This document shows, piece by piece, positions 1-64,000 of a stretch of 64,000 nt of DNA (position 1 is its first letter; each line of letters starts with the position of its first letter). The stretch spans positions 123,938,001 to 124,002,000 of the forward strand of contig OZ024741.1 of NCBI GenBank assembly GCA_964016885.1, written 5' to 3'. Below the pieces are notes generated by a model. The model worked only from the letters and a program-made list of their open reading frames with translations, ran no database searches and had not been told where the DNA came from. The DNA is from Eledone cirrhosa (taxonomy: Eukaryota). Made by a program: the position numbers and the translations under genes.

Positions 1-157
1 ACACACACATACACTAACATACAAAGAGACATATACACACACACACTTCTCCGTATAAGACAAGAGCTGAAAAATAACTTTCAACATGTTAAAATATCCC
101 CCACACACGTACAGACACATTCCTACTGCCCGATCCCTCTACCACGAATTACTCTGC

Positions 158-162
<5 letters not shown>

Positions 163-250
<88 letters not shown>

Positions 251-284
251 ACGCGCGCGCGCGCGCGCGCGCGCGCACACACAC
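163..284. repeat. (CA)n followed by (CG)n microsatellite
   Basis: About 40 CA units then about 12 CG units read directly; explains the HTHT/RARA ORFs. Confidence 0.95.
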
Positions 285-639
285 TTGTCTTAATAGGCAC
301 CTGAACTGTTGATCTGTCAACATGACTGCAATTCACACACACATGCCTACTGACCATTATCACAACAAAGAACCTCTTTACTACACACACACACACATAC
401 ATATTTGTCTTAAAAGACTTATTTTTCAGTGACTTCTCAATCAGGCAAAAAAAGAGACCGTTCGACAAACCTACATTTGGCGCAAAATCAATTTTTAACA
501 TTCACGTGACCTCTACCGACCAATCAAAATTGTTTTGACCACAAGAATTTTTGCAACACGAATTGGCACGAAACTTATTTTAATACCTCTGGAGCCACTT
601 TTTTTCACATAAAACAGGTAGAATTGCCAAAACTAATCA

Positions 640-991
640 GATTCGAGCAAACATCACGGACGCTCTGTCTCAAAATTATTTTCGAAAAGCATCAGAAATG
701 CGCAACCGGTAAGAACTTGAAACCAAAACTGAATACTAACCAATACTTATTACTAATTTTTACTAATTCCTAATTAAACTGTTTTTCACCGGGAACAATT
801 TGTCAGCATTTTCTTTTCCTTTTACCAAGCGGATGGGTGAGGCCTTTCGCCAACATTTTGCCCGGTTGCTCGGGGGAAGTGGCGTGTCAGAGATGGTTGC
901 GGACTTCAGTCCCTACCTCGATGGCTTGCTGCAACTCTCGACGGTTGACGCTGGGCGCTGTGTGGATGCTCGTGTGTTACACCTCTATTCT
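640..991 (+). mobile_element. PLE-type pLTR/tail fragment (family of 35188-35648), interrupted by a LINE fragment
   Basis: 640-828 aligns by eye to 35445-35643; 972-992 (gtgtgttacacctctattctt) matches the reverse complement of the tail at 35193-35213. Confidence 0.7.
829..968 (+). mobile_element. GC-rich L1/Tx1-like ORF2 fragment (EN-RT linker)
   Basis: RMGEAFRQHFARLLGG...DFSPYLDGLLQLS resembles the F..fy..Lf...FL..Lp.L region upstream of the L1/Tx1 RT; abrupt GC rise. Confidence 0.5.
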
Positions 992-1078
992 TGCAGCATG
1001 TATATATATATATATACATGCTGCAAGAGTCATGGTCGGAGATCGCTGAAATAATGTCAATCACTCTAGTTAATCTCG

Positions 1079-1111
<33 letters not shown>

Positions 1112-1228
1112 AATAATAATACATTTGGAGACTAAAATCCAAAGATGGCTCGATAAGGATAAATGTATATGAAATATATAAGAACCCTAGACCTAATATT
1201 TATTAAAATAACAGATTAAAGTTTAAGC

Positions 1229-1262
<34 letters not shown>

Positions 1263-1669
1263 TGATAAGAATTCATATATTATATACAGCTCTCTTTTTT
1301 TTTCTTTTGTAATGTCACCTGTTCTTTAAAAATATATTAAGGACAGTCACTGAAGCGTGTGTAAGTGCAATAAATCCGGCAACAACTTTATACGATCAGT
1401 GTTGAAGTTAAGTGAAGTACTTACTCATCCAAGCAACTAACTAGCTCATGAGAATATATCATGATCCTTAAAATTGACATAGAAATATATATAAGACATA
1501 CACGGTGCCGATAAATATCTTTCGTTTGATGAAGCGTTAGATACTTAACAGCAATACTTAAGGCGGGCCGCTACAAAAGATGCGAATTTTGCTCGCAAAA
1601 TTTATTATCAAAATATGTTTCCTTCTTTGCATCGAAAGTATTAATACTTTTTTTCTAATATTATCACAA

Positions 1670-1852
1670 GGTGGATTGGCAGAATCGGTAGAGAGTCGGA
1701 CACCATGCTTTGAAGCATAGAGTTACGTCCCTTTATGATCTAAGTTCAAATCCCGCCGAGGTTAACTTTACCTTTCATCCTTACGGGGTCGATAAAATAA
1801 AGTACCAGTGATGTACTGGGTATTTGCTGGCCTTGTGCCTAAAGTAGAAACA
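1670..1852 (+). mobile_element. tRNA-derived Meta-domain SINE, full length
   Basis: A-box-like TGGCAGAATCGG, B-box GTTCAAATCC, core CCTTTCATCCTTACGGGGTCGATAAAATAAAGTACCAG; TSD attatcacaagg at 1660 and 1853; inserted into an older minus-strand copy running to about 2050. Confidence 0.9.
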
Positions 1853-2139
1853 ATTATCACAAGGTCATCAATTTAGGGGAGGAGAAATCTACATTGACCC
1901 AGTATTTAACTGGTACGTTATTGATGCCGGAAGGATGAATGGTAAACTTGCCTTCAATTTGCTTTGAACTCAGGGCGTAAAATGCTGTACCTATATGGCG
2001 CAAACCCTTTTATCTGACGCTCTACCGAAACTGCAAATCCATTGCCCTAGGAATTGGTTTTGTATTAGACACAAAACCAATACATTGAAGGGGTGGGCGT
2101 AGTCGAATAAATTGAACCAGAGTGTTACTGTTACTTTAT

Positions 2140-2352
2140 TTTCTCTCGGAAGAAGGAAAGGCAAAGTTAACCTCGGCGGGATTTGAACATAGAACGTTAA
2201 AGACCATAACACTATGTCGTCCACATTCCTTTCACCCAAACCAGATCATTATATTGTTGACTTTGCCTTTCATCCTTACGGGGTCGATAAAATAAAGTAC
2301 CAGTAATGCACTGGGTAATTGCTGGCCTTGTGCCTAAAGTAGAAACAATTAT
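2140..2352. mobile_element. Two partial SINE copies in opposite orientation
   Basis: Minus fragment 2140-2220 and plus 3' fragment 2258-2350 with the same core. Confidence 0.75.
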
Positions 2353-3479
2353 ATTAACACATTGAAGTGTATTTAATCGACTTACACCACATACTATCAA
2401 TATCATAATTTCTGCTTACAGCAGTGAAATATTTATACACGCTAATATATGTTTGGGATGATGCAGTAGGCTGTTGCACGGGACATGATATCGAAGCTCC
2501 AGTCTGACTGATAGAGCCAGATCTGATAGAACAAATCTATTCCACATATGACCATCGCAACATTTTATATACCATCGATTGCATTGTCCAGAGAATAAAT
2601 TGCGTGCGTTCGTACATGTGATTAAGTAAAATAGTTTCCCAGGTTGTATTTCCGAAGCAAGAGAATTACAAATATTACGTCAAGCAGGATGTTTTTACCC
2701 AGCATAAATATTGGTTGACCTATATACATATATACATTATATTTTATGTGAAACATAATGTCTATCATAGGTAGTATATTTTCAACTGCACTATGATCAT
2801 TTTGGCTAAAAATTTAACTAGAATTTTGTATATTCATCCAATTTATATACACACGCATACTACACTCACACACTATATATGTATGCGTTTGTATACATAC
2901 ATAAATACGTACACAATGAAGGTACGTGGCTTAGTGGTTACGGAGTTTGACTCAGGATCATGAGCTCGTTTCCCGGTGGCGCATTTTGTCCTTGAACGAA
3001 ATATTTTATTTTGCGTTAAAGAAAATTGTGCATATAATTGAAAGGACCCGTATCCTTTATACAACTGAGAAGTACTAAACATCTATCATGTCACCGAAAA
3101 CGTTTTTTTATTTTATTTGCATCATAATGTAGTTAGTTAATTCCTTTTTACAATCTTTTTACAATCTGGTAGATCATTTATTCTTAATTACGAGGTAATT
3201 AGAAATTATTCAAATATTTTAGACAGATGTCTGCCATTGGGTAAATCACCAATGATTCACTGATATTTAAAAAGAAAAAAAACGGGACCCACATTACATG
3301 GGATTTATGTGTTGGAAACTCATTTTTCTAGTCCAGTATAGTTTACTGGAGTAACGAGAAATAAAGAATCTTACTCAAGGTCACAGTACACCAGCCAGTC
3401 TGAGATTAGAACTCAAGAATACCATATTAACAACTAAGCCACGCGACTTCCCTACATATATAAATAAAATTAAGATGTG

Positions 3480-4140
3480 TTGACCGAAAAACTGATATAT
3501 TTTATTTTTCTAAATTCATAACACTAGTCTATTCATTCATTTACGTTTCAATAGGTTTTTGGCTGTTCAAAATAAAGTGAACCAAAAATATTAAAGTAAT
3601 CTGAATATGTAGAATATACTAGTAGCTGAATATTAGAAGTACCAAATATCTCATCTTTCAAGTCGCTGAAGACCATGGTTTTTGATTTATTATTTCCTTT
3701 GGTAGAAGTTTTTATTATAGTTTAATGCAAAAGGAACGAAGAATGTAAAGAATACACCAGAAGAATACATGGAGAACCCGAAGAAATATCGACAGAATTT
3801 TTTATTTATTTTATTTATTCATGACATCCATCAGTTACTGCGTTTATGTTCCAGTAGGTCTTTTGTAGTTTAAAACAAGGTGAACCAAAAATATTCATAA
3901 TTTTTTTAATAGAAAAGAATCATCAGTTACTGAAGATTTGTTAAGAAACCAGAGAATTGTGAAACATTTCATCTCTCTGATTGCACAAGACTGATATTTT
4001 TTCATCATAACTTAATTTCTTTTTATATCCCGGTGGGTCATTTGTAGTTTAAAACAAGATGGAACCAAAAATATTCAAATATTATTAATATCAAGACGAT
4101 ACCACTAACTTTCAACACGCATTAAGAAAATCGAGAAGTC
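3480..4140. repeat. Old diverged tandem repeat, three copies
   Basis: Motif aaaacaaggtgaaccaaaaatatt recurs near 3570, 3872 and 4051 with similar flanks. Confidence 0.6.
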
Positions 4141-4542
4141 TCCACCATTTGAATAATGTCGATTAATCCAGTGTACTATATTCTAACACTATACAGAAAA
4201 TCTGCAATCTCTCTCAGTTTAATCTCAACAACAATTGCATCAACACCAGCAACGACAACAACGACATAAGCCATAACAGCGACAATAACATGAGGGATAT
4301 TTCCTGTATTCAGCAATAAAATATGCACGTTTACAGAAATAAAAAAAAATAGTGGAAACCATTGAACAATATATTCTTTCTTGCGTTTAATGATTTTCTA
4401 TAAATTTGTTCTCTTCGAGCACAGCAAGGCTTCCATTGCCGATAGTGGGTTGTGTTGTTATTGCTTTTCTTTTCAAGTCATTCAGATAAGCGAAAACAGT
4501 AATGCTTAAATAGAGATATATAGACAGAAGGGAGGAGAGAGG

Positions 4543-4577
<35 letters not shown>

Positions 4578-5394
4578 GGGGGAAAGACGTTCGTGTTCTT
4601 TAAAGTGCAATCTCTGTAATTTCTAATTACCTACAGCTTGAATTATTTATCTTCACCTAAAAGAAATAATAGGTTGACATTTTTGTTTGCAGTATTATAC
4701 GTGTTGAATTAGAAAGTCGGATAAAAAGATTTACTGTATCCGTTCCGACTCTTTGCGTTCTGATTTCTAATTCCACTGACATCAACCATACCATTCTTTG
4801 TTTCGTGGTCGATAAATAAAGTACCAATCCAGTATTGTGGTAAATTTGTCCTCTGTATTCCTTTCTCATTTCGTTTCTATCGCTCTCATTCTCTCCTTCT
4901 CGTGAAGAAATCGACTATGTTCAAACATTGAAAGGGTTAGCATCTGTCAGATTTAAAATGTCCAAGAAACGCCTAATGTAACTACGGCAGAGTTACGAGT
5001 TTTTACGATATATGAGGCAGTAATAAAAGCGACAAATTGTCAGAGTAATTAGAACGGCATTCGCTCCAAACTTTTGCTTTCTTAGTTCAAATCTCGCCGA
5101 AGTCAACTATGCACTTCATTCTTCCGAAATCCATAAATAGTTCACTATTAGTGTCGATATTTTTCTAAACATCTCCCATCCTAACTTTCTATAATGTATT
5201 TACTTCGAAGAAATTTGAGTTCCGACTCGGAGAGGGTTAAGCTTCGTTAGATTTAAATCCTTCAAATTAAATGACCGCGACACGCCATCTGTTAGTACGA
5301 CGCATATACAGCTCCAGGAGTTCAGGTAGAGTAGAATATACTGATTTTTTGTCTCGCTTTAATTTCTGAAAAAAGCAGTAAATATTGTAATAAT

Positions 5395-5778
5395 TGTTTC
5401 TACTTTTGGCACAAGGCCAGCAATTACCCAGTGTATTACTGGTACTTTATTTTATCGACCCCATAAGGATGAAAGGCAAAGTTAACCTCGGCGGGATTTG
5501 AAATCAGAATGACAAGGGCCGTAACTCTATGCGTCAAAGCATGGCGTCCGACCCTCTACTGATACTGCCAATCCACCGTTATGTAGTAAATATTGTAATA
5601 ATTGTTTCTACTTTAGGCACAAGGCCAGCAATTAACCAGTACATTACTGGTACTTTATTTTATCGGCCCCGTAAGGATGAAAGGCAAATTTAACCTCGGC
5701 GGGATTTGAACTCAGGCTGTAAAGGGACGTAACTATGCTAGAAAGCATGGCGTCCAACCCTCTACCGATACTGCCAAT
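5395..5778 (-). mobile_element. Two head-to-tail Meta-domain SINE copies
   Basis: Copies at 5395-5578 and 5603-5778; duplication agtaaatattgtaataat at 5377 and 5585. Confidence 0.9.
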
Positions 5779-5970
5779 GTAATCCAAAGATAAAAATAGG
5801 ATTTGTGAAACAGAAGTCGTTGTATATTCAATATGTCGATTGTCGGAAACGTTAGGGTATGAACGTACTTGTTCACGATACGACTATACAGAGATTGAGA
5901 GGAGCGACGGTAGACAGAGACAGGCACATGCAGACAGCAGCAGACAGAGCCAGAAAGTAAGAAGCATATA

Positions 5971-6028
<58 letters not shown>

Positions 6029-6029
6029 T

Positions 6030-6102
<73 letters not shown>

Positions 6103-6121
6103 TGTATATATATATATATAA

Positions 6122-6697
6122 TACAATATGTTGAAAAGGTAACACACCAGAGAGAGGTATATAGTGCGTTATCAATAATACAGGGAAAAAACCACCAGTG
6201 TATGGAATCTATAACCTATGAAAGGCAGACTATAGACACGATAATTAAAAATATAAATTAAAGCGTAAACTGCCCCTAAACACGCTGTGACTTTTCTCTC
6301 CCAGGTGTAGCTGGACAGTCAATTTTAAAATTATCTTAGTGTTATCTGAAATGTATGGCCTTACACACGCTGATGAACCGAGACTAGACCATTTCTTTCA
6401 ACAAATTTTTGGTGAAACATATCTTTGGATTTGTCCGTGTGTTATATAGTTATAGAGGTATTTATTTACGCTTTAATTTATATTTTAAATTATCGTGTCT
6501 ATAGTCTGCCTTTCATAGGTTATAGATTCCATACACTGGTGGTTTTTTCCCTGTATTATTGATAACGCACTATATCTCTCTCTCTGGTGTGTTACCTTCT
6601 CAACATATTGTATTTTAAAGAGCTCAGGTTCGGTTCTCCTTTGAGCACATTATTTACAGGGAATAGCGAGGGCCTAAGCCTACGTTAATTTATCGTG

Positions 6698-6698
<1 letters not shown>
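6122..6698 (+). mobile_element. TA-flanked fold-back PLE-type insert
   Basis: Near-perfect inverted arms of about 147 bp (6122-6269 and 6465-6613), HHR between them, unique tail 6614-6698, (TA)n on both sides. Confidence 0.85.
6363..6442 (+). ncRNA. Type I hammerhead ribozyme
   Basis: Stem I acacacg/cgtgtgt, CTGATGA, stem II accg..tggt, GAAA, stem III ca(t)atc/gat(t)tg, GUC triplet. Confidence 0.88.
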
Positions 6699-6728
<30 letters not shown>

Positions 6729-6729
6729 C

Positions 6730-6782
<53 letters not shown>

Positions 6783-6803
6783 CATATACATATTTATATA
6801 TAT

Positions 6804-7218
6804 AGAAGAAGTAAAAATGCCCAAGGGTACTAAGTACCCCTAGAAATATATAGTTTGTCTATGATTTAAAGTTGTTCTATGGTATTAATTTGACATACCA
6901 GAACTATAATATTAAGATAAGCAGAACAAACAAAATTCAACCAATTTTTTAAAATAAATTAAAAATATAATTTAAATATTTACCTATTCTTTTCTCCCTT
7001 ACCGATCGGTTTCGCTTTGTAAAACACCAGAAATCCAATGGATTTCTAATGGAAAATCAAAGTTCATCAGAGAAGCATTTTCCTTTCCTAGGGCTTAAGA
7101 CCCAGGAACGATAAAATATATTGTTATCCGCCAGCTAGAATAGGTAAATATTTAAATTATATTTTTAATTTATTTTAAAAAATTGGTTGAATTTTGCTTG
7201 TTCTGCTTATCTTAATAT
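6804..7218 (-). mobile_element. TA-flanked fold-back PLE-type insert
   Basis: Inverted arms 6909-6990 and 7137-7218, tail 6804-6908, HHR in the spacer. Confidence 0.82.
6996..7074 (-). ncRNA. Type I hammerhead ribozyme (slightly decayed)
   Basis: Minus strand: ttct CTGATGA actttg...caaagc GAAA ccgatcgg TA aggg; palindromic stem III; first stem II pair is an A-C mismatch. Confidence 0.75.
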
Positions 7219-7581
7219 ATATATATATATATAGAAAGATAAAGATAAAAAAGTACGAATGAAATAAAGAGAAACGGGGGGGGGGGGGGGCAGAAACAGA
7301 AAAACAGGGGAGGCTCTCTGCAGTCACTCGATTCGATTAAACAAAAAATACGATAATGCTTTATTTTAGGGCTTTCAGTCATTATAGTGCGGTGGAGCTG
7401 GGTTAAGACTTTGTTTTCTTCGTTAACAACGACCTCAGTATTTAATCGTTCAAGTTTATTAATTATTTTGTCGATTACGTTTTGTCGAACCGCAATGTTG
7501 ATGATGATAATGTTAGACACAGAAACACATATATTAAATAAATATATATAAATATCGATTGCAATATATACATATATTTAT

Positions 7582-8837
<1,256 letters not shown>

Positions 8838-9702
8838 AAAAAACCGGAAGAATAATAAACTCCAGAATGACATAAATACATTCCTAAAAAAGCTGCGAAT
8901 CACCATGTAGGATATAATAGTAGGATATCTAAAAATACGGACGAAACCATGGTAGAGATGTAATTACGGTATGTACAGGTTTCTTCAAAGTTTAAATTTA
9001 GACCTAATTGTGTATGGTTGACGGTATATTTAGTCAGTTTCTACATGCTGTTGAAATGTTGGGTAAATACTCTATTGGGGTCACCGCGAAGAGGCCGCTT
9101 TCGGTTATTTATCGAATATTTTTTCATAGGAGCCTTTATTCTTATAGCTTGGCCTAATTGATTTTTTATATGGTTAATTTTCCTAATTGGGAGAGGAAAT
9201 GGTATATATATTATCTAATAATTCTAAGGACATGATTTATGATATATGCTCTGATTATTTAATTTATTAATTCTTCATTGAGCCACAACGTGACCGGTTG
9301 CCACATATATATCTGTGACTTTATGTATATGTAAATCTTTATATTATATATATATATATATATGGCTGTGGATTATATTAAAAAATAAGGAGCGAAGATA
9401 ATGAGAACGAAGTGTCAATATAACATCATTATGTTTATTCACAAGTGACGTGCGTTTCACCATGAATCACCTTGTACGATCGGTAGAGTTGGCACCAGGG
9501 TTTATAGTGATACACCATTCCTGCTCTAAGTTTTGAATTTTACTGTTAGCACTCTGCTTCGTAAGGATACCACTTGCAATAAAGTACCAAACGTTGAATC
9601 CCACATCGCCAGCCGGACCCTTATTAGCATTGAGTGCTCAAACTGCTGAACCAACAGTAATTAAAGGTTACACACTAATATAATAGATACACACACACAC
9701 AT

Positions 9703-9733
<31 letters not shown>

Positions 9734-9742
9734 GAGAGAGAG

Positions 9743-9902
9743 AGAGAAAATTGAGGTTGGTAATGGCACATGGAATATATAAGAGACAGAATACTTTTTT
9801 GTGAAAAAACATATAAAATGATATCTTTTTTCACAAAAAAGTATTCTGTCTCTTATATATTCCATGTGCCATTACCAACCTCAATTTTCTCTATAACCTT
9901 CG

Positions 9903-9904
<2 letters not shown>
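9743..9904. repeat. 67-bp perfect fold-back hairpin between microsatellites
   Basis: Arms 9743-9809 and 9826-9892; partial copy at 10129-10200. Confidence 0.9.
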
Positions 9905-9958
<54 letters not shown>

Positions 9959-10277
9959 CGGTTATAATAATAATGCTACACTGATTTACAGGTTGATCTG
10001 TAGCTCGATACAGTAAGCATAGTATTAACCTCCGAAGAAACGAGGCAGAAACGGCTGTCAGTTTTAAAATGCTTCAAATCTTTGGTGTCTTTTAAATTGT
10101 AATATATATATATATATATATATACAGCGAAAATTGAGGTTGGTAATGGCACATGGAATATATAAGAGACAGAATACTTTTTTTGTCTATAACCTTCGTT
10201 TTGTGTAGAAAATTACACTTTTCATATATATATATATATATATTACAATTTAAATGATATATATATATATATGTATG

Positions 10278-10318
<41 letters not shown>

Positions 10319-13300
10319 CTGTATATATATATATTCCCGATTCTATAGTTAAAATCACTCGCACAATTGCTGTGCAGTAGGACAGAACCTAGAACCACAC
10401 AACCATGCTTATTATTTTTATGCAAGGCATCTTCAAGCAGAGTTCATACGACCTGGTGGCTCATAAAATTATACGATTCACATAATTTAATATGCAGACG
10501 TCTCGAAATTCACTAGATGTATGGGAGTGTTAATATTTCATATTTAAGTAGAACAGGATCAAACTGACCATTTCGGCATCATTACCAACGCTAATTAATG
10601 CCGAAACAATTAAAATTAATTGTAAAATATACTAGAACAAAGGTATTTCCCACATTAAATGCCCATTGCTAGATATCTTTGTAACAATCAGACGTACGTG
10701 AACTGCAAATAAAATATGTAAATATTTATGATTTTATTGAATAAATATTGTTATTTTTAGATTAATATATGAGATAAGGCATAAACGTGGTTTTAACTGT
10801 TCTTTTACTGTGGCCTATTCTTTATGGAGTAGACGGTGAATTGGCAGAGTCGTTACAACGTCGGATAGAATGCTTTGTGTTATTCGTTCTGGCTCACTGC
10901 TCTCTGAGTTCAAATCCCGCCTATGTCATCGTTGCCTTTCACATATTCTAGGTCGATAAAAAAATGATCGTTCTAGTACTGTAGTTGATTTTTCCTCTAT
11001 ATATCTTTCTCGTGTCCATTCTCTTACTCTCAATCTGCAGTATTCAGCAGATGTGTAGAAAGGAGATCGGTTCCACAGGTTTAAAATTGATTTGTATATT
11101 TAGTACGTCAATATGGTGCCCCTATGGCACCCTCAGGTGGTACGGGACAAAGCAAGCATTCATTATGGCATTTCATTCACCATCATAAGGCTGTAGTTTC
11201 GATTCTCAGCTGCATATTTTTCATTGAGCAAGATAGAATATCACGTTCTATCAGTCCACTTTGATTCGTTTCACACACTCTGTCACTTAGAATCTCCCTG
11301 AGAACTATGTTATGGGTGCACGCGTCTGTGGATAGCACAACGACAAGTACGTTAATTTCACTGAAGTTTCGCCGTTGAAACCGACGGAAAACTAACACGC
11401 ACACAAAGACACACACACATACACATACCCACACACGTGCGTACGTACGTATGTATATATGTATGTAACCCGTAACAATATGAACATTTCCTTTTATTTA
11501 CAAGTTGTAACATTAATAATTTATATATCCCCACTTCACTGTCATTCTATTTATTTAATTCCACTTCAAGTTGCTTCTTCAGTATGTCGATATATGTGTC
11601 TAGTCGATATCACAACTGAAACAATAGAGGACCTTGAAGACGAGGAGAAGAAAGAAAGAAAAGAAAAAAAGGAAGCGAAAACAAAAACAAAATGCTATTA
11701 TAGACAAATAAATAGCATTAATGTTTTCACAGTATTTCTATAATATATGCAATAAGAATGGAATAGCTTAGCTTACATAGCTGATCGACTGCTATTTGAG
11801 TGAAGTTGAGAGACAAGCTTGACATATTTCTATGCGATTGACTTGCAGAGACAAAACAATGCTTATTTAGGACACTTAAGCTGTAGCTAACTCTCTCTCC
11901 TGGCTTTCTATGACTTCTTTATTTATATTGCTATTATTGATGTTGTTGCTGTTTCTGTTGTTGGTGGTGTTAATTTTGCAGTTACTGTCGTTAATGTTGT
12001 TCTCATTGCAGATGTTGGCGTTCTTTTTACATATGCTGATGTTACTGTTGTTGATAATGGTTTCTGATTTAGGTACAAAGCCAACAATTTTTTGTGGAAG
12101 GGGAAAGTCGATTAAATCGAACCAAGTGCATTACTGGTGCTTTATTTATTGACTCGGTGGAATTTTAACTCTGAACGTAAAGGTACATAATTCTATGATG
12201 CAAAGCACTCTACCGATACTGCTAATCCACCACCGTTAATAGTATCATTGGTATTGTTGTTGCTGCCGCTACTGTTGCTTTTATTCTTATTGTTGTGGTT
12301 GATTTTTATAATGGTGAGGTGCCTTTGATACTGTTTAAGATGGCGTTGGCGTTGTCGTTGATGCTGTAGATAGTGCTACTGTTTAACTTCAGATATAATC
12401 TCATCAAACAGGCGTATGATCGAACGCATTTCAGCTTTGATCTTCCAGTTGTGGGTAAAAGGTAAAATTGGATAGACAGACACTGTGAAAGCCCACCAGA
12501 TTGATTTAACACGTAATTCAAAGAGCCAACTATGTTGCATGTTGTCTCCCTTTGATTTGACATAAATATTGAATCGCAATCATAAGGTACCGCTATCGTT
12601 CCCACAGAATCGTATCTCGGGCGTCATGTACCATTGCCTCGAGTCAAACAACCCTTGAGATTACAAATTAAGTAGACATAAACTATGTGGAAGATTTCTA
12701 GGTGGACTGTATTTGTTATTATAATGTGAAGACTTGCCATGTACCATTACATTAATGGTACACGCTGATTTAATGACTAAGTAGTTCAGTTGGACGAGGG
12801 ATTTAATATTCAATGACGAAGATCCTTTAATTGTACCTGTCTGTGCAATACTCAGCCACATAAACATTAATTTAATGAACAACTGAATGCACATCGTCGA
12901 ATCCGATGAAGAATCCATCATATGTGATTATAGTATCTAATGCACCGATGTGGTATTCGTGTTATTGTATTTTCAAACCACGGAGTGTGATTTGATGGAG
13001 ATCTGGCTGCTAATTCTAGCAATTTGAATGATAATATAGAGAATCCCTCATTGTCACGTGCTGCACCATAATTAACGATGGTCGGCTCTCGCAACTATGT
13101 AAGGCTTAATTGGTTTGTTATGCTTTCATTAAGGTACTCGTATAATCGCTAAAACTCAGACATACTTTTGCCGCTTCAATATTGTTGTAGAGGAACACCT
13201 AAGATGAAGTGGGAGGTTAGAGAGAGGGCTGCATGAGCACTGGGCTGGTAATTTATAGACCTCCAGAAGGAAGAAAGCCAAAGTATATCTCGATAACATT

Positions 13301-14733
13301 TGAATTCAGAACGTAAAAAGCCCAAAGAAATAACGCAATGTGTTCTATATGGCGCTCTAACGATTCAATCACTTTAAAAAAAGAATTTAGTCAATTCCAA
13401 GCCCAGAAGTACGCCATGCCAGAGATTATCTCGTTTTTTGTTTTTTTTTTGTTTTTTTGGCATTAAGCGATTGAAAGTGCAAAACATCACCGTAGATAAG
13501 AGGTCAGTCTTTAACAGTACTAAAACCTATTTCCTGGTGTTAATATTCATATTTTTTAATTGGGTTAACTGGAACAACGTGAAATAAAGTCTTTTGTTCA
13601 AGGATTCAACACCTCGCCCGTGTCGGAATTTGAACTCACGACCTTTTCATCGTGAAACCCCGTGAAACCAACACATTAACAATTAGGCCGTGCACCTTCA
13701 CCATCGACCGCATTGGCGTCCGCCATCCTCATCGTAACAATATCAATAATATGACAACACTCAATGTGAAATGAATAAATTCGTCTGTTTACTTATCAAA
13801 TCAGTTATTTCAGTAATATCACATTTAGCAGACGACCGCTATGTCGCCCGCTGATAAACTGACTTCGACAGATTATAATAAAGTTACTTGGCTGTCAGGT
13901 CTTTTTCAAAAATAAATCAATGCTCATAATAGACTACAATAATGATAAAAATCGCAGTCATTCTTAAAGGGATCTTTAATGTAAACAACTGCCATGGAAG
14001 TTTCTTTATCGGACTATTATTGTTTGTGTCTGAGCAAGTTTTCAAAATGGCTACCGATGCATTGTTTTGCCTGTTTCGTCTGTTTGCATAATTGTATTTA
14101 TTTTACGAAGTCTATTTGCTTATCTAGTGGCTGGCTATAAAGTATTCAAGTAACTTCAGCTTTCGTTAGTTTGTCTGCAAGGCACATATACAAAAGCATG
14201 TTGTATAATTAGTATGATTTGACACGATCAAAGCAGGTAAAGATAATGCGCTCGTGGAGTAGGGTCATATGATGTTATGCTGCTACAAGCGGTCGCTTGT
14301 TTATTGGTAGAAGATATTTACTATATTCATAGCCTACGGGTTGAAACTAAAATCAGGCTCATTGTTTGCATGATTCACAATGCTTTATATTTTGATTAGT
14401 TCAGCAATTAATTGAAATAAAAATGTGATGGATAAACCCTCCGTCGATTTCGTTGACGAGAATATAGTTCAATCAATTGTATGTCCAACTCCTCAATTAA
14501 GGTATACATGATCGAATATACCACAGACACGTGTACCCTCAATCTACAACGCGAATCAGCATGAGACAATATGCGACAAGACTAGAATAGGGAATTCAGA
14601 TTCAATTCAGCAGGTGTGAGTTTTAGGTTTTTTTCTTCAGAGACACAAAACGAACAAACAAAACATGATTTTATTGGGTGATTTTTACTGTTACCCTTAG
14701 TCACACAGTATAGCTCTTTCTTTATTTACCCTA

Positions 14734-15992
14734 AGAGGGTGGATTGAAAGGTTCATAGGCTGTATGAAGGTGATGTTAGAGCTATGAAATCTTGCAGGCA
14801 TTAATTTCAGCTCTTCTTATTAATAGCTGCATTTTTTTCCTTCCAGGTAAACTTACATTTGACTGTTCAAAGAAGATTCAAAGTAACTAGTAGCGACTTA
14901 TCTTGTAAATGGACATTATTTGACATCGTGGTGTTATCAAGTACCTGCAGCTAATGGATTTAGCCCCCAAAAGATTTCACGCTAACACGATTGCTACATT
15001 AGGGGGTGAGGCTCTAGCTTTATCAACAGTGCAAAAATGGGAAGCAGAATTTAGGAGGGGAAGGGAGGGTTTTGAAGATGATCCAAGGTCTGGACTTCCA
15101 GCAACTGCCTCCACCGAAGAAAACATGGATCATGTTCAGCACATGGTGATGGATCACCTGTGATTGAATATAAATTAAATACCCAATCCTATTAGCATAT
15201 CCTGTGAGAGAGTTGAGAATATTATGTACAATAAACTTAGCATGACTAATGTCTCTGCTCGGTGGGTGCCACGACTTCTGACCCCGATTCAAAATCACAT
15301 CTGGTTGATTACACCGTTGGAAAATATGACATTGTTTGAGGCAGATTCAGCTGGTTTCGTAGAACATTTCCTAACTCAGAATGAGTGTGGGTTCATCACA
15401 TTGAGCTAGGATGATTAACACTCCATGCAGTGGAAACACCCACCTCACCTGCTCCAAAGCAGACCAAGTTCATTTTATCTGCAGGGAAGTGATGGCCTCA
15501 GTTTTGGGGGATGCAAAAGTCATTGTGTTTATTGACTATCATCAAAAGGGCCACACCGCCAATGAAGAGTACTATGCTGACGCATTTACGTATGGCTATC
15601 AAGACCAAACGCCGAGGAAATCTGACGAAAGTGGGTCTTGTTTCATCAGGACAATGTTCCAGCACAGCAGTTCTTGGATTTAACGGCAGTGGTGCGTGAT
15701 TGTGGCTTTCAACTGGTTGATCACCCTCCCTATTCTCATGATTTGTCACCATCTGACTAGTATATCTTCCCTACATGAAAAAACACTTGGCTGGGAATCA
15801 GTATTGCAGTGGTGGTGAAATCATATCTACTGTTGATGAATTTGTTTTACCAAAAAGATGAAAACATCTTCACCAATGTGATCGAAGCACTGCAACACCG
15901 ATGGAAGAAGTATATTGACCGCAAGAGGGGTAATATTATTTAGTCACATTCCATAGGCTTGGTTAACCTATGAACTTTTCATCCGGGTCTGG
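14734..15992 (+). mobile_element. Decayed mariner (Tc1/mariner) transposon
   Basis: Degenerate TIRs (agagggtggattgaaaggttcataggct / aacctatgaacttttcatccgggtctgg) with TA at both ends; transposase motifs inside. Confidence 0.92.
14909..15935 (+). pseudogene. Mariner transposase pseudogene
   Basis: KWEAEFRRGREGFEDDPRSG, SARWVPRLLT and HPPYSHDLSPSD motifs; several stops and frameshifts. Confidence 0.92.
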
Positions 15993-17851
15993 TAGATATC
16001 GATACGTTCTCACCAATATTAACTGAGTACAATGATTTATCAGAAGGATTTCAGTTTTTTTCTACCCACACACTTGAGTCAACCCTACAAATAAGGCCTG
16101 GCTATGATGTCCTAGTAGGTTACGAGACAGATTGAAACAGACAACACCCCCCTCCTCTCTCTCTATCTATCTCTCTCTCTCTCCCTCTCCACCCGAGTAT
16201 ATATATAGGCAGCGAGTGTATGTTTGTGAAATTAACATGCACCTTTAACGTACTGCTCATGGAGATTAAGTGTAAGTCAGTATTTAACATGTTTGAATTA
16301 CAAATACAGTTCCTCTTTCAGCTGAATGAGATGAAAAAAAAATGTTGCTCAAGGACACAAAGCGATCTCACTAACTTTCGATCGGGAACTGGACACACTA
16401 ATATCAAAGCCGCACGCTTCACATATTTTGTTAACAAATCGGATTTTGAATAATTGAGGCCTGCTGGTAACATCAGTGGAAATGTAAAGCCTGGATATCA
16501 TTGATATGCGAGATTATTAACGCCTTGGCAATCTCTGTAGGTGGTTGTCAGTTTGGCACAATGTTCTAACCTCTTATAGCCTTTATTTGATATTTCAGTA
16601 ACTTGGGTGTTGTGTTGAAGCGTCTTATATTGCTTTACCAAGTGGATAATCTTATTACCTTCACACTGTAGCGGTATTACATTATACAGAAAAACCCTAA
16701 CATTCTCCTTGGCCTGCGAAACAAACACCCATACACACACGGGAACCATGGTTTCGTTGAAATTAAGCCCATATATTAGGAATTTCTCTAATATAAAACG
16801 TAAAAATAGAAGCAAAAGTCAAGGAATGTAAAACAAAGTGTTAACTATAAATGGGAAGATGTCATTATCTGAATCACGGACGGCAGAATAATCGAGAAAA
16901 ATGCTGCCACATGAGAAAGAAAAGCTATGAAGTTGTACAAATGCAGAATCAGGAATTTGAAAAAAGAAATCTCGTTATTTACTTTGGTAATTGAAAGTAA
17001 TGGTAAATATAGGGAAATACAGAATTGTCTAGAGCCGAGTTAAATACTCAATAGCGCATATATATAATCAATGCTGACTGTATATAATCAGCAATTTCTC
17101 TTTACGATGGAAAATGTTCATCTGTATCCTATGTTATCGTGTGTAATAGGAACATTTTAAAACTAAATTTAAGGGCAAAAGAGGGGAAGACAACGTTTTC
17201 TATAAATGGTGCGTTTTCGGAAATGTCTACTGAGCCTAGAAGTTCTATTTAATAAATAACTGTTCCTGATTTGGCACAAGTCCAACCTATATATTACTGG
17301 TGTTTTATCAACAACTTCGTTTTGATGTCGACAATTGATGTTTTCATAAGAATTTATATTGACATATCAACTAAATCTATTTCCAGCACTTAAACAGCAT
17401 GGGCTTTGAAAGATTTTAGTCAACATTTTTTTTCTTTTTTACTGTGGGGCATATACAATTTATTTCAACGGATTCTATTTATCAAGTTTTAGTTGAAATT
17501 TTAGAGGGACACCGACTGGAAAGTGAAGAAGTATGCGAGAAAATGTTTAGATAGCTGGAAATAAATTAGGAGAGTTCTGAACAAAATTCTGTGGTTTACC
17601 ATTTCATTAAAGTGTGGTTGGCTCCTAATTTTCCAGTTTTACAATTAATTCTTTTTACACCGAACCTGATTCTTTGATACAAAACTATTTGTTTTAAATT
17701 GTTTATATTTATCAAAAAAAAAAGAAACATTCCTTTGTAATTTTATGTAACTTAATTATATTACAACCCTCCTCCTCCCCACCCCCCAGATTTGACGGGA
17801 CAAATATGTTTATGTTCCGCGAACCATGAAACACGAAATCGGTGTTGTGAC

Positions 17852-17903
<52 letters not shown>

Positions 17904-17906
<3 letters not shown>

Positions 17907-18027
17907 CAAAGAAAATGTGGTAAGAAGAAACCATGTGGACCATAACGCACGAGAGTACTCGATACGTAGGGTGGTAGAGTGGGTAATAGGAAAAGAGTCA
18001 GAACCCCGACGGGGTCCTGACTCTTTT

Positions 18028-18032
<5 letters not shown>
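17904..18032 (-). mobile_element. Short TA-flanked PLE-type 3' end with terminal 23-bp hairpin
   Basis: Homologous to 34964-35168 and 49995-50071; arms 17986-18008 and 18010-18032. Confidence 0.8.
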
Positions 18033-18063
<31 letters not shown>

Positions 18064-18967
18064 AGTGTTTCGGATGGTTCCGCTAAGCGTAAAAGCAGAG
18101 ATTTTTTACTTGACCTTTTAATCTGTTATATGTATATATATATATATATCCTAAACGGACGGTAGTTGTGGTCGTGTTTTCGTTGGCAATCGTCTGTTTA
18201 CGACAGTACAGCGCGGCTCTACTTTATTTAACTGAGATAAAACTTATATGAGCATGAACAGTAGATCATTACGCATCTTTTGGCTTAAAAATCTAGAAAT
18301 TTGGTCCAGCGGGAAAAAGTTTATAATCAAAGTTTGCTGATAAATCTTGTGTTCAAGTGAATGAGTAGTAAGCGTGACGCTAGGGGAGGTAATGCAGAAA
18401 TGACGAATTTTTTTCGGCGGAACTCTTGTGATTGTGATTACGTTAGTCAAATGTAGTCAAATCGCCGAATCCCCTCCTCCTAATTGACTACGTCATTTCT
18501 GAACGGCCCTACTTGCGTCAGTGTGAAACATTACTTCACTTTTCACTGCTAAAATGCTTTTTAAATACTTCGTTAAAAATGTATGTTTATTATCAAAGCT
18601 ATTTTTTGTACCAATCTATCAATAGTTTGCGAAACTATAGGTAAACATGTGAGTTAAATTTTTAATCGCATCGATCGCTTTGTCGCACCGACTGTGACAC
18701 TGTCTGACTGTCTGTCTGACTGACACCTTTGTCGGACCGACACCTTTGTTCAAGCGGACAACTTTGTGTCACTGACACCTTTGTTCGTGCCGGCATCTCT
18801 GCGAAACACCGATGACAACAACCAGACCAAAATGTCACTTCATTCTTCATTGTTCTTCAAGACCGATCGCCGACCGATCGTATCGGTTGCTCTTCATATA
18901 CCAGGTATTCAACAGATAGTTTGCACTTCTAGTATTATTAACAGTCGTGCGATTTTTTGTACCAATA

Positions 18968-19080
18968 GGTGCGAAAAGTGCGCTATAAATATAGCGCACT
19001 ATTCGCACCGATAGGTGCGAATAGTGCGATAGGTGCGAATAGTGCGATAGGGGCGAATAGTGCGATAGGTGCGAATAGTG
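18968..19080. repeat. 20-bp-arm palindrome followed by four tandem 18-mers of the arm
   Basis: ggtgcgaaaagtgcgctata-aa-tatagcgcactattcgcacc, then (gataggtgcgaatagtgc) x4. Confidence 0.9.
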
Positions 19081-19251
19081 TACAATATTTTCTGAGATTT
19101 GCATCCACTAATTTCGCTTAATTAAAAATGATGTTTCGCGGCTTTTTGATCGGCTTATTCATTTTTTCCATGGCACGGAAATGGAGTATTTCCATTTCGA
19201 ATCAAAACTTTTCACTAAAATCGGGCAATTGGACTGATCAAATTCACATTC

Positions 19252-19835
19252 ATGCCAGTTTTTACAAATCCATAATTAGAAATGTGGCGAAATCGAATGA
19301 CCAGAAGGTATAAAAATATTAATTCAAATGTATTTACTTATCATACCAACAAAAATACTTAGATATTTTGTATACCTGGGGCTCGTCAGGGCCAGGTAAT
19401 GTTCGTCTCACCGTTGGCACTACAAAGCTGTGCAAAGTAATACAATAATTTTTGCCCAAGTATTTTTTATTAATCATTTATTTGTAAAGTGCCCATTCGA
19501 GGTCCAAAACCGGAAAACAGGGGAAGAGTCTCTTTGCAAGGCTACAGAAAATAGCGGAAAAGCACCACTGTACACCCATTTTCTACAGTGGTGTCATTCC
19601 ACGTCCACAAAGTGTAATTGAAAATAAAAATGACTTGGGCAAGAGAAATTCTCGTTTGGAAAAGTTTAATTACTGCATGAAAGAAATGATTCAAAAATTG
19701 AACTTGCCCAATCTTCACAACATTGAAAATTGGTCAAAATTTGACAAATCTGACTTCAAACCAGATATGATTCATTTGAACAATGTTGGAAATCTTAAAT
19801 TGACACAAATTTTTGCCAATGTTTTTGCCACCTGA
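19252..19835 (+). pseudogene. SGNH/GDSL hydrolase relic with short introns
   Basis: Blocks in order: [x]SIIRNV (I); GT-AG intron 19308-19362 joins DQK to IFCIPGAR (II) in frame; LTVGT (III-like); open frame 19488-19835 IFYSGVIPRP...FKPDMIHLNNVGNLKL (V, DxxH); AATAAA near 19873; frameshifts in the 5' half. Confidence 0.75.
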
Positions 19836-20015
19836 TCCTTGTTCTATGGCTGACTGACTAATTTTGTGACTTAATAAAATGTCATCATACTAGTAATGCA
19901 CAATGGTCATTTTTAAATTTAAATTTTAATAAATAGTTGTTGCTTGCATTGCCTTAAAATAGTAACAAGAATGTACACATACATTTTAAAAATACATCAT
20001 TATCAGTCAAATCAG

Positions 20016-20375
20016 TCAAATGTCACTAAAAGCCAGGTGGTCGATAACAACGTCTATAAGATTAGTTACATGCTCACACATTGGATCACCTCTCATCAAT
20101 GGCATTGGGTATCTGAGATAATCGTGGAGATAACTGATGAAGTCACAAATGAAGCGATGGTCTTCCAGTGTGAACAACTCCCTATATCCATTGATATATG
20201 TGATGGCTTCCGATTCATAGGTGCATTTTATGAGGAATTCCATGCATCCGATTTTCAGTGATTCAATGGGCATTTTATCAGAGATGATAAGGTATTTGAC
20301 CACGTTTTGCTTTGTAAGTAAATTGGAGAGAATCACTGCAGTCAAAATCATTTCTTTGCATGGGTTTTTGTCCAT
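20016..20375 (-). CDS. 119-aa ORF with a BACK-domain-like helical segment (probably mobile-element cargo)
   Basis: Intact non-repetitive ORF; NLLTKQNVVKYLIISDKMPIESLKIGCMEFL resembles the SPOP/BACK pattern L..eN...iL..Ad......Lk..c..Fi; acceptor-like ttttag just before the ATG. Confidence 0.45.
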   Translation of the reverse strand: MDKNPCKEMILTAVILSNLLTKQNVVKYLIISDKMPIESLKIGCMEFLIKCTYESEAITYINGYRELFTLEDHRFICDFISYLHDYLRYPMPLMRGDPMCEHVTNLIDVVIDHLAFSDI

Positions 20376-20648
20376 TCTAAAAAGTTAAAATGATAAAGTA
20401 TTACTACTATATAACTTACATCTATTGTTGTAACACCATTGAAATGCACAAGTTTCACCAATTCACTATTATGCACTAATCATCTCAAATGCATTCATGA
20501 TTTACTAGCTTTGTCATTAAGCCAGTTGCCTCAACTAGATTGCAATTATACTCAAAAGAACTTTAAAATGTCAATCACTTGTCAGTAATTCACTATGATC
20601 ATTTAATTATTAGATAGTTGTTGCTTGCATTGCCTTAAAAAATAGTAG

Positions 20649-21672
20649 ACCAGATAGAAAAATGCGTACAGCAAAAAAAAGTAATATTGCTGGAATATAA
20701 ACTTTTAAAAATACAGGACAAGAAACTAAAATAAAACTTTAAAAGAATAGGACAAGAAACTAAGATAAAACTTTAAAAGAATAGGACAAGAAACTAAGAT
20801 AAAACGTTAAAGAATTGGACAAGAAATAAAATATTTTACAATAATATTAGTGGCAACATTTTTTTATTCGTTTCCTGTGCTATGCCCCAGTATCTTCTTG
20901 ATTAGTGCATAATAATTGTCATGCTCTCATTGTGCGTTGCCCCTGAGCAGTTGGTTCTGGTTGGGGTTGGTTGGCTGAGCAGTTCTGCTCCGTCAGAATG
21001 ACCATTGCAAGAAGAATTGGCCGATGCAGCTGCAGGTCTCCTCCAAGAATGCACTTCTGGTCCCGCAACACCAGACGAAGATGGAGAAGACGACCGGGAC
21101 AAGATGTCGACTCTGACCACCGACTACGGCACCTCCCTCAACAACCGGTCCTCCCTCCCTCTGTCCCGTCATCCATCCAGTCCTCCTGCTCCCCCTTCCT
21201 GTACCAGAAAGCTGTGGCACGCATTCATCTGGACTGACGGACTTGAACTCAAGGACAAGATGCAAGGAGAAGATGGACGGGTTGGTCAAGATCAAGGATG
21301 AGCGGGACAAGAGCGTCCGCTGCTGCTCAAGATCTGTGCTCATGGGCCCATGGGTCCATTCACATTATGCATGACACATGAGGCGTGTCGCCGAATGATG
21401 AAATAGGGGTATGGTTATGGCCCAATTGGTGTTCAAACCAGGATCAAATGATCCCCCCGGTCTGACGACGACCTCTGAATGTGGAACCCAGAGCCTATGA
21501 ATGTGGAACTCGATTTTTTACCAATAAAAATGTTGCCACTAATATTATTGTAAACATTTTTATTTCTTGTCGAATTCTTTAAAGTTTTATCTTAGTTTCT
21601 TGTCCTGTATTTTTAAAGGTTTATATTCCAACAATATTACTTTTTTTTGCTGTACGCATTTTTCTATCTGGT
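20649..21672. repeat. Inverted arms (20649-20868 and 21523-21672) around a GC-rich coding-like core
   Basis: Arms are reverse complements; a 34-bp unit occurs three times plus partial in the left arm and once plus partial in the right. Confidence 0.88.
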
Positions 21673-21770
21673 ATATATATATATATAGTGAAAACTGCAA
21701 CGGGAACAAAAACAGAGAGGCAGTACAAACAAAGGTTTATTAGTTTCACACACTTGAGAGTGGAAGGGGG

Positions 21771-21798
21771 GACGTTTCGGGCATAAACCCTTCTTCAG
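21771..21798 (-). ncRNA. Minimal PLE-type hammerhead core
   Basis: CTGAAGA aggg tttatg ccc GAAA cg TC; stem I pairing not evident; same 3' half recurs near 37165-37179. Confidence 0.55.
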
Positions 21799-22232
21799 GA
21801 GAAAAGTGGGTGAGAAGAGAGTTCCGAAGGTGAGTGGGGAGTGGTGCAGAGACATTTAGAAAAAAGGGCGGTGAAAAGGGAGGAAAAACGGTGGAAGGGG
21901 TACAAATAAAAATAAAAATAAACATAAAGATAAACAAGGGGTGGAAGGGTGTGGGGCGTCTAGAGGTGGTGGTTGGTGGAGTTGGGAGAGGGAGGCAGGG
22001 AGTCCGAGCGGGGAGGGATGAAGGTGGTATTTGTGTGTGTGTGTAGGTGTAGGTGTGCGTGTGTGTATGTGAATGTGAGAGTTGGGGAAAGAACGAGGTT
22101 CCATGTTCAAGAAAAGGTGTGTTTGTGTGGTGGGGTGTAGATCGGTGTGTGCATGCGTATGGATGGGGGGGGGGGTATTCCGGAGGCTGAGTATATATTC
22201 TGGGTTCAATCGGGGGTAACCACAGTAATAAG

Positions 22233-22283
22233 AGCTTCCTGAGGATTTCTCACGAATGAAACAATTCTAGTCCTGCAGAAGCT
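22233..22283 (+). ncRNA. Hammerhead ribozyme copy (decayed), same family as 33546
   Basis: agcttc CTGAGGA tttctcacgaat GAAA caa..ctg CA gaagct; U16.1 changed to C; inverted partial copy at about 22325-22366. Confidence 0.65.
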
Positions 22284-22462
22284 TTTCTAATTAAAAAAAT
22301 ATATATATATATTTAATGTGGAAAGGCTTCTACAGGACTAGAACTGTTTCATTCCGGAGAAATCCTATATGCAGAAGCCTTTCTACATTAAATATTTATA
22401 CTCTGCTTTGTATTGAGTACCTTACTTACTGTGGTTTCCCCTGATTGATCTCGGGATAAACT

Positions 22463-22493
<31 letters not shown>

Positions 22494-22882
22494 TGAGAGA
22501 GAGAGAGAGAGAGAGGGGGGGGGATTATGAATATTCCCCTCTCATGCACCACCGACATCCCAAATATTAATACGATATCCACCTCCTAGGACAGCACCAT
22601 AACTACTATCACCGTTGATTAGTTTTAATTAACTGCCATGAAGGAAAGGTGTCCATTCTAAACTTTCAGACATAAATAAATATCTTCTAATGGGCATGAG
22701 GGCTATAAATTTAACATCTCAACATTTATTGCTGCTAGTTGAGCAGGAGAGAAAGGATGTAGGCGAGAGTAATACGTTAGAAGGAGAGGGGCTGGAAGAA
22801 AACTGGAGTGGTGAGAAAGGACAATGAAAGGAGTTATAAGATAAGAATAATATGGAGACAGAGAATGCGAGAGATAGAGAGA

Positions 22883-22974
<92 letters not shown>

Positions 22975-23510
22975 GTATAGGTATTAGGGAGTTAGAAAGA
23001 ATTGTGAGAGGAAAAGAGAATGATTGGACGAAATGAGACATAATACTCACCCGCATGTGTGTATATATATGTATATATATATATATATATAGTGTGTGTG
23101 TGTGTGTGTGTATGTGTGTGTGCGCGCGTGCGTGTGTGCTTTTTGTACACACACATAAATGAGTTGTACCAGTAATTTGAAGGGTTTTTCTTTGCACATT
23201 CTTTGTCGCGCTGAGTCTCACTGAGAACTACTTCAAGTAGATCGAGTCTGGATTGGACCAACACCGCCTCGTCGCCTTCCGATCCCCTTCCCAACGAAAA
23301 TGTGGTGCGTGCTTAATTCGGTGTCCAGCTCATCAAGCGCTACCATTCCTGATGACGTCTGCACACGGATCGGAGTAGCTCAACGCCACGGCCTTCCTGT
23401 GTGTGAGTCACATAAATGCCGTTGACAAGTTCGGCATGCACCCACTGTTCCATTCGTGAGAAATCATCAGTGATTTCTCACGATGATTGAACCCGGGTTA
23501 ACCTATATAT

Positions 23511-23632
<122 letters not shown>

Positions 23633-24659
23633 CTATATGTATATATGTAAGTATATTTGCATATGTATATAAGTTTTTATATATATATATATATATATAT
23701 ATAAATGTGTTTGTGTGTGTGTCTTGGGTGAATGTTTATAACAATATCTCTAACATCTATCATCGAGAGTTGTACACATTGTTGTTGGTTGTTACTGTTG
23801 TTTAACCTCAGGTCATGAGAGCCTTGAGTAGAATACCTTGTGTTTCTGCGGACGACTGCAATCTGCCAATCTTACAAAAATATTGATTTATAATATTGGC
23901 AGAATAATTAGAATGTTGGATAAAATGCTTCGTACAATTCGTATTCATACGAACAGAAATACATGTGTATGTACGTGAGTGTATGGGTGTGTATAATAAT
24001 TTGTTTTCAGTTTCGAATATTTATGCCTTACTTGTGGTTACATAGATATAAATATTTCTAACTCCTTCAGATAGCTATATATATATATTTAAAGACAACT
24101 GAAATATCTTAAATCTTGGTATTTGGCGCTGTTCAGCTCGAAGGTTTGGTCACATACTTCTCCCCGTGTGACTATGAGTCTAATCAGAACGACATCTAAA
24201 ATCAGAGATGTCTGCATGACTTGCTCAAATGATATTTCTGTCAGGTCTACCTTTATATTCCATGATTGAGCCATTTGATGTAGGCCCAATGTTGTTTTAA
24301 CTGTGCCAGGTTATCTTTTTATCAAATCCATTAATATAATGTATTGTGTTGATATGCAATATAAACATTTCTTGCATAAACGCATGTTTAAACTACTGTC
24401 ATATCTAATATGGCTCCCCATGTCTGATAGAATGTACATCCAGCAAAGACAGGAAATGAATTTAAATCTACAATAGAGTGGAATACATTTCAAGAATTAA
24501 TTATTCATATTTCATTCATCTTAATTAATGTTCAGAACTCCGAGGAATCACGATCCTTTAAGATAGCTTTTATTAGTATTGTTTCATATTTTGGTTTGTT
24601 AGTTTTTCCATTTACAGAGAAGCTTGCTAATATATCATTTGTTTCTCTGCATTTATTTG

Positions 24660-25420
<761 letters not shown>

Positions 25421-26189
25421 GGGTGTATTAAGTTGTGCGCTAAGCCGCTGGAGTATATGATCCATGTATGTCTCTATTCGTAGTAGAAGAAACCAACATT
25501 GCATAAATGTATTCATGAATTCACATTGTTTTAGAATGCAAAGATGTAAGCATGCCAAATATTCATATTTCTTTGTAAATTGAAAAATACGATAAATTCG
25601 TTCAATGTGTAGATGACTGTCAGCATAGTATTTTATGTAATTCTAGACAATAGACCGGGGATCATATTCGATATTGCAGTACATTTGTCCTTAGTTAAAT
25701 GAACTATTTCTAACAGCTATTGTCACTCCTCATTGTCAAATTAATGGCAGAACCTGGAGTTATCCAGGAAAGCTCGAGCCCGATTCCTTCAACCATTAGG
25801 AGAGTATGGAAGAATTAAAATTCTAATCCCTGGAGCTAAATCTAATACGCAGTTATTATACATATAGAAGATCCAGGAACGATTAGCAACAAACTTTGGC
25901 AGTTAGAACTGCACAAATCCTCGAACCCGACAGCATTGCGTAGGGCGAAATACCCCATCTTTCAAATCTAGTGTAAAGATTTGTTGTTGTAATACCTCGA
26001 GGTTCAACATCCCGATGTTCTAAATATGCTGTCAAAACAGCATCTCTCCATTCTAATAACCAAAATGCCAAATGAGCCCACACTTCGAGACTAATGCAAA
26101 TAAGACTAAGTGTGATAAACTTCCTCATGTGTAAATGGTCAACCAAGGGAAAACGGGTATAGTAAGTACAGCCACAATACTACAATACC

Positions 26190-27866
26190 GCATTAGAGAA
26201 GGCAGGCCACTTAGATAGAGTAGAATATATAGATGAAAGCCTCCGCAAAGCGCACACGAACACGCATAACACAAACCCAGAAACACACGCACACACGCAC
26301 TTACGCATAGAACTACAAAGTATACGGTAAATACAAATACAACATCGAAATCAAACAAGTCACGCAGTAGAAAATATATTTGGTATAACCCCATATTTAA
26401 CACCTCTATTAGTATTAACCTACCCTCTACCTTCTTCAGAATAATAAATAAGCACTTTCCAGATTCACATAGATACAGCAACATCCTTAACACTAAATCT
26501 AATAGACTATCTTACTCCACGGCATCAAATATAGAGGCACACATTAAGATGCTTAACGCTAAAAAGATACATAACAACATTAGAACACAAATTTACAACA
26601 ATAACAATACAATCACCATTGAACACAACAGAATATCTAATACACAACCACCCACTAATAGGCAAACAACACGTAACACACTTGTACAGGCATCGCAGCC
26701 CACAAATAATGCTAAAGTTGCCCATGACAAGAATTGTAACTGCCACCTACCTGAAACATGTCCATTACATAATGAATGTATGCAGTCTAACCTGGTTTAT
26801 CAATGCACAGTAGAATCAGACAACCAGAAATGGTATTACATCGGAGCGACTGGGAATACATTTAAAGCCCGTTGGTATACACACCGTTACGCAATGAAAC
26901 ATTCCCAACATCGTTATGTAACTACCCTTGCAAAGAAGACCTGGCAACTGAGGGAAAGTAACCACAAATACGCCCTGAAGTGGAAAAAATTAGCGAACGC
27001 GCCCCCATATCGGAGTGGTATGAGAAGCTGTCGATTATGTGACCTTGGGCTGTTCCACATATTGAGTTCAAAGAATAAGTTACTCAAAAATAAAATCGAA
27101 AGATGAATTTATTGTAACCATAGACTCAAAGTAAGGTTTTCGCACTACGAGTGCAAATCGAACCCTTAAACTCTTACTACCACCTGACACACTGCATATA
27201 CTTAGGCTTTCTACCCTCTTATTGTATCTAACCCCTTTAATTACCCACAAAAACCAATACCTATATCCCTCCCTTCTCCTTCATTCCTTTTCTATTTCTT
27301 TTCGTTTTCTTCCTTTCTTCTGTCCCCTTTTTGGCCATCTTTTCTCTTCTTCTTTCTCCCCCCTTCTTTATTTTTATTTTTATTTCATATATATATATTT
27401 ATCTCTCTATATTTCCCCCTCTCTCTCTCTCTCCATCCCTCCCACTATAAACAATTTCATTCTCTTTAACTCACTACAATCTAAATCGACGACATGAAGT
27501 CTATGTATCAAAACTGATCAAGGAATCCTTCCACCTCTACCCCTCCCTCCATCTCAGTTTGTCACTCTATTTCCTAACTCTTCTCCCCCTTCCTCTCTCT
27601 CTATACTATTCCGTTTGTCCCCCCACTTTCCTCTTCCTCTCTCTCTATACTAGGAAATACAATTCCAAAAAAATGTTTTTCTCTATATATCAAGAACTTT
27701 TTTAAGAGTAATTTATTCACTATTTTGAAAGTTTGGACGTGAACAACAATTATCATTGAGTGGCTGCTATTTGCAGTATAGCGATATAAGGTTGCACTTA
27801 CCAATGAAACGGTCGCAAATACCTGGATAAAGTCCTTTTCTTAATGCTTACCTGTGTTTTCTCTTT

Positions 27867-27872
<6 letters not shown>
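26190..27872 (+). mobile_element. 5'-truncated Naiad-type Penelope-like element (thumb, linker, GIY-YIG, pLTR)
   Basis: In-frame RSRKYIWYNPIFN...KHFP..H...LSYS, CNCHLPETCPLHNEC, LVYQ..YYIGATGNTFKARWYTH, CRLC; premature TGA at 27104; ends in (TA)n; 5' boundary approximate. Confidence 0.9.
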
Positions 27873-27922
<50 letters not shown>

Positions 27923-27948
27923 ACATATATATATATACATATATATAC

Positions 27949-28027
<79 letters not shown>

Positions 28028-28061
28028 TATATATATACATATATATATATACATATATATA

Positions 28062-28107
<46 letters not shown>

Positions 28108-28204
28108 CATATATATATATATACATATACATATATATATACATATATATATATACATATACATATATATATATATACATATACATATATATATACATAT
28201 ATAC

Positions 28205-28253
<49 letters not shown>

Positions 28254-28254
28254 C

Positions 28255-28304
<50 letters not shown>

Positions 28305-28305
<1 letters not shown>

Positions 28306-28716
28306 AATTGAAACAAAATGAAAACGAAATTTCATTTCTCACTCTTAGTATGGCACTTACTTAAATGTAAGTATGCATGTATACGTACATACATATATGT
28401 ATACAGACGTACAGTAGCATGCACATATATATATATATATAAATATATACATACATATGCATACAGGTACACATACATATATGCACGTATCAGTTTAGCG
28501 GCGCTTATTATAACGTCGCTTTGTTCGTTTGTAAACAAACTGAACAGCCTTAATTTATGCCATACGGTATAAAAAGGTGACGTGGTTGCCTTAACACCGT
28601 ATGGCATAAATTCAGGCTGTTCAGTTTGTTTACAAACGAACAAAGCGACGTTATAATAAGCGCCGCTAAACTGATACGTGCATATATGTATGTGTACCTG
28701 TATGCATATGTATGTA

Positions 28717-28750
<34 letters not shown>

Positions 28751-28802
28751 CATGCTACTGTACGTCTGTATACATATATGTATGTACGTATACATGCATA
28801 CT

Positions 28803-28807
<5 letters not shown>
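28305..28807. repeat. About 205-bp near-perfect fold-back between (TA)n tracts
   Basis: Arms 28365-28568 and 28596-28807; tail 28305-28364. Confidence 0.9.
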
Positions 28808-28864
<57 letters not shown>

Positions 28865-28966
28865 CATATATGTTTATATGCACACATATATATATATATA
28901 TTACATATATTATCATATATGTTTATATATGTATATATATATGTGTTTGTGTATGTCAGTGTATCC

Positions 28967-29027
<61 letters not shown>

Positions 29028-29037
29028 CATATATGTT

Positions 29038-29134
<97 letters not shown>

Positions 29135-29461
29135 CAGATGTTATCATATATGTTCATATATATATGTGTGTGTGTGTGTCTGTGTGTATCAGAGATAACA
29201 TAATAAGTGGAGCAGAAAAATGTCATGTTTGATGGATACTGCCAGGCTTCTGAGTTTTTTTCGGTCTTCTGCTTCTTCCATTTCATGTAATTAGGTGATA
29301 ATTTTGAAATAGTCTTGACATATTTATGATAACTTGTAACTTGTCCAGATGTAAAAGATACATACGTTGTGGTGCTGGGGTGGGTATATAAGTCCGTGTT
29401 TAGCTGAATATATATATATATATAAATACACACATACACACACACATATATAAATATACAA

Positions 29462-29903
29462 TATATTAATAAATGGAAACTATATTTATAAAACCATATT
29501 TATTTTATTAAACATATTGCAAGGGCAACCAAGGCAAATTGTGGTGCGCTTTCATCAGATAAAATACAGATTTGTTTTATTAATAAATATTGACATACCG
29601 GAAAAAAGACAACCTTAACGGTTGGAGCTTCCTGGATAGTGGAGATAATACTTTATTGAGGGTAATACAAAGTTATGAGTGAGTATGCAAATGAGTGTCC
29701 GAAAGGTTGAAAAGATAACGGTTTATTTAAATTAAACTGTTGGAAGAAGATGATATGTAAGGCAGAGAGAAAAAAAGAAAAAAAGAAAGGAGAAAGAGAG
29801 AATAGGAAAGAAAGAACGATTTTACATATTGATAGTGAAGATAGAGTGAATGAAGAAATATTTTTAAGCTTGTTGAATCCCAACAAATTAAATATAACCT
29901 CTA
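29462..29903 (-). mobile_element. HHR-bearing pLTR family copy (also at 39243-39427 and 59792-60006)
   Basis: About 180-bp shared module with HHR at 29502-29565 (GAAA changed to GCAA); end module tttttaagcttgttgaatcccaacaaattaaatataacc shared with 46384 and 59962. Confidence 0.8.
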
Positions 29904-29917
29904 CACACACACACACG

Positions 29918-29980
<63 letters not shown>

Positions 29981-29984
29981 GTAT

Positions 29985-30044
<60 letters not shown>

Positions 30045-30436
30045 ACATATATATACATGATACCTATATGTGTGTGCCTGTTTGATCATTCTATATGCTT
30101 TGTTTTATTGCTGATTTGATGTGATTTTTGCTGTGTGAGGATCGGGCAGGCTTCGAGTGTGGTCTGGGGTGCCATCCCAGGTCACGAGCCAGCTGCTTGA
30201 GAAACATTTGTAACCAGGTTTGAGCAATAAATCCCCCATGTAACGTCTCCACCTTGTTCTTATATATATATATGTTGGAGACGCAGGACATGGCAGGATA
30301 ATGAGGGACAGAGACGGCTGGAGAGAACTAGTCCATGGATCTCGGGAATTTTACCCGCCCTAGAAATATATATATTTATATACATATATGTATATATACA
30401 TATATTTCGATATACATATATATATATATATACATA

Positions 30437-30656
<220 letters not shown>

Positions 30657-30701
30657 CATATATATATTTACATATATATATATATACATATATATATATA
30701 C

Positions 30702-30758
<57 letters not shown>

Positions 30759-30780
30759 CATATATATATATATACATATA

Positions 30781-31350
30781 TTGCAAAAAACTTACATCGG
30801 CATGACCTCCAACAACTTTAAGACCCGTTGGTATGCCCATACCCACTCCTTCAAAAGACCGGACAAATCAAATCAGACAACACTCGCCTCCTACGTTTGG
30901 GACCTCAAAAGGAACTCCACCCCTTCACGCTTAAATGGAAAATACTCCAGAAAGCGCGCTCTTACAACGGAGGACACAAGGGCTGCGACCTTTGTATTTC
31001 AGAGAGCTACGAAATTTTATTCGCCAAGGGTCCGCTACTGAACAAACTCTCTGAACACTGCCCGAACTGCATGCACAAGAACTTTGCAACTTTCAAACAC
31101 TTTAAGCCAGTGTTAATGCCCGATGGCTAAAAATGACCTCCCCCTATTGGCCCCTATACCTCCTCCCCACCCTACCTCCACCTCTCCTCAACCTGAAATA
31201 CGGCCACTATGGTTATGTGAGAACCTCCTTCCTATCTACATTTTCTGCCTGTAGAGGTGTTTTTATGTGTCTGCGTATATGCGTATATTTATTGAGTACT
31301 TATTTATTTGTATGTGTATATATTTGTTTGTATGTGTGTATATGTATGTG

Positions 31351-31395
<45 letters not shown>

Positions 31396-31455
31396 ATATG
31401 GTTTTTATGTGTGTATATTTATGTATGTATATGTATGTATATATGCATGTGTATG

Positions 31456-31494
<39 letters not shown>

Positions 31495-31673
31495 CAGTAT
31501 ATGTGTGTATATATGTGTATGTATGTGTATGTGTATGTATGTGTGTATGTATGTGTGTGTGTATGTGTATATATGTATGTGTGTATATATGTGTGTGTGT
31601 GTATGTGTGTGTGTGTATATATATTTGTGTTTGTGGGCAGGTGTGTGTATATATGTGTGTGTGTATATATATG

Positions 31674-31729
<56 letters not shown>

Positions 31730-31777
31730 CGTGAGAGAGATATTTGTGTATGTGTGTGTGTATGTATGTGTGTATGC

Positions 31778-31813
<36 letters not shown>

Positions 31814-32098
31814 TTGTGTGTGTATATATGTGTATATTTATGTATAGGTCTGTGTATGTATGTGTATATATGTATGTATATGGATATATATATATATTTA
31901 TACATATGCATGTCTATATGTGTGTGTGTGTGTGTGTGTCTATATGTGTATATATGTGTGTGTGTGTATATATATGTGTGTGTATATGTATGTATATATG
32001 GGTATGTGTGTGTGTGTATGTATGTGTATATATGTGTATATGTGTGTATATATATATATATGTATATATATGTGTATGTGTATGTTTGTATATATATT

Positions 32099-32155
<57 letters not shown>

Positions 32156-32236
32156 ATGTGTATATGTATGTATGTGTGTGTTTGTTTATTTATATATATA
32201 TATATATATTTATGTATATATATATATATATGTGTG

Positions 32237-32303
<67 letters not shown>

Positions 32304-32343
32304 GTGTGTGTATTTATATATGAATATATGTATGAATGGTGTA

Positions 32344-32376
<33 letters not shown>

Positions 32377-32397
32377 GTGTATATGTATATATATATA

Positions 32398-32479
<82 letters not shown>

Positions 32480-32694
32480 GTGCTTTTTCCTTATATATGT
32501 GTATATGTGTGTGTGTGTATATATATATATATATGTATGTATGTGTGTGTGTGTATGTATATGTATATATTTGTTTATGTATATATATATATGTATATGT
32601 ATATGTATATATATATATATGTGTGTGTGTTTGTGTGTATGTGTGTGTATATGTATATATGTGTGTGTATATGCATTGTGTATATATATATATG

Positions 32695-32771
<77 letters not shown>

Positions 32772-33612
32772 ATATCTATGAGTCTTTATGTGTATATGTA
32801 TACACATGTATATTTGTGTTTGTATGTAAGTGTGTGAGTGTATTTTTATATGTTTATATATGTGCGTGTGTGTGTATATATATATGTATGTGTGTGTGTA
32901 TATATATGTGTGTGTGTGTATATATATATATATATTTTTATATATATATATGTGTGTGTATGTATATGTATGTGTATGAATATATTTATATATATGTGTG
33001 TGTGTTTTTATGTGTGTATATGTGTTTGTGTATGTGTGTTTATGGTTGCGCGTGAGTGTGTGAGTGAGTGTGTGTTTTTTTGTGAATGTGTCTGTTGATT
33101 TTTGACATATAGTTGATTAGTTTAAGAGAAGTTCGAAGATAATTGTAAGATATGCACTCAGTATTTTGAATCTGTCTACAGAATTCTATAAACCTTTGTC
33201 ACTTGGTAGAACCTTAATGATTTTAGCTTTTAAAGAATCTCCCTTTTCTTTAATTCTCTCTACCATGACTGACCCCCCCCCCCCCCCACTGATTTTATAG
33301 ACATCTGTTAGCTTAAGAGAAACTTAATGACAAGGAATGGTATGCCATCCGGAACCTGTTTATAGAATTCTGTCTGCCTTTGTTACTCTAAAAACATAAA
33401 TAAATAAAAATAAACTATAGCTTTGGAGAATTAGCTTTTAATGAATTCCCTTTTCTATCAACCAATGACCTACACCCATCCTACTCCCCACCCTCTCCTA
33501 CCATTTGTAGAGACCTATAAATACCATTTTTATTTTTTGATACCCAGATTCCTGATGATTTCTAAAGAATGAAACAGTTCTAGTCCTGTAGAATCTCATC
33601 TATATTAAAACT
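30781..33612 (+). mobile_element. 5'-truncated Naiad-type PLE with a 1.8-kb microsatellite in its 3'UTR
   Basis: [18 protein letters not shown]...(frameshift)LKWKIL...CDLCISE...[14 protein letters not shown] at 30781-31130; (TA/TG)n 31260-33090; terminal HHR then (TA)n. Continuity across the microsatellite is inferred. Confidence 0.8.
33546..33596 (+). ncRNA. Type I hammerhead ribozyme
   Basis: Stem I agattc/gaatct, CTGATGA, stem II (t)ttc/gaa(t), GAAA, stem III cag/ctg, GUA triplet. Confidence 0.82.
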
Positions 33613-33663
33613 ATATATATGTATATATATATAGCTATAACTATATATAACTATATATAGCTA

Positions 33664-33717
<54 letters not shown>

Positions 33718-34918
33718 TAGCTCTGATTTATCTAAATCAGCGAGCACTCTGCCGCTCATATCGAATTGTGTTTGTCGTGAACTCGTGCGCCGATCTTTCG
33801 GCACTCGATCATTCTAATATATTTAGCTCTGGACATAGCTATCCACCAGTTAATTTTATTGTTCATTTTTTGTCGATTCTATTGAGTGATGAATAGCTCC
33901 TGTTTATTTTAACATGTCTATTGAGCACTTTTATTCGATATGTGTATTTCCACATTTTCTCGAATAGTTTTCGCGGATGTAGAGGTTATCTCCCTTGCCG
34001 AATTCCATGTGCGTATTTAGCCTGGGTTAAGCCATTTTATCCGTTCGGACGAAGCTCGTTGAAGAAGTAAATTTCCTGTCCGCTGAATTCTAGAAGTCTT
34101 ATATATTTATATGTGAGCTGATAGAGAACAGTTTAAGGATTTACAGAAACCCATGAAGCTAGATTTAACATCTTCCTAGCGGGTCCGGGTATGCATTTTT
34201 ACATTCATTTAATTTTTCATCCTCAGTGTATACTGATATGTATACGGACATAGATATGTATATAGATATACATATATATATATACATATATATATACGTA
34301 TATATATATATATATACATTCATATATATTTATATATATATACATACATACATATTATATATATATATATATACAAACACAGACATATATATACACACAC
34401 ATATATTGTTATACTTTGGGAGGGTCATGTTGCTAATAAAAACACACGCATCTCTTGGTTTTCATTTCAATTCATTATAAGTTTGCGTTTGGCTGGCTGG
34501 TTGGATAACCAGAAGATTGTTTATATATTGCCAAAGCTCTTCCATCACAGATTATGTGACCTCCTCAGTGATTAGGTTTTTATTTTGTCTGTCTCTCCTT
34601 TGTTCTGTCCTACACCATCTTGTTTTTGTGTGTTGTGTGCTTAGTTTGCGTGTGCGTTACATCCTGGTGTATGTGTGTTTTTTTTATTTATTTGTTTATG
34701 TGTTTATTTACGTTTTCTATCTGTGTGTCTCTGATTGTTTTGTTAGTTTGGTTTATGTGTATAACAATATCTGTATCAACACACGTTTTCAGATGAGAAA
34801 TTTCGCAAAACGAATTTAAAAACGAATTATATACATATATATATATATATATTGATATATATATATAAATGTATATATATACATATATAAATATATACAT
34901 ACATACATAAATATATAC

Positions 34919-34961
<43 letters not shown>

Positions 34962-34963
34962 TA

Positions 34964-35168
34964 TAACAAAGGAAATGTGGTAAGGAACCAGATAGACCAT
35001 AACGCACTAAAGTACTCAATACTTAGGGTAGTAGAGTGGGTAATAGGAACGATAGGAACGAGTAGGACCCCGACGGCTGAGCTCAAGCCGTTTCGACGGC
35101 TAATTCTAGTCTAGAATTAGCCGTCGAAACGGCTTTAGCTCAGCCGTCGGGGTCCTACTCGTTCCTAT
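34964..35168 (-). mobile_element. TA-flanked insert ending in a 58-bp hairpin containing the 3' half of an HHR
   Basis: Arms 35052-35109 and 35111-35168 with a 1-nt loop; GAAA cggct..agccg TC gggg in both arms. Confidence 0.85.
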
Positions 35169-35187
35169 ATATATATATATATATATA

Positions 35188-35739
<552 letters not shown>

Positions 35740-36136
35740 GTGTCTGTGCGTGTGCGTGTATATATATGTGTGATGGTTCTACTGCGAGGCACTCAACTGT
35801 ACATTTATAATGAGATTGTCTTAATTTTCTAGTCAGCAGATGGACTGAGCAGTCATGGTAGAATGCGTGAAGACACACCGCAGCCGGTAATGCCAAGATA
35901 CAGAAAGTTCAGGCGACATATCTGTGAATGTACCTACAAGACAAAATCGCGTCTGAACATCACCTGTGTGCACATGATCGTGCAATATTCAATGAAATGA
36001 TGGCACTCTTCTGTCTTCAGACGAGCAATGGCAATAAACATCCTCCGAGCCCTCCACGCGTGAACATAATATTACTGTGTATTTTTGCATCCCTGTTTGT
36101 TTTAATACCTTTATCATATATATATATATATATATA

Positions 36137-36798
36137 GTAATAATAATAAATTTGAAGACTAAAAGAGGGCTCGATAAGGATAAATATATATCAAATATAT
36201 AAGAACCGTAGAGCAAATATTTATTAAAATACCAGATTAAAGTTTAAGCAAATAATCGCTGCTATCACCCTTAACGGGATCTTCTGAAACTAACAAAGTC
36301 AATCTGTAAACGCAGAAGTGGATATTTCAAAAAACGTTGCAACCGGAGGAAGACAGGAAGACGATTCTTTGGTTCGTGGAAACGTTCCCTGGCAAAGAGC
36401 GGGAAAACCGAATATAATACGTCATTATTAGGAGCGGTGAAAAACAATTACGCGCAAAGACAGAACCACGTTTATGGTATAAAGGAAGTCGTAGACTAGT
36501 GTTCTCTTAGGTGGTTCATAGAGACGTTCTCTGGCAATGAACGGAAAAAACGAAGATAATACGTCATATGTGGAGCGTGGAGAACAATTGCACACAAAGA
36601 CAAAACCACGTTAATTGTATAGCTGAAGTCGTAGACTAAAATTCTAACTAGGAAACCGAATGAATCAACGCTTCAGAATTAAGAATAAAGTAAATAAAAT
36701 ACAATACAGAGGTAATAGAAATTAGATAAATACATACACGCGATCGCGTTAAGGGTAAAAGCAGCGATTCTTTGCTTAAACTTTAATCTGTTATTTTA

Positions 36799-36806
<8 letters not shown>
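36137..36806. mobile_element. TA-flanked insert with 65-bp inverted arms and an internal 142-bp tandem duplication
   Basis: Arms 36217-36281 and 36742-36806; tail plus arm homologous to 1110-1232; direct units start at about 36371 and 36513. Confidence 0.8.
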
Positions 36807-36884
<78 letters not shown>

Positions 36885-36954
36885 ATATATATATAGTTCG
36901 GAATAACAGAAAACAAAGAAACAGACAAACGCAGGAATAAATGTTACAAATATT

Positions 36955-37132
36955 ATTGCAGTATTGGTAGAGGGTCGGACGCCATGCTTTGACGCATAGA
37001 GTTGCGGCCCTTGCCATTCTGAGTTCAAATCCCGCCGAAGTTAACTTTGCCTTTCATCCTTACGGGTTCGATAAAATAAAGTACCAGTAATACACTGGGT
37101 AATTACTGGCTTTGTGCCTAACGTAGAAACAA
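36955..37132 (+). mobile_element. Meta-domain SINE
   Basis: Near-full match to 1670-1852. Confidence 0.88.
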
Positions 37133-38253
37133 TTATTAGTTCCACTCTTGGGGTGTGTGGTTGCGACGTTTCGGGCATATATATATATATAACGTCCATT
37201 TTATTCCTACCAAGTATTTGACAATTTGTTTTAGATCAAATCAGTAGGTAATTGGAACTATTGAATTCACACTCAACACGCAGGCTCGCATCGTGTTCTC
37301 TTACATTCCTGTAGGGAACAGCATTTACCGTGTACATTATATCTTGGTACTATTACTAGGGAGATTGTCATGTTTTTGAAACTATTAAAGTATTCACCCC
37401 ATCCTATATGTTGCTGGTCTTCCACTGCTGTTGCCGTTCTTATCTCCAATTGATTTACTGTGGGTACTAGTGTGTTCATCGTGTAGGTCACCCCTACTAC
37501 AGATGCTGTTATACCCTTGAGACAACTGAAATATCTACACGTCCGTTTTCATCTTGTTTCTACAGCTGGATGCACTCCCTTCATCAGCCACCTAACAGGA
37601 TATATTTGTTCTAATTCCATAGCACCAACCCTCAAGAAGTAGTCGTTTTGTTATTTGAGGGTCTTCCCAACCTCTTTACAGCGTGTACGTCGAGCATTTT
37701 ATTGACACCAGCACTAGGGAAGTTGTTCTCTATAGATACGACCGAGGGGCTCTCGATACCCTACGTGGAGCTGTAATGTGTGAATACGATTGGAGAGGTA
37801 AGAAGGCTACATATATAATGAGTTACTGACAAGATGTACGGGGGAGAATGACGAGGTCGATGTTATGTCTATGTAACAAATGTTAGTGTGGTGAGAAATG
37901 GTGAGAAAATAAGTCATAGTTGTAAGACGTGTGGTGAAGTTTGACAACTTGATGAGAATACGGAGGTGGGGCGTACCCTTTGGTGAGGGTAGTAAGAAAG
38001 TGTGGTGGGGCTGTATGTCAGGTCATATTTTAACACTTTCAGTACCACATTTCTTATGAAATATGCGTAATTTCAATTGATTAATGAAGAACTTAAAGGG
38101 ATTTATTAAAATTATTAATTATTTCATTATTAAGATGCTATTTCTATCGTGCTTCACCCTGGAAGAAGAAAAAAACATGTTTAAGAAAATATATATATAC
38201 ACATACACATACACACAAATGGTTGTTATATCAAATTAGATTGGAAGATATTG

Positions 38254-38432
38254 TGGATTGGCAGTATCAGTAGAGGGTCGGACGCCATGCTTTCCAGCAT
38301 AGTTACGTCCCATTACGATCTGAGTTCAAATCCCGCCGAGGTTGACTTTGCCTTTCATCCTTACGGGGTCGATAAAATAAAGTACCAGTAATGCACTGGA
38401 TAATTTCTGGCCTTGTGCCTAAAGTAGAAACA
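38254..38432 (+). mobile_element. Meta-domain SINE
   Basis: Near-full match to 1670-1852. Confidence 0.9.
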
Positions 38433-38732
38433 ATTAATTTAAATAGTATCACTTTAAAAAGAAGAGGCTTTCCTTTCATATAAACCCAAGTGGGTTAGGG
38501 CGGGTTGGTAGCAAGAGTGTTAATGCTAGCAAATGAGTGTTCTCCAGTAATGCATTTCACTAATCCTCGTACGCCTTTATCACGTAATCCCAATATATCT
38601 TACGTAATATCAATTATTGTATATACTGATATCAAAATACTCGTACTAAATATACGTAAATATTACAAATTTTATTGATTAATTATAGTAAATAAAACTC
38701 ACACTTATAGCAACTAAAATTTAATATATGTA

Positions 38733-38771
<39 letters not shown>

Positions 38772-39205
38772 TCTCTGTTACTACCTCTCCTCCTCCTTCT
38801 TCCCGTTTGACCTATGCGTAATTCTTTTCTTTCGCACGCTGGGTCAGGCTGGTTCGCCTTTCTTCTCTCTCTCGTCTACGATTTCACAGACTAGATTCCT
38901 TCTTCCTCCCGTTAGACCTGTACGGAATTCCTTCCTTGCTCACATTCCAACCAGGTTTGATGTTCTTTATTCTCTCTCGTTCACGATTTCACCGAAATTA
39001 TATTCATGGAAATTTGGGACTAGACTCGTTCTTCCTCACTTTTCGTTGCTTCACCATCTTTGTTTGTTCACACTCTCGTGTCCCCTTTATTTACGTGTCC
39101 CAACGACGCTTTTAGCCGTTGCTCGCACCAACCGGAGGTATATGGTCTTTAAAGAGATGAAATACCAATGATGGTTGGAAGATCACTGATGAAGGACTAA
39201 CTTTA

Positions 39206-39246
<41 letters not shown>

Positions 39247-39320
39247 TTTCCAGGAAGCTCCAACCGTAAAGGTTGTCTTTTTTCCGGATATGTCAATATT
39301 TATTTATAAAACAAATCTGT

Positions 39321-39384
39321 ATTTTATCTGATCAAAGCGCACCATAATTTGCCTTGGTTGCCCTTGAAACATATATAATAAAAT
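39321..39384 (+). ncRNA. Hammerhead ribozyme copy, core mutated
   Basis: attttat CTGATCA aag..ctt GAAA catata TA ataaaat; G8 changed to C. Confidence 0.6.
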
Positions 39385-39455
39385 AAATATGGTTTTATAA
39401 ATCTAGTTTCCATTTATTAATATATTGTATATATATATACAATATATATATATAT

Positions 39456-39527
<72 letters not shown>

Positions 39528-40221
39528 TAAATTTATATATATATTCACTGCCTTTATTCATAACTAACATATCGTTAGGTCTGCAGTAAATATATATATA
39601 TATATATATATTTGTTTAATATACATGGATATCAAAATTTCCTTACTAAATCTATATACTTGCAAGCTTATTATAGAAAGATTGTTATTAACAATGACAT
39701 TTACACTTTTAACAATTGGATTTATTCCTTTCAAACCATGATATATTTAATACGTTTTATTAAACTGCCTTATCCTAACCATATATATATATATGTTTCA
39801 ACTTGTCATCTTTGAGCTGTTTTCATGGATTTTAATACTTATTTTTATCGTGATATATTAAGGAGTAGTTCATGTTTTATATGTTTTATTTATTCTAAAT
39901 ATTACTTTGAGCGGATTCTAAAAGGATTTTAATAAACTATTAAGTCACCCGTGTTTTAACTACTAATAGTGAATTGTCATAACAAAATAGATAGCTATAC
40001 GTGATTTAACATAAGTACCAACAATTGGCAACCTTAATTCTTTGGTTTATATATAAACAGTTAATGTACAACAGCTTTGCATGACCCTCACAGCATTGAG
40101 ATAAAACTCACCCTGTAAATGAGTATAATTATCCCATTATTATATATATATATCTAAATATATATATTGATAAATATATATATATATATATATTGACATA
40201 TATATATATATATATATATAT

Positions 40222-40393
<172 letters not shown>

Positions 40394-40415
40394 ATATATA
40401 TATATATATATATAT

Positions 40416-40477
<62 letters not shown>

Positions 40478-40603
40478 AAATATATTGAACTCCTTTAACC
40501 ATCTTTTGATCTTATATTATGCATACTCCAGTCCCACAAACTGTAGAGTGCTTCTTATCCGATATCTGCATTGCTTTATTGTACTACAATAAAACTCACC
40601 TCC

Positions 40604-40642
<39 letters not shown>

Positions 40643-40682
40643 ATATATATATATAAATATATATATTGATAAATATATATAT

Positions 40683-40777
<95 letters not shown>

Positions 40778-40778
40778 C

Positions 40779-40815
<37 letters not shown>

Positions 40816-41689
40816 TATGCACAGAGGTATCCACAGTAAGTTGAAAATGTTGTAGGTTAAGATAAATCTCGGAAAACAATAAATCATTAAAAGAAAAACA
40901 GTCTTGATATAAGTTAAAACAATGAAATAAAAAATCAAGTCATTAGAGATATACTTCACTGCTTTACGATCGTTTCTAAATGATGATAATACACTGTAGC
41001 TACTCCGTTATTGAACTGTGTAAGGTTAGTTACAAAATATCAGATAAAGAGAATATTTACTTACATGCATATCACCAGCTGTTTTCAAAAGCAATAATAA
41101 TTTTATTCAATAATAATTTTATTCAGAATTAGTAGTATCATGTCCTTATTTGGAGGTAGTTGAAGAACTAACGAATCAAATTGTTTTTTTCATATGGTGT
41201 TAAGATGAAAAGTAATACACTTTAGTTGAGGTCATGACCCTTTGAAAGGAATGGCTGAATGGCGTTAATAGTAGAATTGGCATACAAATCTATTAGGAGA
41301 AAGGGATTGTCAAACTGATAGTTGAATGTATCTGGTATAGTGAAGTTAAAAAGAATGTCAAAATAAATGGTGAGTAGTGTTGTATTGAGTTTTTAGGTGA
41401 ATATAAATTAAGGTTATAGCTAGGAAAGATAGTATATTAAAAGATGAAAATTATAATAAGATAATGAAATACAGTAATGCGATAATATACAACTTAACCA
41501 ACACAATATAGTACGGTGTGGTAAATTGCACTTAGTATAATATAGCATATGATACGCTCTAAAATAATTGTTTCTACTTGTGGCACAAGGCCAGCAATTA
41601 TCCTGTGTATTACTGGTACTTTAAGTATGTTTATGCATAAATAATCAAACTCAGATAAATACATGTTGGCATTGAAACAAATACCTAAA

Positions 41690-42997
41690 GTGGTTATTAC
41701 TATTACACCAAACAACCGAAAAACCACAACAACTATTACTACACGATCTATGACCAAGCACTCAAAATCTCATAATCTACCCAAAAATAACACCAAATAC
41801 AGCCACGGTAATTTACCAAATTCCACAAATAAGGATACTAACCATAGGAATTCTTCTAGAACACAACACAATAATATAAGTGATAATAAGAACTTAACTA
41901 CAAACCGCAAAAGAAACATGACATGGTACAACGCACGCTTCAACCTGCAAACTATTGGACAAATTCCCAAAAAGTTCTTTGAAATTCTACATAAACATTT
42001 TCCACCAAACCACAGATACCACCAAATATTTAACAAATATATTGTTAAATTCTCATACTCTACATCAAGCAATCTCCAGCAAAAAATAAGCAACTACAAC
42101 ATTTATAAACTTAAAAATAATATGACTACACCACCACAACATAATTTAAATAGGACTGCACATTTTAAAAAGGCAAATAATACAATCCTTCAACCTAGAA
42201 AACACAGCCACCCAAATCACCAATACAAAAACAACAGACCACAAAAGCACAATACAACCCTGGCACCAAACCACCCACAAAGCAACCTTCATTCTCCTGC
42301 TATCATTAATTACAATAGGGCGGTGGATTGGCAGTATCGATGGTCGGACGCCATGCTGTCCAGCATAGTTACGTCCCTTTACGATCAGAGTTCAAATCCC
42401 GCCGAGGTTGACTTTGCATTTCATCCTTACCGGGTCGATAAAATAAAGTATCAGTAATGCACTGGGTAATTGCTGGCCTTGTGCCTAAAGTAGAAACAAT
42501 TAATTACGATAGGAATAGCTCAAGGATTAATGAGAATAGTATAGGCACCCTCAACAACCATCTTACGTATGGCTGTAATTGCAGAAATAGAAGCATTTAC
42601 CCCTTAAATGGAAACTGTTTGATTAATAATGTAATATATAAATGCACTGTGTCTACTCGAGCCTCCAACAAAACATATATAGGATCTACATCAAACACAT
42701 TTAAGAAAAGATTTTACGTACACACTTGTAGTTTCAACAATACTAAACTAGCTAACACCACATCTTTAGCTGAAGCGGTAAATAATTATAAAAAGAAAAA
42801 AATAGATTTAGTTATCGTGGAACACCATTCTACAAAGAACTCCATATCTTGGGAACAGGAGCGAATGCAGATTATGTTCAGGGGAGATCTTGGAAATTAC
42901 TAAATCGAAGGACAATTTATTAAATAAAAGGCAAGAATTGATCATAGTTTGTAATCACCGTATACGAAGAACATTTAAATACTATAAACCTAATTAA
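41690..42997 (+). pseudogene. PLE ORF C-terminal half (thumb plus GIY-YIG endonuclease)
   Basis: RKRNMTWYN..KHFPPNH..IFNK..VKFSYS, CNCRN..PLNGNC..VIYKC..YIGSTSNTFKKRFYVH, CRLC, LLNKR; removing the 194-bp SINE plus TSD rejoins the frames; one later frameshift. Confidence 0.88.
42320..42498 (+). mobile_element. Meta-domain SINE inserted in the PLE ORF
   Basis: 15-bp TSD attaattac(a/g)atagg at 42305 and 42499. Confidence 0.92.
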
Positions 42998-43443
42998 ATA
43001 CTATACACCTAATTAAATATTCGAAATAGCAACTCACTATAATTCTATATAAAGTAACATTTATTAGTACCTCTTTCCTCTAATTATATGCATTCATGCT
43101 TATTTATATTTTTTACCTTTTAATGTTTTAGCTTCTTTAGGTTTATGCGTTAATGACTAAAGGCAACAAGGTACACAACCACCCGTAATTGTATGAGTAA
43201 ATATATATCTAATTATGATATGGAAATATATTTATGTGTGTGTATATATATATAAATATATATTTATGTATGTGTATATGTCTATGTATATATGTATAGG
43301 TATGTGTGTGTGTGTATGCGTATATATATATATATGTGTGTGTGTTTGTGTGTGTGTATATGTGAGTATAGGTGTATGAGTCTTTATATATGAGTGTGTG
43401 TACATGTATGAGGAGTGAACATATACACACATATATATATATA

Positions 43444-43494
<51 letters not shown>

Positions 43495-43495
43495 G

Positions 43496-43550
<55 letters not shown>

Positions 43551-44361
43551 GTATGTATATGTGTGATTATATATATATATATATGTATATATGTCGGTAT
43601 AGGTGTGTGTGTGTGGATATAGATATGTATGGATATGTATGTATATGATTATGTGCATACGTGTAAATGTGTATTTAGGTTTGCATCTATTTGTGCGTAT
43701 GTATATTTTGGTTGGATATCAATATAACCGTACCTCTCTCTATATATAGTGTGGGTATATGCACTTTGTAATGTATGAAATGTATGTGTTTTAATTATGC
43801 CAACAAGTATTTATCTGAGTTTGATTATTTATGCATAAACATACTTGATATTATTTTAGAGCGTATCGATAAAATAAAGTACCAGTAATGTAATGGTAAT
43901 TGCTGGCCTTGTGGCTAAAGTAGAAACAATTATTTTAGAGCGTATCATATGCTATATTATGCAATTTACCACACAGTACTATATTGTGTTGTTTAAGTTG
44001 TATATTATCGCATTACTATATTTCATTATCTTATTATAATTTTCATCTTTTAATATACTAACTTACCTAGCGATAACCTTAATTTATATTCACCTAAAAA
44101 CTCAATACAACACTAATCACCATTTATTTTGACATTCTTTTTAATTTCACTATACCAGATACATTCAACTATCAGTTTGACAATCCCTTTCTCCTAATAG
44201 ATTTGTATGCCAATTCTACTATTAACACCATTCAACCATTCCTTTCAAAGGGTCATGACCTCAACTAAAGTGTATTACTTTTCATCTTAACACCATATGA
44301 AAAAAACAATTTGATTCGTTAGTTCTTCAACTACCTCCAAATAACGACATGATACTACTAA

Positions 44362-45318
44362 TCTATATATATAAAACTGAGGTTGTCTGTCTGTCTATCG
44401 ATTTTTGGCACACATCTCCTCTTAGAATCTCTCACGGAATTGCACCGAAATTGCTATACTTGTACATTGAGCCCTAGCGAAGACATCGGAAAAAAATATT
44501 TCAAATTGACCCGCCCTATCTGACGAAATCGAATATAATGTATCGATTTTTGAGCGTAAGTGATCAGTTATTTCTCTTTGTTCTGTTTACATTGAGCGTC
44601 TGCGTGCAAAAATAAAAAAAATTACGCTGGCTTTCTCAGCGTTTAAAATGACTTTAACACAATACACGAACAGTTGTCGAGCCAGCAAAACTTTGACCTG
44701 CAAAATTCATCAGTTCGAACACTAAACTTCCGTTTTGCTTCATTTCCATTTAAAAGCCTTTTAAAACAATATTTTTACTTGAAAACAAGTCTATTTAAAG
44801 ACTACGTAAAACAAGCAAATATTTCGTAAAAAAAAAGCAAAATTATATAAGTTTATTTAAAATATATGTATCTGTAAATTTCGTTAGGCGTGCAGACAGA
44901 CAGTCGTGCAGAGAGGTGATATACGCGTGCAGACAGATAGTCGTGCAGAGAGGTGATATAGGCGTGCAGACAGATAGTCGTGCAGAGAGGTGATATAGGC
45001 GTGCAGACAGACATAACTGATAATTTGGTTACGCTAATGTTTTTCTCTGCGTTGCAGTGTTTACATTTTCGATCTTTGTTAATAAATAACCAGTGCAGTT
45101 TCTATCCCCAGCATCCTTTTTTGTTATAACATTCGGGTTATCGTTATGTTTTCTTAACTTCATAAGGCATATTGTTGGTTGAGGGAATATTAATCAAAAA
45201 CACCACATGCAAGTCTGCACAGTAGACACTACAGTTTTTAAGCCAAGAAAGAAACTTAACATTGTAACTTTAACGCAGCTACTGAGCGACCCCGAGCAAC
45301 GCCGGGCTTTACTGCTAG
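44362..45318 (+). mobile_element. Non-autonomous Helitron
   Basis: 5' TCTATATATATAAAA, 3' hairpin cccgagcaacgccggg (45291-45306) then CTAG, inserted between A and T with no TSD; empty site in the opposite arm near 41129. Confidence 0.92.
44886..45012 (+). repeat. 37-bp minisatellite inside the Helitron (about 3.4 copies)
   Basis: Unit aggcgtgcagacagatagtcgtgcagagaggtgatat. Confidence 0.92.
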
Positions 45319-45518
45319 TTCTGAATAAAATTATTATTGCTTTTGAAAACAGCTGGTGATATGCATGTAAGTAAATATTCTCTTTATCTGATATTTTGTA
45401 ACTAACCTTACATAGATCAATAACGGAGAAGCTACAATGTATTATCATCATCTAGAAACGATCGTAAAGTAGTGAAGTATATCTCTAATGACTTTATTTT
45501 TTTATTTCATTGTTTTAA

Positions 45519-45735
<217 letters not shown>

Positions 45736-45764
45736 ATATATATATCAATATATATATATATGAA

Positions 45765-46025
45765 GGCGCATGGCCTAGTGGTTAGAGCATTGGGCTTGCA
45801 ATCGAAAGGTTGTGAGTTCAATTCTCGGACCGGGTGATGTGTTGTTTCCTTGAGCAAGACACTCTATTTCATGTTGCTCCAGTTTGCTCAGCTGTAGAAA
45901 TGAGATGAAGAGGTGCCGGCCTGCCCGCCCAGCCAGTGGGATGGCGTTATCTTATGGCTAAAACAGCACGATGTGCTGTGACCAGCGGCGCTGATGGACG
46001 CCCGACAGACTGGTCGGTCAAGGTG
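45765..46025 (+). mobile_element. Second tRNA-headed SINE family
   Basis: GGCGCATGGCCTAGTGGTTAG A-box, GAGTTCAATTC B-box, CCTTGAGCAAGACAC core; older copies near 2921 (+), 3345-3450 (-), 13565-13700 (-) and 16320-16420 (-). Confidence 0.8.
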
Positions 46026-47242
46026 ATATATATATATATATATCATAGATTGAGTTAGAAACTCAAAATAGTCTTTTACAATTAAATAGCTTAAAGAAGG
46101 GAATCTTTCCAAGCCATGTAATATAATTGGATATATGTGAGAGATGAACACATATATAAGTATACATGTGTTCCAATTGTAAATAACCAAGTTAGCTAGA
46201 TTGAAAAAATACTAATTTAAAGCAATATGGTTTGCCTGACTCAATTTAAAGTATTTTTTCAACCTAGCTAACACATGTATACTTATATCTGTGTTTATCT
46301 CTCTCATATATATATATATATATATTAATATATTGTGTATTTACTCCACTAAACTGTTGAGTGCTTTATATCAGTTATAACAATTTTTAAGCTTGTTGAA
46401 TCCCAACAAATTAAATATAACCTTTGCATATATATATATCCAGGGAGTGCAACTTGGAGTTACTGTAGGTTCAACCGGGTGAGCACTCGATGTTTAGGTC
46501 CACTTCAGTGTCGAGGTGTAGAGCTAGACAGAGTGTATTATAGTAAAATAAGATAACAAGGACGATTGGTTACTCCTTCATTACGTTTATTGGTTGGTGA
46601 CGCGCGTTTCGCCACTGATCAGCTCAAGGTTCGATATGTATCGATCTGACCTGACTCTGTAATCCGCGGCTTGTAATGTTAATGGAAGAATGAATACATG
46701 CTGTATGATAAAGTCAGAAGTTCCAATAGTGGTCATTAAAGTTTGTTTTGATTGGTGGATTTCATAGGGATGTTTTTGCTTGAAACGTGTGTGTTGGGGG
46801 GGTGAACAGTTGGTGGTGTCGTTCACAGGTTGAAGTGGGCGGTGGTATGGGGGTGCTGGCTGTCGATAGACAGTTTGGCATGTAGATGTGTCTGTTTTCT
46901 GTGTGGTGTGGGTGGGGTGTTGTTGTTTGTGATAAAGATGAAAGGTTGCGGTGTTTATGGTGGTGTGATGATTGTGTTCGTGGTTTCATTTCCCTAAGGA
47001 GATACATACATACAGACATACGAAGTCTGACAAATATGTAGTGGGGGAGTTTGTTCGACATCATATTTACTGGATCGGATTTTACGATGGATTACAAGTT
47101 AATACATGACAGAAAAGACACATAGAATACATAGGTATTGAGATGAGGGATGTATGGCGATGTTGGTGGTAAACGGTGAGTCTTGTCATTCGAGAGGTTC
47201 ACCTGTGCACAATAGTTGAATCATTTGTGACTCTATTATAAT

Positions 47243-47581
47243 TGTTTCTACTTTCGGCACAAGGCCAGCAATTACCCAGTGCATTACTGGTACTTTATTT
47301 TATCGACCCCGTAAGGATGAAAGGCAAAGTCAACTTCGGTGGGATTTGAAGTCAGATCGTAAAGGGACGTAACTATGCTGGAAAGCATGGCGTCCGACCC
47401 TCTACCGATACTGCCAATCCACCATCTATTATGACTCTATTATAATTGTTTCTACTTTAGGCACAAGGCCAGCAATTACCCAGTACATTACTGGTACTTT
47501 ATTTTATCGACCCCGTAAGGATGAAAGGCAAAGTTAACCTCGGCGGGATTTGAACTCAGAATGTAAAGGGACGTAACTATG
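47243..47581 (-). mobile_element. Two head-to-tail Meta-domain SINE copies
   Basis: Duplication tgactctattataat at 47228 and 47432; a further plus-strand 3' fragment at 47767-47862. Confidence 0.9.
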
Positions 47582-48261
47582 GTCATACAAAAAGGAGTGT
47601 CATACACCATCACCGTCCCTGCCACCATTATCACCACCATCAATACCTCCATCTTTAGCAGCAACAACTAAAACACCAACAGCATAAACATCATTATCAT
47701 CATCACCAACACCACCACTATTGACATTACCACAATTACTGCTGCCGCAGATCTATCATTATCATTCCGAGGTTAACTTTACCTTTCATCCTTACGGGGT
47801 CGATAGAATAAAGTACCAGTAATGTACTGGTAATTGCTGGCCTTGTGCCTAAAGTAGAAACAATTATCATTACCACCAACACAACCCTCAACAACAACAA
47901 TGACAATGGCGACAACATCACTACCACTGCCACCAACACTACCAGCATCACTACCATTATCACAGCGATGGCCAACACAACTTTTATCTCTACAACACTA
48001 ACACCACCACCACCACCAGCAACAACAACTCAATCACCACCACCACCTCCAACACCACAGCCACCACCAACAACAACAACACCCCCACTACCATCTCTAC
48101 TACAACCACTACAGTATACACAACTTCTATCACTACAACACCAACACACCACTATCAGCAACAACAACACCATCACCGACACCGCCACCACCACCACCAC
48201 CAACAACAACATCCCGACTACCACCTCTACCACTACCACCACCATCAGTAACAATAACACC

Positions 48262-48292
<31 letters not shown>

Positions 48293-48617
48293 CCCCCACT
48301 ATCATACCTACAGTACCCAATATCCATATCTGACATCTGTATTATGATACATTAGGCAATGAACCAATTGTTCATGCTAGCATGGATTAGAATTGGTCAG
48401 CCTGTTATATGCCTACCCATCACTATTTATCTCTTTCTGTACTACACTACTCTCTCACTCCCTTGTTTTATATCTATATTCTAACTATCTCCCTATTATT
48501 TATATCTATCTATAACTATCTATTTATTTCTCTCTATGTAAATCCATCTCTTTTTCTTTCTCCATTCTCTCCATTTCCTTCATACTAGTCTCTCTCTCTC
48601 TCTGTCTGTATGTCTCT

Positions 48618-48730
<113 letters not shown>

Positions 48731-49353
48731 TATATCTCTTTATATATATATAATATATATCTCTTTATATATATATAATATATATATATCTCTTTATATA
48801 TATATATATATATATATATACCCTTCTATTTCTCCCTCTTTCCTCTTCATCCCAACACATTCCCTTTCCCCCTTCATCTTCAATCATTTCTTTTCTTAAT
48901 CTGAACTGTCTTATGGATTAGCTAAAGTAAGTTCATCTTGACCCCTTGCACATTCCCAATGCTTCTCTAACCTAAGTCTGCCTTGGCTAACATCCACACT
49001 TAATTCTTTACTGATCTGAAAGGCGATTTACTATTATTTCATTCCAAATGCACAGTTGCTGATATGATTTTTGTTATGATTATATTTACCACCATCACCA
49101 TCATCTTTAATATCTCTATTTTATCTATTACCATCATTTACAGGGTGTACTGTATGTGCTGTCATGTTGTTAACGAAAGATAGGTTGTCATGTCTTTGAC
49201 ATAACTGAAAAGTCTTCTCAAAAATATATTTGGCAACTTTTCTTGTACTTGACACCCTTCCTATCACCAATCACTTTACATATGTTTTGAGTTCAAACCA
49301 TGCTACCAGATGTTAAATGATATTGATGAGGATGATTTTACGTATATACATAT

Positions 49354-49592
49354 ATATTATTCAGAATATTAATAAATGAAGACATTCACATAATCAAAAT
49401 ATATATTTTATTATATATATTTCGAAGGTACTGTGCTGTTTTTTCAGTACGTCCTCGTCAGATAAAATACATGAATTGATTATGCGAATGTCTTCATTTA
49501 TTAATATTCTGAATAATATCAATAACTCCAGAAAACTTCTATTGTAAAACTATATTCATTGAGTAATCAATAAACCATATTAATCTTTGGTT
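49354..49592. mobile_element. Small fold-back insert with intact HHR
   Basis: Arms 49354-49397 and 49476-49519, tail 49520-49592. Confidence 0.82.
49404..49469 (-). ncRNA. Type I hammerhead ribozyme
   Basis: tattttat CTGACGA gga(c)gtactg..cagtac(c)ttc GAAA tatata TA ataaaata; AUA triplet. Confidence 0.85.
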
Positions 49593-49932
49593 ATATACAT
49601 ATATATATATATATTATATATATATATATGTATGTATATAGCAGACAGTATTATTGATTTAGGTGTCATAGAAACCCTGCATTTGGATTTTGCCATCAAT
49701 TCCAGTGGGTCCAGGTCTGTTTTTATCATTTATTTTGTTTGACCTGTTTAGCTTGATTTGTTTTTTAGCTTAGGTAGTTAATGCCGCCTTGACCACTTTT
49801 TCAGTTTGTATGGCATTTTAACATATTGTTTAGCTCTGGCTTTTTAACTATTGAGCGCTTGCCAGCATAACTCTGATTTTGCATTTTGTTTCGCTTTTTC
49901 TACCCGCCGAAATGCGATTCTCGCTGAATTTA

Positions 49933-49993
<61 letters not shown>

Positions 49994-50096
49994 TACTCAC
50001 TCTACTACCCTAAGTATCGAGTACTCTGGTGCGTTATAGTCCACCAGGTTTCTTACCACATTTTCTTTGTTATATGTATGAGTGTGTGTGTGTGTC

Positions 50097-50262
<166 letters not shown>

Positions 50263-51543
50263 ATGCTGGTACCATAATACATTTTTCCAGAAGTTCCTCT
50301 GTAAAATGATTGCTGATAGAAAAGGTAACTTGCCATACAAAACTTGCCAAAACCAGAAACTATGTAAATGAGACGTGAAATTCTACCCCTGCTCATGTGG
50401 TGGGACAGTAACTTTGATTGTGTTATGACTTGTTCAACCCATGCCAGCATAGAAAAACAGAAATTATATGATGATTATGACAATGATATATTTCATAAAA
50501 AGCATGGATTGTGTTTTTATGGGTCTGCATGCAGCTGTCATAATGTATGTATAGATATGTGCGAATGTGTGTCTAAGTATGTATATGTATGAATCTAAAT
50601 ATATATATATATCGTATATATACATATGTACATATGTATGTATGTATTTCCTAAAGTATAAGATTATATAATTCCATCATTTCTCCTAGTTAATCCAGTC
50701 ATCATTGTGATTAGTAGAACCATATTTTTACTACATATCTCTCCATTGGCATTACCTGCTACCAAATTCTTAGTTTATAACAAAGATAATTTTTAGTTTA
50801 TTGCAAAGATAATTAGTTTATTGCAAAGTCTTTGGAAACACACATTTTATTAAAGAAATAGGAACACATGATTTTTGTGTATGAATATAAAAAATATAAT
50901 GGGCTTAGTGTAAACATTATCATCATTATTTTCATCATCACACTTGCTGCTGACATCATGAATATCATCATCGGATTTATTATGAATATCATCATCATGA
51001 CCCTCGATATCATTATTACTATATCATCACCGCCACCTCCATGCCATTTTCATAAAAATTGTCCCCATCCCCACCACCATCATCTTCAACATATTTATCA
51101 TCTTCAATATCATGATCAATGATATCTTCATCAACAACACCACCACCTTTTCCACCATCACCATCTTCCTCACCATTCCCACAACATTCATCACCACCAC
51201 TACAAAATGTTGATAGAATTAGTAGTATAACAAGTTAGTTATATGAGTGAAACCCTTCAAATGTTTTATTATTTTCAAGATATCTTCAAATCATAAAAAC
51301 ATGAAAACAAAACAGTGTTGAATAATAATCATCTAAAACCTCTTAATATAATTGTATATAGGTATAGTTCATAATACTAGATATATAATGAGAAAATTGG
51401 TTATTTTACTAAATCTCACCAAGATATTTGAAAATCATAGATAGTGTATTTTATTAGAAATATAGTAACAAATGGATTAACATTTTCACTCACAATTTTT
51501 TGAAGGTATCTTTGTAAAGTCATGTTCCAAATATCAGCTAAAT

Positions 51544-51707
51544 CAATCATGGCCAACATTTTCTGAGCAGTGGGTAGCATAGGATGTGGCTCATCATAAT
51601 GTGAGCCAAACTACTAATAAATTCAAGGTAACTTTGAAATTAGGTGTGCTATTGAGAAAGCCAAATGGGCCGCATTCGGCTTGCAGCTTGCAGTTTGCCC
51701 TGCCCTG
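51544..51707 (+). mobile_element. hAT (Charlie-like) MITE
   Basis: Ends caatcatggccaac / gtttgccctgccctg, subterminal gggccgcattcggc, 8-bp TSD-like agctaaat / gactaaat. Confidence 0.6.
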
Positions 51708-52773
51708 GACTAAATCCCTCCAAATTTATTTATTATTTTTGAAATGATTTGAGAATCATAGGTAGTATATTTCATTAGAAATATGGTAATGAAAAGACAA
51801 AAGCATTAACAAAAAATTAGGTTTGATTCATTCACATTTGATTTCCCCTTAAACTCTTTCTCTATCTATCTAGCAATCTACCTACTACTGGCTCCCTCTA
51901 CATATTTCTCTAAGTCAATCTACAGCTCTCTCTAAAAACTGAATGATACTATTTAGTTGATTTTATTTTCCATCCCTTTTGTTTGAACAAACCATAATGT
52001 TCCTGATACAACAAAGGAATTCACTATATAGTTGCTCACCATGCTAGAAATAGCAGTCATATTAAACATATTTCCTATCCCCCATTATATAATCTTAAAC
52101 AAATGAAGAAAACTCTGGTTTAACATAGTCCTACATACACTGTATATAACACAAAAAGCATTTTAAAACATTCTCCCTACTAAACAAGGGTTTAGCTGAG
52201 GCCTGCTAGAAATAACAGATTAATTTATCTCTCATTTCCAACTACAATCTTAAAGAATGGAAAAAAAGCACTGCTATAATATGAAGGAATTCTTTCTATT
52301 AAAGCAGGTCTTAGCCTTGTGGGCCTAATGACAAGCTTCATACTACCATCATCATCACGACCACCTCCACTATTACCATCAAAACCAACACCATCATCAA
52401 CACCACAAACACCACCACCACTGCCATAATATCCATCATCGTCACCACCACCATAACTGATCATGGTGTCCTTTCTGAGGCAATATTTTATAGCTAAATG
52501 CCTTCCCTGGCACCTTTTAATCCATTCATGTGATATGCTGTGATATTATATTCCTATGATATTTCAAGCATTATATCAGAAGGGAAATTTGGATGAAGTA
52601 GTTTTATTAGCATATGTGACATAAAAATATGACAGGGGATCATGACTGGAACAGTTTGATTACAGGTTTCTTGGGGTTAAACAACAATAACAACAATAGA
52701 GTTCTGACATCATGTAACCTATGAGAGAACTTATACACAGTAACTGATAAAAATAGCAGTCAAATTTCCTTAA

Positions 52774-52988
52774 CCCTTTAGCATTTACCTTACTCTATAT
52801 ATACTGTTATATTTTCACAGTAAAGTCTTTACCTAACATCTCACATAATATCGATTCTTTTAGATTTGGATATTATTTGTTTTGAGAACAATATCCTAAC
52901 TTCAGTATGAGTGGCTGGTTACAGCTGGTTTGAACAGCAAGAGGTGAGAGAAGTCTAGCCGGATACAGCTGGTTTAAATTATAAAGGG
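52774..52988 (+). mobile_element. piggyBac-type MITE
   Basis: TTAA|CCCTTTAGCATTTA ... TAAATTATAAAGGG|TTAA; inverted copy at 53391 to about 53610. Confidence 0.8.
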
Positions 52989-54726
52989 TTAAATCATTCT
53001 ATACTGTTTTAAAAAAAATATATACACATTTGATAAAGTTATACCTGACATATTTTGCCTGGGTAAAAAAGGAGACAACCATGCTTGATATCATTTGGGA
53101 TCACTGGACTGCTGAATTAGAATGAAACCAGGACATAAACACATGATCATCATTTAGTTCTGCCTTCTATCCAGGTAGGAGTTGGATGAGTCATTATGGT
53201 CTAATGCAAGAAGGGCCAAAGAACCGTGTTGTGATAAGTTATATATAATGGCATAGTTTCTACAGCTGAATAAAGTGAACCACTTTACAAAGTGTACTGG
53301 GTACACATAAGGGTTCCAGTACTTTACAGATTGTACTGAGTGGATTATATTGACACCATGACTGCCACTTTATAGAGTGGTAGATTTTAACCCTTTTGCA
53401 TTTAAACCGGCCATATATGGTCAGAATTCTCTCACCTCTTGGTTGTAACTGGCCACTCATACTGATGTTAAAGTATTGCCCTTAAAATAAATAATATCAA
53501 AATCTCATTTGATATTATGTGAGGTAATGATGTGAATAAAGACTTTACCACAAAAATACAATAGTAAATATAAAAATACAATAGTAAATACGATAGTAAA
53601 TACAAATGTTCATAGCAATACTTACAAGTCATCTCTAACTTATATTATCTCCATTTTAATATAAATTATAGCCATCCAAACTCTGTTCTAAAACAGTCAG
53701 GTGTGTGCATGGGCCATAAATTTTGTATTTACTTCAAAATATAATTTAGTTATGGCTCACACATTCATAAGCTTAGCTGGTAGCTGGCTTCTTATGAGGT
53801 GCAACATCATAGGAAGTTTGTTTGGTGTCTTAATGATAGGAGCCCAGTTGTAACATATCAATATCTTCTAGGGAAAGATGTCTGGATTTGAACTCAGAAC
53901 ACTGCTGGCCTGAACAGATACCACAAGGTATCATGCTCTTACAATTCCTCCAACCCATTCCTCTAGTTTTGTACTTTATTAATCAACTCTGACATGGTCA
54001 TATTTAAGATTGACAAGATGGCATTTGAAGTAAGAATGCAGCTGGCCAGAATAGAAATCATGAAGCATCATGTCTAGCACTCTACTAATTCTGCTAATCC
54101 ACATGCCTGGACTGGTATTTCATTATCAACCCCAATAGGATGAAAGACAAAGTTGTCTGCCATTGAGCGATAAGAGCTCAAAACACAGGTGGTTAGTTTA
54201 ATTGCCAGGAGGCTTCTTGTCCGATACTCTAAGAATTCCACCAAACCACAACTTTACACTTCAACTTTTATCATCCATCTTAATAAGATGAAAGATGTCT
54301 ATTAGACAATAAATTTTTAGATAGAATTATATATATTCTTTCAGGCTCTCTGCAATTTGAGTAGGAATCAAGTCAAGGACAATTTTGCTTTCTTTTCTTT
54401 CGAGGTCGATAAATAAACTGCCAGTTCAATACTGGAGGTAATTTTCTCTTTATCTCTCTGTCTCTCTCTCTCTCTACCACTCTCTCTTGCTTTAACACAC
54501 TCTCTATTCTTATATTTATTTATCAATCTGTCTATCTCCTCCTCTTGTTCTTTCTTCCTCTGGAATATGTTAGCTGTGTTCTGATTGGGAGAGTGATGGG
54601 TTCTTCCACGATTAAATAACATAGCAGTCACCATACAATTCCATTAAGAGATAAGGGCTTATGTGGGGATGGAATGTAATGTAAGCTCTTATTCATGGCA
54701 TATATGTGTTTATATATACACATTAA

Positions 54727-55149
54727 CCCTTTAGTATTTGCATTACTTTATATATTCTATTGTATTTTCACAGTAAAGGCTTGATCTCACATAATTATCT
54801 CACAAAATATCAAATCTATAAGATTTTGATATTATTTATTTTGAGGACGGTGGATTGGCAGTATCGGTAGAGAGTCGGACACCATGCTTTGAAGCATAGA
54901 GTTACGTCCCTTTATGATCTGAGTTCAAATCCTGCCGAGGTTAACTTTGCCTTTCATCCTTAAATGGGTCGATTAAATAAAGTACCAGTAATGTACTGGG
55001 TATTTGCTGGCCTTGTGCCTAAAATAGAAAGAATTATTTATTTTGAGGACAATACCTTAACATAAGCATGAGCAGCGAGTTATGGCTGGTTTGAACAGAA
55101 AGACGTGAGCCCATCCTGGACGGATATGGCCGGTTTAAATGCTAAAGGG
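54727..55149 (+). mobile_element. piggyBac-type MITE with nested SINE (54849-55032)
   Basis: TTAA flanks, CCCTTTAG/CTAAAGGG termini; SINE has an 18-bp TSD attatttattttgaggac. Confidence 0.85.
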
Positions 55150-55837
55150 TTAAGGTGCAATGAGGCAAAGCAGCAAAGCATGGACATTGAATGCAAAGGA
55201 TGTGTGAAAGATATGAGGGGAAATATGTTCAATTAGATGCGTAATGTTAGACTGAATGTTTATGGATGATAAACTTTATGTGAAGAAATGCAAACAGAAC
55301 TAAGAGAAAGGAAAATGGAGAAGAAGATTACCAAGGTAATCATGTTAAGAAGTGGTGAATGCTTATCTGAGGATACTGAAACTCACAAAGGCCATAAATA
55401 AGGGACTGCAACGGGTGGTAACATACTCTGCTGAAGATAATCCATGAGTCATGCAAAGAAGAAAAATGTATGTAGAAATGTTGATGATGATGATGGTAGT
55501 GAATCATAAGTCTTCAACAAAATGTTTCAAGGCCAGCAATTTGGGAGAAGGTGGCATTTTATTTTAGTAACCTTGTAAGAAAAGCTAACTTCAGCTAGAT
55601 TTGAACTCAGAACAAAAAATTATAACTTGGAGGAGCGTGTGTCGATTAAACTGACACCAGTGTGCATTACTGGTACTTTATCAACTCCATAAGCAAGAAA
55701 GGCGTTTTATCAACCCCCATAACTATTTGAGCTCAGAACATAGAAAATTATAACTAAATACTACAAAGCATTTTATAATACCCTCTACAGATACTGCCAA
55801 TCTAATAATGATAATTCTAATAATAATAATAATAATT

Positions 55838-56268
55838 TTAGAATGATCCAACAAGTGCAAAAAATTGTTTTAACTAGTACAGCACATCTACTGAGAAGAA
55901 CACTATTGCTGTGAGAAAGATAATCATCTATGTAATTTTTTTTTACTTAACTTTATTAGATTATATTCCATAATTATGTAAGTTGTTAATAATTGAGCAC
56001 TCTTATATGATTGAATATCATTCTGTTGTAAATATGATTTTAAACTGATAATGTGCACATGTCATCATCATCATCATCATCATCATCGTTTAACATCTAT
56101 CTTCCACGTTAGCATGGGTTTAGCATGTATAAAAGCAAATGATATACATGTAACTGTGTAAAGTGTGCGATGTGAACAATCTGCTGTGTTTATGTTGTGC
56201 TAGGTATTGGGAAGAGACTTGGCAAGAAATGGAATCAAAACTGAAGGAAGAGGAAAAACAGACTACAA
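55838..56268 (+). mobile_element. 3' end of a Dong/R4-like RLE LINE within (TAA)n
   Basis: IQQVQKIVLTSTAHLLRRTL* matches the QK..L..TAHILR C-terminal motif; (AAT)n on both sides. Confidence 0.6.
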
Positions 56269-56331
56269 TAATAATAATAATCCATAAGGGTTCAAGCTTA
56301 AATAGACTGTAATGATAATAACAATAATAAA

Positions 56332-57180
56332 ATTTACATGAACAGGACTGCCATGCGCGGCCAGGGTGGAAGTGGTATCAAGACTGGCGGCTGTAAAATC
56401 AGTTGTCTGGAATTAGCAGATGACATGGTGTTAATTAACTCAACAAAGGATGATCTTTTACTTGCACTTAATAGATTTGATGCCAAGCACTGCATGGCTG
56501 GAATGAAAATCAGTGCTGCACAAATTCAGACATTCGTCCCCTCAAGGAAGCCTGTGCAGTGCACTTAACATGTGAATAGAGTTCCACTGAAGGAGGTAGA
56601 GATGTTCATGAGGTGATGGAAGGCAGGAGGTTGAATTAAGTGCAAGAATTGCAAAAGCTGGTGCAGTAATGCACCGACTTCAGCATTCAGTAATCAGAAG
56701 AAGGGAGGTAGGATAAAAGCCAAACTCACTATCTTCAAATCAGTTTTCGTGCCAACCCTTACTAATGGTCGTGAATCTCGCATAATAAATGAAATAATAT
56801 GATCGCAAACACAAGAGGCCAAAATAGGATTCCTCCGAACGGTTTTTGAAGTAACATTACTTGATAAAGTGCATAACCTGGAGATCAGAGAGTCACTCCA
56901 GGTAGAGCTGCTACTTCTCCGAATTGAGTAATCATGGCTCCGATACTGAGGGTATATTGTTAGAATGTCTCAGGAAAGAAACACTGGACAGATTTGAAGG
57001 GCAAAACCAATCAGCAAGAGACCCAGTAGTAGACCTTGAGCAAGATGGTTGGATACCATCTATGAGCTTGGCTGGTCACGCTTGGGGATCCAGGTGGATC
57101 AGATGGAGATGATGGCTTCCGACAGGACCTGCTGGAAGGAGTCTTTAAGGACTCTGCCCCCATGATCCTCCCAGGAATAA
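56332..57180 (+). mobile_element. 5'-truncated RTE-clade LINE (RT C-terminal half, decayed)
   Basis: ISCLELADDMVL, GMKIS, ARIAKAG, KAKLTIFKSVFVPTLTNG, LRY*GYIVRM, RP..RP..RW motifs with stops. Confidence 0.88.
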
Positions 57181-57239
57181 GTGGGCAAAGAAGAAGTATA
57201 GAGAATAAAGAAAAACCAATGTAGAGATAAATATTTAAT

Positions 57240-58090
57240 CTTCACCATCACCACAACGATCACAACCACCACCATCACTACAAGTACCAACACCATTATT
57301 TCCAGCACACCAACACCACCATCATCACAACCATCACCACTGTTTGTTACCACCATCAGCATCACCACCACCACCACCACCACCACCACCACTATTACTA
57401 TCAACATCACCACTGCCACAATCACCACCACCACCACCGCCACAACCACCACCACCACCACTACCTACACCAGTACCACAACCATCACCACTATGTCTGT
57501 TACCACCACCATTCCCACAACAAGTAAACATAACTCTTCACATTAAGAATAAAAGAAATTTGAAAGAGGAGATACGTAGGAAAACACAAAAACAAAAAAA
57601 TGTAAACCTTTAAATAATTCTCAAATGTAATTAACCTTGTGTGACACTGGATCATCAACATCATCAACACCATCATCATCAACGTCTGTATTACCATCCC
57701 CACCATCACTATCATCACTGCCATCACCATCACTACCATCACCACCAGCGTCACTATTACCATCCCTATCATCATCATCATCATCACTGCCATCACTCCT
57801 ATCACCAACAACCTCATCATTACCATCACCACCATCGTCCTGAACATCATCCTTAACATCATCACCATCATCAACATTGTCATCATCATCATCAGCAAAA
57901 CCAACACCACCACCATTGTCATCAACACCATCATCATCATTATCACTGCCATCACTACCAACGTCATCACCACCGACATCACCACCAACAGCACCATCAT
58001 CATCACTGTCATCACCACCATCATTTTCCTCATCAACATCATATTATGTACCATAAACGACATCACCACCAAACATAGCATAACCACCAA
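57240..58090. repeat. Degenerate (CAC/CAT)n low-complexity tract
   Basis: Read directly; similar tracts at 47600-48330, 50900-51200, 52340-52460 and 60300-60780. Confidence 0.9.
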
Positions 58091-58268
58091 CCAGTACAAC
58101 CAGAGACATAGGCTCACAAATGCATGCATACATACACATATGTATATATACACACACAGATGCATCAATGTATATACATATAGATGTATACATACAAACA
58201 CACATATAGATACACATACATATAGATGTATGAATTCAAACACACAGACATGTACGTACACAGGCATA

Positions 58269-58461
58269 CGAGGGTCGGATTAAAATTTCATGAGGTGACC
58301 AAGATATTCTCATTGAATGACCAAAGGAGGCTTATTTTTCAAAATAGTCCCTAGAAAGAAACAACGCAGTTATTAATGAGTTGAAATTAATCCATGCAAG
58401 ATTTCACAGCTCTAGCATCACTCTTTCATAGTCAGCCTATGTACTGTTCAGTCGACCCTCG
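58269..58461 (-). mobile_element. Mariner-derived MITE
   Basis: TA|CGAGGGTCG ... CGACCCTCG|TA; right half is the reverse complement of the 5' end of the 14734 mariner. Confidence 0.85.
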
Positions 58462-59832
58462 TACAGGTACATAGGTGCGTGCATACACACATATGTATAC
58501 AAACACATGCATTTCAGAAGCTTGTATAATTCGTACATAATCGTGTATATTAAGAAAATGTGTTATCGTTTTCTATATGTATGCATGTATGTATGTATGT
58601 ATGTATGAATGTATGTAATTATGTATGTATGTGTGTGTGTATGTATGTAATTATGTATGTATCTATGTATGCATTTATCTATGTATGTATATATGCTTGT
58701 ATCTATGAATGTATGTATATAGGCATGTATCTACGTATGTATATTTGCTTGTATCTATGTATGTATATATCCATGTATCTATGTATGTATATATGAATGT
58801 GTCTATGTATGTATGTACTTTTGTTTTTATAATTTTATAACTTATTACCAATAAAGAGAAAGAGTTGGAATTTAAACAACATCAACTATGTAGATGTGTA
58901 TGCATGCGCGTGTGTGCAGGTATGGTTGTGTATGTTTTGAGCTATATATGTGCATGTCTACATGTGTAGATACAGTTATTATATGCAACATTTTTGGAAT
59001 ATTTTACATATTTTTCCTGTTCCATTAATGGATTGATCTTGTAATTATCTAACAAGTCGTGTTCTTTCTGTTTTATATGTGGGTGGGTGTGTATGTATGT
59101 ACATGCTTGTAACTCTTTACAATCGACACCCAAAATTATTTAAAATCGATACACACAAGACATATTGCTATTAAAAGAAGTGTGTTTCCAATCAAATGAC
59201 ACTGGTTTTCAATCCTATATGTGTTCCTGCAAATATTGGGTCAAGTATGAAATTTGTAGAAATTTGTTTTTCTTCTACAAGTCTCTACAAATTTCATCCT
59301 TCACGAGCTTATTTCTCGAAAGTTACTCACACATTTAATCTTGTCCAAATATGTTGAACATTTATGTAATTATATCTTAGAAATAAATTATTAAAATGTC
59401 GTTCTTATATTTAATTACGTCCATTTAGTAATCAATATACAATATGAGGATTCTCTAATGCAAAGTATTAAGTTTTCAAAACAAATTTCCCAGTTTGTTT
59501 AAATGTTCATATACCTTATAATTCTGGCATACTATTTCAAAACTAAAAAAATGTTAGTGATTAACATAAACTATAGTGTTTCTCTTATGCAAATTTCCAA
59601 ACTTGTATGAATGTTCATCTATACGATAATGCTTGGACATATTTCAGTAACCATCATAAACTATACATTTTCTCTTATGCAAATTATTAATTTGAAAACA
59701 CACATATGTGTGTGTCTGTGATGTGCTTGTGTTTATGCGTACATGCCAACAAACATGTATGCACGTATGCATATATGTATATATATATATAATATATTAA
59801 TAAATGGAAAGTATATTTATAAAACCATGTTT

Positions 59833-59896
59833 ATTTTATTATATATATTTCAAGGGCAACCAATGCAAATTATGGTGTGCTTTCATCAGATAAAAT
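59833..59896 (-). ncRNA. Type I hammerhead ribozyme
   Basis: attttat CTGATGA aag..ctt GAAA tatata TA ataaaat; intact core, AUA triplet. Confidence 0.83.
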
Positions 59897-60002
59897 ACAG
59901 ATTTGTTTTATTAATAAATATTGACATACCCGGAAAAAGGTTGGAGCTTCCTGGATAGTGATTTTTAAGCTTGTTGAATCCCAACAAATTAAATATAACC
60001 TC

Positions 60003-60051
<49 letters not shown>

Positions 60052-62404
60052 ACTCTAAATTATCACACACACACATATACAATCACACAAACATATGCAT
60101 ACATCCAGAAGGACAGACACACACACAATATCTATATGCAATTCGGAAAATAGAAACCAAAAGTTAGCTACCTGAATACGAAAATGTCAACACCCACGCA
60201 TATGCAGAATAGAAATAATTGAATGCACAATACAGCAGCGGCTTAATGCAATAGCTTTACCAATGCATGCACATAACATAACATATGCACAAGTACATTA
60301 TTGATGGTGATGGTGGTCGTTGTCGACGTAGTAATGGCGGTAGTGCAGATTATGGTGGTATTGGTGTTAGAAATAGTGGTGGTTGTGTAGAGGTGAGGAT
60401 GGTGGTCGTAGTAGTGCTGGCAATATTCGTGGTGGTGGTGGTGGGGGGGGGGGGTTATGTCGGTCGTGATGGAGGTTAGGGGTGGCTGTTCGTGAAGATG
60501 GTGTCAGTGGTGATGAAGGTGGTTGTGGTAGTGCTGGTGGTGGAGTTGCTAATGGTTGGGTGTGGGGCTAAAGATGTGTTGGTGTCAGAGCTAGAGTTGT
60601 TGGTAGTGATTATGACGTATAATTTATAGGAAGATATATTGCTTTTATTTGTAGTAGTGGTCTATATTTTCTAGGTAGATTTGTTGGTGTTGTTGGCAAC
60701 TCTGCTGTTGCTGGTGATGTTGGTGTTAGTGTTGTTATTGGTGATTGTGTTGACGTTATTACTATCGTTAGTGGTGATATGTAGCTAATCCTGAGTCCAC
60801 ATTCTCAAAGCTTTTTTAATTGGTTTTACAGTGACCCACCACAGGATTACATTTTGTATAGTGGCTCCAAATGCCTGAATTGTCGCTTTCACCTACCCAT
60901 TTCTGAAGATGTTTTCTCAATCTCGCCACCAATTTTATTTATTTGAAAAAACCTATTCTAAGCATTGCAGTTTAATCAATACAATACAATAAAAGCATAA
61001 ACAATAATGCTTACGTTGAATTTTGTTACTTGTGAGAAAAGTTTTAGAGAAATTCCAAACTATGTCTACAAAGAGATCCTTGGACCTCGATTTTATTGTC
61101 TGTATATCAGTTGCTAGACGATGACACCTAAGCCATTTATGTCCAAAGTCATCTGGTTTCTACGTTGCAATTGGAGGACTGTGAAGTTTTAATACCCATG
61201 AGATTGCTCACATAGTGGATTAGCAATCTAGATCTCATTTCCGTCGTAAGTTTCATGCTGCCAAAGCCTGGTTCAGATTCAGTAGATCTGCATAGGATTA
61301 CTTTTGAACATCCGATTAAAGGTTTCAGAGCTGACGAAATGAATCGCTCGCCGTTGTCTAGCAAGTCTATGCATAGTTTTGAAAATGGCAGTCTAATGCC
61401 AAAGGGACACTTGTTTTTATTTATTTACTTTTTGAAAATCCTGAATTTATCTCAGCCGGTTACTTATCGATTTCTAAGGTACTTAAATCAAAAGTTATAT
61501 CTGATATAGAGTTAGATGTATCTAGTCATGATTCTGTTGATTTACCAAAGCCTGGTGTGAATACATGTTGTTTCATATTGTTGATGTTTAAAATCTAACA
61601 ACAAATGATTGAAACAATGTTGATGCTGTCAACGTCACTGATGCAAACACTTTTCTAATGACAATTTTTGCTTCTAATCTTTTTTGCCCTTGAGTTCCTA
61701 CATTGCTTTTAAAACTCTTATGCTGTGGCGAATTCATCCGTCGATATTCCTGATTCACTTGTCGATATAAACTATAGCAAAATAATCTATCTTCAAGCAC
61801 GCAGAATGGAGGAATTATTCAAAGAATTCATTGAACGTAAGTGTCAGATGATGGAAAAGTTGTGAGAATATACGTTTCTCTAGACGCCTAAAGGCCTACT
61901 AGACAGCTTTTAATCGACTTTTATTAGAGCAATCGGTTACAAGCTCAGAATGACAACACGGTGCTGTATAGCCATTCAAAAATGCTGAAACAGTTCTGAA
62001 GGACATTAAAACCTATTTCATTTCTAAAAAATTTCCATTTTTGTTTTTCATTCTTTCATCAAGCTTCCCTGCACACTATTGAATGTGGTCATTGTAAAAA
62101 AGTCGAGCGAAAGAAAAATGGTAACAAAGAAAATGACAGATATGGGAAAGACAATGAGTGGAAGAAATATCAAACAAATCTTTCCATTTGTTGTCACAGG
62201 ATATAATATCTTTTGATAAGCATGGAACGTCTTTGAAATCAAAATGTTTTTCGTGTGTATATATGTGTGAGTGTGTGTACACGTATATGTCAGAGAGTGT
62301 GTGTGTGTGTAATGAAAATAACATTCTACATGGTAATATAACTTTTTTAAATGTTCTCACAGAAAATTATGATGTAAGGTTTTTTTTACAATATGTAATG
62401 CAAT

Positions 62405-63985
62405 AATGGTTCCTGATTTAGACACGAGGCCAAACATTTGTGAGTTGGGGAAAATTGATTAAATCGACTCCAGTGCGTTATTGGTACTGTATTTTATCGA
62501 CCTCGTAAGGATGAAAGGCAAAGTTAACCTCAGCGCAATTTGTGTAAAAGGACATAGCTTTATGATGCGAAGCATGATGTTCGACGCTCTAACGATACTG
62601 TCAATCCCCGACCTTAATTTTTTTCAATAGTGCCACAAAATTAGAAATCATTGAAGTGTATATGTTATAACTGCTTCATGCAATTGAAATAGATAATGGA
62701 TATTTTTCATATTAGATTTCCATCCATGGATCTTTAAATTTTGATAGAATTGAACCGGCTTGGTCATAACATAAGCATGGGCATTTAATCATGTAAGAGC
62801 CAATCCCTCTCCAAGTCTAAACATGAATGATTTTTTCGAAAGAAAGAGAGTAGCAGAGCCAGAAAAAGAAAAGGATAACAATATATTATGGAAGAATAAA
62901 CGTCAGTACTAAACTAGCTCTTTACTTATGACCCTGTAAAGAATAAATGCAAAGTTGACCTCCGAAGTACTCAGATTCGGAGTTCAGAAAGTTAAAATTA
63001 ATGCCATGTAATGTTCTATCCGACGTTCTAACAACTCTACAACTTCGTTGTCATATTTTTAGAACTAGAAATTACATATTTCCTTGTATTACACATTTTG
63101 AAATCTGGATTTATTTGAAATAGAGAAAGAATGCCTTTCCATCTCCTATAAAAGGTAAGGGCACGTCGTTCCCTCAGAACTATATTATTGGCTATATATA
63201 TATATATGATAAGTAAATATGTTTTGAAACTGAGCAGTTTTGAAATTAGAAAATAGAATAGCTTTCACCGTATTTTTTTACTAAAGAAATTTTAGTCTGA
63301 TAATGGGGTTTAGAACCCTCAGATAAATGGAAAAAGATGAGTATTGACGTACATATATAAGGGTTTGAAGTTTAATAATACGGACTTAATTAGATTATTG
63401 AGTGAGTGGGGAAACCAACGAAGCTGTGTCCATTCTATTCGATAAAATTCGTTTCTTAATTGTTTATACATATATATACACACGTATGCGTATATATATA
63501 TATATATATATATACGCACACGTACGTGTATGTGTGGTTAATTAATATTTGCATTTAACATGAGCTCCAGGTAAGAAGTAGAAAAAATGGGAGAGTGAAA
63601 GGTGATTCATCTACTCTCAGTAATTTATTGATATAATATATTTAATCGACAACAGAAAGATGAACGTCAAAGTGAAAACTAGCGGAATTTGAACTCAGAA
63701 TGTAAAGAGCCGGTATAAATAGTACAAAATATTTTGTTCGACGTTCTACCGATTTTGCCAATCAACTGTCTTTATAATTAATTATTTCTAACATTGGCAC
63801 AAGGACAGCAATTTAGAGGAAGGAGAAATTCGATTAAATCGTGTCATGTGCGTTATTGGTACTTTAATTTAACGATCCTGAAAAGATGAAAGGCTACATT
63901 GACCTCTGTGGGATTTGAACTCGGAACTTAAAGATTGGAACCAAATGCAACTAAACATTCGTGCGTCGCTCTAACGATGCTGCCA
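62405..63985 (-). mobile_element. Cluster of older Meta-domain SINE copies
   Basis: Diverged copies at about 62405-62610, 62920-63040, 63640-63765 and 63780-63985. Confidence 0.75.
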
Positions 63986-64000
63986 TTATAAATAGTTCTT

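What the first reader, a model, noticed from the sequence alone, without database searches (positions are those of the whole stretch)
18150..21672. TA-flanked multi-gene cassette: spliced SGNH hydrolase relic, BACK-like ORF and a third coding-like block
Seen: compact convergent genes, a 55-nt intron that joins SGNH blocks I and II in frame, shared motifs between genes (tagttgttgcttgcattgccttaaaa at 19934 and 20616; attatgcactaatca at 20469 and inverted at 20899), (TA)n at both ends and a terminal inversion like the PLE inserts. Known: SGNH/GDSL esterases occur in giant PLEs (Terminons), Helentrons and LINE ORF1s, and PLEs can retain introns. Inference: cargo of an undescribed large mobile element or endogenous virus, possibly moved by the PLE machinery.
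Basis: partly seen in the sequence, partly recalled or inferred. Interest (0 to 1): 0.75.

Follow-up and report, generated by a model that had tools for sequence, protein, structure and literature searches.

The report
Deleted Helitron copy with esterase cargo
This 3.5-kb insert is a damaged copy of a family of hundreds of internally deleted rolling-circle DNA transposons (Helitrons) in a large animal genome, likely copied by its 12.6-kb parent's enzyme, and its esterase relic is the back half of a predicted spliced NADAR-esterase cargo gene, not a virus or retroelement passenger.

Summary
Real element, wrong vehicle. Window 18149-21671 is one copy of a dispersed family (872 candidate places, 40 scored). 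A 12.6-kb parent with the same ends encodes a Rep/PIF1 transposase with DUF6570 and a fused UCH protease domain, so it is an HLE2 Helitron without endonuclease. Ends: 5' TC plus stem-loop plus 13-bp subterminal repeat, 3' CTRR, A^T target, no consistent target duplication. This layout is described for fungal HLE2-reverse and oomycete proto-Helentron. TA flanks are a target preference, not part of the element. The last ~215 bp recur inverted 0.66 kb upstream. This fold-back is shared by two related families, its arms are homogenised, and its loop is rarely flipped. The parent carries a predicted five-exon NADAR-SGNH gene that sister elements lack. Window-type copies lost ~9 kb and fuse the transposase start to the esterase. 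This copy is further broken (5' hairpin lost, frameshift). BACK is unsupported, the third coding block unconfirmed, and no RT, hammerhead or viral gene was found. The scan reported this family before from other copies in the same genome; I reached the classification before that look-up.

The parts
18149..21671 (+). Whole non-autonomous HLE2 Helitron derivative, 5' TC ... CTGG 3', between A18148 and T21672, sitting in a (TA)n tract
   Evidence: maps to the 12.6-kb parent at 90-98%
18149..18181 (+). Damaged 5' end: left arm of the 10-bp terminal stem-loop (GGTA loop). A 17-nt deletion after 18164 removed the right arm and most of the 5' subterminal repeat; unique to this copy among 90
   Evidence: (intact end folds at -10.2 kcal/mol)
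18182..19127 (+). 5' non-coding region of the parent (an 80-bp parent segment is missing near 18381-18388), with GTCT-rich and 18-bp tandem repeats
19128..19271 (+). First ~48 codons of the RepHel transposase ORF; deletion junction near 19269-19272 where ~9.0 kb of the parent (Rep, helicase, UCH, NADAR exons) is missing
   Evidence: 82 of 90 copies share this junction
19272..19835 (+). SGNH/GDSL esterase relic, 3' half of the parent's predicted NADAR-SGNH gene. Intron 19308-19362; 76-nt deletion after 19402 (frameshift, removes the block III motif HVGSND); 11-nt deletion after 19485 (removes the acceptor of the 57-nt intron); block V DMIH kept
19875..20648 (+). Family-specific block with ORF2 (19971-20261, 96 aa, no family assigned), bounded by two diverged copies of a ~90-bp subterminal segment that holds the 'shared motif' (19926, 20607); absent from both sister autonomous copies
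20649..20863 (+). Inner arm of the fold-back: inverted copy of the element's own right end, with four 34-bp units and a copy of the subterminal repeat at 20680
20864..21525 (.). GC-rich loop of the fold-back; no Pfam match; inverted in 3 copies; no DNA similarity to sister-family loops
21526..21671 (+). Outer arm and right terminus: 3' subterminal repeat at 21629-21641, no strong 3' hairpin, ends CTGG; two 34-bp units deleted after 21591

Best explanation
The window stretch is an internally deleted, damaged copy of a 12.6-kb HLE2-type Helitron and was likely spread in trans by that family's Rep/helicase through rolling-circle copying into A^T sites. Shown: the parent and its domains, shared ends, the ~9-kb founder deletion, multiplication of the deleted form, A^T targeting without consistent duplication, and copy-specific lesions. 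Inferred from Helitron biology: the HUH Rep nicks at the 5' TC next to the conserved stem-loop, the helicase peels off one strand, and the strand is released at the 3' CTRR, circularised and inserted elsewhere. Inferred, untested: the long fold-back at the right end pauses the helicase in place of the small 3' hairpin of canonical Helitrons, and pairing of its arms explains their homogenisation and the rare loop inversions. The NADAR-SGNH gene and ORF2 are likely accessory cargo gained by this family only. This copy is likely immobile now because its 5' hairpin and subterminal repeat are deleted.
For: Family of dispersed copies with fixed ends. Parent G000:C28:42.936-42.949 Mb has the same termini and Helitron_like_N E 6e-28, DUF6570 E 7e-16, PIF1 E 1e-25, UCH E 6e-07. 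Rep motif reads YFWRLEYQQRGAPHIH like DUF6570 homologues, unlike the genome's HLE1 motif FTYVIEFQKRGLPHAH. Left flank ends in AT in 70 of 73 copies with a left end; right flank starts with T in 76 of 77 with a right end. A sister element nested in a parent copy gives an empty site: inserted between A and T, no duplication, ends TC...CTAG. The 5' stem changes compensatorily in the sister family and wholly in a 67%-identical family, while the GGTA loop stays. All three families have the fold-back, each with its own terminus in both arms. The layout matches HLE2-reverse as described. Window copy vs 81 copies: median 98.4% identity over 800 bp.
Against: No intact autonomous copy of this family was seen: the two long copies translated have broken frames, and the other 16 of 18 helicase-bearing places were not all translated. 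No tree was built, so HLE2 placement rests on DUF6570, UCH and the Rep motif. The role of the fold-back is untested, and two copies with a collapsed fold-back still have a proper end. Seven of 67 copies show 5-12-nt flank repeats, six in low-complexity TA-rich DNA and one in a locally repeated flank. SGNH and NADAR calls are below Pfam cut-offs, and the SGNH exon found no relatives. Splicing is predicted only.
Confidence: 0.93

Rival explanations
1. Cargo retro-mobilised by Penelope-like element (PLE) machinery, the terminal inversion being an inverted pseudo-LTR.
For: An inverted copy of one end exists. A hammerhead-like core lies just outside the element at 21798 on the minus strand, and a GIY-YIG-like PLE relic with inverted ends lies at 41128-44362. 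PLEs can keep introns (recalled).
Against: Both ends are fixed across copies. No hammerhead in the element (Rfam; motif scan). No RT or GIY-YIG motif in the parent. The parent is a RepHel element, and the empty site shows no duplication.
Confidence: 0.02
2. Composite: an ordinary Helitron whose right end is a separate ~1-kb TIR element (MITE) that inserted there.
For: The last 1.0-1.1 kb has long inverted arms and can be inverted as a block. A stray right-arm fragment occurs inside one long copy.
Against: The arm contains the 3' subterminal repeat that pairs with the Helitron's 5' end. The arms carry each family's own terminus (CTATCTGG, CTAGCTAG, CGGTCTAG) in three families whose loops share no DNA similarity. 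No target duplication flanks the block.
Confidence: 0.04
3. Fragment of an endogenous virus or Polinton-like element with compact genes.
For: Compact genes with short introns and a repeated motif between them.
Against: Extension of seven long copies gave RepHel, UCH, NADAR and SGNH, with no capsid, polymerase or integrase among the ORFs scanned. The repeated motif is a duplicated subterminal segment present once in the sister family.
Confidence: 0.01

Closest known systems
HLE2-reverse (FoHeli3/4/5, Fusarium oxysporum; PMC5148889 passages, PMC11417382 section 24 passages)
   Same: DUF6570-bearing RepHel, 5' stem-loop upstream of the left repeat, 13-16-bp asymmetric repeats, 3' repeat 20-40 bp from the end, no 3' hairpin, 9-13 kb size
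   Different: Animal host; ends TC..CTRR with a clear A^T target (no preference was established for FoHeli3-5); fused UCH domain; long fold-back of the right end; intron-bearing cargo
Proto-Helentron-Pi / HelenPi572 (Phytophthora infestans; PMC4067079 section 11, PMC11417382 section 24 passages)
   Same: HLE2-type RepHel without endonuclease, CTAG-type 3' end, A^T target, no duplication, 5' stem-loop, cargo genes
   Different: 5' TC rather than TT; subterminal repeat directly after the 5' hairpin rather than 3.6 kb inside; UCH fusion; NADAR-SGNH instead of SET/TIR cargo; reported only from Phytophthora
UCH-bearing HLE2 subgroups c and d (HELIANO, PMC11417382 passages)
   Same: DUF6570 plus UCH; nearest named protein hits are insect RepHels (Rhodnius, Linepithema; 31-35% identity), some also carrying UCH
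   Different: Subgroup not tested by tree; end structure of those elements not examined; SGNH, GDSL and NADAR do not occur in that paper's main text (its domain table S11 was not read)
Texim SGNH genes carried by fish Helitrons (PMC4021074, abstract and section 7)
   Same: Intron-containing SGNH hydrolase gene travelling with a Helitron
   Different: Here the esterase is downstream of RepHel and predicted to be fused to a NADAR domain; no sequence link to Texim was shown (empty)
NADAR domains in retrotransposons (Ectocarpus Gypsy, oyster Tx1 ORF1; PMC12477816 passages)
   Same: NADAR domain as transposon cargo
   Different: There in retroelements; here in a DNA rolling-circle element, spliced and fused to SGNH

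Membership tests
Helitron-like elements (HLE) | Autonomous partner encodes HUH Rep plus PIF1 helicase between the same termini | tested here: met
Helitron-like elements (HLE) | No target-site duplication | tested here: met
   empty site; 60 of 67 copies without a non-TA flank repeat of 5 nt or more
HLE2 | DUF6570 domain in RepHel | tested here: met
   E 6.6e-16, above cut-off; marker per PMC11417382
HLE2 | Short asymmetric subterminal inverted repeats (8-16 bp) | tested here: met
   13-bp repeat at 5' position ~24 and 30 nt from the 3' end in own and sister families; the 5' copy is deleted in the window copy
HLE2 | Phylogenetic placement in the HLE2 clade | not tested
   no tree built; Rep motif compared only
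Canonical HLE2 / Helentron / DINE-1 | T^T target and 3' stem-loop after the right repeat | tested here: not met
   A^T target; the last 60 nt fold at only -2.7 kcal/mol
Helentron | AP endonuclease fused after the helicase | tested here: not met
   UCH follows the helicase; no Exo_endo_phos hit, no GDFN motif
HLE2-reverse / proto-Helentron layout | [quoted passage not shown] | tested here: met
   definition
HLE1 (canonical Helitron) | 5' TC, 3' CTRR, A^T target | tested here: met
HLE1 (canonical Helitron) | GC-rich 3' hairpin 10-12 nt from the end and HLE1-type RepHel without DUF6570 | tested here: not met
Penelope-like elements / Terminons | Reverse transcriptase and hammerhead-bearing repeats | tested here: not met
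SGNH/GDSL hydrolase | Blocks I (GDS), III (GxND), V (DxxH) in order | tested here: inconclusive
   motifs present in long copies (motif definitions recalled); Pfam 18 bits vs cut-off 27; window copy lacks G-D and block III
NADAR | Match to PF08719 across the domain | tested here: inconclusive
   exon A E 0.002 (profile 4-67), exon B E 0.07 (82-115), exon C no hit; collinear but below cut-off, exons scanned separately
BACK domain | Profile or fold match to the all-helical BACK domain | tested here: inconclusive
   no Pfam hit; model pLDDT 65 is beta/alpha with no clear fold match, best Z 6.1

The most novel reading that the evidence does not exclude
An animal lineage of HLE2 Helitrons (at least three families down to 67% helicase identity) terminates rolling-circle copying with a 100-215-bp fold-back of its own right end instead of a small hairpin. 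It keeps a GGTA-loop hairpin at the start, exchanges the DNA held in the fold-back loop, and in one family carries a spliced NADAR-SGNH gene that could counter host ADP-ribosylation.
Probability: 0.35. Interest if true: 0.55.

Novelty: new variant of a known kind. Interest (0 to 1): 0.33.

Why it matters
The copy itself is a dead repeat. The family matters modestly. It shows in an animal an end layout described from fungi and oomycetes, which HLE2 finders that expect a 3' stem-loop and a T^T target would likely mis-bound. It also offers a natural series (three families, collapsed and flipped ends) for asking how HLE2 elements stop copying, and it adds NADAR-SGNH to the list of Helitron cargo.

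Tried and rejected
Protein searches with the last SGNH exon found nothing (49 candidates, none at E<=0.001; 0 of 1.84 billion representatives). NADAR exon C had no PDB sequence hit. The SGNH-exon fold was too poor to use (pLDDT 47). ORF2 gave no Pfam family and no clear fold, and no Atlas answer was obtained. Rfam gave only TA-repeat miRNA noise and one sub-threshold snoRNA hit. No RNA holder was listed, so splicing is untested; no reads were laid. An obligatory flip-flop (rolling-hairpin) model was rejected: the loop was flipped in 0 of 55 loop-bearing copies among 60 taken in list order, 2 of 27 among 30 hand-picked copies, and one further long copy. The 5' hairpin loop was inverted in one long copy only. 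A DIRS-type internal complementary region was rejected because the inner arm is not preceded by a complement of the left end. The top Helitron_like_N hits of the genome are HLE1 and share no DNA with this element. Literature searches that found no animal HLE2-reverse, fold-back end, NADAR-Helitron or 2A-Helitron report: (open-access library only; Repbase/Dfam not searchable; supplements not read).

Full report
Observation. The sequence features are largely as described, but the stretch is not unique. A DNA search of the own genome (3.0 Gb) gave 872 candidate places, of which 40 were scored: the window itself, 26 near-full copies and 13 copies with a further 1.25-kb deletion. A search with the last SGNH exon gave 303 candidates, and all 150 scored ones matched. 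Full copies are about 3.65 kb. Over 800 bp the window copy is a median 98.4% identical to 81 other copies, so the burst is recent.

Ends and target. Among 90 copies examined (60 taken in list order, 30 chosen earlier), the left end was found in 73 and was preceded by AT in 70; the right end was found in 77 and followed by T in 76. A sister element nested in a parent copy gives an empty site: it sits between A and T with no duplication and reads TC...CTAG. Intact copies begin with T-C and a 10-bp stem with a GGTA loop, followed at once by a 13-bp repeat whose complement lies 30 nt from the 3' end; the last 60 nt have no strong hairpin. (TA)4 flanks on both sides occur in 9 of 65 copies with both ends and on neither side in 35, so they reflect target choice. 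Seven of 67 copies show 5-12-nt flank repeats in repetitive flanks; I read these as target context, not duplications.

The parent. Two copies with aberrant left sides carried a PIF1 helicase upstream of the esterase. Extension gave a 12.6-kb element with the same two termini. Its ORFs hit Helitron_like_N, DUF6570, PIF1 and UCH, with no endonuclease hit. DUF6570 marks HLE2 and UCH is enriched in HLE2 subgroups c and d (PMC11417382, passages). The Rep motif agrees with DUF6570 homologues and differs from this genome's HLE1 elements. The nearest named proteins are insect RepHels at 31-35% identity. A helicase probe found 18 of 40 scored places at 96% or more, 2 at 88% and 20 at 66-73%. The two own-family long copies that I translated are broken; one sister copy has a 1904-aa frame, one stop, then 507 aa. 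The window element maps onto the parent's two ends and lacks about 9.0 kb between the first ~48 RepHel codons and SGNH block I. 82 of 90 copies share that junction.

Cargo. Long copies keep IVGDSIIRN and, upstream in frame, three exons that follow the NADAR profile in order (E 0.002, 0.07, none). The predicted gene has five exons with GT-AG introns of 54-55, 213-217, 55 and 57 nt; exons A-C are open in 3 of the 4 copies that hold exon A. Both domain calls are below Pfam cut-offs, and the motif reading is from recall. Window-type copies have a chimeric frame (RepHel start, then S-I-I-R-N) that lost the G-D of GDS. The window copy adds a 76-nt frameshifting deletion and an 11-nt deletion of the second acceptor; the 76-nt deletion is unique among 90 copies. 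Two sister autonomous copies (11.2 kb, 86-88% identical over RepHel) lack NADAR, SGNH and ORF2 (no tblastn hit at E 0.01), so the cargo is not needed for spread. It is better read as a duplicated subterminal segment than as a gene promoter. ORF2 has no family or fold assignment. SGNH cargo in Helitrons has a precedent in fish (PMC4021074, abstract and section 7), and NADAR has one in retrotransposons (PMC12477816, passages).

The fold-back. The last ~215 bp recur inverted 0.66 kb upstream. The sister family has 190-bp arms at 98% identity, and a family at 67% helicase identity has arms of at least 93-105 aligned bp. Each family's inner arm carries its own terminus, and arms within 67 copies average 98.4% over the terminal 60 nt. 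This implies ongoing homogenisation or regeneration of the inner arm. The loops share no DNA similarity between families. The loop is inverted in 3 copies but in none of 55 unbiased ones, which fits occasional recombination or template switching between arms and not obligatory flip-flop replication. The distant family also starts TC plus a different stem with the same GGTA loop and ends CTAG before T.

Mechanism. Shown: parentage, ends, target, deletion, amplification. From established Helitron biology: nicking at the 5' end, strand displacement, release at CTRR, a circular intermediate (reported for FoHeli1 in PMC5148889, passages) and insertion without duplication. Inferred: the fold-back acts as the stop signal. 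I took this last idea from earlier scan notes; my tests are its conservation in three families, and against it, two copies with collapsed arms and proper ends. Bao and Jurka proposed that pairing of the asymmetric repeats sets the endpoint in Helitron2 (PMC3627910, passages), which is an alternative or additional signal.

Comparison and verdict. It works like a Helitron and is an HLE2 by protein markers. It fails the Helentron test (no endonuclease), the canonical HLE2 end test (target and 3' hairpin) and the HLE1 protein test. Its layout is that of HLE2-reverse and proto-Helentron, described from Fusarium and Phytophthora. I found no report of it in animals in the searches, which cover open-access text only; HELIANO's supplementary domain table and figures were not read and may bear on this. 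The scan has already reported this family several times from other copies; those notes are not independent support. Verdict: new variant of a known kind, interest 0.33.

Noticed in passing
parent RepHel N-terminus, L042:~6830-6860 (+); also sister copies L115 ~2731 and L117 ~2832: A 2A-like ribosome-skipping motif variant (LSLLIIGCVELNPGP; the canonical form, recalled, has D in place of C) is conserved near the RepHel N-terminus in both families; none of the 19 homologous proteins has ExNPGP. No paper held both '2A-like' and 'helitron'. It is deleted from window-type copies.
   Followed up: partly
L050:4439-4858 (-), loop of the sister family's fold-back: 140-aa ORF with a Cys/His-rich, PHD-finger-like start and a retrotransposon-ORF1-like tail (likeness recalled); no Pfam hit.
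   Followed up: partly
L039 (G000:C18 ~12.548 Mb): One copy has the 4-nt loop of the 5' hairpin inverted (TACC for GGTA); none of the 73 left ends scored does.
   Followed up: partly
L050-L052 (G000:C28 ~136.46-136.48 Mb) and L127-L128: Elements with two 5' ends: a nested sister copy has two left termini separated by a long TA tract, and a long own-family copy contains a second left end, like the self-insertions described for FoHelis.
   Followed up: no
window 21690-22290: Right neighbour with a hammerhead-like core on the minus strand at 21798, probably a separate PLE fragment.
   Followed up: no
window 41128-44362: PLE-like relic with ~400-590-bp inverted ends and a GIY-YIG-like frame.
   Followed up: no
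window 17906-18029: Small TA-flanked element ending in a strong terminal hairpin; related pieces near 34914-35168.
   Followed up: no
window ~14920-15950: Degenerate mariner-type transposase fragments (likeness recalled from the translations).
   Followed up: no
window 20467-20482 and 20899-20914: 16-nt perfect inverted match between the ORF2 block and the loop; rarer than chance (3 of 200 shuffles) and unexplained, perhaps a scar of template switching.
   Followed up: partly
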